Below the pieces are notes generated by a model, which was given only the letters and a program-made list of their open reading frames with translations, was not told where the DNA came from and made no database searches. Shown piece by piece: positions 1 through 64,000 of a stretch of DNA of 64,000 nt. This stretch comes from Botryllus schlosseri. Lineage: Eukaryota. The position numbers and the translations under genes were made by a program. Numbering within the stretch: position 1 is the stretch's first letter; each line of letters starts with the position of its first letter. The stretch is from the NCBI GenBank assembly GCA_051294905.1, contig CM119371.1, positions 29,452,001 through 29,516,000 of the forward strand, written 5' to 3'.

Positions 1-68
1 GTATGATTGAAGAAAGCTCCGGAGCCGGAGCTGGAGCAGTTTAAATTTACGGCTGCTCCAAAGCCCTG
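1..68. mobile_element. End of a GGAGCC-repeat MITE
   Basis: GCTCCGGAGCCGGAGCTGGAGC...GCTCCAAAGCCCTG terminus. A related fragment lies at ~7725-7760. Confidence 0.5.
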
Positions 69-1407
69 CGCGCAACCCAGTGGTGTTGCAACAGTTAGTT
101 ATACCACTACGCTAACACCGCGTCCACATAGAAAGCTGTCACGTGCTTCGTAAATGTAATATATGGTATTGAATTCAGGTCCGTCAGAATAAAGATATAC
201 GCGGCGAAGTACGCTGCGAAACCTTATGGAGTCAGTTTGTACATCAATAACATGACATTACATATGGCATCTTGACGTTATATTTCTTATTGAACCTTTA
301 CCTCTTGTTAAGGGACATACGAAAACTTTCGAGTTGATAAAATATGATACAATGAAAGTAGTCCTGAAAGCAATATTTAAGTTTAGTACCGTCGGTCCCA
401 TATTCAAATAGCGATTTCAGTAAAATTTAGGATATGTGTTTTTCTGCGGATTTTGCGAGACAGTACACACCGAGCTTCACATTTGTCATCACCGCGCGTG
501 TACAAGTACATACTGGAATAGCAATGTAAGCCTGTACGTCGGAGGCTTTCGTTTACGATATAGCACATTTTGTTCAGGTTATGCGTTTATTTTCTAAGCC
601 ATGAATCTCACTTTCCAAGGCCCTTGTTGTTGTACTGTCCGCGACGCAATCGAAGTTCGTGTTGACGTCAGGCGCGTTTGAAATGAATGCGCCGACATCG
701 CTTAATCAAACCATTTCAAGGGCTTGTTTTGAGATCCGCCACTCCTGTGATTTCTTCGAATCATAGAATTCCCACATTCCAGGTGAAAGGCGAACTTTAA
801 TGGCGGAAGCTAATGGAAATGTGGCTTTCGCTTGATCATTTCTTGTGATTTCGCTTATCTACTGCGTCTATTCTCCTGTAATCAAGATCGGGTGCGGTTA
901 TTTTCTGGATACGGCGCGGTTCATATGTAGGCTGTCGTTTAGTGTGACATATTTAGTGGCTACAGTTAATATTACAATTTACTGTACGGTGCAAAGAGTG
1001 AAATGACGTAGTTTTGATGCGAGTATTTTTCCTCCTAATTCTGCAATCAAGCAAGCTATATTACCTTTGGCACGGTGTTGTGTATTAAGGTTGTTTCCAA
1101 TGAAGAATATGACTATTATCAACGGGTGGGTATTCAGTGAAAACATGGCAAACTAACTATTCTAAAGCTTCGCGGATATTATGTGGTAATCCCATAGACA
1201 AGCTCAGCTGCTAAGTCTCTAAATTTATGCTGTGCTAACAATAAGGTGTTGGAACAAGCGGCTATCATTAATTTGCCGCTGGCGTGCTTGAACTATGAAT
1301 TATGACCGACTTCATGCTTGTTAACATTGAAAATATTTAGCGATTCGAGAAGGAATGCCAGCAATCATTTGGCCAGATTATTATACAGATACGTTAGTAG
1401 CGTTCAA

Positions 1408-4400
1408 ATGAAGTCCATAGTTTGCTGTTGCGGAATATGGTTTACAGTGATACGCGGATCTTTTGCGTTGCCTGGTGGGGCGCCGAGCGGGGCTTGCAAC
1501 ACGTTCACGCCGCGACACGCAGATCGAGACAACGCCGGGAGTTTCATCAGCCCGCAAAGCTCGGATTCGCTACCTTACGAAATACGGCTCTCCAAATCGA
1601 ATTTCACAAGCAATGAGGTAGTCAGAGGTGAGATCATGTATTTCAATCGAATAAAAATTTCAAGGTATACCTATACTTCATTGTATATTACAAGTAACTG
1701 TAGAGGTTGCCAAATGGGTCAGCGTTGGTCCTCTAGTAAAATTAGGGGCAACGCCGTAAATTTCGAATAGAATACAAGTATCCTACATTTTTTTTTACTT
1801 AGGAAGTAGGTAAACATTGCTTGAAGTAGAGGTAGGAAATAAATGCGTGATGAAAAGTACTCAAGAATGTGGATTTTGTCGACTTGCCGCGTACTTTTAG
1901 CAGTTAGTCGCAGTTGACTACTTTCGAAATTGCAAGATGCCCCAAATGACAAGTGAAACTACAAACACTTTCACTTTACCAAAATAAGCTCAGTTACCGT
2001 GACACAAGGGCTTTTATTCCCATTATTTTTATTTTACGTAGTAGAAAAGTGTCACGTTTATGAGTGCATCCCATTAGAAACTTGCAATGCGTCCTCTGTA
2101 TCATAGAACAAAAATATAAATTCGAAAACCACATCTCCTTGTAGTCGACATTATTCACCCTGCGTTAACCGTGAAAGTCACAGCTTCAATTTCGAAGGTA
2201 TATCCACAAAGCTGGACTGGCAAAATTAAACGGCATATCGCAACGATCTCCTAGAATTACTCACTTGAGTACATTTGCAATCGCATGTTTAGTACCTCAA
2301 CTTCAAGCAATGTTGCCAGGTCTTGAAATCGGATGCCCGACGTATAAGCAGAGCATGCGACAAAATGAAAAACCACAAAAGTGCATGGGACAGTTGGGAC
2401 ACTTGGGCATGCATCACTGCCGCATGTGACTTATTAACCCCAAACTAACCCTAATCTCAACCCTGTAACTCATCCCTATATATATCCTATCCCAACCCTA
2501 AATCCAACGACAACCTGTAATTTAACCTGCATGCTCATTTCTCGCATTTGTCGCATACTCATATATCCACGGGCCCCTGAAATCGTTAATTCCACGTAAT
2601 AGAATATAAATTTATTTCAATGTTTCTTCCTACACCTGACTATCCTCTTGATTATAAGTTTTTGGCCCCCATCTCCTGTGCTTGCGAGGCCCGTAAACAG
2701 GTCCAATTGTACAGATATGTGAATTGAATGTTCCAGTGTGGATAACGGTTACAAGAACCGGAGACGATTCCGGATATCGAGGCTTTCTTCTGCAAGCCCG
2801 AAGCAGCGCCAGTTTCGACAATGGGCCGCTGGGAACGTGGCAGAACCCGCCTGCGTTTACCAAAACGATGGATTGCAGCGGCGACAGCGATGCGATGACG
2901 CACAGTGAAGTCACAAACGTCAAAAACGAGGACACGGTTTTCGAGTGGAAGGCGCCGTGCCCGAGTGATATAGGAGACGTTGTGTTTACGTAAGCACTCG
3001 GTTTGTGTATGCAAGCGAGACAAGTGTTATTTGGCTCTTGAACAATGTGTTGATTTTGCGCTAATTGCAACGAATCTATTGGCTGAGAAATCAAGTCACA
3101 GCCGCGTCACAGCTAGTCAAGTATGTTTTTGCAATGCTTCAGCCTTCAACACAAAGTCAGATATGCAAATAATACACTGAGTCGACCCTAATTTCTCGGA
3201 TCATTCAAATAACCACTTCCACTTCTACTTAATATGTTTTTATGCAAAGCTACTCACGATTTAGACATTGAATTTTGTAAATTAGAAAATATCAAGATCT
3301 AACTTGTTTTAACACCTTATTCAGCGTCCACTTGCAACGTAATAATTTTATTTATCACACGAGCTTTCGGAGCTCCGTTCCTTCCTCAGGTGCTAAAGTG
3401 AAAATAACGCAAATCGATTATGAATTCAAACATATACGCATATTGCGACATCACAGAGAAGATAACTTTCAGGTCCGAAAATCGATTTGCGTTATTTTCA
3501 CTTTAGCACCTGACGAAGGAGAGGAGCTCCGAAAGCTCGTGTGATAAATAAAATTATTACGTTGCAAGTGGACGCTGAATGAGGTGTGAAAGCAACCAAG
3601 ATCGTAATATTTTCTATATAGTATGCTATCGGTTCAAAGAATTAGTAAATTGGAAAGTAGCTTTGGGAAATGTTTTGCATCGCCTTTACAAAGTATAAAT
3701 TGTCGTGACAAGCGGACGAAATAGCCTCCATACCACGGTAACTGAATTTGTTCTCGGAAGTTGCACAATGCACATATTTGCAGGGTTACCGTGTGTCCTC
3801 CTTTAACAGGAACATGAAAATGTCCTCCAATGACTCCTTTTTGATAATTCGCCCCCTATTATAGCTTTGATAGTCAGGCCATTGGACAGGCGCAACTAAA
3901 AACGCCATGAATGACGCGAAAACTCTAATGTGGATATTAGAGCGGGTCATTCGGTTGTAGGATAAAAAATCATTTTGGTTGACACAACAGTAGTATTATA
4001 GTAAAGTGGGTCATTCGGGACTCGAGTTGGATAAATGACCTCCATATCCCAAAATGTGGTAACCCGACATGTTTGTATTCATCATTTAGTCGCGAAAGAT
4101 CACCCGTCCATTTCAAAACAAGTCGCCTCCGACTAATCGGTGAGAGTATGCGATAGCTCAACTAAATCTACTTTATGAAACGATTACTAGCTCGCGTATT
4201 CTACAATTCCTCATTTCCACTTCCCTCGAAGTAGTTTTGACAAATGTTGAAAGTTGGGAATATTTACTTCTGCTTCTATTTATAGGATGAAAAAGCTAGT
4301 TTGAGTGACTATCGTAATAAATAGCGTGCATGAACGATAGGATAGCAACGGGGTGTCAAACTCAACTTGCCCCGCTGTTCGCAATTAAACCTTCAGACCA

Positions 4401-5557
4401 GTCGGATGATTCCAACATTTTACCTCAAAACCCAAGGCCTTCTTTCCCACTCGAATACTTTATTATCAAGCCTAGCACATTGCATATTATTACAGATCAT
4501 TAGGTTTCTATTCCCGCAAGCACCTTCATTCGTGAACGGCAGTGACATTGCAAAAAAAGCAATGGTAAATATAAACCGCTAAAGCAATGATTCTAACGAC
4601 AAAATAACTTGGCTGGCCGGATTAGTCCCGCGGGATGTGTGTTCGACACCCCTGGTACATTTGGTGTACAAGGAGGACTAATCTGCGTTATAGGATGCGT
4701 TATCAACGTCACGATCCTAACGACGTTGGTACTCTGAATTGCGAGATTTTGGTAGCCGCAGATAATTTGGCACTTCCCGGTCGCCTCTTCGCCTCTTCGC
4801 CTCTTTTATTACATGTTAACAATCTTATGAGTTCATGTTTCCGTTGCGAACTATCACGTGGAGTGCATTCAGTGTCCTTTATAAGTTTGCTAGTGGTCAA
4901 TTGTAACTGCGCATAAGAGGCAGATGTCAAGTATTCGCAATACAATACTCCTTGTCAGAGCCGGGTAGTAACAAAGTATATTGCTTTTTCAAAGTAGCTA
5001 TGTTTTTAGAATATACTTTAACGCCTACTGGAAAATATTTATATAGGAAAAATGACTTCCTTCATACATTTAGAGTTTTCGTGAGCTGTAATTAGATTTG
5101 AGGTGATTTTCTATCATTTTTACAAATGAAACTGTATTAATTCTAGCCCCTGTATCACGGCAACGGAGTATCTTTTCGAATGTTGCCGCTTTTCCCGCGA
5201 CTAACGGCTTCTTCCATTTGAAGAAGATTTGACATGTCTTGGGAATCGCTACTGTACTTGTAATTCAGTTGAAATTTACAACTTTATTTTCACATCGACT
5301 TCAATAGCAATGTTGACTACTTTGACCAATTCCACTTCATGCTTTCTCTCAAATTCAGGGCCACGATCGCTCAATCGCGAGAAAGGTTCTGGCTGAACGT
5401 CACATCTGACGTAATCGCTGAAGTCGGTACAGCGGCGAGTGGAGATGACGAGAGGGAAACCGTGGATTGCTCGAAAGCTACTCGCAACGACGCAGCGCTG
5501 GCTGCCTCGATTTTTGTGGCGCTTGTGCTTACGTATGAACTGCATCGGATGATATGA
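1408..5557 (+). CDS. Reeler-domain protein (defence protein/FRRS1-like Reeler), secreted or GPI-anchored, 223 aa, 3 exons
   Basis: Exons 1408-1627, 2737-2989 and 5359-5557 have GT-AG junctions with matching phases (1, 2) and total 672 nt. The translation has a signal-like N-terminus (MKSIVCCCGIWFTVIRGSFA) and Reeler motifs PGGAPSGACNTFTPRH, YRGFLLQAR, LGTW, DCSGDSDAMTH, FEWKAP and VVFTATIAQSRERFW. It ends in a hydrophobic tail (AALAASIFVALVLTY). Confidence 0.9.
2330..2580. mobile_element. MITE-like element with internal degenerate TAACCC repeats
   Basis: Imperfect TIRs (GCATGCGACAAAATG / CATTTGTCGCATAC) flank a CTAACCCTAA-like tract. Similar architecture occurs at 19591-20273, ~25850-26140 and ~54990-55312. 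Confidence 0.5.
3358..3392 (-). ncRNA. Minimal hammerhead ribozyme (inverted copy)
   Basis: The reverse strand reads CAC-CUGAGGA-A-GGAA-cggag-CUCC-GAAA-GC-UC-GUG. Confidence 0.7.
3507..3541 (+). ncRNA. Minimal hammerhead ribozyme
   Basis: CAC-CUGACGA-A-GGAG-aggag-CUCC-GAAA-GC-UC^-GUG: 3-bp stem I, 4-bp stem II, an extra A after the core, and palindromic AGCU in place of helix III. Confidence 0.75.
4348..4654. mobile_element. hAT-type MITE
   Basis: TIRs GGGGTGTCAAAC / GTTCGACACCCCTG. Confidence 0.6.
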
Positions 5558-7470
5558 CTGCGACTGTGTGCATAATTACGTACTGGTCCGCAATTTAGTG
5601 TTTCGCAATTACGTTCGGGTGGTATTGTACGCATTTTAATACCCTATTTCTGAAGCCAACTAAGACATATATGCTTTAAGATGGATAAGTTGAACGCAAA
5701 GCATAGCCTTCTGGTTTTTGACGACATCATCTTTCTGTACACTACATTTTGTGTCTCTCTGATAGCACTTTCTCAACTAGACAATGGCTGGACAGTGTAC
5801 AATGTCTAGTTACTGGGTAAATTATTTACTAGTCGAGTGTTAATGGGGCACTGCGCTCTAAATATTATGTGGTCTCAAGTTATGGATAAAAATATGAACA
5901 AAGTTTTGACAGCGACCATTTTCTAAGAAAGTCACAGTATTCGAACTGGATGTAAAGGAATTGAACGAGTGTTACTATACAATGTTGCTTATCTCTGTGG
6001 TGTTGAGGTCACGCTACATCGCTTCATAACCCTATGCGAAATTTCTGGGATGAATTACTCTCCCGACACGATCAAGTAAGAAATCAGAGATATTTGTCAC
6101 CCGATAGTACAGAGTAAGTGTGTCTCACGTACCGCAGGTGGTTTGGTTACAAGTATGAAGGTTTACGACATACACTTGCTCAACGGACGACGTAACAACA
6201 AGGGTTGTTACCGGTAACAAGCTTCACGCAAAAGTATACCTGACTGAATGTTTTGCGTTTAGCGGGGTATGGCAAAATTCGGTGAAAAGATTAAAAGATG
6301 TGTATGTGTATCTATCAGTGAAATGTTCATATCGCATATGTTGTTGTATCGGTATCCACGATATTTCAACATCAGAAGTCATCTTACAACTGACCGGTCT
6401 ACATTTTATAGTTACGGAGTTGACGACAAAAAACAGGTCCCAAAACCCAATTTCAATAAAGTTCTTCGTGATACACCCAGATCGACTTGTCATGACTAAA
6501 CTTCCTAAGTGAACCTCGAAGGTTGGATTCTGGAGTCGCACTGGAACGCGACGAGAACTTGTAAGAGAATTTAGGCTTTCGCCTTGACTGTCTAGTCTAG
6601 ACATAACAATGTATTTCCAAGGTATCAGACTATTGCTACATTGAAATCGATCAGAGTGAAAAGCCGGTTTCTATATGCTATAGATATAATCTCATTAACA
6701 AGTTATACAGTAGCCAACACTCAAATTTGATCAATTTGTTTTTTAAGATACAATAAACATATCGAATTAATATAGATGCCATTAGCTTTTTTTACAATAG
6801 ACAACGATGCATTCGGTATATCAATTTCATTGGTGTCAATAATTTCTTGTTTTAATTAGCCTAATTCGCTAACTACCTACATGCGTGTAGTGTATTTCGT
6901 TCTTGATGTTATATGATTGCGGGCCAACCTGACTTGAGTCACAAAATATTCACAAACGGAAAACTAAATATTACGAGCCGCCTTATCTCACAAAGCAAAT
7001 ATATTTTCAGAATCGGCATGATCCATGCTCTTTTAGCATGCTGCCAGCGCCACGCAGAGAATGGTCCAAAGTTGCTGTGCAAAGAATTTCAACATAAGAT
7101 GTTAAAATCACGTGACAAATTGTAATCCAAGCAGAAGAGGTTCACATTGCAGTATACCTACGAAAGTCTCTATTCTGAGGTTCACCTTCACACACCGAAC
7201 ACAAACGTGAACCTCACGTTCACACCAACCCTACTCGATACGCCTCCTGTCGTGTAATAAAAAGTACGAATCCGGCTCCAATCAGACTCAGGTCGTGTAA
7301 TGAAAAGGTATGAATCCGGATCCGATCCAGATCAGGCCAAAAGGTAACATATCCCACGAATATCCACCACGACTGTGGCTCAATGCCTCCCTCTACCGCT
7401 CTGATTCTGGCTTGCTCAATCGTGCGCATTTCTCGCTAATACTCCGGAGGTATCAGAAAAAGTATGAATA

Positions 7471-7691
7471 CGGCTTCGAGTCCGACCGAGGTCGACTCCA
7501 GAATCCCTACCTAAGTGTTGGAGGTTTATCTAGGCTTCTCCTCGCCATCTCATCCGTGAATGCGGTGTCTCAAAAAGCCCGGAATTGGGTCGTGCTACAA
7601 GTCGGCAGTTACAGAATCAAACATAGGCTACGGCCTGGCGTAAATGACCATTGTAGTCGACAAACACCATAAATACCACAAACAACAACAA
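7471..7691 (+). mobile_element. tRNA-derived SINE
   Basis: B-box-like TTCGAGTCC, conserved body GTCGTGCTACAAGTCGGCAG, tail GTAAATGACC...GTAGTCGACAAACACCAT and a CAA-rich end. Same family as the copies at 16174, 17071, 17968, 20881, 37520 and 44808. Confidence 0.7.
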
Positions 7692-9512
7692 GACCTGGCC
7701 CAGATTAACAATTTCATCCAATATCTGCTCCGGCTCCGGCTCAGGCTCCATGCCCCGCTCTAGCTCAAACCACATAATTACACAGTATTATCGGACTCTA
7801 ATACGAATTGGGTCACGCCGTAACACTACGAAGCATTTATGAATTCTAAATAAATATTTCTACAGTTGGAAAAACAGTATTACTCTTTCCAAGTTAACTC
7901 ACAGTGGGTTCGGAAGCCCTCGTGGCGCGTTACGACATTGAGAGTCACCAAATGGTGTCAATCTCCAGCAACTCGGCAACACCGTAACTGGTTGCTTGCG
8001 TCGTTTCTCGTTCAGTTCCTGGGACGGTTCACTTTACCTATCAACGACGTGTTTGAACCCTCCTCATTTAGCACTACGTTGCTCGAAATTGCAGAGACAT
8101 TCTCTGCAGCGTACCTGATACTGGAAGGTTTAAAGCTCAGGCTTGCGAACATCTGCATATTATGTGAGCTTAGGGGGCTTGAAATGGCCTTAGTTTGTGT
8201 CAAAGAAAATCAAATTTATCAGTTACTCGTCGTGATCTCTCACGGCCATTTCACCATTGGCATTGCTGGGCAGTGGGCACCCAGTTCCCAACGTTAGAAT
8301 TACAATGTATAGGCCTATGTGTAACGCATTAGACTGATAAATAATCTTATCGGTGTGACATGAATATGACTTAACGATGCGCGATTACGGTCCTTGCATT
8401 TTTGAAGTCATCATCCTCCACCAGCTCTACCGTTACCTCTGATCATGTCGGCGGAGAGAGGATCAAAATTATATAGGAATATATGAAGAAACAGTAGCCT
8501 ATTATTGACATAATTCATTCAAATTATTACCCGACCAGATGGATAATATAGAAACCAGATGCATATAGTAAGCCCCTGGAAGTTGCATCGATTGCGCTAT
8601 GGTGGGCCCAAGATCAGTGTTTATTTAGGCGGGAGGGGGTGTAAAAATGTGGCTTCGGCCCTGGTTACGACTTACAACACACAGCCATATACTCCTGAAC
8701 CGTATCGTGACCACCTCCAGTCGATAGACTAAACTTTGCTGGTGTGACGTCATATTGATCGTGAATGTGTTCGTATCTAATTTTGAAATCCGCTAGTAAG
8801 CGCTAAAGAGCGTCCAGAACTTGTGTCACAAAAATATAGTAACCCTACGCTAAACGGAGTTGCGAAACACTGCATTAATTTATTGAAAGTCATCGAAACA
8901 ATGATACTTAAAACATCGTTTTCTTAAGAATCACTTTCATTTTGCTAGCGATGACCACTGTTTGCAGAGAGACGGAAGTGACTCCTGTGGTGAATCAATA
9001 TATTTTCACTGCATTCTCGACATGCTCCCGGTGCTATGTTTGCTAGCTTCCTGGAATGCCGCCTGCCTCATAAATCGTAGTAGCGGTCTCGATAGGCAAT
9101 TCATAAATCGTATCGCGTTTAACAGTTACTTACAGCTGCTCTTCAATATAGCGGGGATTTTTCAAGGATATAGGTTTGCTCGATTCTACATAACTATTTT
9201 ATTTCCTAATACTGGTGCACTTAATCAGGTCGCAATAAAAATCCAGTGGTAAAGTACAATAAAATAATATTCCACTCATATATTTTCACATCAAATTTAA
9301 TCACAGTAGTTATACTAATACCAGTAAAAGAAAAAGAGTTTATCAGGTTTCATCATCTGAAGTCCGGAATTATTCACAGATTAATTACACCTATGGACAA
9401 CATTAAAACCGACCAAGAGCTTATTGTTTTTCATGGCTTACTAGATGACACAATCGAGATATAAAATCATGAAAATGTCCATGAACATGAATACAATAAC
9501 AAATCAGCCGAC

Positions 9513-12500
9513 TTATTTAATTATTTGCCGATGTTTCATTTCTCTTGCTAGCTGGCACACCGAGCATCCCCCGCACCACATAAAGGAGCAACAATCGCTG
9601 CAGATGGAACCCTGTAAAACGAGTATTGGAAGTAGTAAATTTGTTTCTGGTACGTTCGGGCGTTTGCAATATACGTCCTTTAAACCGTTAATCCTGATGG
9701 GAGGTCAAGAAATGACACTTAACAGCATGTAACAGAGTGACAAATAAACAATTTACACATCTGAATTGGATGACATTGACTAATAAAGGATGAATTCTGT
9801 ACAGTAATAAGTGAAAGTACTAATATTATTGACGAAATTCAATTTTGAATCTGAAAAAAATAAATTTTCGTCGACATAGCGAATTCCGGTGACTGCATGT
9901 TCATAACATGACCATTACCACTCACGATACATCGCCAGATATCGTACTGGGGCAAAATGCCGAGTAGCTAAGCCCCAATTCCACCCTAATACCTAGCTAC
10001 CTACCTACCACTCGCGATTTTGGCGCCGTATAATGAGCCTGCTGGATGTAGGCATTATTAGATCAGTCTTGAGTTCATCGGAAATGGACATTGACATGTT
10101 AACATGGATATATAGCGTCAAATTGTTTCAATACGACTATTCCCTGGAATGCGGCGAAAGGCTACACGAGAAATCGAAATGCGGCCGTAAATAGCACAAC
10201 GGTTGACCGCCCCTGTCATAGGCGAATCATTTCTCACCCGTAAACTATAGCGAGACAGTCATCGGGGAATATGGTCAATGAACCATTAAAACGGAGTTGC
10301 ATAGACAAATGCGATGTATCTAAATATCAATTCAACTCAGTGACAAGTTATAAAAAGGGCGGTTTATTTGACATTGCAAAAAATTCCAAATATTGTAAAA
10401 AAGTTTACAGAGAATAAAATTCGTTTCGTTCCATTCGTTTGTATCGTAGCTGTTTGCACTATATGTGAACTTATCATCTGACATATTGCATCTTGTAACC
10501 AACTTTATTGGCCTACTGCTGTAGTGGGCCGATTGTCTGCTCATTGAGAGAGAGAGAGAGAGAGAGTCTTTATTTTCATCGAACCAAAATACATAACAAA
10601 CGGCAGTGATGGTGGTACAGAAAATATGCGTGCACAGTATTCGGTATTAGATAGGAATGATCGATAAGACCGTGAAGGTCATCTAGTCTGATCACACCAG
10701 CATCAAACAGGTACACTTGACTCTGAACAGTCTGGCTGTAAAGAAATGTTTAGTTAAAGGAAAATAGAAAAAAAATCAAACAATGGTGGCAAATGATCAA
10801 TGAAGCAATGTCTGGGCGAGGTAGGGCAACAGTGAATCATAAACGTTCAAATGAAACAAATAGGTTGACATGGCGTAATGCTGTACGTACGGCAATATCC
10901 TAACTGAAGCAAGACTGCGTGGGCATTGCATGGTTCTTATATCAAGAAGCGCACGATGATCAATTATGATGTAGACAACACTGTTAGAATGAAGCAACAC
11001 GGTGTGTCACTAGCAGTGTACGGACAACTTCAGTGTTGCCGGCCAACAACTGTTGCTGTTGAACGTTCTTTCTCCATTTCTTGCAAGCTACTTAGTAAGG
11101 AGAGACACTTTATAGCCGAGAATGTAGGAAAGTATCTTTCGTTGTACTACAACAACTGTTGATAATTTCTACAATAATGCGTGATGTAATACCGCAATTA
11201 CTCTTAGGTTCAGATTTCGTTACCATAAAGTATTTTTTTTCAAGGTAAAGTACTTTGTAAGGACAGACAGTTCCAACCAGAAATGAATATAAGTAGTTTA
11301 GTTTTAACATTACCGGCGAAAACGCCTAATTTATATACACGAGAGCAAAATGTAATTAAAATTAAGTTTTTAGACGTTAAAAAAGTCAATATTTTCAATT
11401 TTAGGTCAAAATCAATACAATAGTATCGTAAAGCGTGGCGCAAAGCAGCAGAATGTTCATTCCTGCCGTGAATTTACGATCCATGGAAATTTTGATATTA
11501 CCAAGCTATCGCGTGCATTCCCAGCACAATTACTTATTTTAATAATATACTGTGAACAAAGGGACAAAAAAATAGTCCCCGAATCGATAATCACTCTGAG
11601 AAGAATATGAAACGTTGTATCGCACCACGGAGTATTCTACTGTATGAAATTGGATGAGAGAACGAGTTATAATAGCTGCGATATGACAATATGACATTAT
11701 TACTAGCCAAAACACGAAAATGGTACGGTGTTGCAAAAATCCTAAATTAATACGGTCATGATGCATGTACACGAATTTCAAAATCCATTTCTCTAGTCCG
11801 GAGTCAGCCGATTCTCACCCTGATGCCTTGCTTTACTCTGAACACAGAACGCAGGGGAAGCTGTGCACAACACCCGACGCAGCAGTGCTCATCCAATTTC
11901 GTTGCGAGGTATGGCCCGTAAATGCATCCACAACACGCGACACGCAAACCTGAAAATGACATGCAGAGGAGATTAGCAACGATATACACTTTTCGGGACA
12001 TGGAATTAACTGCTGTCTACTTACTTCAATTACCACAGAGGTTTTGATTTCAGAATTTTTTCACGTGTACGTCATGTTTTTTGAGGCAAAAGCACTTACT
12101 GCGAAAGTTACAAACGTTATTTTCAGATGCTGGAGTGATATCATTCGTGAATAATATTTTCATAACGACAGTCAGTATATATGCCGAAGTATCATGGCAG
12201 CCTAGCATGGTTTTGTAATTGCGTCCATTTGTGAGGACAAATTCTCTCGAAGTTGACTGGCTATCTACAGTATTACAGATATTGGTGTTGTAGCTGCTGA
12301 TCATAACACTACGCCAGTGGTCGGGAACCTTTTTCGACCGAAGAGCTGTATTGGCCAAATCCTTTCGATCGCAACTCCCAAAGAGCCGTAGGCTACATGT
12401 CAGTCAACGTTTACGTCACAATGTAACATCCGTGACGTATTGGTAGCACTAATTAGGGATGGGCACAATGATTCGAGTACTCGAATCTGAATCGAGTATT

Positions 12501-14418
12501 AATTTTAATGATTCGAGTCGAGTAGTGAAAGGCGATTTTTTCGAGTACTGAAATTATACACTCCTCGCAACGGAAAGTTCATTTGCTAACGAGAATTATA
12601 GTTTTGATACTATTTTTCACTGATGAAGCTTTGAAACCTTGATTGGCCGTGTCGCAGCATACGAGACATAGTACAAAGCTACGAACGTTACTGGAAATAA
12701 CCCATTTCCGAAGTCATGATCATCTCACAATATTGTAAAGAAGTGCAATGAAATCGGTATGGTCGAAAAAATACCAAAGTATCTTTAATGTGACGGATGA
12801 CAGGCATTATGTTCTTCGTGGTGGCATAAAAGGTGCATATTTGGACTTTGATATAGTACATTACTCGACTCGACTCGAAGCATTTTACGTGATTCAGAAT
12901 CGAATCACTCAGGTACTCGATTTTGCCCAGCCCTAGGGGATTCGTAGTAAAGCGCGAAAGGAGAGATAAGGCTCAGATGAGGCAAGACCAGCCAAGCCTC
13001 ACCTATGTGTAACAGCGCAACTCATCGTAAATAGCTTAGATTTTACTATCACTGATATTAATCAAATGTAATTTTGGCGTTGATTCTGAAAATCCAAGTA
13101 TTGATCGACTTCTAAAATATTCGGCGTAACATAATGTTGCGTTACACACCTACATTTTAAGGTGATAGAGAGCTACTAATTAATCAAGAAAATGGATAGG
13201 TATGGCGTTGTTTTTAATTTGAATTTATAATTGTAAATGTCACTTCAAAAAAATTATATTTCTCGGCGTGTTTAAGGAAGACAATGTGTGTCTGAAAACT
13301 GCATCGCCCTACAAGCGTCGCCATGTCTGCTATTCTCTTTCGTCAATCAAGGTATCGTGCAATCCACGATTTCTAGGCGCGCGATGGTGGCTATATCGAA
13401 TTCGCGAGTGATGTTAGTCGCCGGTGCGACATCAACTTAAATTTCGGGTCTTTAAAAGGAAGGCTCTAACACTGGACCTCTTGTCTTGACCTCTAAAAGA
13501 CATGTTTATGCAGCCACGAGAATAATTATTCTAGCTGTCATGAAAATCCACCAACGTGCTGCTAGAATATTGATAAATTAAGAACAAAATCGAAAAAGCC
13601 ATATCTCATAACAAAAAGAGCCATATATGGCTCGCAAGCCATAGGTTCCCAACCACTGTACTACGCTATCAAATCACGATAGCAGTATCATTCAAATACA
13701 TTTCTAATATCTACCATAACTACCTTATGCACAAGTACACATTATTCACAACAAACAATGAAACATGAAAACATGACATCTGGATGATATCAACATAACC
13801 TGATCAATAAACACACATTAGTCTTATAATGCCAAAGATTGACAAATATTTTCTTTCGTCAGTTTTTTATTCAGTTTTCATACCTTTACATGTGTGCTTC
13901 TTATGCTGTTAACCTATAGATGTGTTTTTGATTAAAACGCTACTTCAAGTCAGCTCGGCTCCTTTTCAACTTTTCCGCGTATTGCAACTTTGCGAGGTTT
14001 CGAATCGATAAAAATATTAATGAGACAGTTTATGAGAATCAGCACGTGAAATGTGTTTTTGGAATTTAAATGAGTTTTAAATAAGCAGTCACAAATCTCA
14101 CATGACGAAATGTCGCTGAAACAGTCGAACAAACCGCTGTTCCAATCTTCACCGTAATTTTGACGTTGACCCGACTGGATTTCAACTTCGGCGTATGGAT
14201 CGCGCCCCTGAAGGGAAGATTTTAATTAGTGTTCTCGGACCGCGTCTATACCAATATATAAACTGAAAAATCGCTATGTAGATCGTCGTGACCCGGATTA
14301 ATACCTACTTCGGAATTCCTACCTTTCCCAGTCTTTGAATCATGACTACGAATATCATGAGCATGACCATAACCATGATCATGATTTCCAAAGCTTCTCC
14401 GAAATCAACCTCTGACAT
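9513..14418 (-). CDS. PLAC8-like: PLAC8/cornifelin-family Cys-rich protein, up to 143 aa, 4 coding exons
   Basis: Exons 14418-14323, 14207-14102, 11949-11819 and 9611-9513 have GT-AG junctions, phases 0/1/0, and total 432 nt. Motifs: WNSGLFDCFSDISSC, ACCGCIYGPYLATKLDEHCC, LRSVFRVKQGIRGSICSDCC and WCGGCSVCQLAREMK. The start may instead be the in-frame ATG at 14382 if a non-coding exon (donor at 14500) is used. The symbol is family-level only. Confidence 0.9.
10356..11420 (+). mobile_element. Non-autonomous hAT-like element with a transposase C-terminal remnant
   Basis: ORF 10926-11162 contains PTTVAVERSFSISCKLL (a hAT dimerisation-type xERxFS motif). Homologous to 41635-42500 (-) and 48808-52789 (+). 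Ends approximate. Confidence 0.65.
10546..10800 (-). repeat. (GA)n microsatellite at 10546-10566, probably the (TC)n tail of a retroposon 3' end inserted in the hAT element
   Basis: The minus strand reads AATAAAGACTCTCTC.... This segment is absent from the other copies of the host element. Confidence 0.45.
12315..13658. mobile_element. hAT-type MITE carrying a nested MITE at 12454-12935
   Basis: TIRs CAGTGGTCGGGAACCT / AGGTTCCCAACCACTG; TSD CACTACGC/TACTACGC. Inner TIRs TAGGGATGGGCA / TGCCCAGCCCTA. A copy without the insert lies at 36583-37464. Confidence 0.8.
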
Positions 14419-15720
14419 AACACGAATTAAAGATATTTAATTCAATATAGTACACTAGTTCCATTGTTTTTCTTATATTGTTTCGATTTGTAGTACTTAC
14501 AGTTCTACTTGAACAGTGCCCTATGAACAACTACTGACTTGTTCAGTGTGGCGAGACAGCATAGGGGAGACCGGGGACAATTGTAACACTTTTCGTATTT
14601 TCCAACATTACGTGCTTTTCTCGTGGAAATTTCACTTCCAAAGTTTTATTTAAAGAAGCCAACAACTCGATAGTTGATATGAAAACTAAATTGGAACACA
14701 ATCAACAATCAATCATGGAAATTTTGGGTCGCAAAAATCGCTGCTCAAATGTTACAATCGCCCCGTACCCAGGGGCAATTGTACCACCCTTGCGGGGCAA
14801 TTGTAACAGTGTTATTTATAACTAAACACAAACTAAATGAACAACGAAAACGGAAGCACAAATTGTAATATTGCATGAAACTAAAGGATGAGACGTTTGA
14901 ACGCTTCCAGGCTACGTCCCATCCCATTTATGGCATCTGAATGCAATATCACCCTTCGTGTCTTGTTCAAGCTTAAAGTGTACAAGAGACACATTCATTC
15001 CATCATCTCCCTACACATATTCGGCCTCTTCTACCAAGGTTCTGTTGTTCAGCGGGCATAATGGGTTGGTCATTCGGTCACCTGCGAAGGTGCGAAACCG
15101 ACCTGGCTAACATATCTTGGTTGAATGGGCCGATGATAGTGTAGTAAAACAAGGACGCAACATTGTGTGGCGTCAAAGCTATAATGACATTTATCTGTGC
15201 TGTAGAAAATTAACATAAATTGTTCACATCAAATATCAAAATGTAAGTGGGCCATGATCAAAGTCAGAGGACGAGAATTAAGCCATGACTATTGAAGTTC
15301 AACACACCAAAAGTCGATCAACATGAGAAAGCGTGGTTGAATCACGAAAATAACCGAACCGTCAGATTCACATCACCACTATTGTATGGCCGTTTCGACA
15401 GATGATCATGTTAGAATTGGTATCGCAAGGCAGTATCTGTTCTGGTGAACTTCTAGCTGTTGCAAGATTATTCTGCAATAGATGAATGGTAATACCAACA
15501 TATGAAAAAAGACATTCAGAATTGTTAACATATTGTTACGGGGCAAAAGTAACAGAGTGTTACGATTGCCCCTGACACGCACGACCATGATTAGTGTCTC
15601 AGTATGGTACCTTCCCGGCGATGCAAGTCCTATTCTTTCCATCACCACGGTAGACTATAGTAACATTGTTCCAGCTACACATATTACGTTGTAACTACTT
15701 GAGGTACTATTCGTATAGAC

Positions 15721-16827
15721 CAGTGGTTCCCAACCTTTTATCACCCACGTACCATTTCGAGGTTTTATGCAGTGCTCGCGTACCACCTACATAAGTTATG
15801 CACGCCGAAAGCGGTCAAAAATGTTTCCGTCATTTATGACGGCATAATCACGTATTTGACCTATGCGATGCGTAATAGCAAATGCTATTAAACTAGGCAT
15901 TATTAGCCAGGGTTGATGGGATGCATGGAATTGTTTTTTCACCACCAGTCATAAGAAGAATAACATAATGAAATAACAGCAAACAACAAACGTCAATTTA
16001 TTTAATTCGATGGCTGCATTTGTTTATTTTCCACTAGCTCAGCGGTTCTCAAACTTATTAGACACGCCCCCTTTTATGATAGTGAAACATTTTGCGCTCC
16101 CTTTATCGTCATATCACAAAATGCAACCAGAATGCTAGCAATCCTAGTGAATAATTTGATGGCATGGAAGGTTTGTTTTTGTTTTGGAGTATTCATGGTG
16201 TTTGTCGACTACTGCGGTCATTTACACCAGGCCGATATTCTTCATTATTTTCCGTAACTGCCGACTTATAGCACGGCCCACCTCTAGGCTTTTCGTAATA
16301 TACCGCTTACGCGGATGAGGTGGCGAGGAGGATGGCATGGAAGGTTATAACAGTTGATAAGAGAATTCTGAAATATGAAATCAGGACGATGCACAGAGCA
16401 AAAACAATGAAATTTTTTCAGTTGGCCGCAGCTTCGCGTCACCCTTCACATGCTTTCACGCCCTCCAGTTTGAGAACCACTGTACTATAGCTGGTTGATG
16501 CGTGTCATATGTTTGCTCACAGCGAATCGAAAGTCATGCATGGGCGCAACAAGTCGGTTTCGTTTCTACGACTGAATAGTCACCAGAGATGAAAATTCTT
16601 GGTCCTCCCATGTAGAAGGGAAAATTACCATCTGGGTGAAAAGCTAGAGTCGAGTATGAGGAGACCATCCTAAGTCTGAAGTTTATTGGAGAAAAATCTT
16701 TGTGTTCAATCCCACCTGAACTAATAACTCCTTTCGATCGAAGGAAAAAACAGAATCCACTCGCGTACCACCTGGAAGACCTTCGCGTACCACTAGTGGT
16801 ACGCGTACCACAGGTTGGGAACCACTG
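15721..16827. mobile_element. hAT-type MITE (contains MITE 16040-16482)
   Basis: TIRs CAGTGGTTCCCAACCT / AGGTTGGGAACCACTG with a perfect 8-bp TSD GTATAGAC. Inner TIRs CAGCGGTTCTCAAACT / AGTTTGAGAACCACTG. Confidence 0.85.
16174..16330 (-). mobile_element. 5'-truncated SINE with a 16-bp TSD
   Basis: TSD GATGGCATGGAAGGTT at 16158-16173 and 16331-16346. The body matches 7471-7691 in reverse. Confidence 0.85.
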
Positions 16828-17070
16828 GTATAGACAAATTATTCCAGACCAGAAAAACTTTACTCAAGGGTCGAAAATTTCGTTTTTTGCAAATTATTCC
16901 GGGGTTTCGCATCGTAGCTCAACGTAACTCCAGGTATAATAGGAGAGATAACTACTGCATGCGCACTTAAAATATCAAGCTGATTTCTCCATCCTACTAG
17001 CGGTGAGGTCGATTGTTACATTTGCCCCTAGTTACATTTGTCCTCGGTCTCCACTAGTGATATAATCCAC

Positions 17071-17300
17071 AGCTGCAACACCGATGTATTGCGGGTTCGA
17101 GTCCGACTCCGGAATTCGTACTATGTTGGTCTTTTATCTAGGCTTATCCTCGTCATCTCATCCGTGTAAGCGGTGTCTTATAAGAGCATAAAAGTGGGCC
17201 GTGCTACAAGTCGGCAGCTACGGAACAAAAATGAAGAAAATTGTCCTGGTGTAAATGACCACAGTAGTCGACAAACACCATGAAAACCACAAAACAAAGA
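17071..17300 (+). mobile_element. tRNA-derived SINE
   Basis: B-box GGGTTCGAGTCC; body and tail as in 7471-7691. Confidence 0.75.
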
Positions 17301-19590
17301 AAATGACTTCTTGCAAGTTGGATTTGTAAAGTTGAAAATAGTCTTACGAGTATTTTGGATATTTTATGAGTAGGTCTCTCATGAAAAACCTCTCGAAATA
17401 GCCTCGGTATCACGGTAACTAGTATATAGGCTATTCGACGATATAGTCTATTTCTACTGTCACGAATAATTTTGCGTTCGCCAGGAAGCTATATATATTG
17501 CTATGAAGATTCACTTGATACGACCACTAGACGAAATTTATTTCGGAAGTACTTACTTGATTAGTTTCAGACAGGAAATTTATGCTTCCACTCGAAGTAT
17601 TTTGACATGCCTAGAAAACCAATACTTCTACTTGAATATGAACGGCTATCATTATGACCACATCTGGTACTATGGTGTTTAAATTGTATGTATGCTATAT
17701 ATGCAACTATAGATATATATACTATACATCCTAAAATATAGGCATTGATTTAGACATCGTGACGTGATCATTTGGAGCAAAGCAATAAACTGTGATGTGA
17801 TCACAGGTTTAACCCACACCGCTGTATATCTATACGGTTTTGGTGCATGGTATTGGCATAATCATTGTGGAAACTATCTTCGTGACTAACGCATTTACAT
17901 TGAATCGTTTCAGATCTCAAAACATTCAAATAATTCTCAATATCTCCGAGTACTGTATTATTGATTCGTTGCTGTTGTGTGTGGTATTCATGGTGTTTTT
18001 CGACTACAGTGGTCCTTTACATCAGGCCGATATTCATTATTTTCGAATGGTCCTAACATAATTTGAGCAAATAGAAAGTTTTATGATCTCAAGGCAATGC
18101 CATGGATTCCCGTTGCCGGAAGTATTTATGCACGTCGACATTTTTAGGATATATATTTTATTATCTTCACTCTATGATTTCCTATATAAGACAAATTCTC
18201 CACTTTTGATTGTCAAGGATCGCTGTGATACATCTCCTGCATCGCTGTCGTACAACGTCAGCTATACTAATCTATTGTCAATATATATTTCTCCCTTCAA
18301 TGGTTTATGTTGAGAAGTATTGTAGACGTGAAGAAACGTCACGGATTAGCCTATACCTAATAAACACTTCTAAGGTTGCAGTCATGGTTCAGGGAGAATC
18401 ACAAATATGACAGAAATACAGTAATAGTTTTTCGATACGAACACCTAAAAATTATTGAATCACTTTACCTCTATTGTTTGGACTCTGGCCATTTTTTCTA
18501 TTTGATGAGACGCTTTGAATAAATACAGGAGAGCTTAGAAGGTTATCTCAAATGTTACGCTGCCGGAATCAGCGACAATCAGCAGACCAGAATGTATCGC
18601 AATCGCAAACAATTATTGAAATTCAACCTCTGTAAAATAGCGTAAATGTGTATCAAGAATGTGTTACATTTCTGCATGCAGTCATTCCCGTCGGCGACAG
18701 ACGCTAACAAAAATTGATGACCCACCCAATTTGCAATTGAACGCTTCGTTTTCTAATTGATATCTTGTTTCATTTGTTGCAAAATACCAGAAAGGGTTCC
18801 AGTAGCAATTGATCCATCGTTCGGGTGTGGTGTGAACGCGAGGTCCACGATCGCGGTCTGCTGGTGAACCTCAGAAATTGAGACGTTCACGTTCACAAAC
18901 GAATATTCGTAGTTCTGCACCGTAAACATCTTTCAGGTAATACAATTTTCAAGGTAAATGTCACATCTTTGGTTGAAATTCTTTTCATTTTAACTTAGCG
19001 CCACTCGCTGCAGGGCGCTGGCAACATGATGAAAATTCAGCGCTACACATCTTACCACCAATTTAAACATTTTTTTACTTGTTTTGGGGCAAAGGCTCGC
19101 TCGAAATGTTCAGGTTGCCTACTGCACCATCTAATGTCACTCCATTTTTCTTCAGCGCCCCCGATACCTCCCTCCGAGCCAAGCCACATGATATCGCTCA
19201 CTGCAAGTATTCACCCCCTTCATAATCCAAATCGTCCCCAGGGGGCGCTTGAGTACGAGTCAAGAAACACTGAATTAATACAATCAGCACGAAGTCCTAT
19301 CGGTCGGCATAATATGGCTTAAATACCTAATCAGCATTCGAAATCTGAAACTTGATATGGTGTTTACTTCCAGAGCCGTATCTCTGTACTTATACACTGG
19401 AAGATCCAAGTGAAGGCCCAGTAACTCGTACGGAAGTCTTTCTCTTTCTGACGTTCCACACCGAGTGAAGGAGGACCTTTTGAGAATGTTACATTGAGTC
19501 CTAATCACCAAGAACTGGAGTCACTGAAGCTATATCTAAACCGAAGTCAATAATATAACTGGGGAACTGTTGATCGTTTACGTATATATA

Positions 19591-20273
19591 TGGTTGCCAG
19601 TGAACTCGGCACTTTGTGAACTCGGCACGTTGAACTCGGCACATTGAACTCGGCTCTTGGTGAACTCGGCACTTCATTTGACCATAGATGCTGTGCAATC
19701 TCTATTATTTTACGATTATTTTATGACAATCCAGTATTTCCCCGTGACACCAATAAATGTTTCTCATGAACACATAGGAACTTATAAAGACCAAAATAAT
19801 TATTTTTTGCCTTGGAGAGACGGATATTCTAAATTAAATTTCCCACGTTCTACCCTATTATCTCTCACCCCCAACCTTCACTTATATTTTGTTAGCCGGA
19901 TGTTTAGCTAATGTCACCCTTCAACCTGCTTCTAACCAGCTACCTGTGACAAAATCACACCTTCCTATGTAAGCATTAGCATTAGCGTTAGCATTAAAAT
20001 GATAAAATTGCTAATAAACCGAAGCATTGACTAATAAATAACTAATAAACTAATAAATAAAACAACAGATATAAGTAAGAAGAAAATAAAAAATCAGGAT
20101 TGTTGTGGTGAATTGAACTGCTGAAATCTGCAATAAACCGAACGGTACCGAACTACCGGTAGCGATGATCCTGAATGATTTCATCTTCCTGCGAACAAAG
20201 TATACTTAAAATCTGATCATTCACATCGAATTAATTACGCCGAGTTCAATGTGCCGAGTTCACAAAGGACCCA
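19591..20273. mobile_element. MITE with tandem subterminal TGAACTCGGCAC repeats
   Basis: Five GAACTCGGC units on the left and two inverted GCCGAGTTCA units on the right. Confidence 0.65.
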
Positions 20274-20880
20274 GTTCAGTGGCAATCATATATATTTGTA
20301 GAAAGACGCCTAACAAAAGCTGAACAACAGGTTAAAATGCAGTATATTTGCAGCCACCTATACCTAGATACAGGATCAGTTCTGTATACTTGAATTCCAA
20401 TTAGCTGGCGATCTTTGTTTAAGTCAACTGCAAAACTAATAGCAACCACATCATATAAAATCACTAGTAAACATTGTTTCCGAAAGATTAACGAGATATG
20501 TCTGCGGTCGTTAAAATGCCAGTGCGTGAAGAATAACGAAAAACGCAACCACCAAACGGAAACTACTTGATTGATTTACTGGAGTACAATTTTATTTTAT
20601 GCACGTCCATGAAATCGACAAGATGAATTCCTGGGAAGGCGTTCCGTTTGCTTACACAGGGAAGAGAAAGAAAACCAGCGACGGGAATCCTTTGTTTGAA
20701 CTTTGCGAAATAATTTATTTGACACGACAATTCAAGTTAATGGGATTCGTGGCGAGGACAATAAAAATGAATGTGGGAGCTCCTGGTTCGTATGAGAACA
20801 TCCGTAAAGGTACTGCACGAACTTGTGCAGTAGGAGGGATATTTCCAATCAAACGTGTGTTTACAGTACATATATATACA

Positions 20881-20955
20881 TTGTTTTTGTTATTTTGGGT
20901 ATTCATGGTGTTGACCTCGGTCGGACTCGAACGCGTACCCATTGGTGTTGCAGCC
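20881..20955 (-). mobile_element. Internally deleted SINE (head fused to tail)
   Basis: The minus strand reads GGCTGCAACACCAATGGGTACGCGTTCGAGTCCGACCGAGGTC joined directly to AACACCATGAATACCCAAAATAACAAAAACAA. Confidence 0.65.
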
Positions 20956-21594
20956 ATTGGTGTTACATATATGTTTATATACATTGACGAAGATTTTGAC
21001 GAAAGTAGCAAAACTACGGACGGGATTATTTAAAACTTTAATTTCATAGGCGTAATATTAGAAGCTGCTTTTGCCTTTTAGTCCATACACCTGTCTATAC
21101 TAGGAATGGCCGAATTAGTAGTCATTAAACATAGTGCATTTGATGCAATTCAAAAGATATCCCCCGTGCGCTGTGACTGAACGAAATTTCATTGTCACAG
21201 GATGTTTTAAGATGTCGTCAAACAAAATTCTATCAAATCCAAACTATATGCGGTCGAAAGGCAGCCGTTTTCGCGCCTAGTATTCTAGGAATGCTCATTG
21301 GGAATATTCGAAGATAAGGAACTACTGTTGCACCATGAAGCCGATGTAACATCTCCGTTTCTCCGGACGTAGATCACTCTGGGACCGCACATAAATTATT
21401 ACCCATATAGCCCAAGAAATGGCAGTGGAATGAGACATTACATCATTAATAACTGATATGGCGTGATTTGTCAAATGAATTTCTAAAAAATCAGTAATAA
21501 TTAAAGAACTTCTCGGAGGTACAGAACTTCAATATACAATTACTTGATTCATTAACCCTAAGCCTAAAACGCTAGAGTTAATTTCCATGGTTTT

Positions 21595-22075
21595 AAGCAA
21601 GTCACGAGTCATTCTCATTTTTTATAGTTTTGACTGGAGTCAAGTCGAGAAATTTTCAATTCACCACCGTCTCAAGTCCGAGTCCATGTCAGCTATAGTA
21701 TAGCTATAGAGGGTCGAGTCCGAGTCATATTGTTTTGACTCAAGTCCGAGTCATTATGTTCACTGTTCAGTTTTCAGTTCAATCCGGTTCAAACCACATT
21801 TTTTCAACTTTGCCCGAGTGATCTGGAATGGCTTGCATTCATAATATCGAAATTTTCCTCAGTTTCTGGCCATATTTTAAAGTAGCAGGACTGCGATAGA
21901 CGAAATACCAATCATGTGGTAACTAACTATTCTTCGGAATTACAATGATATGACTGTCTTAGCTGTCCTAGTCTCGAGTCATATGACTTAGTGCGAGTCA
22001 TACACAACGACTCGGGTACAATTCGAGTCAATATTCACATTTGAAAAAATGTGTCGAATCAAGTCGTTACACCAA
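21595..22075. repeat. GAGTC/GACTC-rich MITE family copy
   Basis: Numerous GAGTC(C)GAGTC units. Internal sequence is shared with ~24110-24565, and a related element lies at ~34550-34841. Confidence 0.55.
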
Positions 22076-22852
22076 AAAAGGCTAATTCGAAGCTGTTACA
22101 TTTAATTTAATTTGTATTTTAGTAATCAGTGCGACACGAGCTTTCGATTAGGAACAGTTTTGTAGCATTCAGTAGCATCTGAGCACTTGGATTGCCAGCT
22201 ATAGGATAATCAATTACACTGGTTTTAGCCGGCTCAGCAGTCAGCACTAGACCGCTCTGAATATTCAAGTGTGACGACAGAGTTGCGCGTCTATCCGTAG
22301 GTTAGTGATCTAGAGTCCCAGTAAATGGCTTGAATAGTACGGGTTCTATAACACCACCCTAGTTTTAACACATAAATCCTTGCGTACACGACGACGTCAT
22401 TGTAACGAACTTCGATTTTCTCCTATATTGACGTCAGAACTCTTCAATTGCAACTTCACAGTTGATTCACGATCATGTTATATGGTTCTTTCGAGACTGC
22501 AATTGAAAATATAGGGTTGATATGGCTCCATTGACGAAAAAAGGATTCATTTCCTTGTCTTGAACGCACTAAAGAATACCTTTGAACAGGTCTACTTCAT
22601 TATATACCGCTTTTACTGTTTGCGATCACCCTCTTCAGAACATCCATTCGGATCCAGTCCTATACAGTCTGCGTGTTATAACTTATGAAACGAACGCTAG
22701 AATGTAGGGGGTGTTAATGACTCTACGTCGTATATACGTTTCCTATTTCTATTTCGAAACGTCCGAATATTTATACTATATGTTTTTTGAACAGCTTCTT
22801 TGAGGTACAGAACTTCAATATACAATTGAATAGTATATTCATATTAAAATGA

Positions 22853-22896
22853 ACCCGAATATTTTCGGCTGACACTCGTCAGGGGTAATCGTCAGC
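22853..22896 (-). ncRNA. Minimal type I hammerhead ribozyme (inverted copy)
   Basis: Reverse complement of 23973-24016. Confidence 0.85.
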
Positions 22897-23972
22897 AACT
22901 AGTAGAGAATTCGAAAGAACAGCGTATATTAACAATCGTAACACAAAATATGACGTCACCAGCACGAAATGTCGAATACGAGAGCGTTCAATGTACTATT
23001 TTTAGATGATACACGAACTCTTTTTGTTGACACAGCCTTGGCTGGTGTATTTTGATAAAAGTCGACTCCAAGGCGCACAAATGAAAGTGTGAGCGACCCT
23101 TTCCGAGTATGCGAAATCTGTCGTCTCGATAATTTTTCGCACAGGCGGGATTATCCAACAAGTGTTTGCCAATTGTAGAATTTATGGCCTTTGATTGGTC
23201 CGCATCAGTCTTGAGCGGGTGAGTTAAGGGTGAGCTTTTCATCGAGCGTGTTCTAATGAATCTAGGGACATGCTGATTTACGCGTTCCTGCAAGCGCTTT
23301 GACGTTCTTCCCACGTAGCCACAATCACAGTGGCACTTAAATTCGTAAGCTACATTGCTTTGCTGAAGTGCGGGTAGCACGTCTTTACGTGTTGCGGGGA
23401 GCAGTTGCGTTGTCGTGAAAATCACGACACAGTGAAGACCAACGTGATTTTCACGACAACGCAACTGCTCCCCGCAACACGTAAAGACGTGCTACCCGCA
23501 CTTCAGCAAAGCAATGTAGTTTACGAATTTAAGTGCCACTGTGATTGTGGCTACGTGGGAAGAACGTCAAAGCGCTTGCAGGAACGCGTAAATCAGCATG
23601 TCCCTAGATTCATTAGAACACGCTCGATGAAAAGCTCACCCTTAACTCACCCGCTCAAGATTGATGCGGACCAATCAAAGGCCATAAATTCTGCAATTGG
23701 CAAACACTTGTTGGATAATCCCGCCTGTGCGAAAAATTATCGAGACGACAGATTTCGCATACTCGGAAAGGGTCGCTCACACTTTCATTTGTGCGCCTTA
23801 GAGTCGACTTTTATCAAAATACACCAGCCAAGGCTGTGTCAACAAAAAGAGTTCGTGTATCATCTAAAAATAGTACATTGAACGCTCTCGTATTCGACAT
23901 TTCGTGCTGGTGACGTCATATTTTGTGTTACGATTGTTGATATACGCTGTTCTTTCGAATTCTCTACTAGTT

Positions 23973-24016
23973 GCTGACGATTACCCCTGACGAGTGTCAG
24001 CCGAAAATATTCGGGT
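23973..24016 (+). ncRNA. Minimal type I hammerhead ribozyme (Penelope-associated)
   Basis: ACCC-CUGACGA-G-UGUCAGC-C-GAAA-AUAU-UC^-GGGU: intact core, stem I ACCC/GGGU, palindromic helix III (AAUAUU). Predicted cleavage after 24012. Confidence 0.85.
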
Positions 24017-26289
24017 TCATTTTAATATGTATATACTATTCAATTGTATATGTTTTTTCTAAAATATTTAAACAATCATGTTTTTTATTCAAATATGATC
24101 AAAATATGATCATCACCTAGTCAAATCCGAGTCCGAGGGTTTTTGTGGAGGGTTGAGTCGAGTCAAAGTCAATGTCTTCACTGTTCAGTTACAAGTTCGA
24201 GCAATGCTTAACGCAATTTTTCATCACTCAGGTTCGTGATAGCGAATGCCTCTCAATCATATTATGCTAATGTTCATCATCCTTCGTAATTTATGACCCT
24301 ATTACTCCGATGCAAGAGTACAGATAGATGGAATACAAATAATGTGGAATGTATATTCTTCGAAGTTACAATGGAAGTTCTATTCCGGCCGTCGGAGTCT
24401 CGAGTCATATGACTTGTATACAAATCGAGTCAATACAAAAATTGACTCAAGTCGAAGCGAGTCAAATAAAGAGGGAGAAATTGACTCGGGTCGAGTCGAT
24501 TCACTGACAAATCGCCACTAGAGTCGGACTTGAGTCGATTAATGTATCGAGTTATTACAACCCTTGATGAATTATCCATGACTGCATGCTATATTGAGTA
24601 TGTTCGTTATTCAGGACCGTTAGATTATGCAGGTGTTCCGGTCCGAAACTTACAAAGATTCTCATTATAATACAAATATTTCCTACCAGGCTTAGCAAAT
24701 TTTGTTTCGTATAAGAACCAATTTGCACGACTACAGTACAAGATTATTTTCCCACTAATTAGTTCTCATGAGCGCAGTCGACAGTGCGGCCAAGGTACTA
24801 ACTGTACCGCAGGTCGAATGTTCATGTGATGTTATTGATGTGTAATCGAACTCCAGTAGGTTCTCTTATTCGTTGCATATAGTATATCTTTCAAATTCCA
24901 ATAGACCTGATCTTATTCAGGTATAATACTTGACCGTATCCTAGTAGTCTGTCGATAAGGATTAAGTAGATGACCGACAACAACGTTAGTGACAAGATAC
25001 AGGCATTTGTCCTCCATAATAACCTACCATATATACGATATAATAAGCAACTTCATCCATCGTGCGTTCCGCACAAATTCCACAATTTCCTTCTTTAATT
25101 TTTTTGTGATATCAAAATAACTGATGAAGACATCCACAGTGTATTTAATTTTCACTTTGTAATATACCAAATACATGAAGCAGGCCTATACTACTGCGTG
25201 GAAGCTCTGGATTGGAACCATTGGATTCCGATCCAAAAATCACTGTGTTTGCCTTTTGCCTTGCCCGTTAGATTCGCTTCTCACGAATTTGCGGTCAAGG
25301 CTCTTTCAATATGTTCCGAATGACATCAACACAATGCAACAATGGTATATACACGGGGATATGGACATAAGGATATATACATAATCTGAAATAGGCGAAA
25401 ATTTTTTGAGCTATGAAGTTACGAAACATATTTATGACTTGTGATATTGAGCAAAGGGTTGGAGAAGCCAGGTGCTTTTCTCTCCGTGACTAAACGACAC
25501 TGGATATAGGCTAGAGTTGGACCCTCATTACCGTAGCATTCCTCAGTCCGCTTAGGGCATTTTTGTCGCTCACAAACCGACATCCCTCTTCACTTCGGCA
25601 CAATGCAGATATTACACTAACGTCAGGAAATGTAAAAACAAGCCATTATAGCCTAGCTCATTTCCTGTGTCGATATTGAATGGAGGCATGCAGTGAGGAA
25701 TATTGTGAATGTATCAATCCCGCTCTGTCTAGTCTAGTGAGATCGTTTGAGATGCCAAGTTTTGTATACGCGTTAACAGTAGAGTTTGTAATAGTTATCT
25801 TAATAGCTGGATGAGGAGCGGAGGAATATTACGTAGTTTGCTTCTGTCAGTACGGACGTATGTCGAATACCAGGGAATTTGGCACTTGGCGGGCCTTTAT
25901 AGTACTAATCCTAACCTTCCCTCACCCCTAACAACAAACCCTAACAATAAACTCGCCCTAACTATAGCCCTAACGGCCTGACCCAACCCCAGACCGTAAA
26001 TAACCCTGATCCCTATCCCGAATACATTGATATTGACATGAAGGGCCATGTGCCGAATAGCACATAGCACATGCTTACATAATCATTATAGTTTCTACAA
26101 TCTTCATGCCGAATTCACAAAGTGCCGAGTTTGCTGGTAAGGTATACACAATGTACAATGCAATAAGACACAATGCGTTGCAATGAACAGAACAGCACTG
26201 ATATCCGTCTCTGCCCTGCCCGATGTCGCTGTTCTTTCTTCAATTTTTGTCTCTATTCCGCGACTCTCTGTTGTACTTTCCATTCCTTT

Positions 26290-26429
26290 CATCAGATCTT
26301 TTTTGAGCTTTTTTCGCCGTAAGAACAGCGACGTGGAGGAAAAGTAGCCCAGAATAACCTCCGTTGCGAAATCGAATCCGGGGCGCCCGGGCGGCAGGCG
26401 CTTAACGTCACCACCGCACTATCTCCCCC
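26290..26429 (-). mobile_element. SINE with a tRNA-Asp-like head
   Basis: The minus strand reads GATAGTGCGGTGGTGACGTTAAGCGCCTGCCGCCCGGGCGCCCCGGATTCGATTTCGCAACGG, resembling a degenerate tRNA-Asp with A and B boxes. It continues as GGAGGTTATTCTGGGCT, like the local SINE body. Confidence 0.55.
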
Positions 26430-27803
26430 GCTACTGCCCTCACTAAGCCAACTCCCGTGGTAATCCATCATCAGACTAACTACCTTTCTGTTCCTGAGGA
26501 TAATCACCCTAACATTACGAACGCTAGATTAGGATGCAGTAGCAACCCTAATCTCGACGTTTCAAAGTATGATATAAGTCCTGGTGGTGCATATTCGCTA
26601 ATTCCAAAGCATGGACAATTGTACGAAGGACATATCCGTCTATGAATCCTACATCGTTAATTTAAGCATTGATAGACGCAGATTGACGAGTGCTGTTCAT
26701 TGCAAATAACTACACATGTATATCATTGCCTCAACGAAAGATATAAGTCGTTGTGTGATAGCTCTTCATAAATACACATGTACGCGTTTGCGGGACAATA
26801 TAGGCTACACGGAGTGATATCGGACTCATCACGATTTCTACATTACTATTATCAGTCATTTTAATGCTAGTAAATCTGCATGACCTGGACATGGTCCATG
26901 ACCAGTAAAACTCAATATATATCTCGGTATGTGATAGGTAGGCTAATAAGGCTATTCCTCCATGCGTTTGACGGTGATGGTATATAGCTGCAGGAATTCT
27001 CTTACCGGTTTTCAAAAGGAACCTTGAGCGGCTTAAATATAAATTATATATTTTATTTTAGCATCGATATACAGAAATTACCGATTAATATTCATAGAAG
27101 CAAACTTCAACTGTCTGATATACATTTGTGGGATTATCAGAAATCAATGACAGCCACATCTGACTCTAAGAGCTGCGGTTGGGAAATAGATCATTATATG
27201 ATTGGTCCAAAAATGGTTCGGTCATTTCCGAAAGGTTTATTTTTGTGCTGCAAACTAGACCAACGCACCACAAAGGGAAATATCAACATATCTGTTCATA
27301 CTGTCCTAGCTAGAGGAGTTTTATATATTCTTCTTATAAGAAATTTCACTAAGAGTGAGTAGGCTACTTCTCGCTTTCGGTACGGAAGAAAGTTCGAAAT
27401 GTCTTTCGTTCGTTCATGTATCTAATGGCGTTGAGTGACTATACTGCCATATATTGTGACACATATGGTCTTAATAAAGTCATTGAATTATTTGAACTTC
27501 TTATCCCGTCTTATCGACAATATCGGTGATTACATGATTCTATTATGGTACGCGATAACTCCGATGACCATTGTGTCGAGGTTTGTAAACGGTGAAAAGA
27601 TACACCACGATTTGCGCATCTTTCGTATTTCAACGATGACGGCTAACACGGCAAACCGCATAATCACAATCTAATAGATAAAAATATAATAAACATGTTA
27701 TTCGTATACCACAGCATTACTAGTCCTGAACTTGGATATTCAGCTGTAAAAGCTCCTCCCTATATGGACTGATTGCACGTGTGATTTCGGTTCCTTTTAT
27801 GCG

Positions 27804-30800
27804 ATGATATTATATTTATGTTTCGCACTATTAATAGCTGGCGCAAGCATACAAGGTGAGTTAGTTTCTCCATCCCTTCTTGATTTGAGTTTTCCCTGCT
27901 AGGGAGATAGAGAGCGAGAGAGAGGGAGAGAGAGAGAGCGAGAGAGAGCCGATAAGAGAGACAGAGAGCCAGTGTGGGCGGATGAGAGAGAGAGAGAGAG
28001 AGAGAGCTAGTGATAGAAAGAGAGCGGGGAATATTTATATATAAATAGAAGGAGCAACCCCTGCCCCATGTATAGGCCTACATCTGACGATTCTGGTCAG
28101 ATCAAAATCAACAAAAGTCAGAGTCGTCAATCCCAATGCTCAAGTACAAATATAAGTAATGTCACGCCTTCTTTATCGATTAGAAATAGATGTAGCCGTT
28201 CACAAACAGCGTTGAAGTAGAATTCTAAACCGAAAAATATTGTTCAAGTAATTCACTGCTCACAGCTTTCAAAATTACAAGAATGCATAATGGCAAAACG
28301 CTTGAAGAATGACGAATGGCGCACCATCTATACCAGACCCGGGCAAAGTGCGGCCCGTGAGCCAAGTGCGGCACGCGAAAAGCTGGTTGAAATTCAAAAC
28401 CTACGTTTTAACGTTGCTGCGTGGACTAAACCATAGGCTGTATAAATTGAACCGAAAATTCATTTACTTTCAAGCATGTTCATTATTTTGCCGCCATTAC
28501 GCAGCCTACTTACGTCGCATTCGTAATCCAGATTCGAAATAACGTAACTGTAGAAAAGTATGCCGTATCAATTAAAGTCACTAAAAGTCATCAAACCTTC
28601 TTTGTTGCCATTGCCACACTATGCGTTACACGGCCTGTGCTCGAAATTGTTACGTTTACAAATCACTAACTCGTAAAATAAGTCAATCAGTGCCAGTGAT
28701 TACTAATGAGTCATCATCACCAATAAAGGATGAACTGGCATGTGAAAAAGAGAAAGCAGAAAGTTGAAAATCATTGTTTTACGGGAGTCAGGGGTGAACC
28801 CGTCTTTTCAGTAGTTAGTGCCGAGCAGGTCCCCGTGTTTAAGGAGTAGGCCTATGTATAATGTAAGTCGGCTATGACAAAAACACGAATACATACCCTC
28901 GGTCAAGGTAAGGGGAATTTCGGAAGAACTGCAAGCTTCGCTCAACAGCAAGGCTATTTCGCCAAGCTGCACACTGCTAGGAAGGCAGCTTCGAAGGCAA
29001 TAAGCTTTGTAGTATCTCAAACACATTTTAATGTCTTGATAGACCACCGCGGACAGGGGTTTAAAGAGAGTTCAAAATGTATCTTCTCATTTGGCCCGCG
29101 GAGAAAATATTTGCCCATCCTTGATCTATACTCATGATTGTTCAAATTATTATACTTTGCTGCCACGATTTAGTTGCCATATCGCGCGGCTGTTACAACA
29201 ATCTAACGCATAAAAGTGATGTATAGCGATCCCAACACTACTTATTTTATGTGTCGAGGGTATATTCAATCGGGAGGCTGCACAGACTAAAGAATAACCA
29301 CTTGAGTCAGCAAGTTGTGCAAGAAGGCAACGTACCTAACTGAGTATTAAAAGATAGAAGTACTCAGTTACTGACAGTCTCTGATTTCACAATTTTATCT
29401 AGAGTACCTGTAAATTATTTCTTCAGGACGGAAATGTTCAAACTATTCATTTGAATGCAACGATGGAAGTCAGTGTCTATATATTGGTCACTTTTGCGAC
29501 GGGCGGAAACACTGCAGGTAATATGATGGGTCGCTGACTGCTTGCACGGTGACCAGAGCCGAACGGTCGCATAGTTTCCCGTACGGCTCCACTTCAGACT
29601 ATCGTCAGATTAGAAACTGCTACTAAGACCCTTGCAATTGTTTTAGTAAACTCAGCTTGCCAAATTTAGATGTGGGTCGCGGAATATGTTCCAACCGGTA
29701 ATTGGGACGTGACAATGAAAAGGCTACGAACATTGCAAGCCACATTGCCCACACTGCAAACCAATAAGGTTTGGCCTCTTTTTCGCTTAGCCGATCGGTT
29801 TCAAAATGAAACCTTTGTCGCGGACCTATCTCTTAAAACGCAAATGTTTAACAGTGGAAACTCAATGAAGCTGATTCACTATAGGGCAGTGGTTTTTACC
29901 CAGGATTCACACGGGCCCTAGGGCCTCGCTGAGCCAGTCACAGAAATTTACAGGAGGTAAGGACACTCAATAAATTCGTGGTGCGCCCGTGCTAGCCATC
30001 ATTGGCTGCAGAGAATCAGGCGCGTTCACCTCCAATTGTGACTGTTCCGGTGCTATACGTTATGGGCAGTACCGTGCGCAAGGAAGACTTGTGTTCGAAA
30101 TCGAAACCAGTTCCTTTAGAAATACTGATTCATTACAATAGTTTCATTTTGTTTTATAAATCATGTTTTATTTCATTTGTACTTTTACCGCTGATGCTGA
30201 TGCATACTCATAATCCATGATGTGTGTTGTGTATATGTACCTGTATTCTATAGTAATGTTTTAGGTGGTGGAGATGTGGTACCGATGGATCACTGGGACC
30301 GAAAATACTTTAAAAATTCTCCATCTTAATTCCATGATTACACTCCGCGAACTTGTATACAATTTCATGTTGGCAAAATCTTTACCCACATACAAAAAAT
30401 GTCGACGTGCGCGAGCTATAGGGTCTCTGACAGATGTTTTCTGTTTTGGGGGGTGTAAACTAAATTTCGATCGACGCACACATTTTTCTTTGTAACCTTC
30501 AGTACGAACAAACCAGCAATCCTTTTTAATGTGAAGTGTAAGGCTTGTATGAGGCTATATAATGACAGATATTAACTTATTCAATACCTTCCCTGAGTGG
30601 AATTTTTTTCGATTAAAGTATAAAATTCGTAGGGGGGACCAATGATACAATGGCCAAATCAAGCAAAATAATCAAGCATACTAATCATGCAACAACTAAA
30701 ACATGCCTACACACAGAAAATATTTATGTAATAATTGCATGTGTTGTTTTATCGCTATAGGTATTTGGAAGTCACAAGGTCGATTTTCGGGCAATATGTA

Positions 30801-33800
30801 TGTACCCTCACATTTAGAAGTTCGAGCCGAAATCGAAACGTGATTTTATTGCAACATTTGAGTTATTATCAGTTCTATTTTGTGACGGTTGCCACCCAAC
30901 ATCCTTCTTTGGCTTGATGTAGGTTTGGTCATCATACACAGCAAGAAAAGTTGTGACAGCTGAGTTTTTGAGTATATGTCTCATAGGTACCTGGGTCGTG
31001 TGCCGTGGTACCCACCAGGTGGGGACCGCTGACACGTTCAAGTAACATATTTTAAACGTTCATAAGTATTTTTTGAAGAAAAAACGGATATTCACGTATG
31101 TATGCACGATAGGTAGAGCTTGTATCAAAGTGTCGAACCAGCAAATGATCTGCTATTACCGTCTGAACATTTTGGGGCCAGAGATCATTTTCCAATTTTT
31201 GATCCATCGGCACCACATCTTCCCTATATACTGCGGTATATTTATGTTTCGGAGACTCGGCGAAAATGCGGCGTTCACCTGATGCTAGCAGATTTAAGTA
31301 AACCCCCAAATGTGGTCCTCTCCATGAACTGCATCGTCATAAAGGGACCTATATAAGTCTTTATACCCCATCGCATTGTCGTCCACAGGAGGTAATTCCA
31401 CCAATCTCGCTTCTGCTGATCCATACAATTCCGATTAAACTATAGGTGACTGTTCAATTATGCAATAATATTACAGCTACAATTGTAGCACGCCCGTGTC
31501 TTACGAAATTTGAGGTGTGGATTCGCTGACAAATGGCACAATTGAGTGCCACTCCCACTCGGTACAACATAAAAAAGGCATTCCGCTGTCACCCTATGAT
31601 ACAAATTCATCTTTATGAATATTTTCAGGGATGGTAGCGACGAACTCATGTCATTACCTGTCAATGGTTCGGGGTATCGAGCATGTTATGGACGAGAATC
31701 AGCATACAACGGAGTGGAACCATGTCGGATAAGCGACAAATCAATTTGCGACGGAGTACGAACATGTGCCGAAGGTTAAAAATTTCATGCCGACTCTATT
31801 ATGGTAACAGCTGATATCGAAATACAATGATACGATGTTAGGCATCGGTTCCGTAATTGTAAATAAGGAAGATATATCAGTGTATTATAGTCTGTTTATG
31901 TTCGACGAATCATGATGACATTTTGTGCACTCAGTCAAGCAAGAGGCCTCATTAAAGATTTATACCAACAGACTAGTCCACGTGTTTGGTGCATTGGAAT
32001 TTTCCAGGAACCACTTACAGTTATACAGCCTGCCTCCTAGACCAATAAACCAAGTTCACCGCAATTGTGGTTTCCCTCCCCATGACGTACGATATATGCA
32101 CCTACGAGGCTTAACCCTGCATCTAGGAAAGATTACGAAGTGTTTCTTTTCAACAGGAACGGATGAATGCTTATGTGGCGATAAAAATAAAGGTAATACG
32201 CTAAATATGTACTGATTTTCATTAAATAACTTATTGACAGTACAGAATTTGAATACAGCTTCAAACGTCCGTTCATATTAGGGGTTTTTCCGTGATTAAT
32301 ATACCAGTAGGCCTACGGTTTAGGAGAAGGGCCAAAACAACACTTCGTCAGACCCCAAAAGAAACATTTGTCTCGGGCCATCAAGGGGTGATCAAATAAC
32401 CTTCCGGAGGCATCGCCTCCACGGCCCTCGTTTAACCGCTGCTCGACTTCCAGAGATTATTTTTGTGTACGGCATGCAGCCCGGCGTTTTCAAATTCACG
32501 ATTGAGTTACTTCAATAATATCAGCAATTGCATATATTTCGGTTTCATTTTCAGTCCACGTGGTCAGATTAACCGGTAAAGCTGAACGACGTGGTGCCTT
32601 TGTAAACATGAGGCATGCTAATGTTAATGATATACCATCGGTAATTATACATCTACCGGGCCCGTTGTTAATAATTACTTTGTTGAATATTGTTATTTCG
32701 TGACCTCCCGCTTGCTATACAGTCAAAAAATATTGGAATCGCCTAAGAATGACTAAAAGAAAAACATCTTTCGTGAGACGCACGGGTTGGCATTTCATGT
32801 ATAATCATTTTCTCATACATTGCCATTTAGGCGCTTATATAAACAGTTGATAATTGAATATATAGCTATGCACATATGAAGGTCTCGGCCCACATGCGGC
32901 GGTAATTTTCGGCCAAGCTTTTCTCGCCGCGAATGCGGAGTCTCATATCGGCCGAAATAGTTTATGACTTGAAGTGCAGTGGCGCGGTAATGTGTATTTC
33001 TACATAACTAAAGCCTATTTTCTTTGGGGTGGAGTATTCATATAAAAATCAAGACAGGTAGCGACATCAAATCTAGCCAGGCGCGAAAAATTTTCACAAG
33101 TTTTAATAATATCACCAAAAGAGGCTTCATAATTTCCGTCTTTACGAAATCACTTGAGAGAGAGAGAGACAACATAATATTCTTTTTCGCCTGCACCGCC
33201 GAGATGCGGTACGACCGTAAGGTCACCTAGTCTGCACCCCGTGTTTTCTCCTTCCCCCTTCGAGCTCGCCCCCCCCCAATTAGGGGGCTTGGGGTGTGGT
33301 AATTACGGCAGTATCAAGGAGCCTATGTAAAATAGTAGCAGCGGAGATAATACGGAATTCCGTATTTTCAAATTAAAGCGGTTGTCTTGAATATGAGATC
33401 ATGAAAACCGCAATATCACAAACATTCGTTTTGTCACGGCATGAAAATCAGTATTTCTGTGCTCATAAGTCGAAATTTATGGAATGATTTCTACTTTTAC
33501 TTGGGTATCATCGATCCATTCGTTTTATCGTGCACGCATAGGACCTCTAAACTAGGTATGTGACTGCATTACACAATTATACAATTTATCAGCGAAAATA
33601 GAAGATAGAATGCGATACCGCAAAGTTGGGACATAGTGTTATGATGCAATACACTACCAACCTATACATCACTGAAATCTGAAATACAATAACCTCCTCC
33701 GATTGTTAACGAGTAATACGAACGTATGAATTATATATATTCGTTCGATTTGAATCATTCAAGATAGTTGGATAAAGTGAACAGAATATAGCAGTGGTTC

Positions 33801-36800
33801 TTCACCCTTTTGACCTCGTGAGCAGGTGAACCTTCCAAAACCAAAACTCCCCCTAAATTCGATTACGACAAATGCATGCAACTTGAGTGTAATATTGGAA
33901 ACTTCATTCAATACCTACTTTTTGCTAAAAAATATTTACACGTGGTTCTAATGAGATATCAGCCAATCTTCGCAAAGTCCTGTTTGAGACAACTTATATA
34001 ATTGAAATTGTTCTGTATTCTGCGAAAGAAATATGACTTTGCTGTTTGCCATTCCCACTAAATTTGATTGCCATTACAACTGCTTAGAAGCTTTTAAATA
34101 TAGCCTACACCATACATCATACAAAAAGACGTCCTAAACTTCGTTATAAATTTAAAATCGGATGTTTTATAGCTCTAATTAATGGACAAATGAAATGAGA
34201 TATAAAATTATAAAATACTCGGAAGACCGACAGGAAACTAGTCACTGACCAGCACGGATCCGCGGAGAGCCGGTTGAGAACCAAAAAAAAGTCACCTTTG
34301 TGAAAAAAAGTCCATTTTGTCCAATATTTATGCAAAATTCTCAAAAAAGAGGACAAAATCTCAAAAAGAAGACATTTGGGCGTCCCTCAAGGACATTTTC
34401 AAAAAAGTTAAAAAAGAGGACAAATCCTCTCAAAAGAGGAGGTATGGTAACCCAATAGAACGGAGATACATTACCATTATATTACTTTACTGCTAGTTTA
34501 CGACAACGTAAGCTGAAAGCTCCGATAGCTTCGTTTGCGGTCAATATATCTGTGATATAACATTGGAGACCCAGTAAAACGCAACGCACTATCATTGAGT
34601 GACTGGTTGATGTCAAACGTCACAATGGCGTATTCAGAACAATCCAAACATTTTAACAACTACTGCGATTTATTCCACACCGATTACTTGATGACTTGAA
34701 ATTGACTCATAAATTTTGCTCCGAGTTACGACTCAATCCACATTTTTGAAACTCCGAATCCATTCAAGTCAAGTCACTTTAGCAAAGTGATTGAGTCAAG
34801 TCAAGTCATACGAAATGTTGAATTGAGTCATCACAACACTGCTATCTCATTTAGATCAGTGGTTCTCAACCTTTTTCACCTCGCGGACCAGTAAAATTTC
34901 AAAAAATGTCTGGCGGACCGGTGGACTTTCAAAATTGAAATGAAGCCAAAATATAAAGTATGCAACCGTTTTTTGCAATTTATGGTGCTAGAGAGTGACA
35001 TTTAGAGGGTTTGGATCGTAATTATAATCTTCATGGTGGCATCCATGTGATTTTATGGAAGTGAGTCAGCTGAGTTGATGTAAAATTGCCTTGTCCAGAT
35101 AAACGTGCTACCGCCGAGAGTCGTTTACAGTCTTTCGTGCCGAAGGCCGTGGATTAACTGACCGCGCCAACTCGGATAATATGCATCTCTTCGACAATAT
35201 CGAGAGATGAAGCTTTTAGAGTATGACCATGCATCCTACTACGAGAACAATGCGCCGCACGAAAACACCTGGCAACAGCGATACCTGGCCACTGGCCAGT
35301 GGCCATCCACAAAATTAATGAATCGAAAATGAATGATCGTGCGAATTGCGCGGTTTAGCGAGTCAGCTCGTACTTAGCGATTCGATCGTATGTCGTCACA
35401 GGATACAACTCGAACATTAAGTCAAATTCAACATGTTTCCGGCACTAATCTAGACTACCTCACGAAGTTCTGCATCAGTTTAAAATTTGACGTTTTATTT
35501 ATTTTACCAATGGACTAGCCTTCAACATGTTTCATTTTGAAATTAAGGTATAAAATCCTAATATACCTCGCGGACCGGTAGAAAAGTCGTCACGGACCGG
35601 CACCGGTCCGCGGACCGGCGGTTGAGAACCACTGATTTAGATCATATTGACAATATTTGCTTTCGGTGCTTGAAGCATTCCAGCATTTACATTCCCGTCA
35701 GCAAGGTGTGCGATGGAAGGTTTGATTGTCCCGACCTGACAGATGAATGTCTTTGTCGTTTATCTGATCATCGCATGGTTTGCGATAGACTAGTATGGGG
35801 TATGGAATATATGTTGTTCTATCTTGCGTAGAAAGGAATATAATCTTCATATTTATATCACAGAGGGGCAAGTGCCGCATCTTCACTGCGGAGAATCAAA
35901 CATATCAACCCGGATTGATGTCAACGTAAGGCAGGTGTGCGATATGAAGTACGTAACGTATGTTCCTGTATAGCACAGTACAAACAATGGATTAGGAAAA
36001 CATATTATCCATCAGAATTCTATCCAATTCTCGCTATTCATATATCTGTGCTCACTTACTTTTCTCCTTAGAACTTCAGTATAATGCTGTTCGCACATGT
36101 TTTGAATAACACATACCTTTTTTTAAGTGGAATATTACAACTTTCGGGGAAATAAAATTTGTCAACAGCATTTATAACTCTATTGCGCAGCAAATCAGTG
36201 TATTTTACGGGGTATATATCAGGTCTGGTGGCGGTCCGTGGTTGAGCTACATCTTTACCGCTAGTTTTCCTGTAATTCACCCAATGCAAATCTGATGCAC
36301 GTGAAGTGCATAGTGCATTTTTGTACAGAGTAATGGAATCGAATGTATTTTCGTTTTCAGGTCGGACTGCAACGTCATTGAGAATGAGAAGCCATGCATA
36401 TAAGAGCCGGTGAGGAACTATTTCTCTTTTATCTCATTCACACAAATATTGCTAAGTATACAGTATATTCACATTTAAGATATTTCGGATACTGAATATT
36501 TCTCCGTGTGCAAATACAAGATTTGTTCCATGTCCTAATCTTGTGGTTCTCAACCCTTCCGACCTCGCGGCACCCTATAGAGCAGTGGTCGGGAACCTTT
36601 TTTGTCCGAAAAGCAATAATGGCCCTATTTTTCCATCTCAACTACCAAAGAGCCATACATGCCAATCAACTGTTAAGTCACAATTGAAAATTCGTGCGTC
36701 ATGGTAGCACTAATTCGAACTCAGTAGATGGGATTCCTTGTGTGGTCCATATTTTCTCTGCAAAAACTGGTATTTATTGTTCGGAAATAAAGCTCGAAAC

Positions 36801-39800
36801 AAGAGGTGAGGAACAGACGGGCCAAACCTCACCATTGATAAGGCAATTCATCGTAACTAACTTAGAATTTATTATAACTTATATTAATCGAATGGGACTG
36901 TCACACTGATTCCGAAAATCTAAATAGGCTACTCATTACCTTTTCAGTTCTTAAAGTATTCGGCGGTAACATAACGTTGCGCTATTACACGCCTACATTT
37001 TACTACACCGAGCTATACTTACCAATCAAGAATGTTTATAAGACGTTGTTTATAATTCGAGTTTGTAATACTCACATCCGCAACAGTTCATTTCGCGCCG
37101 TAGATCAGGAAGACAATGCGTATTTGAAAACTGCGTTTTGAAATGGATGTCGCCATGTCTGCTATGCTATTTGATAAATCAACGTATCGCACAATTGAAG
37201 ATTTCGAGCCGGGTACATAGAATTTGCGAGTGATGTTGGCCGCCGGCGTGACAGTAACATAAATTTGATTACTTTGAAAAGAGGGGGTCCGAGCCTATAA
37301 ATCTGAATACGACATTGTCTTTACCTCTCAAATACATGCCACGAGAAGAATTATTCTGACCGTGATTAAAATTTACCGACAAGTCGCTGCAATATTGATT
37401 AAAGTAAATATTTGGCAAAGAGCCATATCTTATACCCAAGAGAGCCATAGGTTCCCGACCATTGCTATAGAGCTTCGAGTAACGGAGTGCAGAGTAATGT
37501 AATAAGTAATAGTAGCATACGTTGCACCGTTGTAACGAAATGGGCCGTGGATTCGAATCTGACCGTGGTCGAGTATGGAATTTCTGTTGAAAGTTCATGT
37601 AAGCTCAGCATCCGATCTGCATTAGCGGTGTCTTCCACAAAAAGTCTGGAGCGAAGTAGACCGTGACAAGTTGGCACCTCGTGAATCTAATAAGCAATAT
37701 CGGTCTGGTGTAAAATGACCATAGATGTCGAAGGTTGGACCATGACTAAAAAATAAGCATAAAAAATCATCAAACGATGAGTCCTGTTACTGTTTAGCAC
37801 TCGGGTCTAAAAAAGGTCAACACCTTCGGCCAAGCCTCAGAATGACGCTGCAATCGTCCGAGTGATGACCCCTTGTTTAGGTATCACCTTATCAACTGTT
37901 GCTACATCAGTGCAAGGTAGCGTATCACCACCATTGCCGTTGGAGGTCCCGGTTTGATTCTTGGAAGTCGCAAATCCGCAGCGGTGGGGGTCTGTCTGAT
38001 ATTCTCCTCTCCAATGGGCTGTGCTCACAGCGTCTTTGCAATTAAAAGCTCAGATAAATACCCGCTCCAGGAACAATCCAAGGAAGAGAATTAATAGGGT
38101 TAGGAAGCCTAAAAAGAAAGATAATGATCGAGCACTGACATTAGGTTGAAGGGGATATCAGATTGAGACACCTTTTTTGGTTATTTTTATATCTGTTTAT
38201 TTCTTCGCGTTGTACATCTCGTGTTTTGAGCGGTATAACAAACAACAGAACCACCAATGACGCTACGCTCATAATTTGCATTCGTTTATTTCTGTTTAGC
38301 CTATACTATACTTTCGCGGCACCCCTGAGCAGGCCAAACGGCATACCAGTGTACTGCGGCACATTGGCTGAGAACCACTGTCCTAGCCATTAACACACTT
38401 CTCCAATTCTGACATTTTACCGTTGACATTGCTTAATAGATTTTATTTTCGTTCAGATTATACGAGTGAATTAGGAATGCGAAGTTGCTACGCAGGTTCA
38501 AGTGGTAGGTGAATAATTGAGATAGAGTCCATTAAGTGCACCTTGCACCGATCAGAAAATATCTCTTGATTAGGATTAGCTGATGAATGCGTGTGGGTGT
38601 TGATTGATGCTGTCATGGTCTGCCTGTCAAGCATCTGTGCAGAGTGCGCAAAAGACACAAAGTTATGGAGAAATAACATATTTGCTTATATGGTAATATG
38701 ATATGCCACATATAATATGCGGTTTGAATCTAATACGCAAGGACTTAAATCGTATGGCTTGGAAGTATTCACTCCGATTATATACACAATTGGGACAGAC
38801 TTTGAACAATGCTACTCTGAAGAAGTGCATTTTATGGCTACCCGAAAGTAATCAACTGAATTATTCTCTTGTGCAACTACTGAGACCCGAAGAGAAAAAT
38901 TGTTTTTTTTTTTTTTAGTGAAGAAGGGACAAGTTCCAATGGCATGCGACCCCGCCATTGGTTTTTGATTCACTTATGGTCAGGGTACGTTTGAGCCAAG
39001 CCCAAGTCCGGAAAGAGATAGGATTAGACACCAAAATCGCTAAAATATATGTATGTGCTACGTTCTAACATTGAACGTGATTATTTTTGACCATATATAT
39101 TTAACTGGAAGTTTTTCCGCGCTCCGAGCGATGTTCTTCCAACTCGTAATTACTGCTCTGTGTATAGTTCAGATTTCATATTTGACCGGTCTCCGAACAG
39201 TTATGACCGTCCACACAATCAAACTATGCGTTGGGAATACACACATTCTGGTTGCTCATTTTAGTATTTTTTGGATATGACGATAAGAGGGGCGCGAAAA
39301 ATTGAGAAAACACTGATTTAGAAGATTTCAATTCATGCACCTTACAACTCAAAAATACATCGGTAGCAAGCTTGTAAGTTGGCGGCCAGGCACTTCTCAT
39401 TATGTTTCAGCATGATTATGTCTTGTATACGTTCAGACTAAATGAGGGGGCGATCTGTTTGCTAACTTTGCACATACCACTCATTCATCTTCCAATGGTC
39501 TGTTGAGCATTTGACATTTAATTTTACCAATGAATGCATGAAATATGGATGGAACGTGGAAAGATCGCGTGTTTAGTAACAAACGTGACATCCTTATTAC
39601 AATAATCCTTTATCAATTTAATAACTCAAGCCTTCAGGCCTAATGTTTTTGAACCCATCCTTTTGCGAAGATGCATTTATTTGCAAATATTGGTGTCATG
39701 AATCTTACTCAGGCCCAAAGGTTAGACCTGGTAAGCCTGGCTAGGGTATTACAAGAAATTCAGGGAGAATTATCTCGTTTTTCTGGTGGAATTGATGTCA

Positions 39801-42800
39801 AATGAAGTATTTGATCACAAGAATGCAGTAGCCTACCGCCGGCTTTTCCTCTAAGTGTAATATGTTATTAGAATCTCCACGAGGGCCGTATTTGCCTCAT
39901 TTATATTTGTGCGAGTGGGAGGGTAGAACTAAGGATAGTTGCGAGGCGTCAAATGGTTTAGTTGTTTGAAGCACTGCTTTATATATTCGATGCACCGCTG
40001 TACCGTTGAACTTTCCCATTTTTCCTTTATGTCTACCAAATGAGTCGGCCCATGAATGTTACTACAACACACACTCTGCGTCATTTGCAACATGCCTTAA
40101 AGACAACTTGCATTGCAAGGTTTTCCTGGACGAACATCTGTGAGTATAAGTTATATACCCTGGGATGTGTCTATAAGATGAAAACAGTCACGTTTTACTG
40201 ACGCCCGCACATGTTTTAGGGTAGGTAGTAAAATTAAGGGGTGAGAAATCGGTGTCCGGTAGGTATTTTCGAGTTCGGACTTCACTATTGGAAATAGCGT
40301 GAATCGCGTCGGAGGACCTCTCGAACGCTAAAATAATTGTAGGGCTCACGTGCTTTATTCGGGGTCTAATCAAGGTTGTTATAACAACCATCGGTTAGAG
40401 ATTCATATACCATCTGGTTCGAGCCCGGTGTACACATCCTGAATTTACCTCTACAACTGGCAATATGGGGACGTTAATTGTATTAAGTTTCGTTTTATTG
40501 CTTTCTGTGACAAGTAAATCAACTGAGATAGTGATATAGATATTTTATCACATTGAATTTAGTACTGTACCCATCAGTTATTATCTTTAATATGAATGTA
40601 TTCCAAACGAAACAATCCATATTATATAACGTTCATGTGATGTTGCGGGTCACAACACTAAACGGTGTCATAATCAATGATACGATGAAGAAATATTTGA
40701 TTACAAAATTTAATTTTGTAGCTCTCAAATACAAATATATTTGGTTAATCATTTTAACCTAAAAGCTTCAAGGCATCTTTAATGTAGAAAGGGTTCTCAC
40801 TCTCAAAACTGGTACGGTGCTTCTTTCTTCGATTTCGACACGCTGTGCACTGCGGGCAATAATACTTAGTTCGAAACATTTTGTTGAGAATAACACGACT
40901 AGCGTGACGGGATTATTTTAATGGAGTATGTATTGGAAATCTAAAAGTATGCACGATTAATATAATGAAACAGTGCAATCATGAAAACATGTTGCCAAGC
41001 AAACATTGTCGGCATATATTTCGCGCGCCGCGTCTCTACTGAACACTCTACTGCGACGACATTTTTCTTCAGCGCCCCCCATACCGCCCCGTGAGCCCAG
41101 CGCCTCCCACCCCCTGAACGTTTCCGCCCCTTCAAAATCAAAATCTCCCATTGGGGGCGCTGGCGACAATGTTAAGGATTACTGGTGTAAACGTATAAGC
41201 TAGATAGATTTATGGTTAGCTTATAGTTAGGCGTAGGATTTGGGTTACGCTAACATTTCTTCGAAGTTACTTAGGTTTGCTTAGAACCTTTCTCCTCGTG
41301 GCGGATTTTTCGATTTTAAAATCTTCTGTGGCCCACCTCTCGGACTAAAGGAGTGGTTCCCAACCTTTTTGGTGTCAGAGCCTCATTTCAAATTTAATAG
41401 TACGTTTGGAGCGACACAAATACACTCAGGAATACACATAATATATAGCTTGACTATACATAAAACTGAATCAAATGACTGATTATCCTATTGTAGTGTT
41501 GTAGCTATTGTAACTACTTTAGATCAAGTTCAATGAAAACTGCACAAAAATAGAATAGAATCGAGAAGAACTAGACAGCTGCTGCTGGGTTTTGCCAACT
41601 ATAGCTGCTGCTCGTTCAGCTGGAAAGTTATGACTAGGGCGTTTTTTTACCTAAAAGAGTTAAGATTTTGGCCGAACAAAATCAAAATTTTGGACTTGTA
41701 TTTACCTAAATATTAATTTTACCTCACGTATGCAAACTAGGTCTTTTCGAACATAATGTTAAAATTGTACTACTTATCTTCATTTTTGGTTGGAACTGTC
41801 TGTCCTTACGTAGTAGCTTGGCCTGAAAAAAGGTTTTTGACATGAAAACTGTCAATTTTTTACATGAAAAACATGCATTTTAACGAAATCTGGTCCTATG
41901 GAGAATTCCAGTAGTTACATCACGTAATATGGTACAGATAACTAAAATTTGTTGCAGTACAACGAAAGATACTTTCCTACATTCTTGCGTGGAAAGTGTC
42001 TGTCCTAACTAAGTAGCTTGCCAAGAATGGAGAAAGAACGTTTAACAGCTGCAGTTATTGGCTGCCAACACTGAAGTTGTGCGTACACTGCTGCTGACTG
42101 ACACACCGTGTTGCTTCATTCTGACAATGTTGTCTGGATCACAATTTCTCATCATGCTCTTCTTGATATAAGAACTATATGCAATGCTCAATCAGTCTTG
42201 CTCTAGTTAGGATATTGCGGTAAGTTGACCATGACACCATGTCAACCTATTTGTTTCATTTGACCGTTTATAAATCACAATGAGCATACAACAGGCCGTC
42301 TACGACGGTATTGGTCTATAAAGTAGGCTACATGCTGTAAAATACCAAATGATGAGCTCACCGACAGTGCAAATCTACGATACAAACTAAATACAGTGGT
42401 TAAATTTTTTTGAATTGGTGAACAATTTTGACTATTTGTTGATCAAACGCTACAATTTTGACAAAATTTTGAATTACTTTACTCGAAAAAAATCACCCTA
42501 GGTATGGCACATTACTTTGGAACAATAGTGACGTGACAATAGCAGTCTTTCAACAACTTTCCTCTCATCTTAATTATAAACTCCAGAATCCATGTCAAGC
42601 AAGGGTAATTTTTTAATATGAATTTTTCTTATATATAAATCGAATATTTATTATTTTTGTGCGATTTTAAAACATCGATGAGAGCCGCAAGAAGGCTATC
42701 TGGGTGTCCCTGTTGGAAATCACTGGACTACAGTCTTGGTAGTTGGTACCACTACAGTCTTGGTCCCACTAAAACAGGTCGGACATACTTATAATGTAAT

Positions 42801-45800
42801 AGTTGCAAGCTGTCATGCATCTGAAGAATGTCCGTAAACGGGGTGCGAGTGAATTGGAACAGACGGTTTTCATATCGACTTCACTCATGGCTAACAGGGT
42901 TTGCTATGCTCATATACATGGCAATCAATGTGTAGGTTGATGTAATATATACATTATGGCTGTCCGCCGTCCTACGCAAGTCCCGAAGCACAATAATCCA
43001 ATCCCTGAAATCACGATCTCCCTCGTCGTGATGGGGTTTAGTTCCAGCATGATGGGCAATAAATATGACTGTGATAGCGAAGCGATTCTGGGCCAGCTTC
43101 AATCAATTTTTAACGTAATTTCAGCGATTGGGTAAGTGAGAGAAGTGGAGAAAGAAATGTTATGATGTAAGCTGTGCATTTGTCTTGTACCTACTGAGGT
43201 TGATGTGCCAGAACATTGAATACAAGCACTTCATGGGACTCTTACATTTATGTGTAAAATGATTTCAAATTCTTGATTGCAAGGCTGCAAATTTTTAGAC
43301 CAACTTCAAACATTAATGGACTGCGGTAAATTCTCAATCCGGTACGATTCGTTGTGGAGATGCTCTCTATTTTTAACCAGAAGTTGATGACACTGGTCAA
43401 GAAAATGATATAAAAGTTTTTGTGAGGACATCTTGGAGTTTTTTCGGGGGGTTTCAAGGTTGCTGATTACGAATATCACATTAGCTTTGACAGATTGGGT
43501 CTACTTTAGAAGATACGCCTACCCATAAAAAGTCCAAATTACTGTATTTACCCCATAATTATTTCTTTTGGTAGGAAGTGAGTAGTAGCTTTGTTACCTT
43601 TATATTCCGCATAAATAGATAATTGACGATATAAATAACCCTCATGTCGTCCTCCGTTATTCAATCAATATGAACATGACCTGATTCGAGATCTTGGTTT
43701 GTCAAGAAAGCAGTTTGTCAAGCCTAAAAATTGTACTTTTTAACAACGGAGATGTATTGTTCCTGTACCTGCAAGAGGAGTATACCACGTTCAAATTTGT
43801 CCTTGATAAGCTTATGAGTATGTATAAATACGATACCACTAAAACGATGCGATTGGGGTTTTGGGTTCTCATGGATCAAATAGCACAGACATCTTTTCAA
43901 ATGAAATAAATGAAATCTGCAACACGTGACAGATTCGTGGGAATAACATCTAATTCCTCAAGACATTGGATCACTTGCGGTGTCGATTTTCAAGACCAGG
44001 GATTTTGTGACATTCGGTAAGTAATGGAATCTTCCGAGTAACTAGAATTGACGAAATCTATATGACACCACTTTCTCGAAGTAAACATATGCAATAGAGC
44101 GACTCAAAATGAAACACACTCGTGCATCACTCGTCGTGGAACTGAGAGGCGAGGTCTTAATATTATACAATCCTAATTCTGTTCTCGGTTTGAGATTCAA
44201 GACCAAGTCCCAATCAAAACCCGCAATTTCTTTCGTGTCATTCACTATAATTCAACTCCAATTGATAAATAGCTGATATATTTCCCAAATTTACCTCTAG
44301 TTTTACTGGAGGCTGTCCGGTATGCAATCTGCATTTACTAAGTATAATTTTTTTGGCTCTACTTTCACTTCTACGTCAATGGTTTTTGAGGATGAACTGT
44401 TTTTTTTTCACGTTATATAATTTATTTTGTTCAACGGAATTTTATGTAAGGGTTGTGGATTTTGATTGTGGCATTGCTGCATAGATGCAACTTCATAATA
44501 TCGGAATCTATGGCCGGGTATTAAAAGCGAAAGTCTGCGATCCGTCTTGCCAATCTGCTTCCTTCCAATCAGTAAATCGATGATTTTCTCACCGTCGGTT
44601 TTCTAGAACTTCTACTTGAATTAAGTTTGGTATGCCTTGAAAATCATTACATCTGATTGTAATTGGGTAGAAATTTATAGAACTCCTGCTTTTATTTGAA
44701 TACCAACAATAGCTTCTCCCAATACCTCTTACCAATTGCGAATAGTACAACATAATTAGGAGTGATTTAAACACTAGAACAGTGAAAATTTTTACAACCT
44801 TTCGTTGGGGAAGCGAGTGGCGTTGATTAAACGCCAGCGCCACAACACCAATGGTAGTGGTTCCAATCCCGGTTCGGACCAACTTCTATGCGTCGGAGGT
44901 TTCTCTGGGCTCCTCATCGCTGATCTCACTGCGGTTGCAGTGCATTGAAAAGCCCAGACCGAAAGTGAGCCGTGCTACAAGTCGGCAGCGAAGACCACGA
45001 CCGGGACGCATGGATGCGAGAGAGACTGACGGTGAAATGAGCGAAATATTGAAGAAGCCGTCCCCAGGATTACCGAAAGTCAAAGACTCATGAACATTAC
45101 AAACATTAGTGTCGTGGTGCACATAGCCTGGAAAAGGCGAGAAGCACCACTGTAAAATTGTCAATAATAATAATAATATTACCTTTCGTTTAATAACATG
45201 TAACAAAGATATTCATTGAGCGAACACCTTTGCAGATACCATTGCTCCAATGCGCCGTATCGAACCATATTGGCGAATAAAGGATGTAAGAATCAGGTAA
45301 ATAAAATATCTGCAGACATTAGGATTAGATGGGTGATGATTAGCTATAAAGAATTGCTGTATTGCTTTTTAAATTCGTGGTTTTACTTTATAATAATTAC
45401 TGTAATACCAAGCTATATTCGACGTTCTCATTTATTCATATATTGTCATGCATATAACTTTTATGACTTGAAATAATAGGATATCAAATGCCCACATCAC
45501 CGGATATGTAAAGCAAATTGCACTTGCGACTTCTTCTATTGCGGAGGTGATCACGATGGAAAATACATAGATGCACAAGCGGTAAGAATTGTTTTTTTTT
45601 CTACCACGGTAGAATCACGCATAATAGCTGAACTACCCAAATATTGGCCATCGCTTATTGATGCATTAGTAGGGCTGCGGTATTTCGGTATCAAATTGAT
45701 ACGTACATTAAGCACAATTCACTGACTACCTGCATGCAGTGTGTTTCCTTCTTGCTATTGTGTGATTGCGGGCAAAGCTCACAGCAGAAAATCACTAATT

Positions 45801-48800
45801 TATTTCCATGCTGCCGGCGCCCATCAGAGAATGGCTTTAAGTTGAAGTACAAAGCCGCAGATGTGATAATGACGCGGAAAATTGTAATACATGAAAAAGG
45901 TACACTTACACGGTGCAGAACGTACCACGGTTCGTTTGCGAACGCAAACCTTCCAATATTTGAGGTTCACATAGGCCTACATCAACACGAGCAGAATTAG
46001 CGGAGTACAAAAATACAGATTCAAGCCATATTAATATATTGTAATACCGACCCAAAATCACCGTTTATCATAGTTTAGGTTATTTCTGATTATGTTTACT
46101 CTACTGTTTGACTTTTCTATTCAATATTTGCAGCTTTTCCAAGAACCTCATCAAAACAATTCTAAGCAGCAAAATGTATGTATCAGTAGGTCAGGGATAT
46201 ATCCCTGCAGTAGGTCTACCCATTGAATAAATATGGCTTGCTTGGAAATACAAGGAAATAAAATTAGCTGGGCAGTTTGATGTCTTACCTTAAACGACAA
46301 ATCGGCTACGTAAGAAATGAAGTTCATACAGTTATGAAGCAAAATTGGTTCACATGCTCTGTCCAAACTTACAACAGCACAAATTATACTTATCAATCGG
46401 TTCGCAGTCTCAAGGAAATGTTTCGCAGAGCCCATCAGTTGAAAACCTCAGTGTTAGATCGTGATAAGATAATCTCGAGCGCATATTATTTTTAGCAATA
46501 ACACATCATATGTATTGCAGCCGTACCCATCCCTATTCCGATTAGAATTGAGACGGATTCGATGTATTATGTGAATTGTGGTGGATAAGTTTTGAGTAAA
46601 CTGGAAAATAGTGTATCATCCCTAAAAAAGATTTGACTTTAGTTCATTGTTATGCTATAGTTGGTATTATTTTTACGGTGATGCATATTGTGAAAGACTG
46701 TTAGCTTATGCATTCAGAAACATAAACATTTAAATATAGCGCAGTTTTTTCTTGACATACTGAATCACTTGGTCCAACATGTATTGACTTGGCAATAATT
46801 CTGCTGTGTTAAAAAAATTATCATTTCAAATATATCGTTTCCGATTCGCACGTAGCCTTACATATTTAAAACAGTTTCATAAATAATGATCGATGGTATC
46901 GGGCAACAAACATAGTTCACACAAAGGGGAATCACTGCATCTAATCTTATGTAGGTGATAATTGAGCCGACAATGGCTGATTTCATCCGAAACAGAGTAA
47001 TTTGCTCTTTTTTTGAGGCTACGCTTGATAACTTATTGTAAATCGTGTCTTTCATTACTTTATAATGTCTTCCGGCCTCACCCGTCCTATACACTTGATC
47101 CCAGTTGTTTATGCGCGAATTCCTAAGGAGTGACTACGCATCCCCATGGCGACAAAGTCCAATTGGTAATGGGGCGGTGTTTCTGATGATGCAGCGTTTC
47201 TTTCAAATCGCTCTGCGATATCATTGTGTTGGATACCACAGTGCGTTGGAATCCACACCAGTGATAGTGTGATGTGTGACCTCGTGTTGTTACAATTGGT
47301 ATATCTTCTCGGCAATCTCGGTGATTTGGAAAGGAGCTGCGAAATTGAAGTTTGCTATGCATGTTAAGTTGGCTCAAGCAATCACTCAGTATAGCCACTC
47401 CTATATGGGTATTATTCACCACCTATAAGATTAGTGTATCTTAAATAGCGATTAGTTGTTCTAATTCAATCTCTTCATATTCCAGATATGCGACGGCCAC
47501 AAAGATTGCTTATCCGGAATTGATGAATGCCAGCCAGGCTGCATAGACAGCGCGTTTTCCGACGAGAAGTCGATGATAACAAACAAAGTTGTCCTGTCAG
47601 TTGTGTGGATATTCAGTGAGTCTCCGTTAAATAAATTCATGGTTCATCATCGTAGAGGTGCGATATAGTATGTTGGCAACGGGTATATTCGCATCGGATC
47701 ACTGTCCTTTCATTGCCGGCTCAGTCAGGCAGTGACCTCCAATCAACAATCTCTGTAAGTATTTGATGAGGCTACATGCCGCAGGATCCCGGGCTTGTGT
47801 AATCTTGCTTGCTGGAACTAAGAAACGTATCCGTGTATCATTAATACAATATCATCTCACAAACCTCTTACAATATCTAGCAGAGAGGTGAAAGTACCTG
47901 ATTACATTCTGATAGCAACTTGTCACTTCAATCCTGATTTTATTATCTCAATGATCGGAGGAGAGCCTGACAACGTGTTTTGCTTCATATTATGTCTTTA
48001 TGATCACGTAGGCTGATATAGTGTAAGTAATTAGAATTGACTTCAAGACCTTGGTGAAATAAATTGATGTGGTAATAGTGCAGCAGTTTGTAGACCGCCG
48101 CGAAACATTTAGTATTGATTCAACAGGACGACGTAGCACCGTGACCGCTACTCGAATATTTCCAGGTATTATTGCGATCATCGGATGTACCGCAGTGGTT
48201 ATATCGACATCATATGATGTCGTGAAATCTACGAGACGTCCTGCTAACTCATCGTCATCAAATATCAACAAATCGCTCATCCTGAGTCTGTCCGTTTCTG
48301 ACTTGTTTGTTGGGGTATTGCAATGAATGCGCGTTCTGCGTATTGAGAGTGATTTTTTTTCGCGACCAATTACAGTTATACACCTTTTGCGTATGCATCA
48401 AGTCCATTCAAGTGGAAGGCAGCTACTGCTTCGTTGATAATGAATGGAGAAGCAGCACTACCTGTGCGATTTTGGGCGCTTTGCTGGTCATCGGATCAGA
48501 GCAATCTGTTTTTACGATGGTTTTATTAACAGGATATCGTGTGCATGCTGTCATGAGGTATGTGATAGGATATAATCCATTGAGGCTTTTATTGATCAGA
48601 ATTTAAGGTCAGATAACTCATATTGTTGTGCCAGTTGACTATGAAACATACGTGGTGGGGGCGAATAGCTCATAGTGATATATCAAATCATTGCATTGAT
48701 GTCGATTATAGGTTACAGGTTTTAAGCAGACCGAAGTCTACTCATGAATCCACCCCCCTCAAGTATTCGAGTTTTATCTAGCTATTAGGTGCATGATTAG

Positions 48801-51800
48801 TGATTACTAAGGAGGCCTTTTTTGACATGTCAAATTTTGTCAAAATCGTAGCGTTAGGTCAAAATTTGTCAAAATTTTTTTTTAATTCAAAATTTTTTTG
48901 ACGTCTGCATTTCGTATGTATCGTAGAATTTTCACTGTCGGTGAACTTATCATTTGATATTTTACAGCTTGTAGCCTATTGTGAATCATAAACGGTCAAA
49001 TAAAACAAATAGGTAAACATGGTGTTATGGTCAACGTACCGCAATGTCTTATAACTGAAGAAAGACTTCTTGGGCATTGCATCATTCTTATATTAAGAAG
49101 CGCATGATGAAAAATCGTGATGTTGAAAACATTGTCAGAATGAAGCAACACGGTGTGTCACCAGCAGTGTATTACGCACAACTTGAGTGTTGTCAGCCAA
49201 CAACTGCTGCTGTTGAACGACTTTAGCAAGCTTCTTAGTAAGGACATGCACTTTCTATCCAAGAATGTAGGAAAGTATCTCTCGTTGCACTACAAATCTC
49301 TCGTTGCACTGTCAAATCATATATCTCGAAATCGCAGCATAACAATCCGCTTGTTCTAGAACAGAGGTCTCAAACACGCGGCCCGCCAGGGCATTTTGTG
49401 CGGCCCGCGACGACATTTTAGATTTTTAATAATTTGACAATATATAAGTGTCACATATATCTTTTCAGGTTATAAAGTCAAACTTCACTATCACATCTAT
49501 TGCAAACGCTACCATGCAGGGGAAGATTCACTATTTCGCCACATTTGCAATTCACGAAGCCAAAACCTGACCCTTAGACTATTCGTGACTGAAATTTGTG
49601 AGTTGGAATTACTCAGACTCGGGCTAAATCGATGGCAAAATGAAAATGACTCGAGTTGACTCGGAGTGACTCGGAATGCCGTGAATTTGTTAGAACCGTG
49701 GCGCAACAAACTAATCGCGTATCAGGGGAATAGTAATAGTCGCAGCTTCGTATTTCGCTAACTAAGCAAGTATTTATGGCAACCATGGGCAATCTGTTAG
49801 TTACATCTTTGGTCGGTAAACCATGTTATTAAGGCCACTTCAAGGTACCGAGTACCGTAGTGGTACGCTCCAACGATGTAACAACAATGGGCCGTTCGGC
49901 GTTCCGACATTTCAATAACTTAGACCAGTGGTTCTTAACCCTTTTTCCTCCAGCGCCACCTTTCAAAGATTATCGTGCTCCGGCGCCCCCAACCTTATAT
50001 TGTAAGGAATGTAATAAAGACAATGAGTAAGAGGGAGGGCCGTAACAGCACTTCTTCAACCCCCTATAAACGATCGCCTTGCGCACCCATAGCGTGATAA
50101 ACCAAACTTCTGAGGGCTTCGCCTCCAAGAACCCCGTAGCGTGATTTCGATGGTCAGAAAAGTTTGTGTGGCCTGGTCGACCTCGGTGCCAAAATTTTCT
50201 ATAATGCATGAATGAATATGTGGTAATTACATATATATGTCGCTATAAACTTTTTATCCTCTCAGCCCACGTAATTAGATTTACCAGTAGCGTTGAGTTA
50301 TCTGTTGTATTGGAAAATAAAGGGCGCGTAATTAATTAAACATATTCAGGCGTGCCCGTAGGTACAATTAATTCGTTACCAGGGCCGTAACAGTACTTCA
50401 TCAGCCCCCCAAAAAAGGTTGGTCTTGGGCCCCCCATAGGGTGATAAAGCAAAGTTCCGGGTGGCTTCGCCCCAAGCCCCACCTTCGGCTATCCGCTGTT
50501 TGCTGATACTGGTTATATCTACATTGGCAGTCCATTTACTGATCCAGCTATTCTCGCCTAGACGCGCCAAGCGCGAAAAATTTCAATAATTATTGATTGA
50601 ATTGGTCAATATGATCGGGAATTGCATATATATTGATATCAATTGTTATCCTCTCTCTGCTCACGTAAACAGATTTACCGGTATAGCTGAGTGATGTGTG
50701 ATTGAAAAGGTAGGACCCCTCAATAATAAATATGCATCTTCGGGCGTATAGGCCTACCCGTTGGCAGGAACGAAACGACACTTCGTCAGGCCCACGAAAA
50801 AACTTGGGTCTTGGGCCGACCGCCCCCCATCACGCTGTTCGCTTTTGCCATGAAATCAGGTGTACTGTTTAGCGAGCCAGTGCGAAGCGCGAAAATTTCG
50901 ATAATTCATGATAAAATCGGTCAATAAGATCGGGAATTGCATATATATTGCAGTCAATTTCTTGGTTGGTGAGTGTGCGCAGACTCGTCAAAACGTGAGG
51001 GAACATTGTGAGGTGTCTTGGAAACTGTAGGGCCCGTAACTAATAATTAAACATATTCGGGCGGGTGGACCCGTTGGTATGACTTCGTTGCATGATGTCA
51101 TTTCGTGACCTCCTGTCTGCTATATCAAAAAATATAGAATCGCCCAACAGGGATACCTCCCGACAGGGATGTTCTAGATATCACTGTCGCCCATTCGTAC
51201 TAAACTAAAAGACGCACACGATTTCAAATTGGTATTTCTTCACTGGCATATAATTTTTACCTGCCAGTTGGAATTCGTCTTCTGAGGTTCAGATTGCCAA
51301 GACAGGAACATTAAGGATATGTCCTACTACCACATCATCTACTGCGAAGCCATTTCTCTCCAGCGCCCCCATATCGCCCCCTTAACGTTTCCGCCCCCTT
51401 CATAATCGCCAGCGCCCCTTGGGGGGGGGGGGGGGGGTGGAGGCAAGGTTAAGAACCACTGACTTAGACACATTCATTAATATATATTTATATTTTTTCT
51501 GCTCTTGTATTTGAAGATATTTGGCTATGAGATTTATAGCCTACATATCAGAAGTACACCTGAATCCTGGATTGGGATTACAATGCTCAACCTAAAAATG
51601 TTTTGGTATCAGATCAGTCTCTATTATCAATCTGTTAAATTCAAAATATTCATAGTAGTTGCAAAATTATAACCTGATAGCTTTTATGATGGCATGATTC
51701 ATTTGTCCGCACATATAGTGTCTATATCTTATAATTAATATGTATCAAGTACAACAACAATTATATTCAAATAGTTATAAATGTGATGATTCTTTTCGCG

Positions 51801-54800
51801 CCCGGCCTAAATTGATACAAGAGAAAATCACATTTTGACGATGTGTGTTTACTGTCAGTCTGCTGGATCGGCTCACTTTCAATAGGACAATTCATTCCTG
51901 TCAAATAAGGCCTACTTGGAAAGACATAGAACACCCCTATAAGTGCTGCGGCCCACGGCGTCGTCAAAACGCGAAAACTGGCCCGCGAGCACATTTGAGT
52001 TTGAGACCTCTGTTCTAGAACATAACCAGGCCATGAGTCAAAAATCTTCTATTGGCAAACATTTACTAGAAAATCATACATGTGCTGCTAACTACCACGA
52101 GGACATGTTCTCTGTATTGGCTAAGGGTCGCAATTTATTTCATTTGTCTGTTCTTGAGTCCACCATCATCACTTTGAGTAAACCTAGTTTGTGCCAACAG
52201 AAAGAATTTGTGTATCATTTGAAAATCGCGCATTAACTTGTTTGGCTTCGCTATCTCCATGCCAACGCTTCAGTTCTCTCGTTTTCCTAACTTTGTATGT
52301 TTTCAGTGTGACGTCATAATTAGCGATATATATTGTTGCTGAACAAAGTTATTCGAATTCTCGCATTATTGCTGACGATATTCCCCTGACGAGCGTCAGC
52401 CGAAAAGCTTCGGGAATAAATATGAATATTTTACTCAAATGTGTTATGAATTTTTTTTATTATTTCTACCATAATACATAGGCTATTGTAACCACTGGAA
52501 TTCTCCATAGGGTCAGATTTCGGTAAAATATTGTTTTTTTTTTCATGTAAAAAGTTGCCTGTTTCTGAGCCAATCAGGTTTTTTCATGCCAAACTACTTC
52601 GTTGGGACAGCCAGTTCCTACCAGAAATGGAGATAAGTGGTACAAGTTTTATGTTATGTTGGAAAGCACCTAATTTGCATACGTTTGGTCAAAATTTGGT
52701 CAAAATTCAGTTTGTTTAGGTCAAAAAATGTCAAAATTTTGATTTTGTAGGTCCAAATTTTCCTTTTTTTTAGGTAAAAAACCACCCTAGTGATTACATT
52801 CTAATTCTGTCTCAGTGTCGTCCTACAAAAAAATCGACCAAGAGAATGATGGTCATTGATGTGGGAGTATTTTCAGCTTCTGTGTCTTCAATTGGAGATA
52901 TTTTTAGTTGTAATATGTTTGCTACAGGCCTACCTTTCCTCGACTTGGTTTCGTAAATGGAGAGAATTATTGGAATTTTCGAAGTTCAATGATAGCGCAT
53001 TGTTCAAATTAAATTACACCTTAGAGATAATTATTCTTTATTGAAGTTTTGATAGTTGCCGATGTTATATTCAATGATGCCTCCCGAATACCCGAAGTAT
53101 TGTACAAGTTAATGAGACTTCGGATGATCGCATTCGAAAGATACCAATATCTATTGTAATAACAACGGATTGCTCTTTATTTGGAGAACGCCACAATTCG
53201 TTGACGTACGCCTACTTGAACGGTACGTAATGGCATTATAGATTACTCTTATTTCCGAGCGACATTGCCATATCGTAAGGTAGAGAATGCCACATGCTCT
53301 CACTTTTAAAGCAAGTTATTTCCATGGACGTAGATAATTAGAAGAGAAACCTCCAGTTTTATTATATTCATACGGCTTCGACTATTTAGTTTCAGACCAT
53401 TGTCAAGGCCGAAGTTGAAGCGAGCAATTTCGGGAATCGTCATTTGCTGGTGTATTTCGATTCTTATTGGATTTATACCTTTGACCCCTTCGTTCGAAGA
53501 TTACTTTCTGAAAGAAGTGTCGTGAGTGAAATCTTCTTTGACGTTGATGCGACAATGAGTCTATTGGTACTTTAATTGAGGCGGTTTGCTGGTTACATTG
53601 GTTGCCTGATATATATATTTAATATTTAAAAATCATATATGCTACTGAAAAACAGTTCTTTTTCGGAGTGACAGCGATTTCGTAAGTTATTTTGACTCTA
53701 ACTAATGAATTAAATCGGATCTCATATTAAACTTATTGTGCATCAGCTACAATAAAGTTCAATGTTGAACACTGAATACTGGTCAGCAAAAAAACCAATG
53801 AAATCGGTCCGCAGATCAGAAAATGATGTCGAATCTGCTGTAGAGGGCTCAAATTTCATTCATTCATACCACGATACGCTATTTTGTCCAAAAATACGCG
53901 ATCCCATGAGGAGCCATCACCGGTAACAACGCATCGACAGGCAATGGTTATTCATAGCGAAATACTCCAGTTATAGCGAAGTTGGCGTGAACACTGTAAT
54001 GCGTGTCTTTAGGTTCAATGACACTGCAATCTTTAAAACAAAAGTCCACCGCAACGATAAAGAGCTTTTGATAAAATGGTTGGGATTCCTAAACAACGGC
54101 ACGATTCGAAGACACGGCGACAGGTGATTACTACCATTTTATGTGCATTCCGAATTGGAAATTACTGACGATTTGATCGATTGTCATAACAGCACGGAAT
54201 GGGGCACATTGAGAAGACTGATTTCTCAAATAAATACATACAGTCCGATTTTGGCTACACACGAATTCGGATATTATTCAAGTCATACAGTTTGCCTGCC
54301 TACGTTCTTTCCCGACCGAAAGAATGACGGGTCATGGGTGTACTCATTGGTTCTTCTATTGCTAAATTTCCTGTCGTTCGTTTTCATGCTCGTGGGCTAC
54401 ATCGCCTTGTACAGGTATGAGTTATCAGTCTAGGGCAAGTTTTTGAAGCAGTTAAATCCGTGGAAAGTTGCATTTATTTTTGAAAAAAGTTGCAGAAGTT
54501 GCATTTTGACCACATTTTGCTCGGTTGACTAAAAAAATGGTCAATTTTCCGGCTCAGCTCCCGAAATACCCGTGGAAGCGTTACTTCGGTGCTGATTTAC
54601 GGTGTTTCAATTGAATTCGGCCGTGTATTTCACCAAAAATGAAAATACTTTCATGAAAAATCGAGAAAGTTGCAAAATGTTGCAAAAAGTTACATGAAAA
54701 AAATGGTCAAAAGTTTCAAAAAGTTGCACTGTAAGATTCTTTCAAACAGCTTAAAGCAGCATTTTACATATCTTACGAGTATTTAGGAAGCTGCCGGAAG

Positions 54801-56614
54801 CTGCAAAAAAAAAAGTGGCAAAAGTTGCAAAAACTTGCCCTAGTTATCACGTATCTTGCTATTTGCAATGCTAATAACATCAACAATATTATATTGCTGT
54901 ATATAACTTCGCTAAAAATAAATCAATCATATCTGAATTTAGTGGCGTCAGGGATATAATGCGAGTGTAAAAATAGGGAAACATTTGAACTATGGAGAGA
55001 TTCAAACCAGAGAGTCTCACAATAGCGAAGCATTCAATATAATTCAAACCTACCATACTCGCACACTAACCATGATCTTGAATCAAACAGACCTCACTTT
55101 ACCCTTAATCCCAACCGCAGCCCTAATGTTAACCCGAACACAAAACTAACCTAACCTGAATGGTAACACAACCGAACCGAACCTCTAACTAACCACAACT
55201 CGGTTTTACCCTAATCTTAACCCTAACTATCTATTTCCAATTCCTCGTTATTATGGCAATCGGTGTTTTGGCTCTCGGTGTTTTGACCCTCGCCAATTTG
55301 AACGACAGCCGGAATTATTCTGTGTTCGAACATTGTAGAAATGGGCAGTTCATTTCCACCGTTTGGGGTACACATTGTTGAAACTGATGATTTTCATATA
55401 CACATTGTTAAACTGTTGTATATATTGTACATATTGTGTATTCGTTGTATACTGTACTAGTGTTTGGAATACTCTGGAACCTTGATAGCTAACCACTAGT
55501 CTCCCTGCATGAGTGAGAATGACTCATATTGAAAGCGTTCTGGTTTCTCGTGTACGTCCGAGTTAATGTTTTGATACCCGGATGTAATTGGTTTGATTTT
55601 GGCTTACCTCGTGGTAGTACGATACGTCGCTCGCTGTATGAATAGGTCCGCGGTAATATACTCCGCTGCGTGTGTTGGACTGATGTTAGTCAAGTGTAAA
55701 GAATAAGGATCTCAAGCCGCAGGTAGACCGGTGTAGATTCTGAATTTCATCACACATGATGTCATTATGTTGATCAGCTGCCTTACATACCAAATCGCTT
55801 TCACTTTTCAAAGCTTTTATATACCGACTCACAAATCAACATCAGTATAATCTATCGGTGCCACGTTATATTCAGTCGTGCATTTGATATATTCTACAGA
55901 AGAGCTAACGACATGGTGGTTCTGGAATCGTCCACGGCTCGCGAACAACGAGTCAAACAAAGTGCCGCAATGCAACGCAAACTTACCAGAATTCTCGCGT
56001 CTGATTTTTTATGCTGGATGCCCGTCTGTATTATGGGTTTCCTGCAATTGGCAGGTATCAACTATGAGCGGTTTAACTTTTTCTAAATTTTAAACATACA
56101 CTATACAGGTAGTTGAATTTCGAATGCAAGTTGGAATCGAAATAAGGAATACATTTTCAATCGTTCCGAATCCAAATTCAGGCCCGATATCGGATCCAAA
56201 TATTCTGATTAGTGAAAGTATCCTAGTTGATATTGTTTCCACAAGGGCAGTTTCCTAATCGTATTCAGAGGTTTTGTGTGGTACATTTCATTCCAGTAAT
56301 CACCAGAATTGATATTATATAACATTTTTACCTCATAATACTGATGTGGTTCGATAAACTTCCAATTAGGCAGCAGTACCGATATTTTGACGACGGATGT
56401 GTCGAATAAATCCAATATAAAAATAGGCCTGTTGTCACTTTCAATGACTTCATGCCGCATAAAACAAGTTGCTTGCCAATTAACAACGGAAAATACTATG
56501 CTGTAGCTAATAATTTCAGGGATTGATATACCGAAGGACGCCTATCTGCCAACAGGCCTACTGATTCTGCCAATAAACAGCGCTCTCAATCCATTTCTCT
56601 ACATCTATACATAG
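27804..56614 (+). CDS. LDLa-repeat class A GPCR (GRL101/RXFP-type 7TM, no LRRs recognised), ~22 exons; carries an apparent frameshift/stop, so possibly a pseudogene or an assembly error
   Basis: Exons: 27804-27855 (signal peptide MILYLCFALLIAGASIQG), 29427-29517, 31629-31774, 32157-32192, 35641-35799, 35864-35948, 36361-36409 (in-frame TAA at 36401), 38457-38504, 38919-38960, 40103-40139, 42810-42833 (tentative), 43933-44016, 45236-45296, 45480-45581, 47486-47615, 48166-48314, 48376-48557, 53396-53521, 54013-54123, 54193-54414, 55900-56054 and 56520-56614. LDLa motifs: [58 protein letters not shown]. 7TM motifs: LSVSDLFVGLY, EWRSSTTCAILG, GYYSSHTVCLP, LNFLSF, SDFLCWMP, LPINSALNPFLY. All phases fit except at 36409. 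The exons between 38457 and 44016 are less certain. Confidence 0.85.
27901..28030. repeat. Imperfect (GA)n tract in GPCR intron 1
   Basis: Directly visible in the sequence. Confidence 0.9.
28334..29123. mobile_element. hAT-type MITE
   Basis: Imperfect TIRs CAGACCCGGGCAAA / TTTGCCCATCCTTG, subterminal GGCCCG motifs and a perfect TSD ATCTATAC. Confidence 0.8.
34857..35634. mobile_element. hAT-type MITE inserted at a splice acceptor
   Basis: Perfect 15-bp TIRs CAGTGGTTCTCAACC / GGTTGAGAACCACTG; perfect TSD ATTTAGAT at 34849-34856 and 35635-35642. An older relative lies at ~33793-34283. Confidence 0.9.
36541..38380. mobile_element. hAT-type MITE containing MITE 36583-37464 and a diverged SINE (~37520-37760)
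   Basis: Outer TIRs TGTGGTTCTCAACC / GGCTGAGAACCACTG with a degenerate TSD TCCTAATC/TCCTAGCC. The inner element has a perfect TSD CTATAGAG. Confidence 0.75.
41351..42725. mobile_element. hAT-type MITE containing the hAT remnant 41635-42500 (-)
   Basis: Outer TSD GACTAAAG/GACTACAG. Inner TIRs TAGGGCGTTTTTTT / AAAAAAATCACCCTA with TSD GTTATGAC/GGTATGGC. Confidence 0.7.
44808..45100 (+). mobile_element. tRNA-derived SINE variant
   Basis: B-box-like GGTTCCAATCC and the shared body GCCGTGCTACAAGTCGGCAG, but a different 3' part. Confidence 0.6.
46700..47425 (-). mobile_element. Decayed non-LTR retrotransposon 3' fragment with an RNase H domain (I/Nimb/Ingi-like)
   Basis: Frameshifted pieces VAILSDCLSQL (cf. 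IxSDSxSAL), LVWIPTHCGIQHNDIAE (cf. WIPSHxGIxGNExAD) and EQITLFRMKS followed by a Cys cluster. Ends approximate. Confidence 0.75.
49362..52012. mobile_element. hAT-type MITE inserted in the Penelope ORF
   Basis: TIRs CAGAGGTCTCAAAC / GTTTGAGACCTCTG; perfect TSD TTCTAGAA. Confidence 0.9.
49926..51461. mobile_element. hAT-type MITE nested in 49362-52012
   Basis: TIRs CAGTGGTTCTTAACC / GGTTAAGAACCACTG; perfect TSD ACTTAGAC. It contains repeated GGGCCGTAACAG-type fragments. Confidence 0.88.
52371..52418 (+). ncRNA. Minimal type I hammerhead ribozyme (Penelope-associated)
   Basis: UAUUCCC-CUGACGA-G-CGUCAGC-C-GAAA-AGCU-UC^-GGGAAUA: 7-bp stem I and palindromic helix III (AAGCUU). It lies ~135 nt after the GIY-YIG stop at 52236. 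Confidence 0.87.
54431..54842. mobile_element. MITE with AAAGTTGCA internal repeats
   Basis: Perfect 15-bp TIRs TAGGGCAAGTTTTTG / CAAAAACTTGCCCTA, starting just inside the intron that follows the TM5 exon (ends 54414). Confidence 0.8.
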
Positions 56615-56914
56615 GGTCCGACTTTGCAACGCTTTGAACCCAAGACCTTCCGCTTTAACTGGAGATGATTTATCTAAACTGAGGGAAGCTTGCGGAAATG
56701 CCACGGACTGTTGGACCGCGAACGACATTACCTATTTTAGAAGAATGAATCGTTTATATTCTCGAACTGCGATGATATAAATGAACTCGAAATAGATTTT
56801 TTGAGCTTGAATTGAATTTGCATACACATTCACGTGATGTTTGTTTGTTTGTGGTATTTACCGTGACTATTATTGATTCAGTAGAATTCAATGATACGTC
56901 ATACCTGGGAATAT

Positions 56915-59900
56915 TATGACCCGCGGGCCTAATCTGGCCCGTGACGGGATTCTGACTGACCAGCCAAAGGTCGCTTGAATTTTGAATATAAAACCCAGTT
57001 TTGAACATAATGCTTGGACCAAAACCTATTTGTAAAGACTATTTGTATCCCTTGCACCGTTATCTGGATTCAACATAAAGCTAATACACCAAGGTTTGTC
57101 AAGAAAGGAAGTCAGAAGTCATTGTTTCCATGTAGTATAATTCAAACGTTTGATGTTGCAATTGTTATATAGCGATTGACTCGGGTCATCCGTTTCCAAA
57201 TGCCTGATTTGTGAAATAAATCTATCAGTGCACGTGATTAGCGGTCATCATCACCCATAAACGATGAGCAGGTTGTCAAAAAAGAAATGTGTAGTCTGAA
57301 TGCCTAAATCTCAAGAAGATGAGGGCCACTAAGTATGTGTTTACTAAAGTCAGAGGCACCACCGTCTTTTTGTTTAGTGAATGAGGCTGACAGAGCGCGA
57401 AAATTAGAAGATCTGTTAGAGAAGCTAACAAATCAAAGAAGTTATTTTACCGATCTACACAGAGCCCAGAATGCAGATACCTAGACCAGCTCCGTAGTGT
57501 ACCAAATGAATTTGAGTTTCTTATTAGAAAGAGATTGTCCGGAATTTGATGTGATTAAAACAGAGTATACTATGTTCTATGTATATATTTGTTTGAAATA
57601 ATGACACTGAATAATTCCGTTTTGTAAATTAGTTCCCACTTTCTTTTATTGCTTACTATTAATGCATCCACATAGTAACCTGTTTTAATGTAATTCATCA
57701 CGTTCAATTTAAAAATAAAATGAATTATCACCAGAAGAGATAGTTATATTATGCCCTAATCGGCCGTCTGGATATTATCTGCTGCTCAATGGACCCGTCG
57801 GCAAAAGTAGGCCTAATTGCCTCCCCGTGCTATATTGTTGGCGTCACATCAGTACCGGGGGGATTTCTCTCGTCTGGGGACGAGTTTCCGGGTGACGACC
57901 AGCAATGATCCAGTTACGTGCGGTCAGGGGAGGCACGTGAGGCAGTGCCTCACCTGTCGCCAGGATGAGTGAAAGAATATTCTGTAAACCTTCAATGATG
58001 ACACTGGCCAGTAATAGAATTTCATCCTGGACGTTGAGAACGATTTTAGGGTATACCAGAGGCTATAAGCGCAAAAATGACATTCGTTTCTGAAAATATG
58101 CTCCAGATTTTCCAGATATCTCCGAAGTGGCGAAGATATTTATTTTTTATTTATTTTTCATATAATTTAAATTGGCTTTCATAATATCTGAACAGTCTAT
58201 ATTAAATGTTTTATTAAGTCCCCCTGCACTGACAAAATGAGAAAGTTCGAAAGGTAAACGCACAATCAGATCAGCTGAACGAAGCTGGGCTGCATAAATA
58301 TATACTTTTCCGTACATCCAACACTGTATTGGCATTGTCATCGGATTCTCCTATCACAGGGGTGGGCAAACTTTTCAGGTTGCTAGCGCCGTAGGGGTTG
58401 GCCACGCAAGTTCTCTCTCTCATAGTCTAGCACCCGATCGTTGCACACCCCTGCACTAAAGCATCCTAATGCTGCCCGACAGTTTTTTTTTAGAGAAACC
58501 ATGATCGGAAAAATCTTGTGGTGGATTCAACCAATACAAGGGTCGCTACATTTTCATGATTTCTACGCGTCTCGCTGATTGGCCTAGTAGGCCAAAGAAA
58601 TTAAACAAATATTACATACTATAAGATCGCTCAGAGGCCACCGCGACCCATACTTTCAGGACCTCATATACAAAGTAATCGAACATGTGGAGAATATATA
58701 TATGTATACATATGAATATATATTTAAACAATTTAAATGTCGATTTGATGATAATGCACACGCGCCAGAAACATTCCCGAGATTTTATAAACTGGCCATC
58801 CTGAATCAATACGTCAAAATAAGGGATGAAAGAAGGTTGTGCTGATTCTTAGGATTGGATGAAAATTTGAATATGTGAGCAACGATCGGCTTATAGATAT
58901 GTTGATTCTGCGTCTGTTCAAACTTCAGAGCACGCAGTTCTGACAACAACATGTTACCTGTAAATGCGTTTCAGCATAGGGCTTAGGCTACTGTATTCAG
59001 CTTGTCTTTTCACGTTCTTTCGTGAGGACGACATCAACATAATTTACTATTGTCTCAAACTCCGTTGATTTATTTTGCACCTCACAATTTTATAAACTGT
59101 GCCTATATTTCGGATGTTGGGATTCAAATAGTGTTTTGAATTGCAGCAACGAATTCATTATAATAATGTCATAATATGACAAGTAATACGTATTACGTTA
59201 CCATCGACGCCGGAACGGAAGTAAGCCCACCTATAACTTGAGTCTTCATTGATTGCAGCAGCATTCATCTCTTTCCGCTTTTTGTCTTGCTTTGGGCTAC
59301 TCATTATGGATAAGTTGAGACCGAAGTTATTATTGATTTGCAACTAACTGCGCATCATATAGAGGACGAATCTACCAAACTCACGCACGAATCGTTTTTC
59401 CAAGTACAGCACTGAAAGTTCTACTCTAAAATAAACATTATGATCCGAACTCACTCATCCCCGCTTTCATTGTCTTGGATGTTTAGCAACCGAAGTATTT
59501 CAAAATGCGTATAGGACCCTAGTTCAATCAAGTCGCTCCATGAAGTTGATTTTTTACTGCACATTTTTATCAGTAATTGCTATCACGTTTCTCAATGCAT
59601 TGGGGGCAACACAAAATGTTACCATGCGGCCACCGGGCCCTAGTTTGCCAACCCCTGCCCTATAATATTGTAATCTGTGACACTTAACTTCCTATACTTA
59701 TGAAGGCGATTAAAGTGAAAATAAATGGCAGTTATTCGGTAATAACAAACCAAGAATACCTAAGCCTACAAAGAGACGACAATTTGTATAGACACAGACG
59801 AAAGGTAAGCGAATTTTTTGTTTGTCAAGGAATATATGCAAAGCTTCACGGAGAAATATATCCATCTCAGGATGAGCATTTATAAAGTTCATATAGTGGT

Positions 59901-59950
59901 ATGTGGGATTTGGGAGACAGTGCCTCACCATCCATGAACCTCACCGCATG
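56915..59950. repeat. Cluster of decayed MITE fragments downstream of the GPCR
   Basis: GGCCCG subterminal motifs (56920-57830), GAGGCAGTGCCTCACC motifs (~57940 and ~59920) and a mini element CAGGGGTGGGCAAAC...TTGCACACCCCTG (58357-58453). Confidence 0.5.
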
Positions 59951-60994
59951 CCATAGCACTGATGTGATTCGAAACCAAGCCTACCGATCATCTCTTAAAG
60001 CACTGGGCGCCCGCGGCTTATTGCATGCGGAATTACCGACCTAAGGATGAATCCAAGTTATTCAGCTTGGGATTTATCTTTGGTAAACAATCCATGACGG
60101 ATAGCGTTGTCGCATTTAACACGTCCCTTTCTTGACGTGTTCGAGTAAGGCTACTCAGCTATTTTTTAGCAAACGTCCAGTTACAAAAGTTAAAAAGTTG
60201 CTTAGATCTGTTAATACTCCAACACTGCACAGCACCGTCAATGTGCATATGGCCTTTATTGCGCGGATCTTTCAATTACGTCGATCGGATCCGGATGCGG
60301 ATGACAGTTACGAAGTGAAAAAGGTATGCGAATTCGTCCTATCAAGTTCAAGCGCTCACCACGAAAAGAAACTTTGAAGAGAACTGACATATTGCTAATC
60401 TGTTAAGCACCGGCATTGAGATCGTGATTCTGAGGCTTGTTCGAAAATGAACCATTTTAGTCATTACCTTACCAAATCTTGCATTCAGGGAACTTTACTC
60501 GTAATGTCAGGACAGTAACTACCGCACACCATTAATTAGAAGTTTAATCTTCCAAACTCTATCACAGGCCTTTTAACAAAATGTTAACGAGTTAAAAAAG
60601 CACCATTCTACCTTCAGACAATTCTGGAATACGATGTTTGGTGATACCCAAACGTCGAAATTTGCCACCGTCAATACTATGAGTTCAAAGATGATTAAAA
60701 TTTCAATTTAAGATTGCACGGCATTGACTGGTCAAAATTGCTTGAAATTTGGCGTGAAACTATAGCGTCCATGCATTGAGAAACATAAGGAAATGTCATG
60801 ATGACAATTTGTAAGAGTAGGCCTATACGTGCCGACTAAGTTATCTGAAATCCCTGTTCCAATAAGGGATAAGGCGTCAGACTATTGCTACATTGATATT
60901 GATTAGAGTGAAATTTCTATACTGTACTCCAACTTGTGCTATGAAGTAACCGTAGACCAGTTTGGACGAATTTGGTTTTTATGATACAATAAAC

Positions 60995-61560
60995 CAGTGC
61001 CTTTCAACCTTTTTGAGCTTCATTCGCACTTTTTTGTAAAAATAAATTTCATTCGCACAAACTAACAAAAAATTGGTATACAAAAAGAAAATGAAAATAC
61101 AACATTTATTTGTTGAGATGTGCAACAAATTGGCTACTATTTATCTTAAGCTATCAAGTGTCTCATCACAAACGCTACTATTTTCGCTCGCTTTGATTTC
61201 AACTATTTCACTAAAACCCTTCTCGGCCAAGCAAGTTGTTGGGTTTTGTACAAGAACGTCTGCTAGGGCTTGGATGGCCAGGTCTTTAAATCTGTTCTGC
61301 ATTGCTATCCAAAATGCAACGTATTTTTTCACGAGTGAAAAATGCTTGCTGTGAGAAATCGATTTTGAGAGTTGACAAAAGGTTCTAGAAGGCTCCAGTA
61401 TGTCGAAATGATGAAAAACCACTTGTTTGTGTTGAGGCTTTTGCCTTAGGTATTAGAGAATAAGGTCCAAACGATCAAGGAGAGTAGGCACATTAGAGCT
61501 CGCTACCTTATGATACGTTGCTCCAAATTTTATTTTCGATTTCCCATTTTCAGTCTCGCG
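60995..61560 (-). mobile_element. Buster/hAT transposon end with a dimerisation-domain remnant
   Basis: Terminus CAGTGCCTTTCAACCTTTTT. ORF 61141-61422 reads FWIAMQNRFKDLAIQALADVLVQNPTTCLAEKGFSEIVEIK, matching the FW...TTYLxExGFS...IK pattern. Confidence 0.75.
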
Positions 61561-61814
61561 AGTATGTGGGAGGAGCAAATAAACTTACGATAATGTGTGC
61601 TCAGCCCTTTAGCTCAATCTAACTTGGGAATTCATAACAGTTTCATAACGTTAGATGAAGAATATCGACATGGGGTGAAATGACGACAGAATGTTGAAAG
61701 CAGTACAAAGCAGTAGTTTCGAGTATTTGCTCTTAATACTAGATAACGAGCAAACGCATCGGCTGAGGTCAAAGTCTGTTTATAGTTTATGTAGTTTATA
61801 GTTTCCCTTTCCAG

Positions 61815-63221
61815 ATATGCGATGGCCGCAAGGATTGCTTGTCTGGAATCGACGGATGTCAGCCGGGCTGCATAGATAGCGCATTTTCCGATGAGAAGTC
61901 GATGATTACAAACAAAGCTGTACTGGCAGTGGTGTGGATAATCAGTGAGTCTACCCACCGGTCAAATCCATGCTTTTATCATTCCACAATGGACAGGCTA
62001 ATCGTCGAATATTACAAGATTATGATTACAAATAGAGGTGTCTTGATAGTGGTGTGTAGTCGGTACTGTTGGTCACCAAATTCAAGCCCTGGTTTATGCC
62101 TATTACATCCAGTTTATAATGCTGCAATTTTCGACAGTTGCGAGGTTTAAGTGTGGAAAGCTATCATAAACACTCGTATATCAGCTGATAAAACCGTCTT
62201 CTTACCTCCGGCTTAATCACGGTAATGAGTTCTGTCCAATCAATGATCTCTTTCTAAATATCCTATCAGCATATGCTCCGCGGTATTTCGACCATGTTTC
62301 ATATCATGCGTGTACTGTACCATGTGTCATATGTATAACACCATATCACAAACCGATTCCAATATCTCGCCCAGAATACTGAACCTATATCATTACATTC
62401 TGTTAGAAATATTATACTCATTCAACCATTAGATTACTATCCTATGATGGAAGGACAGGTTGTTAACATGTTTCAACTCGTGTCACGTTAAAATTATCAC
62501 ATAAGTTGATGCAGTGTATATATTTTGAACTGAGTTCAATACCTTAGTGAAGTAAATGGACACGAAAATTTCCCGACTGTTGTTGTTATTGTTATTATAT
62601 GTTGGTATTTAGACTATACTATAGTCGTTATACACCGCGCCGATATTCCTTATGGTGATTCCATATTTTCTGCCTCGTACCACAGCTCAGTTCTACGCTC
62701 TCTGCTTACGCGGATAAGATGGCGAGGAGTTCTTCATACAATATACTTTTATAAGACCAGCACAAACCCATTGCCATTGCTCTAATCGAGTGACGTAGCA
62801 ACGTAACTGGTACCCGGTGTTTTTCAGGTATTATTGCGATCTTCGGATGCACGTCTATAGTTGCGTCGAGACTGCATGATGTCGTGAAATCCACTAGACG
62901 TCCTGCTAGCTCATCGCGATCTAATATCAACAAATTGCTTATCTTGAGTCTATCCGTATCTGATTTACTTGTTGGGGTATCACAAGGAATGGCTGTTAGG
63001 CGTATTATGCGGTGTATTCAGTGTAACGACTAATTACAGATTTACACCCTTTGCATATGCATCAAGGCCATTCGAGTGGGAGGTAGCTACTGCTTCGTTG
63101 ATATTGAATGGAGGAGCAGCACCACTTGTGCCATTTTGGGCGCTTTGTTGGTCATCGGATCAGAGCAATCTGTTCTAACGATGGTTTTAATAACAGTATA
63201 TCGTTTGCATGCGACCGTGAG
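61815..63221 (+). CDS. Second, paralogous LDLa-GPCR segment (last LDLa half plus TM1-TM3); presumably continues beyond the window; no 5' exons found
   Basis: Exons 61815-61944, 62828-62976 and 63040-63221 have the same lengths (130, 149, 182 nt) and phases as 47486-47615, 48166-48314 and 48376-48557. The frames are open: ICDGRKDCLSGIDGCQPG...LSVSDLLVGIYTLCICIK...EWRSSTTCAILG. Confidence 0.85.
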
Positions 63222-63356
63222 GTATGGATTAGCATATTGCATTGAGGATTTCATTGATCGAAAATTATAGTGGAGTATCTCTTCGAAATTATAACTCATA
63301 TTTTTATTAAAGTTGAATAAAACACATGCGCGGCAGGGCTGGCGAATGGCGTATAG

Positions 63357-64000
63357 CAGGGGTGGGCAAACGTTTGAGCTGGCGGGCCGCATTCAACATC
63401 TGAATCCATTCGCGGGCCGCACTATATAAAATTGGGATTATAAACCAAAACGCAATATTGGTATTTGATTATATGGTGAGGACATGTAGATGCTTATTTA
63501 AAGCAAACCAAGCATTTCGTTGATGATATCGTATATGCGCCAGAAACGATGGCGAGATTTCATAGGCTGGTCGACCTCAACAACCAATTTGTCAAAACTA
63601 TAGGGATAAAAGTCGGTGGTACCTAGCTTCAAACACGCTTCTATAGTGTGTGGATAACATATAAATACCCTAATTCTACGCATACAGAGAACGAATCTAC
63701 CTAAGACAAGCGCGAATCGCTTTTTATAAGAACATCACTGAAAAAATTGAAACTGGAGTGGCCAATCTGAAATCACACTCGTAACCCGAATTACGTCAAT
63801 CTCGTTTAGGATTTCTGTGATTTCTGTGATGAGCTTTATTATCGGGCTGTCGCGCCAGACATTAAACATAAAAAATAATCTAGGAATTATTGACCTTAGA
63901 CCAGTGGTTTTCAAACTTTGCAAGAGACTAAACGTTCACCCTTACGATGGTGAAAAATTACGTGTCCCCTTTATCGTCATATCACAAAACGCAACAAGGA
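63357..64000. mobile_element. hAT-type MITE start with a nested MITE from 63902, truncated by the window end
   Basis: CAGGGGTGGGCAAAC followed by GCGGGCCGCA repeats. CAGTGGTTTTCAAACTT at 63902 matches the 16040 family. Confidence 0.65.

What the first reader, a model, noticed from the sequence alone, without database searches (positions are those of the whole stretch)
22818..24051. 1.2-kb near-perfect palindrome: head-to-head Penelope endonuclease copies capped at both ends by hammerheads
Seen: 609-bp arms (~99% identical) around a 16-nt spacer that continues the reading frame of the right copy, with a GIY-YIG ORF and a hammerhead reading outward on each strand, and one candidate TSD around the whole unit. 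Known: Penelope-like elements carry hammerheads and can form inverted pseudo-LTRs. Inference: the unit arose in one recent event by fold-back during reverse transcription. A transcript from either side would form a ~600-bp hairpin (an endo-siRNA source) and end in a ribozyme whose own antisense lies upstream, so self-cleavage and silencing would compete.
Basis: partly seen in the sequence, partly recalled or inferred. Interest (0 to 1): 0.75.

Follow-up and report, generated by a model that had tools for sequence, protein, structure and literature searches.

The report
Ordinary head-to-head Penelope retroelement insertion
Two cut-short tail ends of a very abundant Penelope-like jumping gene landed back to back in one jump, leaving a 1.2-kb mirror repeat; this layout is already described for these elements and this copy is a dead, well-preserved example.

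Summary
The palindrome is in the sequence: 609-bp arms with 6 substitutions, a 16-nt spacer in the right copy's frame, a C-terminal GIY-YIG remnant and a minimal hammerhead on each arm, and a 12-bp target-site duplication. The unit (22789-24046) is therefore the described Penelope layout: inverted 5'-truncated copy, one-sided 30-40-nt tail, TSD. The family is very abundant in this organism; a second, unrelated head-to-head hammerhead palindrome lies in the same window; 6 of 18 scorable related loci from other samples are also head-to-head. Neither arm contains the other, and both outer ends match the target by a few bases, so priming from both target strands fits better than pure fold-back, though a fold-back join at the centre is not excluded. 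The cleavage-versus-silencing idea has little support: the ribozyme is of the type reported inactive as a monomer, and no transcription of this locus was shown. The centre and right junctions were not seen in independent reads. Ordinary; low interest.

The parts
22777..22788 (+). Left copy of the 12-bp target-site duplication; its last 2-3 T also match the end of the element's tail
   Evidence: family match extends to 22786
22789..22817 (-).
   Evidence: family depth and end clusters at 22786, 22793, 22802; BLOSUM score 50 against the N-terminus of P0005; 3 of 20000 random stretches as good
22818..23426 (-). Left arm: 5'-truncated Penelope-like copy reading leftward
22840..22842 (-). ATG of the element's ORF inside the pseudo-LTR, just 3' of the hammerhead (counterpart 24027-24029 on +)
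   Evidence: same layout in L001
22853..22886 (-). Minimal type I hammerhead motif, left copy; predicted cut after 22857
22988..23426 (-). GIY-YIG endonuclease remnant, left copy, with three amino-acid differences from the right copy
23427..23442 (+). 16-nt spacer, element sequence in the right copy's frame (moderate support)
23443..24051 (+). Right arm: 5'-truncated copy reading rightward, no tail; last 5 nt overlap the TSD
23426..23881 (+). GIY-YIG endonuclease remnant, right copy (151 codons plus stop; no RT, no Met before the catalytic motif)
23983..24016 (+). Minimal type I hammerhead motif, right copy: 4-bp stem I, 1-bp stem II, palindromic stem III; predicted cut after 24012
24047..24058 (+). 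Right copy of the 12-bp target-site duplication

Best explanation
A dead, doubly 5'-truncated insertion of a canonical (RT then C-terminal GIY-YIG) Penelope-like element, made in one event. Shown: anatomy, TSD, one-sided tail, common source of both arms. Inferred: the element's endonuclease nicked the two strands of an AT-rich target 12 nt apart; each 3' end paired with element RNA by a few A:T pairs (2-3 nt left, 5 nt right) and primed reverse transcription, the left at the tail end and the right about 30-35 nt further in, the two habitual end classes of the family. Synthesis stopped about 0.63 kb in and the two new strands were joined head to head. The join may have been annealing of two cDNA ends or a short fold-back of the right cDNA that then met the left one. 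Since then the copy has only accumulated point changes; it cannot encode a working enzyme and its hammerheads are passengers.
For: Neither arm contains the other: tail left only, spacer right only. Left end coincides with the commonest listed family end (22786: 115, 156 and 102 contigs in X1, X2, X6); the right end maps 2-8 nt outside a second cluster (22825/22826: 62 and 66 contigs in X1, X6) (only the best-supported ends are listed, 2054 hidden). 12-bp TSD with microhomology at both ends. Both arms share the letter that is the minority in the family at 11 of 25 listed non-mismatch sites in the arm (read by eye, X1; 82 rows hidden), while 16148 of 29126 laid X1 records are only 90-95% alike. 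In related loci 6 of 18 with a visible 5' junction have an abutting inverted 3' end, with offsets of 314-845 nt, too long for simple hairpin loops. In vitro, the Anolis element cleaves and extends both strands, starts at two sites that bound the tail, and is predicted to be a dimer (PMC11167929).
Against: An offset of only 16 nt after about 610 nt is what a cis fold-back gives naturally and independent stops give rarely (0 of 6 related head-to-head loci are near-symmetric, though short-read assemblies would lose long perfect palindromes). The spacer assignment rests on a 4% null. [quoted passage not shown] The empty site was not seen, and the centre and right junctions do not appear in the listed pieces.
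Confidence: 0.62

Rival explanations
1. Pure fold-back (first reader; self-priming in the literature): one primed cDNA, or an antisense RNA, snapped back over a 16-nt loop and copied itself; the tail asymmetry came from endonuclease trimming of one end during resolution.
For: 16-nt offset; identical source letters on both arms; homologues have Tyr/Phe just before the spacer (13 of 13), which if coded TAC would give a 3-nt complement at the turn (inference); the arm itself begins with a 13-nt inverted repeat. PMC3846280 proposes self-priming; PMC8557442 ascribes the tail to EN-mediated resolution.
Against: Needs an extra step to leave the tail on the arm that lacks the loop; offsets of 314-845 nt in 6 of 6 related head-to-head loci and 44 and 123 nt at two strand-switch joints of this family in X6 (direction not given) show that symmetry is not the rule.
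Confidence: 0.24
2. The palindrome existed at a source locus and was retrotransposed whole from a read-through transcript.
For: Explains both arms sharing source letters; PLEs can move sequence between pLTRs (PMC3846280).
Against: A 600-bp perfect hairpin is a poor template (inference); no second copy of the centre was seen, but the listing was truncated.
Confidence: 0.06
3. The locus is a working regulator: a transcribed hairpin that yields endo-siRNA against the family, gated by hammerhead cleavage. (Concerns function, so it does not exclude the origin above.)
For: Predicted full hairpin, -1185 kcal/mol. siRNAs matching Penelope inverted regions are reported in transformed D. melanogaster (PMC3681739). 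Family RNA is present on both read orientations in X23.
Against: Only 115 of 2596 laid RNA reads are 99% alike or better and 98% run on into unlike sequence, so they come from other copies; unique-flank bins 22324-22482 and 22589-22747 have no RNA depth and no pile-up of ends is listed (another sample, about 6% of the run). The isolated motif is predicted to fold its core into a competing hairpin. Monomeric minimal hammerheads showed no cleavage (PMC4209133).
Confidence: 0.07
4. Assembly or fold-back read artefact.
For: Centre and right junctions are not among the listed pieces; at one arm mismatch (23208) X1 holds none of the left arm's letter.
Against: Arms differ by 6 substitutions and no indel; flanks are different and bounded by a TSD; the tail is on one side only; an X1 contig runs from 21960 to 22813 without a difference, from unique flank into the tail; at 23349 the remainder left for the left arm's letter is near single-copy depth in X1 and X2 (14 and 29, upper bounds) and zero in X6. 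X1 and X2 are one sample, possibly the source of the assembly.
Confidence: 0.03

Closest known systems
Pen2a_Av / Pen2_Av insertions of Adineta vaga (Arkhipova et al. 2013, PMC3846280; passages and Discussion read)
   Same: Inverted pLTR completing the insert, 9-10-bp TSD, 31-bp tail on one inverted pLTR, pLTR plus tail encoding the first residues of the ORF, head-to-head junctions.
   Different: Here both copies are truncated within the endonuclease linker and differ by only 16 nt at the centre, so almost the whole insert is palindromic; TSD is 12 bp.
General EN+ PLE insertion structure (Craig et al. 2021, PMC8557442, Fig. 2 legend and passages read)
   Same: Inverted 5'-truncated copy adjacent at the 5' end, inverted repeats flanking the unit, 30-40-bp tail at one end, hammerhead in the pLTR, CCHH-type GIY-YIG.
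   Different: No upstream direct pLTR and no RT in this copy; the homologues end in a P-x-L-C motif where the usual catalytic Asn is expected (the expected position is recalled).
PAc, Poseidon of Anolis carolinensis (Frangieh et al. 2024, PMC11167929; parts 1-2 of 4 read)
   Same: Two RT start sites bounding the tail inside the ORF start; AT-rich target; both strands cut and extended; hammerhead next to the ORF start.
   Different: There the ATG lies within the hammerhead and RT starts 111-118 nt into the ORF; here the ATG lies 15 nt past the cut site and ends fall about 17-57 nt into the ORF. That study did not build inverted insertions.
Minimal type I hammerheads of metazoan PLEs (Cervera and De la Pena 2014, PMC4209133; passages read)
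   Same: Conserved core, short stems, palindromic stem III suited to dimer folding.
   Different: One motif per strand here, so no cis dimer; stem II is a single pair.
Rearranged Penelope copies with long inverted repeats in Drosophila (PMC3681739; passages read)
   Same: Inverted copies as a potential source of dsRNA and siRNA.
   Different: There siRNAs were sequenced; here transcription of the locus is not shown.

Membership tests
Canonical EN+ Penelope-like element | GIY-YIG endonuclease at the C-terminus of an RT-bearing ORF | tested here: met
   Remnant aligns to the C-terminus of P0004, P0005, P0010, P0013, which carry PF00078; the RT itself is absent from this copy
Canonical EN+ Penelope-like element | CCHH motif with two cysteines between GIY and YIG | tested here: met
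   C37, C39, H58, H94 invariant in 14 of 14 aligned sequences; definition from PMC8557442
Canonical EN+ Penelope-like element | Hammerhead motif in the pseudo-LTR | tested here: met
   Core invariant and stem I paired with changed sequences in 8 of 8 motifs compared; stem III fully self-complementary in 4 of 8. Not detected by Rfam
Canonical EN+ Penelope-like element | 5' truncation, partial tandems, inverted copy, one-sided 30-40-nt tail, short TSD | tested here: met
   Depth falls from the 3' end inward; go-back joints 22988-22786 and 23205-22785; strand-switch joints; end clusters 40 nt apart; TSD
Canonical EN+ Penelope-like element | RT groups with PLE/telomerase RTs in a tree | not tested
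   No reference set of named PLE RTs was on hand; the window has no RT
Penelope/Poseidon clade | No CX2-5CxxC zinc finger in the RT-EN linker | tested here: met
   Absent by eye in the remnant and the 13 homologues; absence alone does not place the clade
Neptune / Nematis clades | CX2-5CxxC zinc finger upstream of GIY-YIG | tested here: not met
Naiad / Chlamys | N-terminal endonuclease, no canonical hammerhead | tested here: not met
   EN is C-terminal and a hammerhead is present
Active hammerhead ribozyme | Self-cleavage at the predicted site | not testable with these tools
   No pile-up of ends in X23; isolated motif not predicted to fold as a hammerhead
Hairpin endo-siRNA locus | Transcribed through both arms and yielding 21-22-nt RNAs | tested here: inconclusive
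   Only long RNA of another sample was laid; no locus-specific reads; no small-RNA data

The most novel reading that the evidence does not exclude
Head-to-head Penelope units are built by reverse transcription primed from both target strands at the element's two start sites, and this locus records it base by base (tail on one arm, loop on the other, target matches at both ends). With a very large family in this genome, a census of centre offsets and end classes would settle how inverted PLE insertions form, which the papers read here call undefined, and could reveal a minority class closed by cis fold-back. I found no paper stating the two-strand model for PLE inversions in four searches, which cover only open-licence papers.
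Probability: 0.4. Interest if true: 0.45.

Novelty: new member of a known kind. Interest (0 to 1): 0.17.

Why it matters
As a single locus it matters little: the layout, the tail, the hammerheads, the self-priming idea and siRNA from inverted Penelope copies are all in print, and the pattern recurs in this window and in related loci. Its value is as one clean fossil of an insertion pathway that is still not worked out, in a family large enough for a statistical test.

Tried and rejected
No whole genome was held, so the family could not be counted and the empty site could not be searched. Rfam: 0 matches at gathering score; by E-value only miRNA-like hairpin matches caused by the palindrome centre, rejected. 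No solved structure matched the homologue profile. No RNA holder was listed on record; this is no evidence on expression. X6 shows no depth on the unique left flank; the tool warns that holes prove nothing, so presence or absence in that sample was not called. Summed depths were not turned into a copy number. Bacterial promoter scan is not meaningful for this organism. Self-comparison by tblastx gave no exon near the unit; whether the unit lies in an intron is unknown. The excess of left-arm changes (4 left, 1 right, 1 unpolarised) is too small to interpret; RNA editing of a hairpin template was considered and not supported. My first hammerhead scan missed motifs with a bulged stem II; the rerun found two more, with 1 hit in 30 shuffles. 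In one search, L001 and L007 were left out (other families at DNA level) and 4 of 22 remaining groups had no visible 5' junction; grouping of redundant contigs was by eye, and L002/L003/L004/L015/L022 share a flank and may be collapsed assemblies. No supplements were read; those of PMC11167929 and PMC3846280 may hold junction examples that bear on the mechanism.

Full report
Observation. The inverted repeat is the longest of 33 in the window: arms 22818-23426 and 23443-24051, 609 nt each, 16 nt apart. They differ at 6 positions, 5 transitions and 1 transversion, with no indel. Each arm carries an outward-reading open frame with a weak GIY-YIG match below Pfam's cut-off. A search among longer proteins gave 13 hits of 87 candidates at 45-58% identity; the remnant aligns to their C-termini, several have an RT domain before it, and the CCHH residues are invariant. 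There is no RT in the unit and no Met before the GIY-YIG motif. A descriptor scan found hammerhead cores at 23987 (+) and 22882 (-), and a third in a 73% relative at 52386, against 0 in 20 shuffles. Rfam did not detect them. Across 8 motifs from the window and related loci the core is kept, stem I stays paired while its sequence changes, and stem III is fully self-complementary in 4 of 8: the minimal type described for animal PLEs.

The boundaries are wider than stated. A 12-nt direct repeat lies at 22777-22788 and 24047-24058, matched by 3 of 200000 random and 75 of 200000 AT-rich site pairs. It leaves 29 nt (22789-22817) between the left repeat and the left arm. This stretch is element sequence. 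Translated from the ATG at 22842 on the minus strand it continues a frame that matches the N-terminus of full-length homologue P0005 (score 50; 3 of 20000 random stretches). In sequencing runs of this organism, family depth runs through it and contig ends cluster at 22786, 22793, 22802 and 22825/22826. So the left copy has the tail and the right copy does not.

Is it real? An X1 contig covers 21960-22813 without a difference, from unique flank into the tail; an X2 contig covers 22045-22787 with 3 gaps. At 4 of the 6 arm mismatches the right arm has the family's majority letter; at a fifth the left arm agrees with the 52386 relative; one is unpolarised. At 23349 the depth left for the left arm's letter is 14 in X1, 29 in X2 and 0 in X6; at 23208 it is 0 in X1, 55 in X2 and 152 in X6 (upper bounds). 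Only the left flank, left arm and centre were laid, the tables were truncated, and no listed piece shows the centre or the right junction. X1 and X2 are one sample and may be the assembly's source. Different flanks, a TSD, a one-sided tail and substitution-only differences are still not what a fold-back read gives (inference), so I put an artefact at about 3%.

One event. Of 29126 records laid from X1, 16148 are 90-95% alike and 3402 are 99% or more; the arms are 99.0% alike and share the family's minority letter at 11 of 25 listed non-mismatch sites (read by eye, 82 rows hidden). Both arms come from one source lineage. The 1% drift means the copy is young relative to the family, not new; no rate is on hand for a date.

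How common is the layout? In X6, 2 of the 15 listed joints (309 hidden) switch strand on the element, 44 and 123 nt apart, and go-back joints to 22785-22786 show partial tandems. In 35 related loci from metagenome contigs, grouped into 24, 18 had a visible 5' junction and 6 of these had an inverted 3' end abutting it, with offsets of 314-845 nt. The window itself holds a second, unrelated head-to-head palindrome with a hammerhead on each arm at 3283-3616. In print: Craig et al. (PMC8557442, passages) describe an inverted 5'-truncated copy at the 5' end and a 30-40-bp tail at one end; Arkhipova et al. (PMC3846280, passages and Discussion) describe inverted pLTRs with 9-10-bp TSD, a 31-bp one-sided tail that extends the ORF start, and propose self-priming for head-to-head junctions. 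Earlier notes of this scan report the same pattern in this and other genomes; they are unchecked leads, not support.

Mechanism. Simple fold-back makes the second arm a copy of the first, so one arm should contain the other. Here the tail is left and the loop is right. Both outer ends match the target by a few bases and fall at or near the two end classes of the family. The Anolis element cuts and extends both target strands and starts at two sites that bound the tail (PMC11167929, parts 1-2 of 4). I therefore favour priming from both strands of a 12-nt staggered cut, followed by a head-to-head join (0.62). Against this, a 16-nt offset is what a hairpin gives, none of the 6 related cases is that symmetric, and that paper found initiation without homology to the target; pure fold-back with trimming of one end keeps 0.24. 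A mixed path, in which the right cDNA folds back and meets a tail-primed left cDNA, is included in the favoured reading. All mechanistic steps are inferred.

Function. A transcript through the unit would fold as one hairpin with every hammerhead base paired to its antisense. But each strand holds one minimal hammerhead; such monomers showed no cleavage (PMC4209133, passages) or needed the element's protein, and the isolated motif is predicted to sequester its core. In the RNA run laid (X23, another sample, about 6% read) 2596 reads fit, 115 at 99% or better, 98% running on into unlike sequence, in both orientations, with none on the unique-flank bins and no pile-up of ends. This neither shows nor excludes transcription in a carrier. 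siRNAs from inverted Penelope copies are already reported (PMC3681739, passages). A 2026 preprint on retrozymes (10.64898/2026.07.22.740005, passages) found cleavage in 1 of 9 dimers and says nothing on inverted insertions in the passages seen.

Verdict. A real, well-preserved, dead head-to-head insertion of a canonical Penelope-like element, most like the Penelope/Poseidon clade by lack of the linker zinc finger (no tree was made). New member of a known kind; interest 0.17.

Noticed in passing
window 3283-3616: Second head-to-head palindrome from an unrelated family: 137-nt arms, 92% alike, 60-nt spacer, a hammerhead with a longer bulged stem II on each arm (cores 3510 + and 3389 -); no TSD longer than 7 nt found.
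   Followed up: partly
window 21501-21541: Tail-only remnant of the same family, 88% alike, spanning just the stretch between the two end classes, 1.3 kb left of the unit.
   Followed up: partly
window about 52050-52460: Single older relative (73% over its 3' end) with the endonuclease C-terminus, a hammerhead with a 7-bp stem I and the ORF start.
   Followed up: partly
window 47480-48605 and 61809-63267; also about 35709: Two paralogous sets of exons on the + strand, by eye an LDL-receptor class A repeat followed by GPCR-like transmembrane sequence (label recalled; Pfam gave no hit on the one piece scanned).
   Followed up: partly
window 23414-23426 and 23443-23455: The arm begins with a native 13-nt inverted repeat right at the centre, which may have helped the join.
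   Followed up: no
alignment A1, last 25 columns of the endonuclease: The remnant and 12 of 13 homologues have Cys where GIY-YIG enzymes usually have a catalytic Asn (usual position recalled).
   Followed up: no
L006, L011, L034, L035: In these head-to-head loci the two arms are only 76-80% alike, so they are either old or built from different templates.
   Followed up: no
window 27893-28034: GA-rich simple repeat.
   Followed up: no

Follow-up and report, generated by a model that had tools for sequence, protein, structure and literature searches.

A branch of Penelope-like elements in Botryllus schlosseri with a candidate type I pseudoknot hammerhead in its terminal repeat

Penelope-like elements in the genome of Botryllus schlosseri carry in their terminal repeat what is probably a type I hammerhead ribozyme of the dimer type, in which loop II forms a presumably activating pseudoknot with the strand just upstream of stem I; in a quick tree the form falls within one branch of these elements. 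The argument is built from sequence, namely from the letters of the motif, the covariation of its strands, their spacing, the element context and the position of a start codon, and by analogy with known hammerheads the pseudoknot would be activating, the motif would act as a dimer, possibly with the aid of protein, and cleavage would have a role in the life cycle of the element. The window, that is the whole stretch of DNA analysed, is 64,000 nt long (GCA_051294905.1 CM119371.1:29452001-29516000) and comes from a host genome of 495 Mb; coordinates count from its first letter and are collected in Table 1.

Table 1. Features of the pseudoknot hammerhead copies and their elements in the window.
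Feature	Position	Strand	Remarks
Pseudoknot 5' strand GCUGAC, subfamily B	52371..52376	+	letters checked; covariation in other copies
G 3' of pseudoknot strand	52377	+	opposite first loop base
Stem I 5' strand	52379..52385	+	7 bp with 52412-52418
Hammerhead core C3-A9, CUGACGA	52386..52392	+	
1-bp stem II G10.1-C11.1 with 7-nt loop	52393..52401	+	G10.1 = 52393, C11.1 = 52401; RF03152 consensus geometry
Loop CGUCAGC	52394-52400	+	putative pseudoknot 3' strand = loop bases 52395-52400
G12-A13-A14, helix III palindrome, C17	52402..52411	+	AAGCUU 52405-52410; C17 52411
Predicted cut, subfamily B copy	after 52411	+	site from hammerhead numbering
Stem I 3' strand	52412..52418	+	
ATG homologous to RT-endonuclease ORF start codon of tandem copies	52422..52424	+	truncated copy here, of which just the tail is present
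5'-truncated Penelope-like element, subfamily B	52011..52444	+	95.6% to L041 over 434 nt
End of GIY-YIG frame, subfamily B element	52234-52236	+	stop
Subfamily A ribozyme	23973..24016	+	pseudoknot strand 23973-23978, core 23987-23993, loop 23995-24001
Subfamily A ribozyme, 3' part	24006-24012	+	AAUAUU 24006-24011, C17 24012; loop UGUCAGC
ATG homologous to ORF start codon, subfamily A	24027..24029	+	14 nt past predicted cut
5'-truncated element, subfamily A	23424..24051	+	GIY-YIG frame end 23881; element end ~39 nt past predicted cut
Inverse copy of subfamily A ribozyme	22853..22896	-	
Inverted 5'-truncated partner copy	22817..23426	-	609-nt arms, 99% complementary

Three hammerhead copies had been proposed for the window and re-reading confirmed the coordinates and letters of all of them. 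They have the type I core, with C3 U4 G5 A6 N7 G8 A9, G12 A13 A14 A15.1 and U16.1 H17, and lie at the 3' ends of truncated Penelope-like elements, the ribozyme forming part of the terminal repeat. The Penelope context of the original prediction holds, and the element ORF (857-aa open frames) reads as RT followed by a C-terminal GIY-YIG domain, with recognizable DKG and YxGRT motifs. Pfam returns an RVT_1 match in the element and PF01541 on two homologues, the endonuclease part of the element itself being without a Pfam match. Further traits shared with canonical endonuclease-bearing Penelope-like elements are a single ORF, truncated, tandem and inverted copies and a short tail of 33-39 nt; no CX2-5CxxC linker, the lack of which is a criterion for the Penelope/Poseidon clade, was seen between RT and endonuclease, and the tree described below is one without named references. 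Head-to-tail units are spaced by 2722 and 2683 nt. Subfamily A is by far the most abundant, and protein identity to A is 63% for subfamily B, 69% for C and 58% for E. A 920-nt repeat elsewhere in the window (30310-31230) is 85% identical to the DNA adjoining a subfamily A copy in locus L066.

The motif is numerous, and far more so than its controls. The pattern GCTGACG-N5-12-CTGANGA has 3 matches in the window vs 0 in 100 shuffles, the core pattern has 6832 matches in the genome vs 33 for its reversed control, and an exact GCTGAC upstream together with GTCAGC in the loop occurs in 4651 genome copies, the control giving 0. Among the first 100 matches listed for the AAGCUU subfamily, counted by eye, 44 have GGUCAGC as their loop and 12 have CGUCAGC.

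Because the three window copies share one hexamer the window alone offers no covariation, and the signal comes from other subfamilies. Across subfamilies and relatives pairing is kept by different hexamers, GCUGAC/GUCAGC, GCCGAC/GUUGGC (the pair of subfamily C), ACUGGC/GCCAGU, UCCGAC/GUCGGA and UGACGC/GCGUCA, and over 11 representatives changes on both sides are found at five of the six positions (1-5), position 6 being invariably C-G. The spacer between the end of the strand and the core is usually 8-9 nt. Within an unselected set of 111 distinct contexts (loci L001-L150), 73 pair at 6/6 with a spacer of 7-9 and 0 do so at 28 other spacers, while 94 pair at 5/6 or better; these contexts are related copies and not independent events, and the pair counts ignore relatedness, so that the signal is one carried by about ten lineages. 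Judged by these substitutions, the pairing between loop II and the 5' flank is under selection, as a helix of 6 bp.

This length departs from the original prediction, which had the heptamer GCUGACG (52371-52377 in the subfamily B copy) form a conserved 7-bp pseudoknot with the whole of loop II. The pairing is indeed kept, but the seventh opposition in the 94 well-paired contexts is G.U in 37, G.A in 32, G.G in 20 and Watson-Crick in just 3, which points to a 6-bp helix with a probable non-canonical cap. Both this tally and a hand-picked alignment of 18 rows rule out a helix of seven pairs. A crystallised pseudoknot hammerhead likewise ends in non-canonical pairs (PMC11300833). The alignment takes in two outside rows and leaves out L140, the upstream strand of which derives from an inverted duplication, as well as the single-insertion variants L118, L149 and L150; in it the pseudoknot cells are 100% paired, with three pairs changed on both sides, and slid registers are 21-35% paired. 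Stem I, said to differ between subfamilies and yet to remain paired, does so in the same 18 rows, 95.6% of its cells being paired, and covaries, with both-sided change in three of four pairs.

A further gauge of the pairing is provided by partner strands that were predicted from loops before their DNA was fetched. For loop GCCAGU the predicted partner ACUGGC was present in 17/23 contexts. For GUCAGU the prediction of ACUGAC was borne out in part, with the exact partner in 4/16 contexts and pairing of at least 5/6 in 14/16, and for AGUCGGU the predicted ACCGAC was found in 0/3 contexts, so that this prediction failed. In the families with a U3-A8 core the predicted partner was present in 2/2 cases of the UUGAAAA/UGUCAGCU family, loop GUCAGC being matched by GCUGAC; loop AGGCACC is matched by UGUGCC at 5/6 pairs in two of three loci (U.C at position 1), and loop GGGCACA pairs 6/6 with one wobble in one of two; one further locus is rearranged. 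These sister families (UUGAAAA and UUGAUAA in G000; L258-L265) are abundant and have the same knot with an 8-nt spacer, and one of them has an imperfect palindrome of 7 nt. A sub-lineage with a G.A mismatch, ACUGGC with loop AGCAAGU, makes up 6 of the first 100 matches listed, and the knot of the 5' copies L153 and L167 has a G.G mismatch; together these suggest that a perfect knot may not be needed for spread. Compensations in single insertions count for little, since the uncompensated ACUGGC/ACCAGU also appears, twice.

Outside this genome we collected 98 loci (L151-L248) from metagenome and genome collections, most of which showed no hammerhead with the patterns used, often for want of downstream DNA. 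In four outside families, 47-61% identical, the design persists in a different sequence, with a shuffle p between 0.004 and 0.03 for each: UCCGAC/GUCGGA in L151 and L152, UCUGAC/GUCAGA with core UUGAAGA in L158, L206 and L207, UGACGC/GCGUCA in L168 and GCAUU/AAUGC in L155. Cross-family MAFFT did not align the X1, X3 and X4 strands, and their pairs were therefore read by anchoring on the core. The knot of the UCUGAC/GUCAGA family is mismatched or decayed in L153, L156, L157, L161, L167 and L191, and in another outside family, L164, pairing was no better than in shuffles (p 0.58). Positions 1875-1940 of L164 form a variant that possibly lacks the stem II pair; its knot has 7 bp and a bulge and its helix III is longer, the pairing alone being not significant. 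At greater distance, 32-45% identity, the elements have minimal hammerheads of the ordinary kind, their helix II being 4-7 bp long. In a quick, unrooted RT tree of 48 of 49 rows (L202 was dropped for coverage) 15 rows labelled as knot-type, together with L153 and L167, which also proved to carry the knot, are set apart by a single branch from every row of ordinary type, the SH-aLRT of this branch being 89, or 95 without L164. We take the outside contigs to be host DNA of other eukaryotes; no relative was found in a viral contig collection. Penelope-like RT ORFs, some with hammerheads, also turned up in several bacterial and archaeal bins (L228-L248), probably through eukaryotic contamination.

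Kept across the families are the catalytic core, including C3-G8 or U3-A8, stem I and H17. A loop of 7 nt closed by G10.1-C11.1 is the rule, with loops of 8 nt in C, D and J and of 6 nt in X4. Helix III is a perfect 6-nt palindrome in 81/111 contexts and, as had been noticed from the window, changes in letters while staying palindromic, AAGCUU accounting for 57/111 and AAUAUU for 23/111.

Two readings of the upstream strand had been left side by side, a tertiary contact with loop II and a decoy. Covariation across subfamilies and relatives supports the first. According to the second the strand would mainly prevent a helix between loop II and the catalytic CUGAC, and the molecule would toggle between folds as a switch. 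It is true that most of the predicted monomer ensemble is taken up by the loop:core hairpin in subfamily A, the most abundant family, and in two B copies (P 0.81-0.99), and that many loops keep 4-5 of 6 possible core pairs with G.U counted, but P is at most 0.12 in the seven remaining sequences that were folded (C, D, E, E2, F, one B and the artefact L140). In C, D, E and E2 loop:core pairing is worth 0 to -2.7 vs -7.6 to -8.9 kcal/mol for the upstream helix, and in X3 and X4, where the loop could form only 3 bp with the core, the upstream strand tracks the loop even so. Loop:core pairing is thus gone in several subfamilies that retain the upstream pairing, and the near-constant 8-9-nt spacer suits a structural brace and is unneeded by a decoy. 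A switch is in our view very unlikely; in the most abundant family loop:core pairing seems incidental to a resemblance in letters, though it could slow folding there. The upstream CUGACGA was also considered as an alternative core and rejected, having neither the 10.1-11.1 pair nor a stem I in A and B and being absent in C, E, H and X3.

In the tertiary-contact reading helix II would be reduced to G10.1-C11.1 and six of the seven loop bases would pair with the strand just 5' of stem I, in such a way that the knot helix could stand in both for helix II and for the usual loop-loop contact and hold stem I alongside. The six pairs at the 3' side of the loop would stack on C11.1 to give about 7 bp next to stem I, itself at most 7-8 bp long, and an upstream strand that crosses straight into stem I would, on geometric grounds, explain the 8-9-nt spacer. 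The same two strands could in principle act in the opposite sense, as a plain inhibitory hairpin around the core that would hold the ribozyme inactive pending its refolding by a partner or protein. Several predicted folds do show a simple hairpin with stem I unformed, a satellite-RNA hammerhead is described in which contacts between the helix I loop and that of helix II control cleavage (PMC6155905), and Penelope hammerheads are reported to be slow in vitro (PMC4209133). Against this, the knot helix is compatible with stem I, which covaries as well, the invariant G10.1-C11.1 with its 7-nt loop is the design of a fast, crystallised ribozyme, and without the knot the motif would be left with a 1-bp helix II and no contact. 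We therefore regard inhibition as very unlikely. Lowest-energy folds of monomer and dimer are mostly inactive forms, as given by a folding program that does not handle pseudoknots. In several subfamilies the bases C11.1-A14 can also pair with those at the cut site (24002-24013 and 52401-52412 in the window), giving an inactive monomer hairpin.

To complete the palindromic helix III of 6 nt the motif would need a second copy of itself, for example in a head-to-tail transcript. As it cannot close in a monomer, a dimer is to be expected, like for other Penelope hammerheads (PMC4209133). Computed energies of the helix III self-duplex are -5.7 kcal/mol for AAGCUU and -1.6 kcal/mol for AAUAUU. The inverted partner copy in the window lies on the opposite strand and so could not supply a dimer partner within one transcript.

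In tandem units the ATG of the ORF lies 9 nt (B) and 14 nt (A) past the predicted cut, and in the outside relatives L153 and L167 the distance is 3 nt; the N-termini of these ORFs match full-length homologues. With the predicted cut thus 3-14 nt 5' of the RT-endonuclease start codon in the copies examined, cleavage would trim or release unit-length RNA. No pile of read ends was seen at 24012/24013 in four RNA runs, which cover the motif on both strands and were compared with subfamily A only, an insensitive test in that the reads come mostly from diverged passenger copies and the libraries were not built to show ends. In L153, L167 and L206 (family X2) the 3' strand of stem I overlaps the start codon and folding would hide the AUG. 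Several loci of ordinary type, L192 (257-300), L179, L182, L189 and L208, have an ATG within ACAUGU, their helix III palindrome, on the 5' side of the cut; that of L192 opens an 826-aa frame. Cleavage there would part the start codon from the ORF, the opposite of what is predicted for the knot type.

Inserted copies extend 33-39 nt past the cut, which means that their templates were uncut at that site, as also described in PMC11167929. It might then be asked whether the complementary strands owe their retention to events at the level of DNA or of reverse transcription, such as fold-back priming or template switching, or whether the motif has stopped cutting and serves as a signal for protein binding or translation. 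Two short loci, L140 and L259, are inverted duplications with the junction at or beside the pseudoknot strand, suggestive of fold-back or template switching during insertion. However, these are the only two such junctions noticed among about 68 short loci, in an unsystematic screen, and conservation extends to core, 3-8 pair (C-G or U-A), H17 and stem I alike, making such a cause most improbable.

An Rfam scan of the whole window gave no hammerhead match. When a 101-nt stretch was searched, RF00163 matched it with a score of 22.8 bits and an E of 0.00088, short of the cut-off of 34. RF03152 reached 22.9 bits in L140, an inversion artefact, and 12.4 bits in L107 vs a cut-off of 56.3, with model positions 1-24 unmatched; RF03152 gave no match for the window copy or for L168. 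A third, unrelated hammerhead family is present in the window in a 137-nt inverted pair (3361-3389 on the minus and 3510-3538 on the plus strand). Its helix II is of the ordinary kind and 4 bp long, A9 is followed by an additional A and the palindrome is AGCU, which is the classic Penelope minimal type.

The closest known structure is the RAGATH-1 or PK hammerhead (RF03152, PDB 8YDC), also of type I with G10.1-C11.1, a 7-nt loop and a 6-bp upstream pseudoknot that replaces helix II in the crystal, and cutting at 16/min (PMC11300833). Neither this resemblance nor the start codon that closely follows the cut figured in the original prediction. Unlike the Penelope motif, RAGATH-1 has as described a 5-bp helix IV, an A-rich linker and a minor-groove triplex (PMC11300833). 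Just 8-11 nt, stem I included, separate strand and core in our motif, leaving no room for helix IV and the linker. Pairing that could correspond to helix IV amounts to 1-3 bp in 9/12 representatives; it is plausible in A and B, where as in X5 4-5 weak bp are found, and is not kept elsewhere. Helix III is a 6-nt palindrome here vs about 20 nt in the RF03152 model, and the host is a eukaryotic retroelement, unlike that of RAGATH-1. The motif is thus not a member of RF03152; by analogy it would work like a pseudoknot hammerhead and be a new form of the Penelope dimer-type hammerhead.

A similar Watson-Crick brace, from the bases after 10.1 to the far end of stem I, is described for a type II hammerhead with a 1-bp stem II and a 6-bp pseudoknot, the activity of which fell by about 20-fold to more than 100-fold when the knot was shortened and was rescued by compensation (Perreault 2011, PMC3088659, Fig 4). 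That form is metagenomic and type II with a closed helix III, unlike ours, which can be viewed as its circular permutation. All three hammerhead types are stated to be able to form pseudoknots, as are about 40% of representatives, a repetitive type I set being left out of part of this analysis (PMC3088659).

With the Penelope hammerheads of Cervera and De la Pena 2014 (PMC4209133) the motif shares the terminal-repeat site, thousands of truncated copies, inverted pairs, a short stem I, a palindromic helix III and the U3-A8 core variant. The helix II of their Fig S3 has at least 3 bp in 56/56 sequences, and A9 is almost always followed by an extra base, in contrast to 1 bp and no extra base here; helix II also has at least 3 bp in all 34 rows of Craig 2021 File S2. 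No 1-bp-stem example was found among the Naiad 'HHR_core' elements in the parts of Craig 2021 at hand. Some nematode Naiad 3' ends in the supplement of PMC8557442 seem by eye to be hammerheads in which loop II contains both the cut site and the 3' strand of stem I, a rearrangement that resembles types of PMC10085705. Penelope minimal hammerheads are described as lacking tertiary contacts (PMC6155905), and a 1-bp helix II without evident contact as slow, about 0.01/min (PMC13725137). Short helix II forms exist in the hammerheads of chryso- and fusarivirus 5'-UTRs, one of which cuts 7 nt before a start codon; unlike the Penelope motif these have a long helix III and, in the text available, no clear loop contact (PMC13725137). 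The PAc hammerhead of Anolis Poseidon is likewise at the start of the ORF, but its cut is 26 nt past the ATG and its stem II is ordinary; it is reported to cleave only with protein, to be dispensable for insertion in vitro and to leave no RNA-seq ends (PMC11167929). The form is not described in the accessible portions of PMC6765202, PMC10085705, PMC6155905, PMC7229834 or bioRxiv 10.64898/2026.07.22.740005.

Each ingredient of the motif is already known separately. Lünse, Weinberg and Breaker reportedly described Penelope-associated short-stem-III variants that cleave as dimers in 2017; our literature search found no 1-bp-stem pseudoknot hammerhead in Penelope elements, and the 2017 alignment may already include the form. 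Pseudoknot hammerheads with a 1-bp stem have otherwise been described from bacteria and phages, and the present motif would extend this architecture to a eukaryotic retroelement. Such a form is missed by descriptor searches that require helix II and by Rfam cut-offs. Penelope hammerheads have been described as minimal motifs of low activity that have a long helix II and lack a tertiary contact; the knot branch has the opposite design, covarying and in thousands of copies, and offers biochemistry a shorter natural pseudoknot hammerhead. More tentatively, and with less than even confidence, helix II may have been rebuilt as a bare knot without helix IV, a RAGATH-1 or pistol-like fold of about 48 nt, independent of phages, in which knot and palindrome dimer would both be needed. 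If this is true cleavage could be far faster than in the slow Penelope hammerheads tested so far, the cut in tandem transcripts would set the 5' end of the RNA and hence translation or circularisation, and the purpose of Penelope hammerheads would become directly testable.
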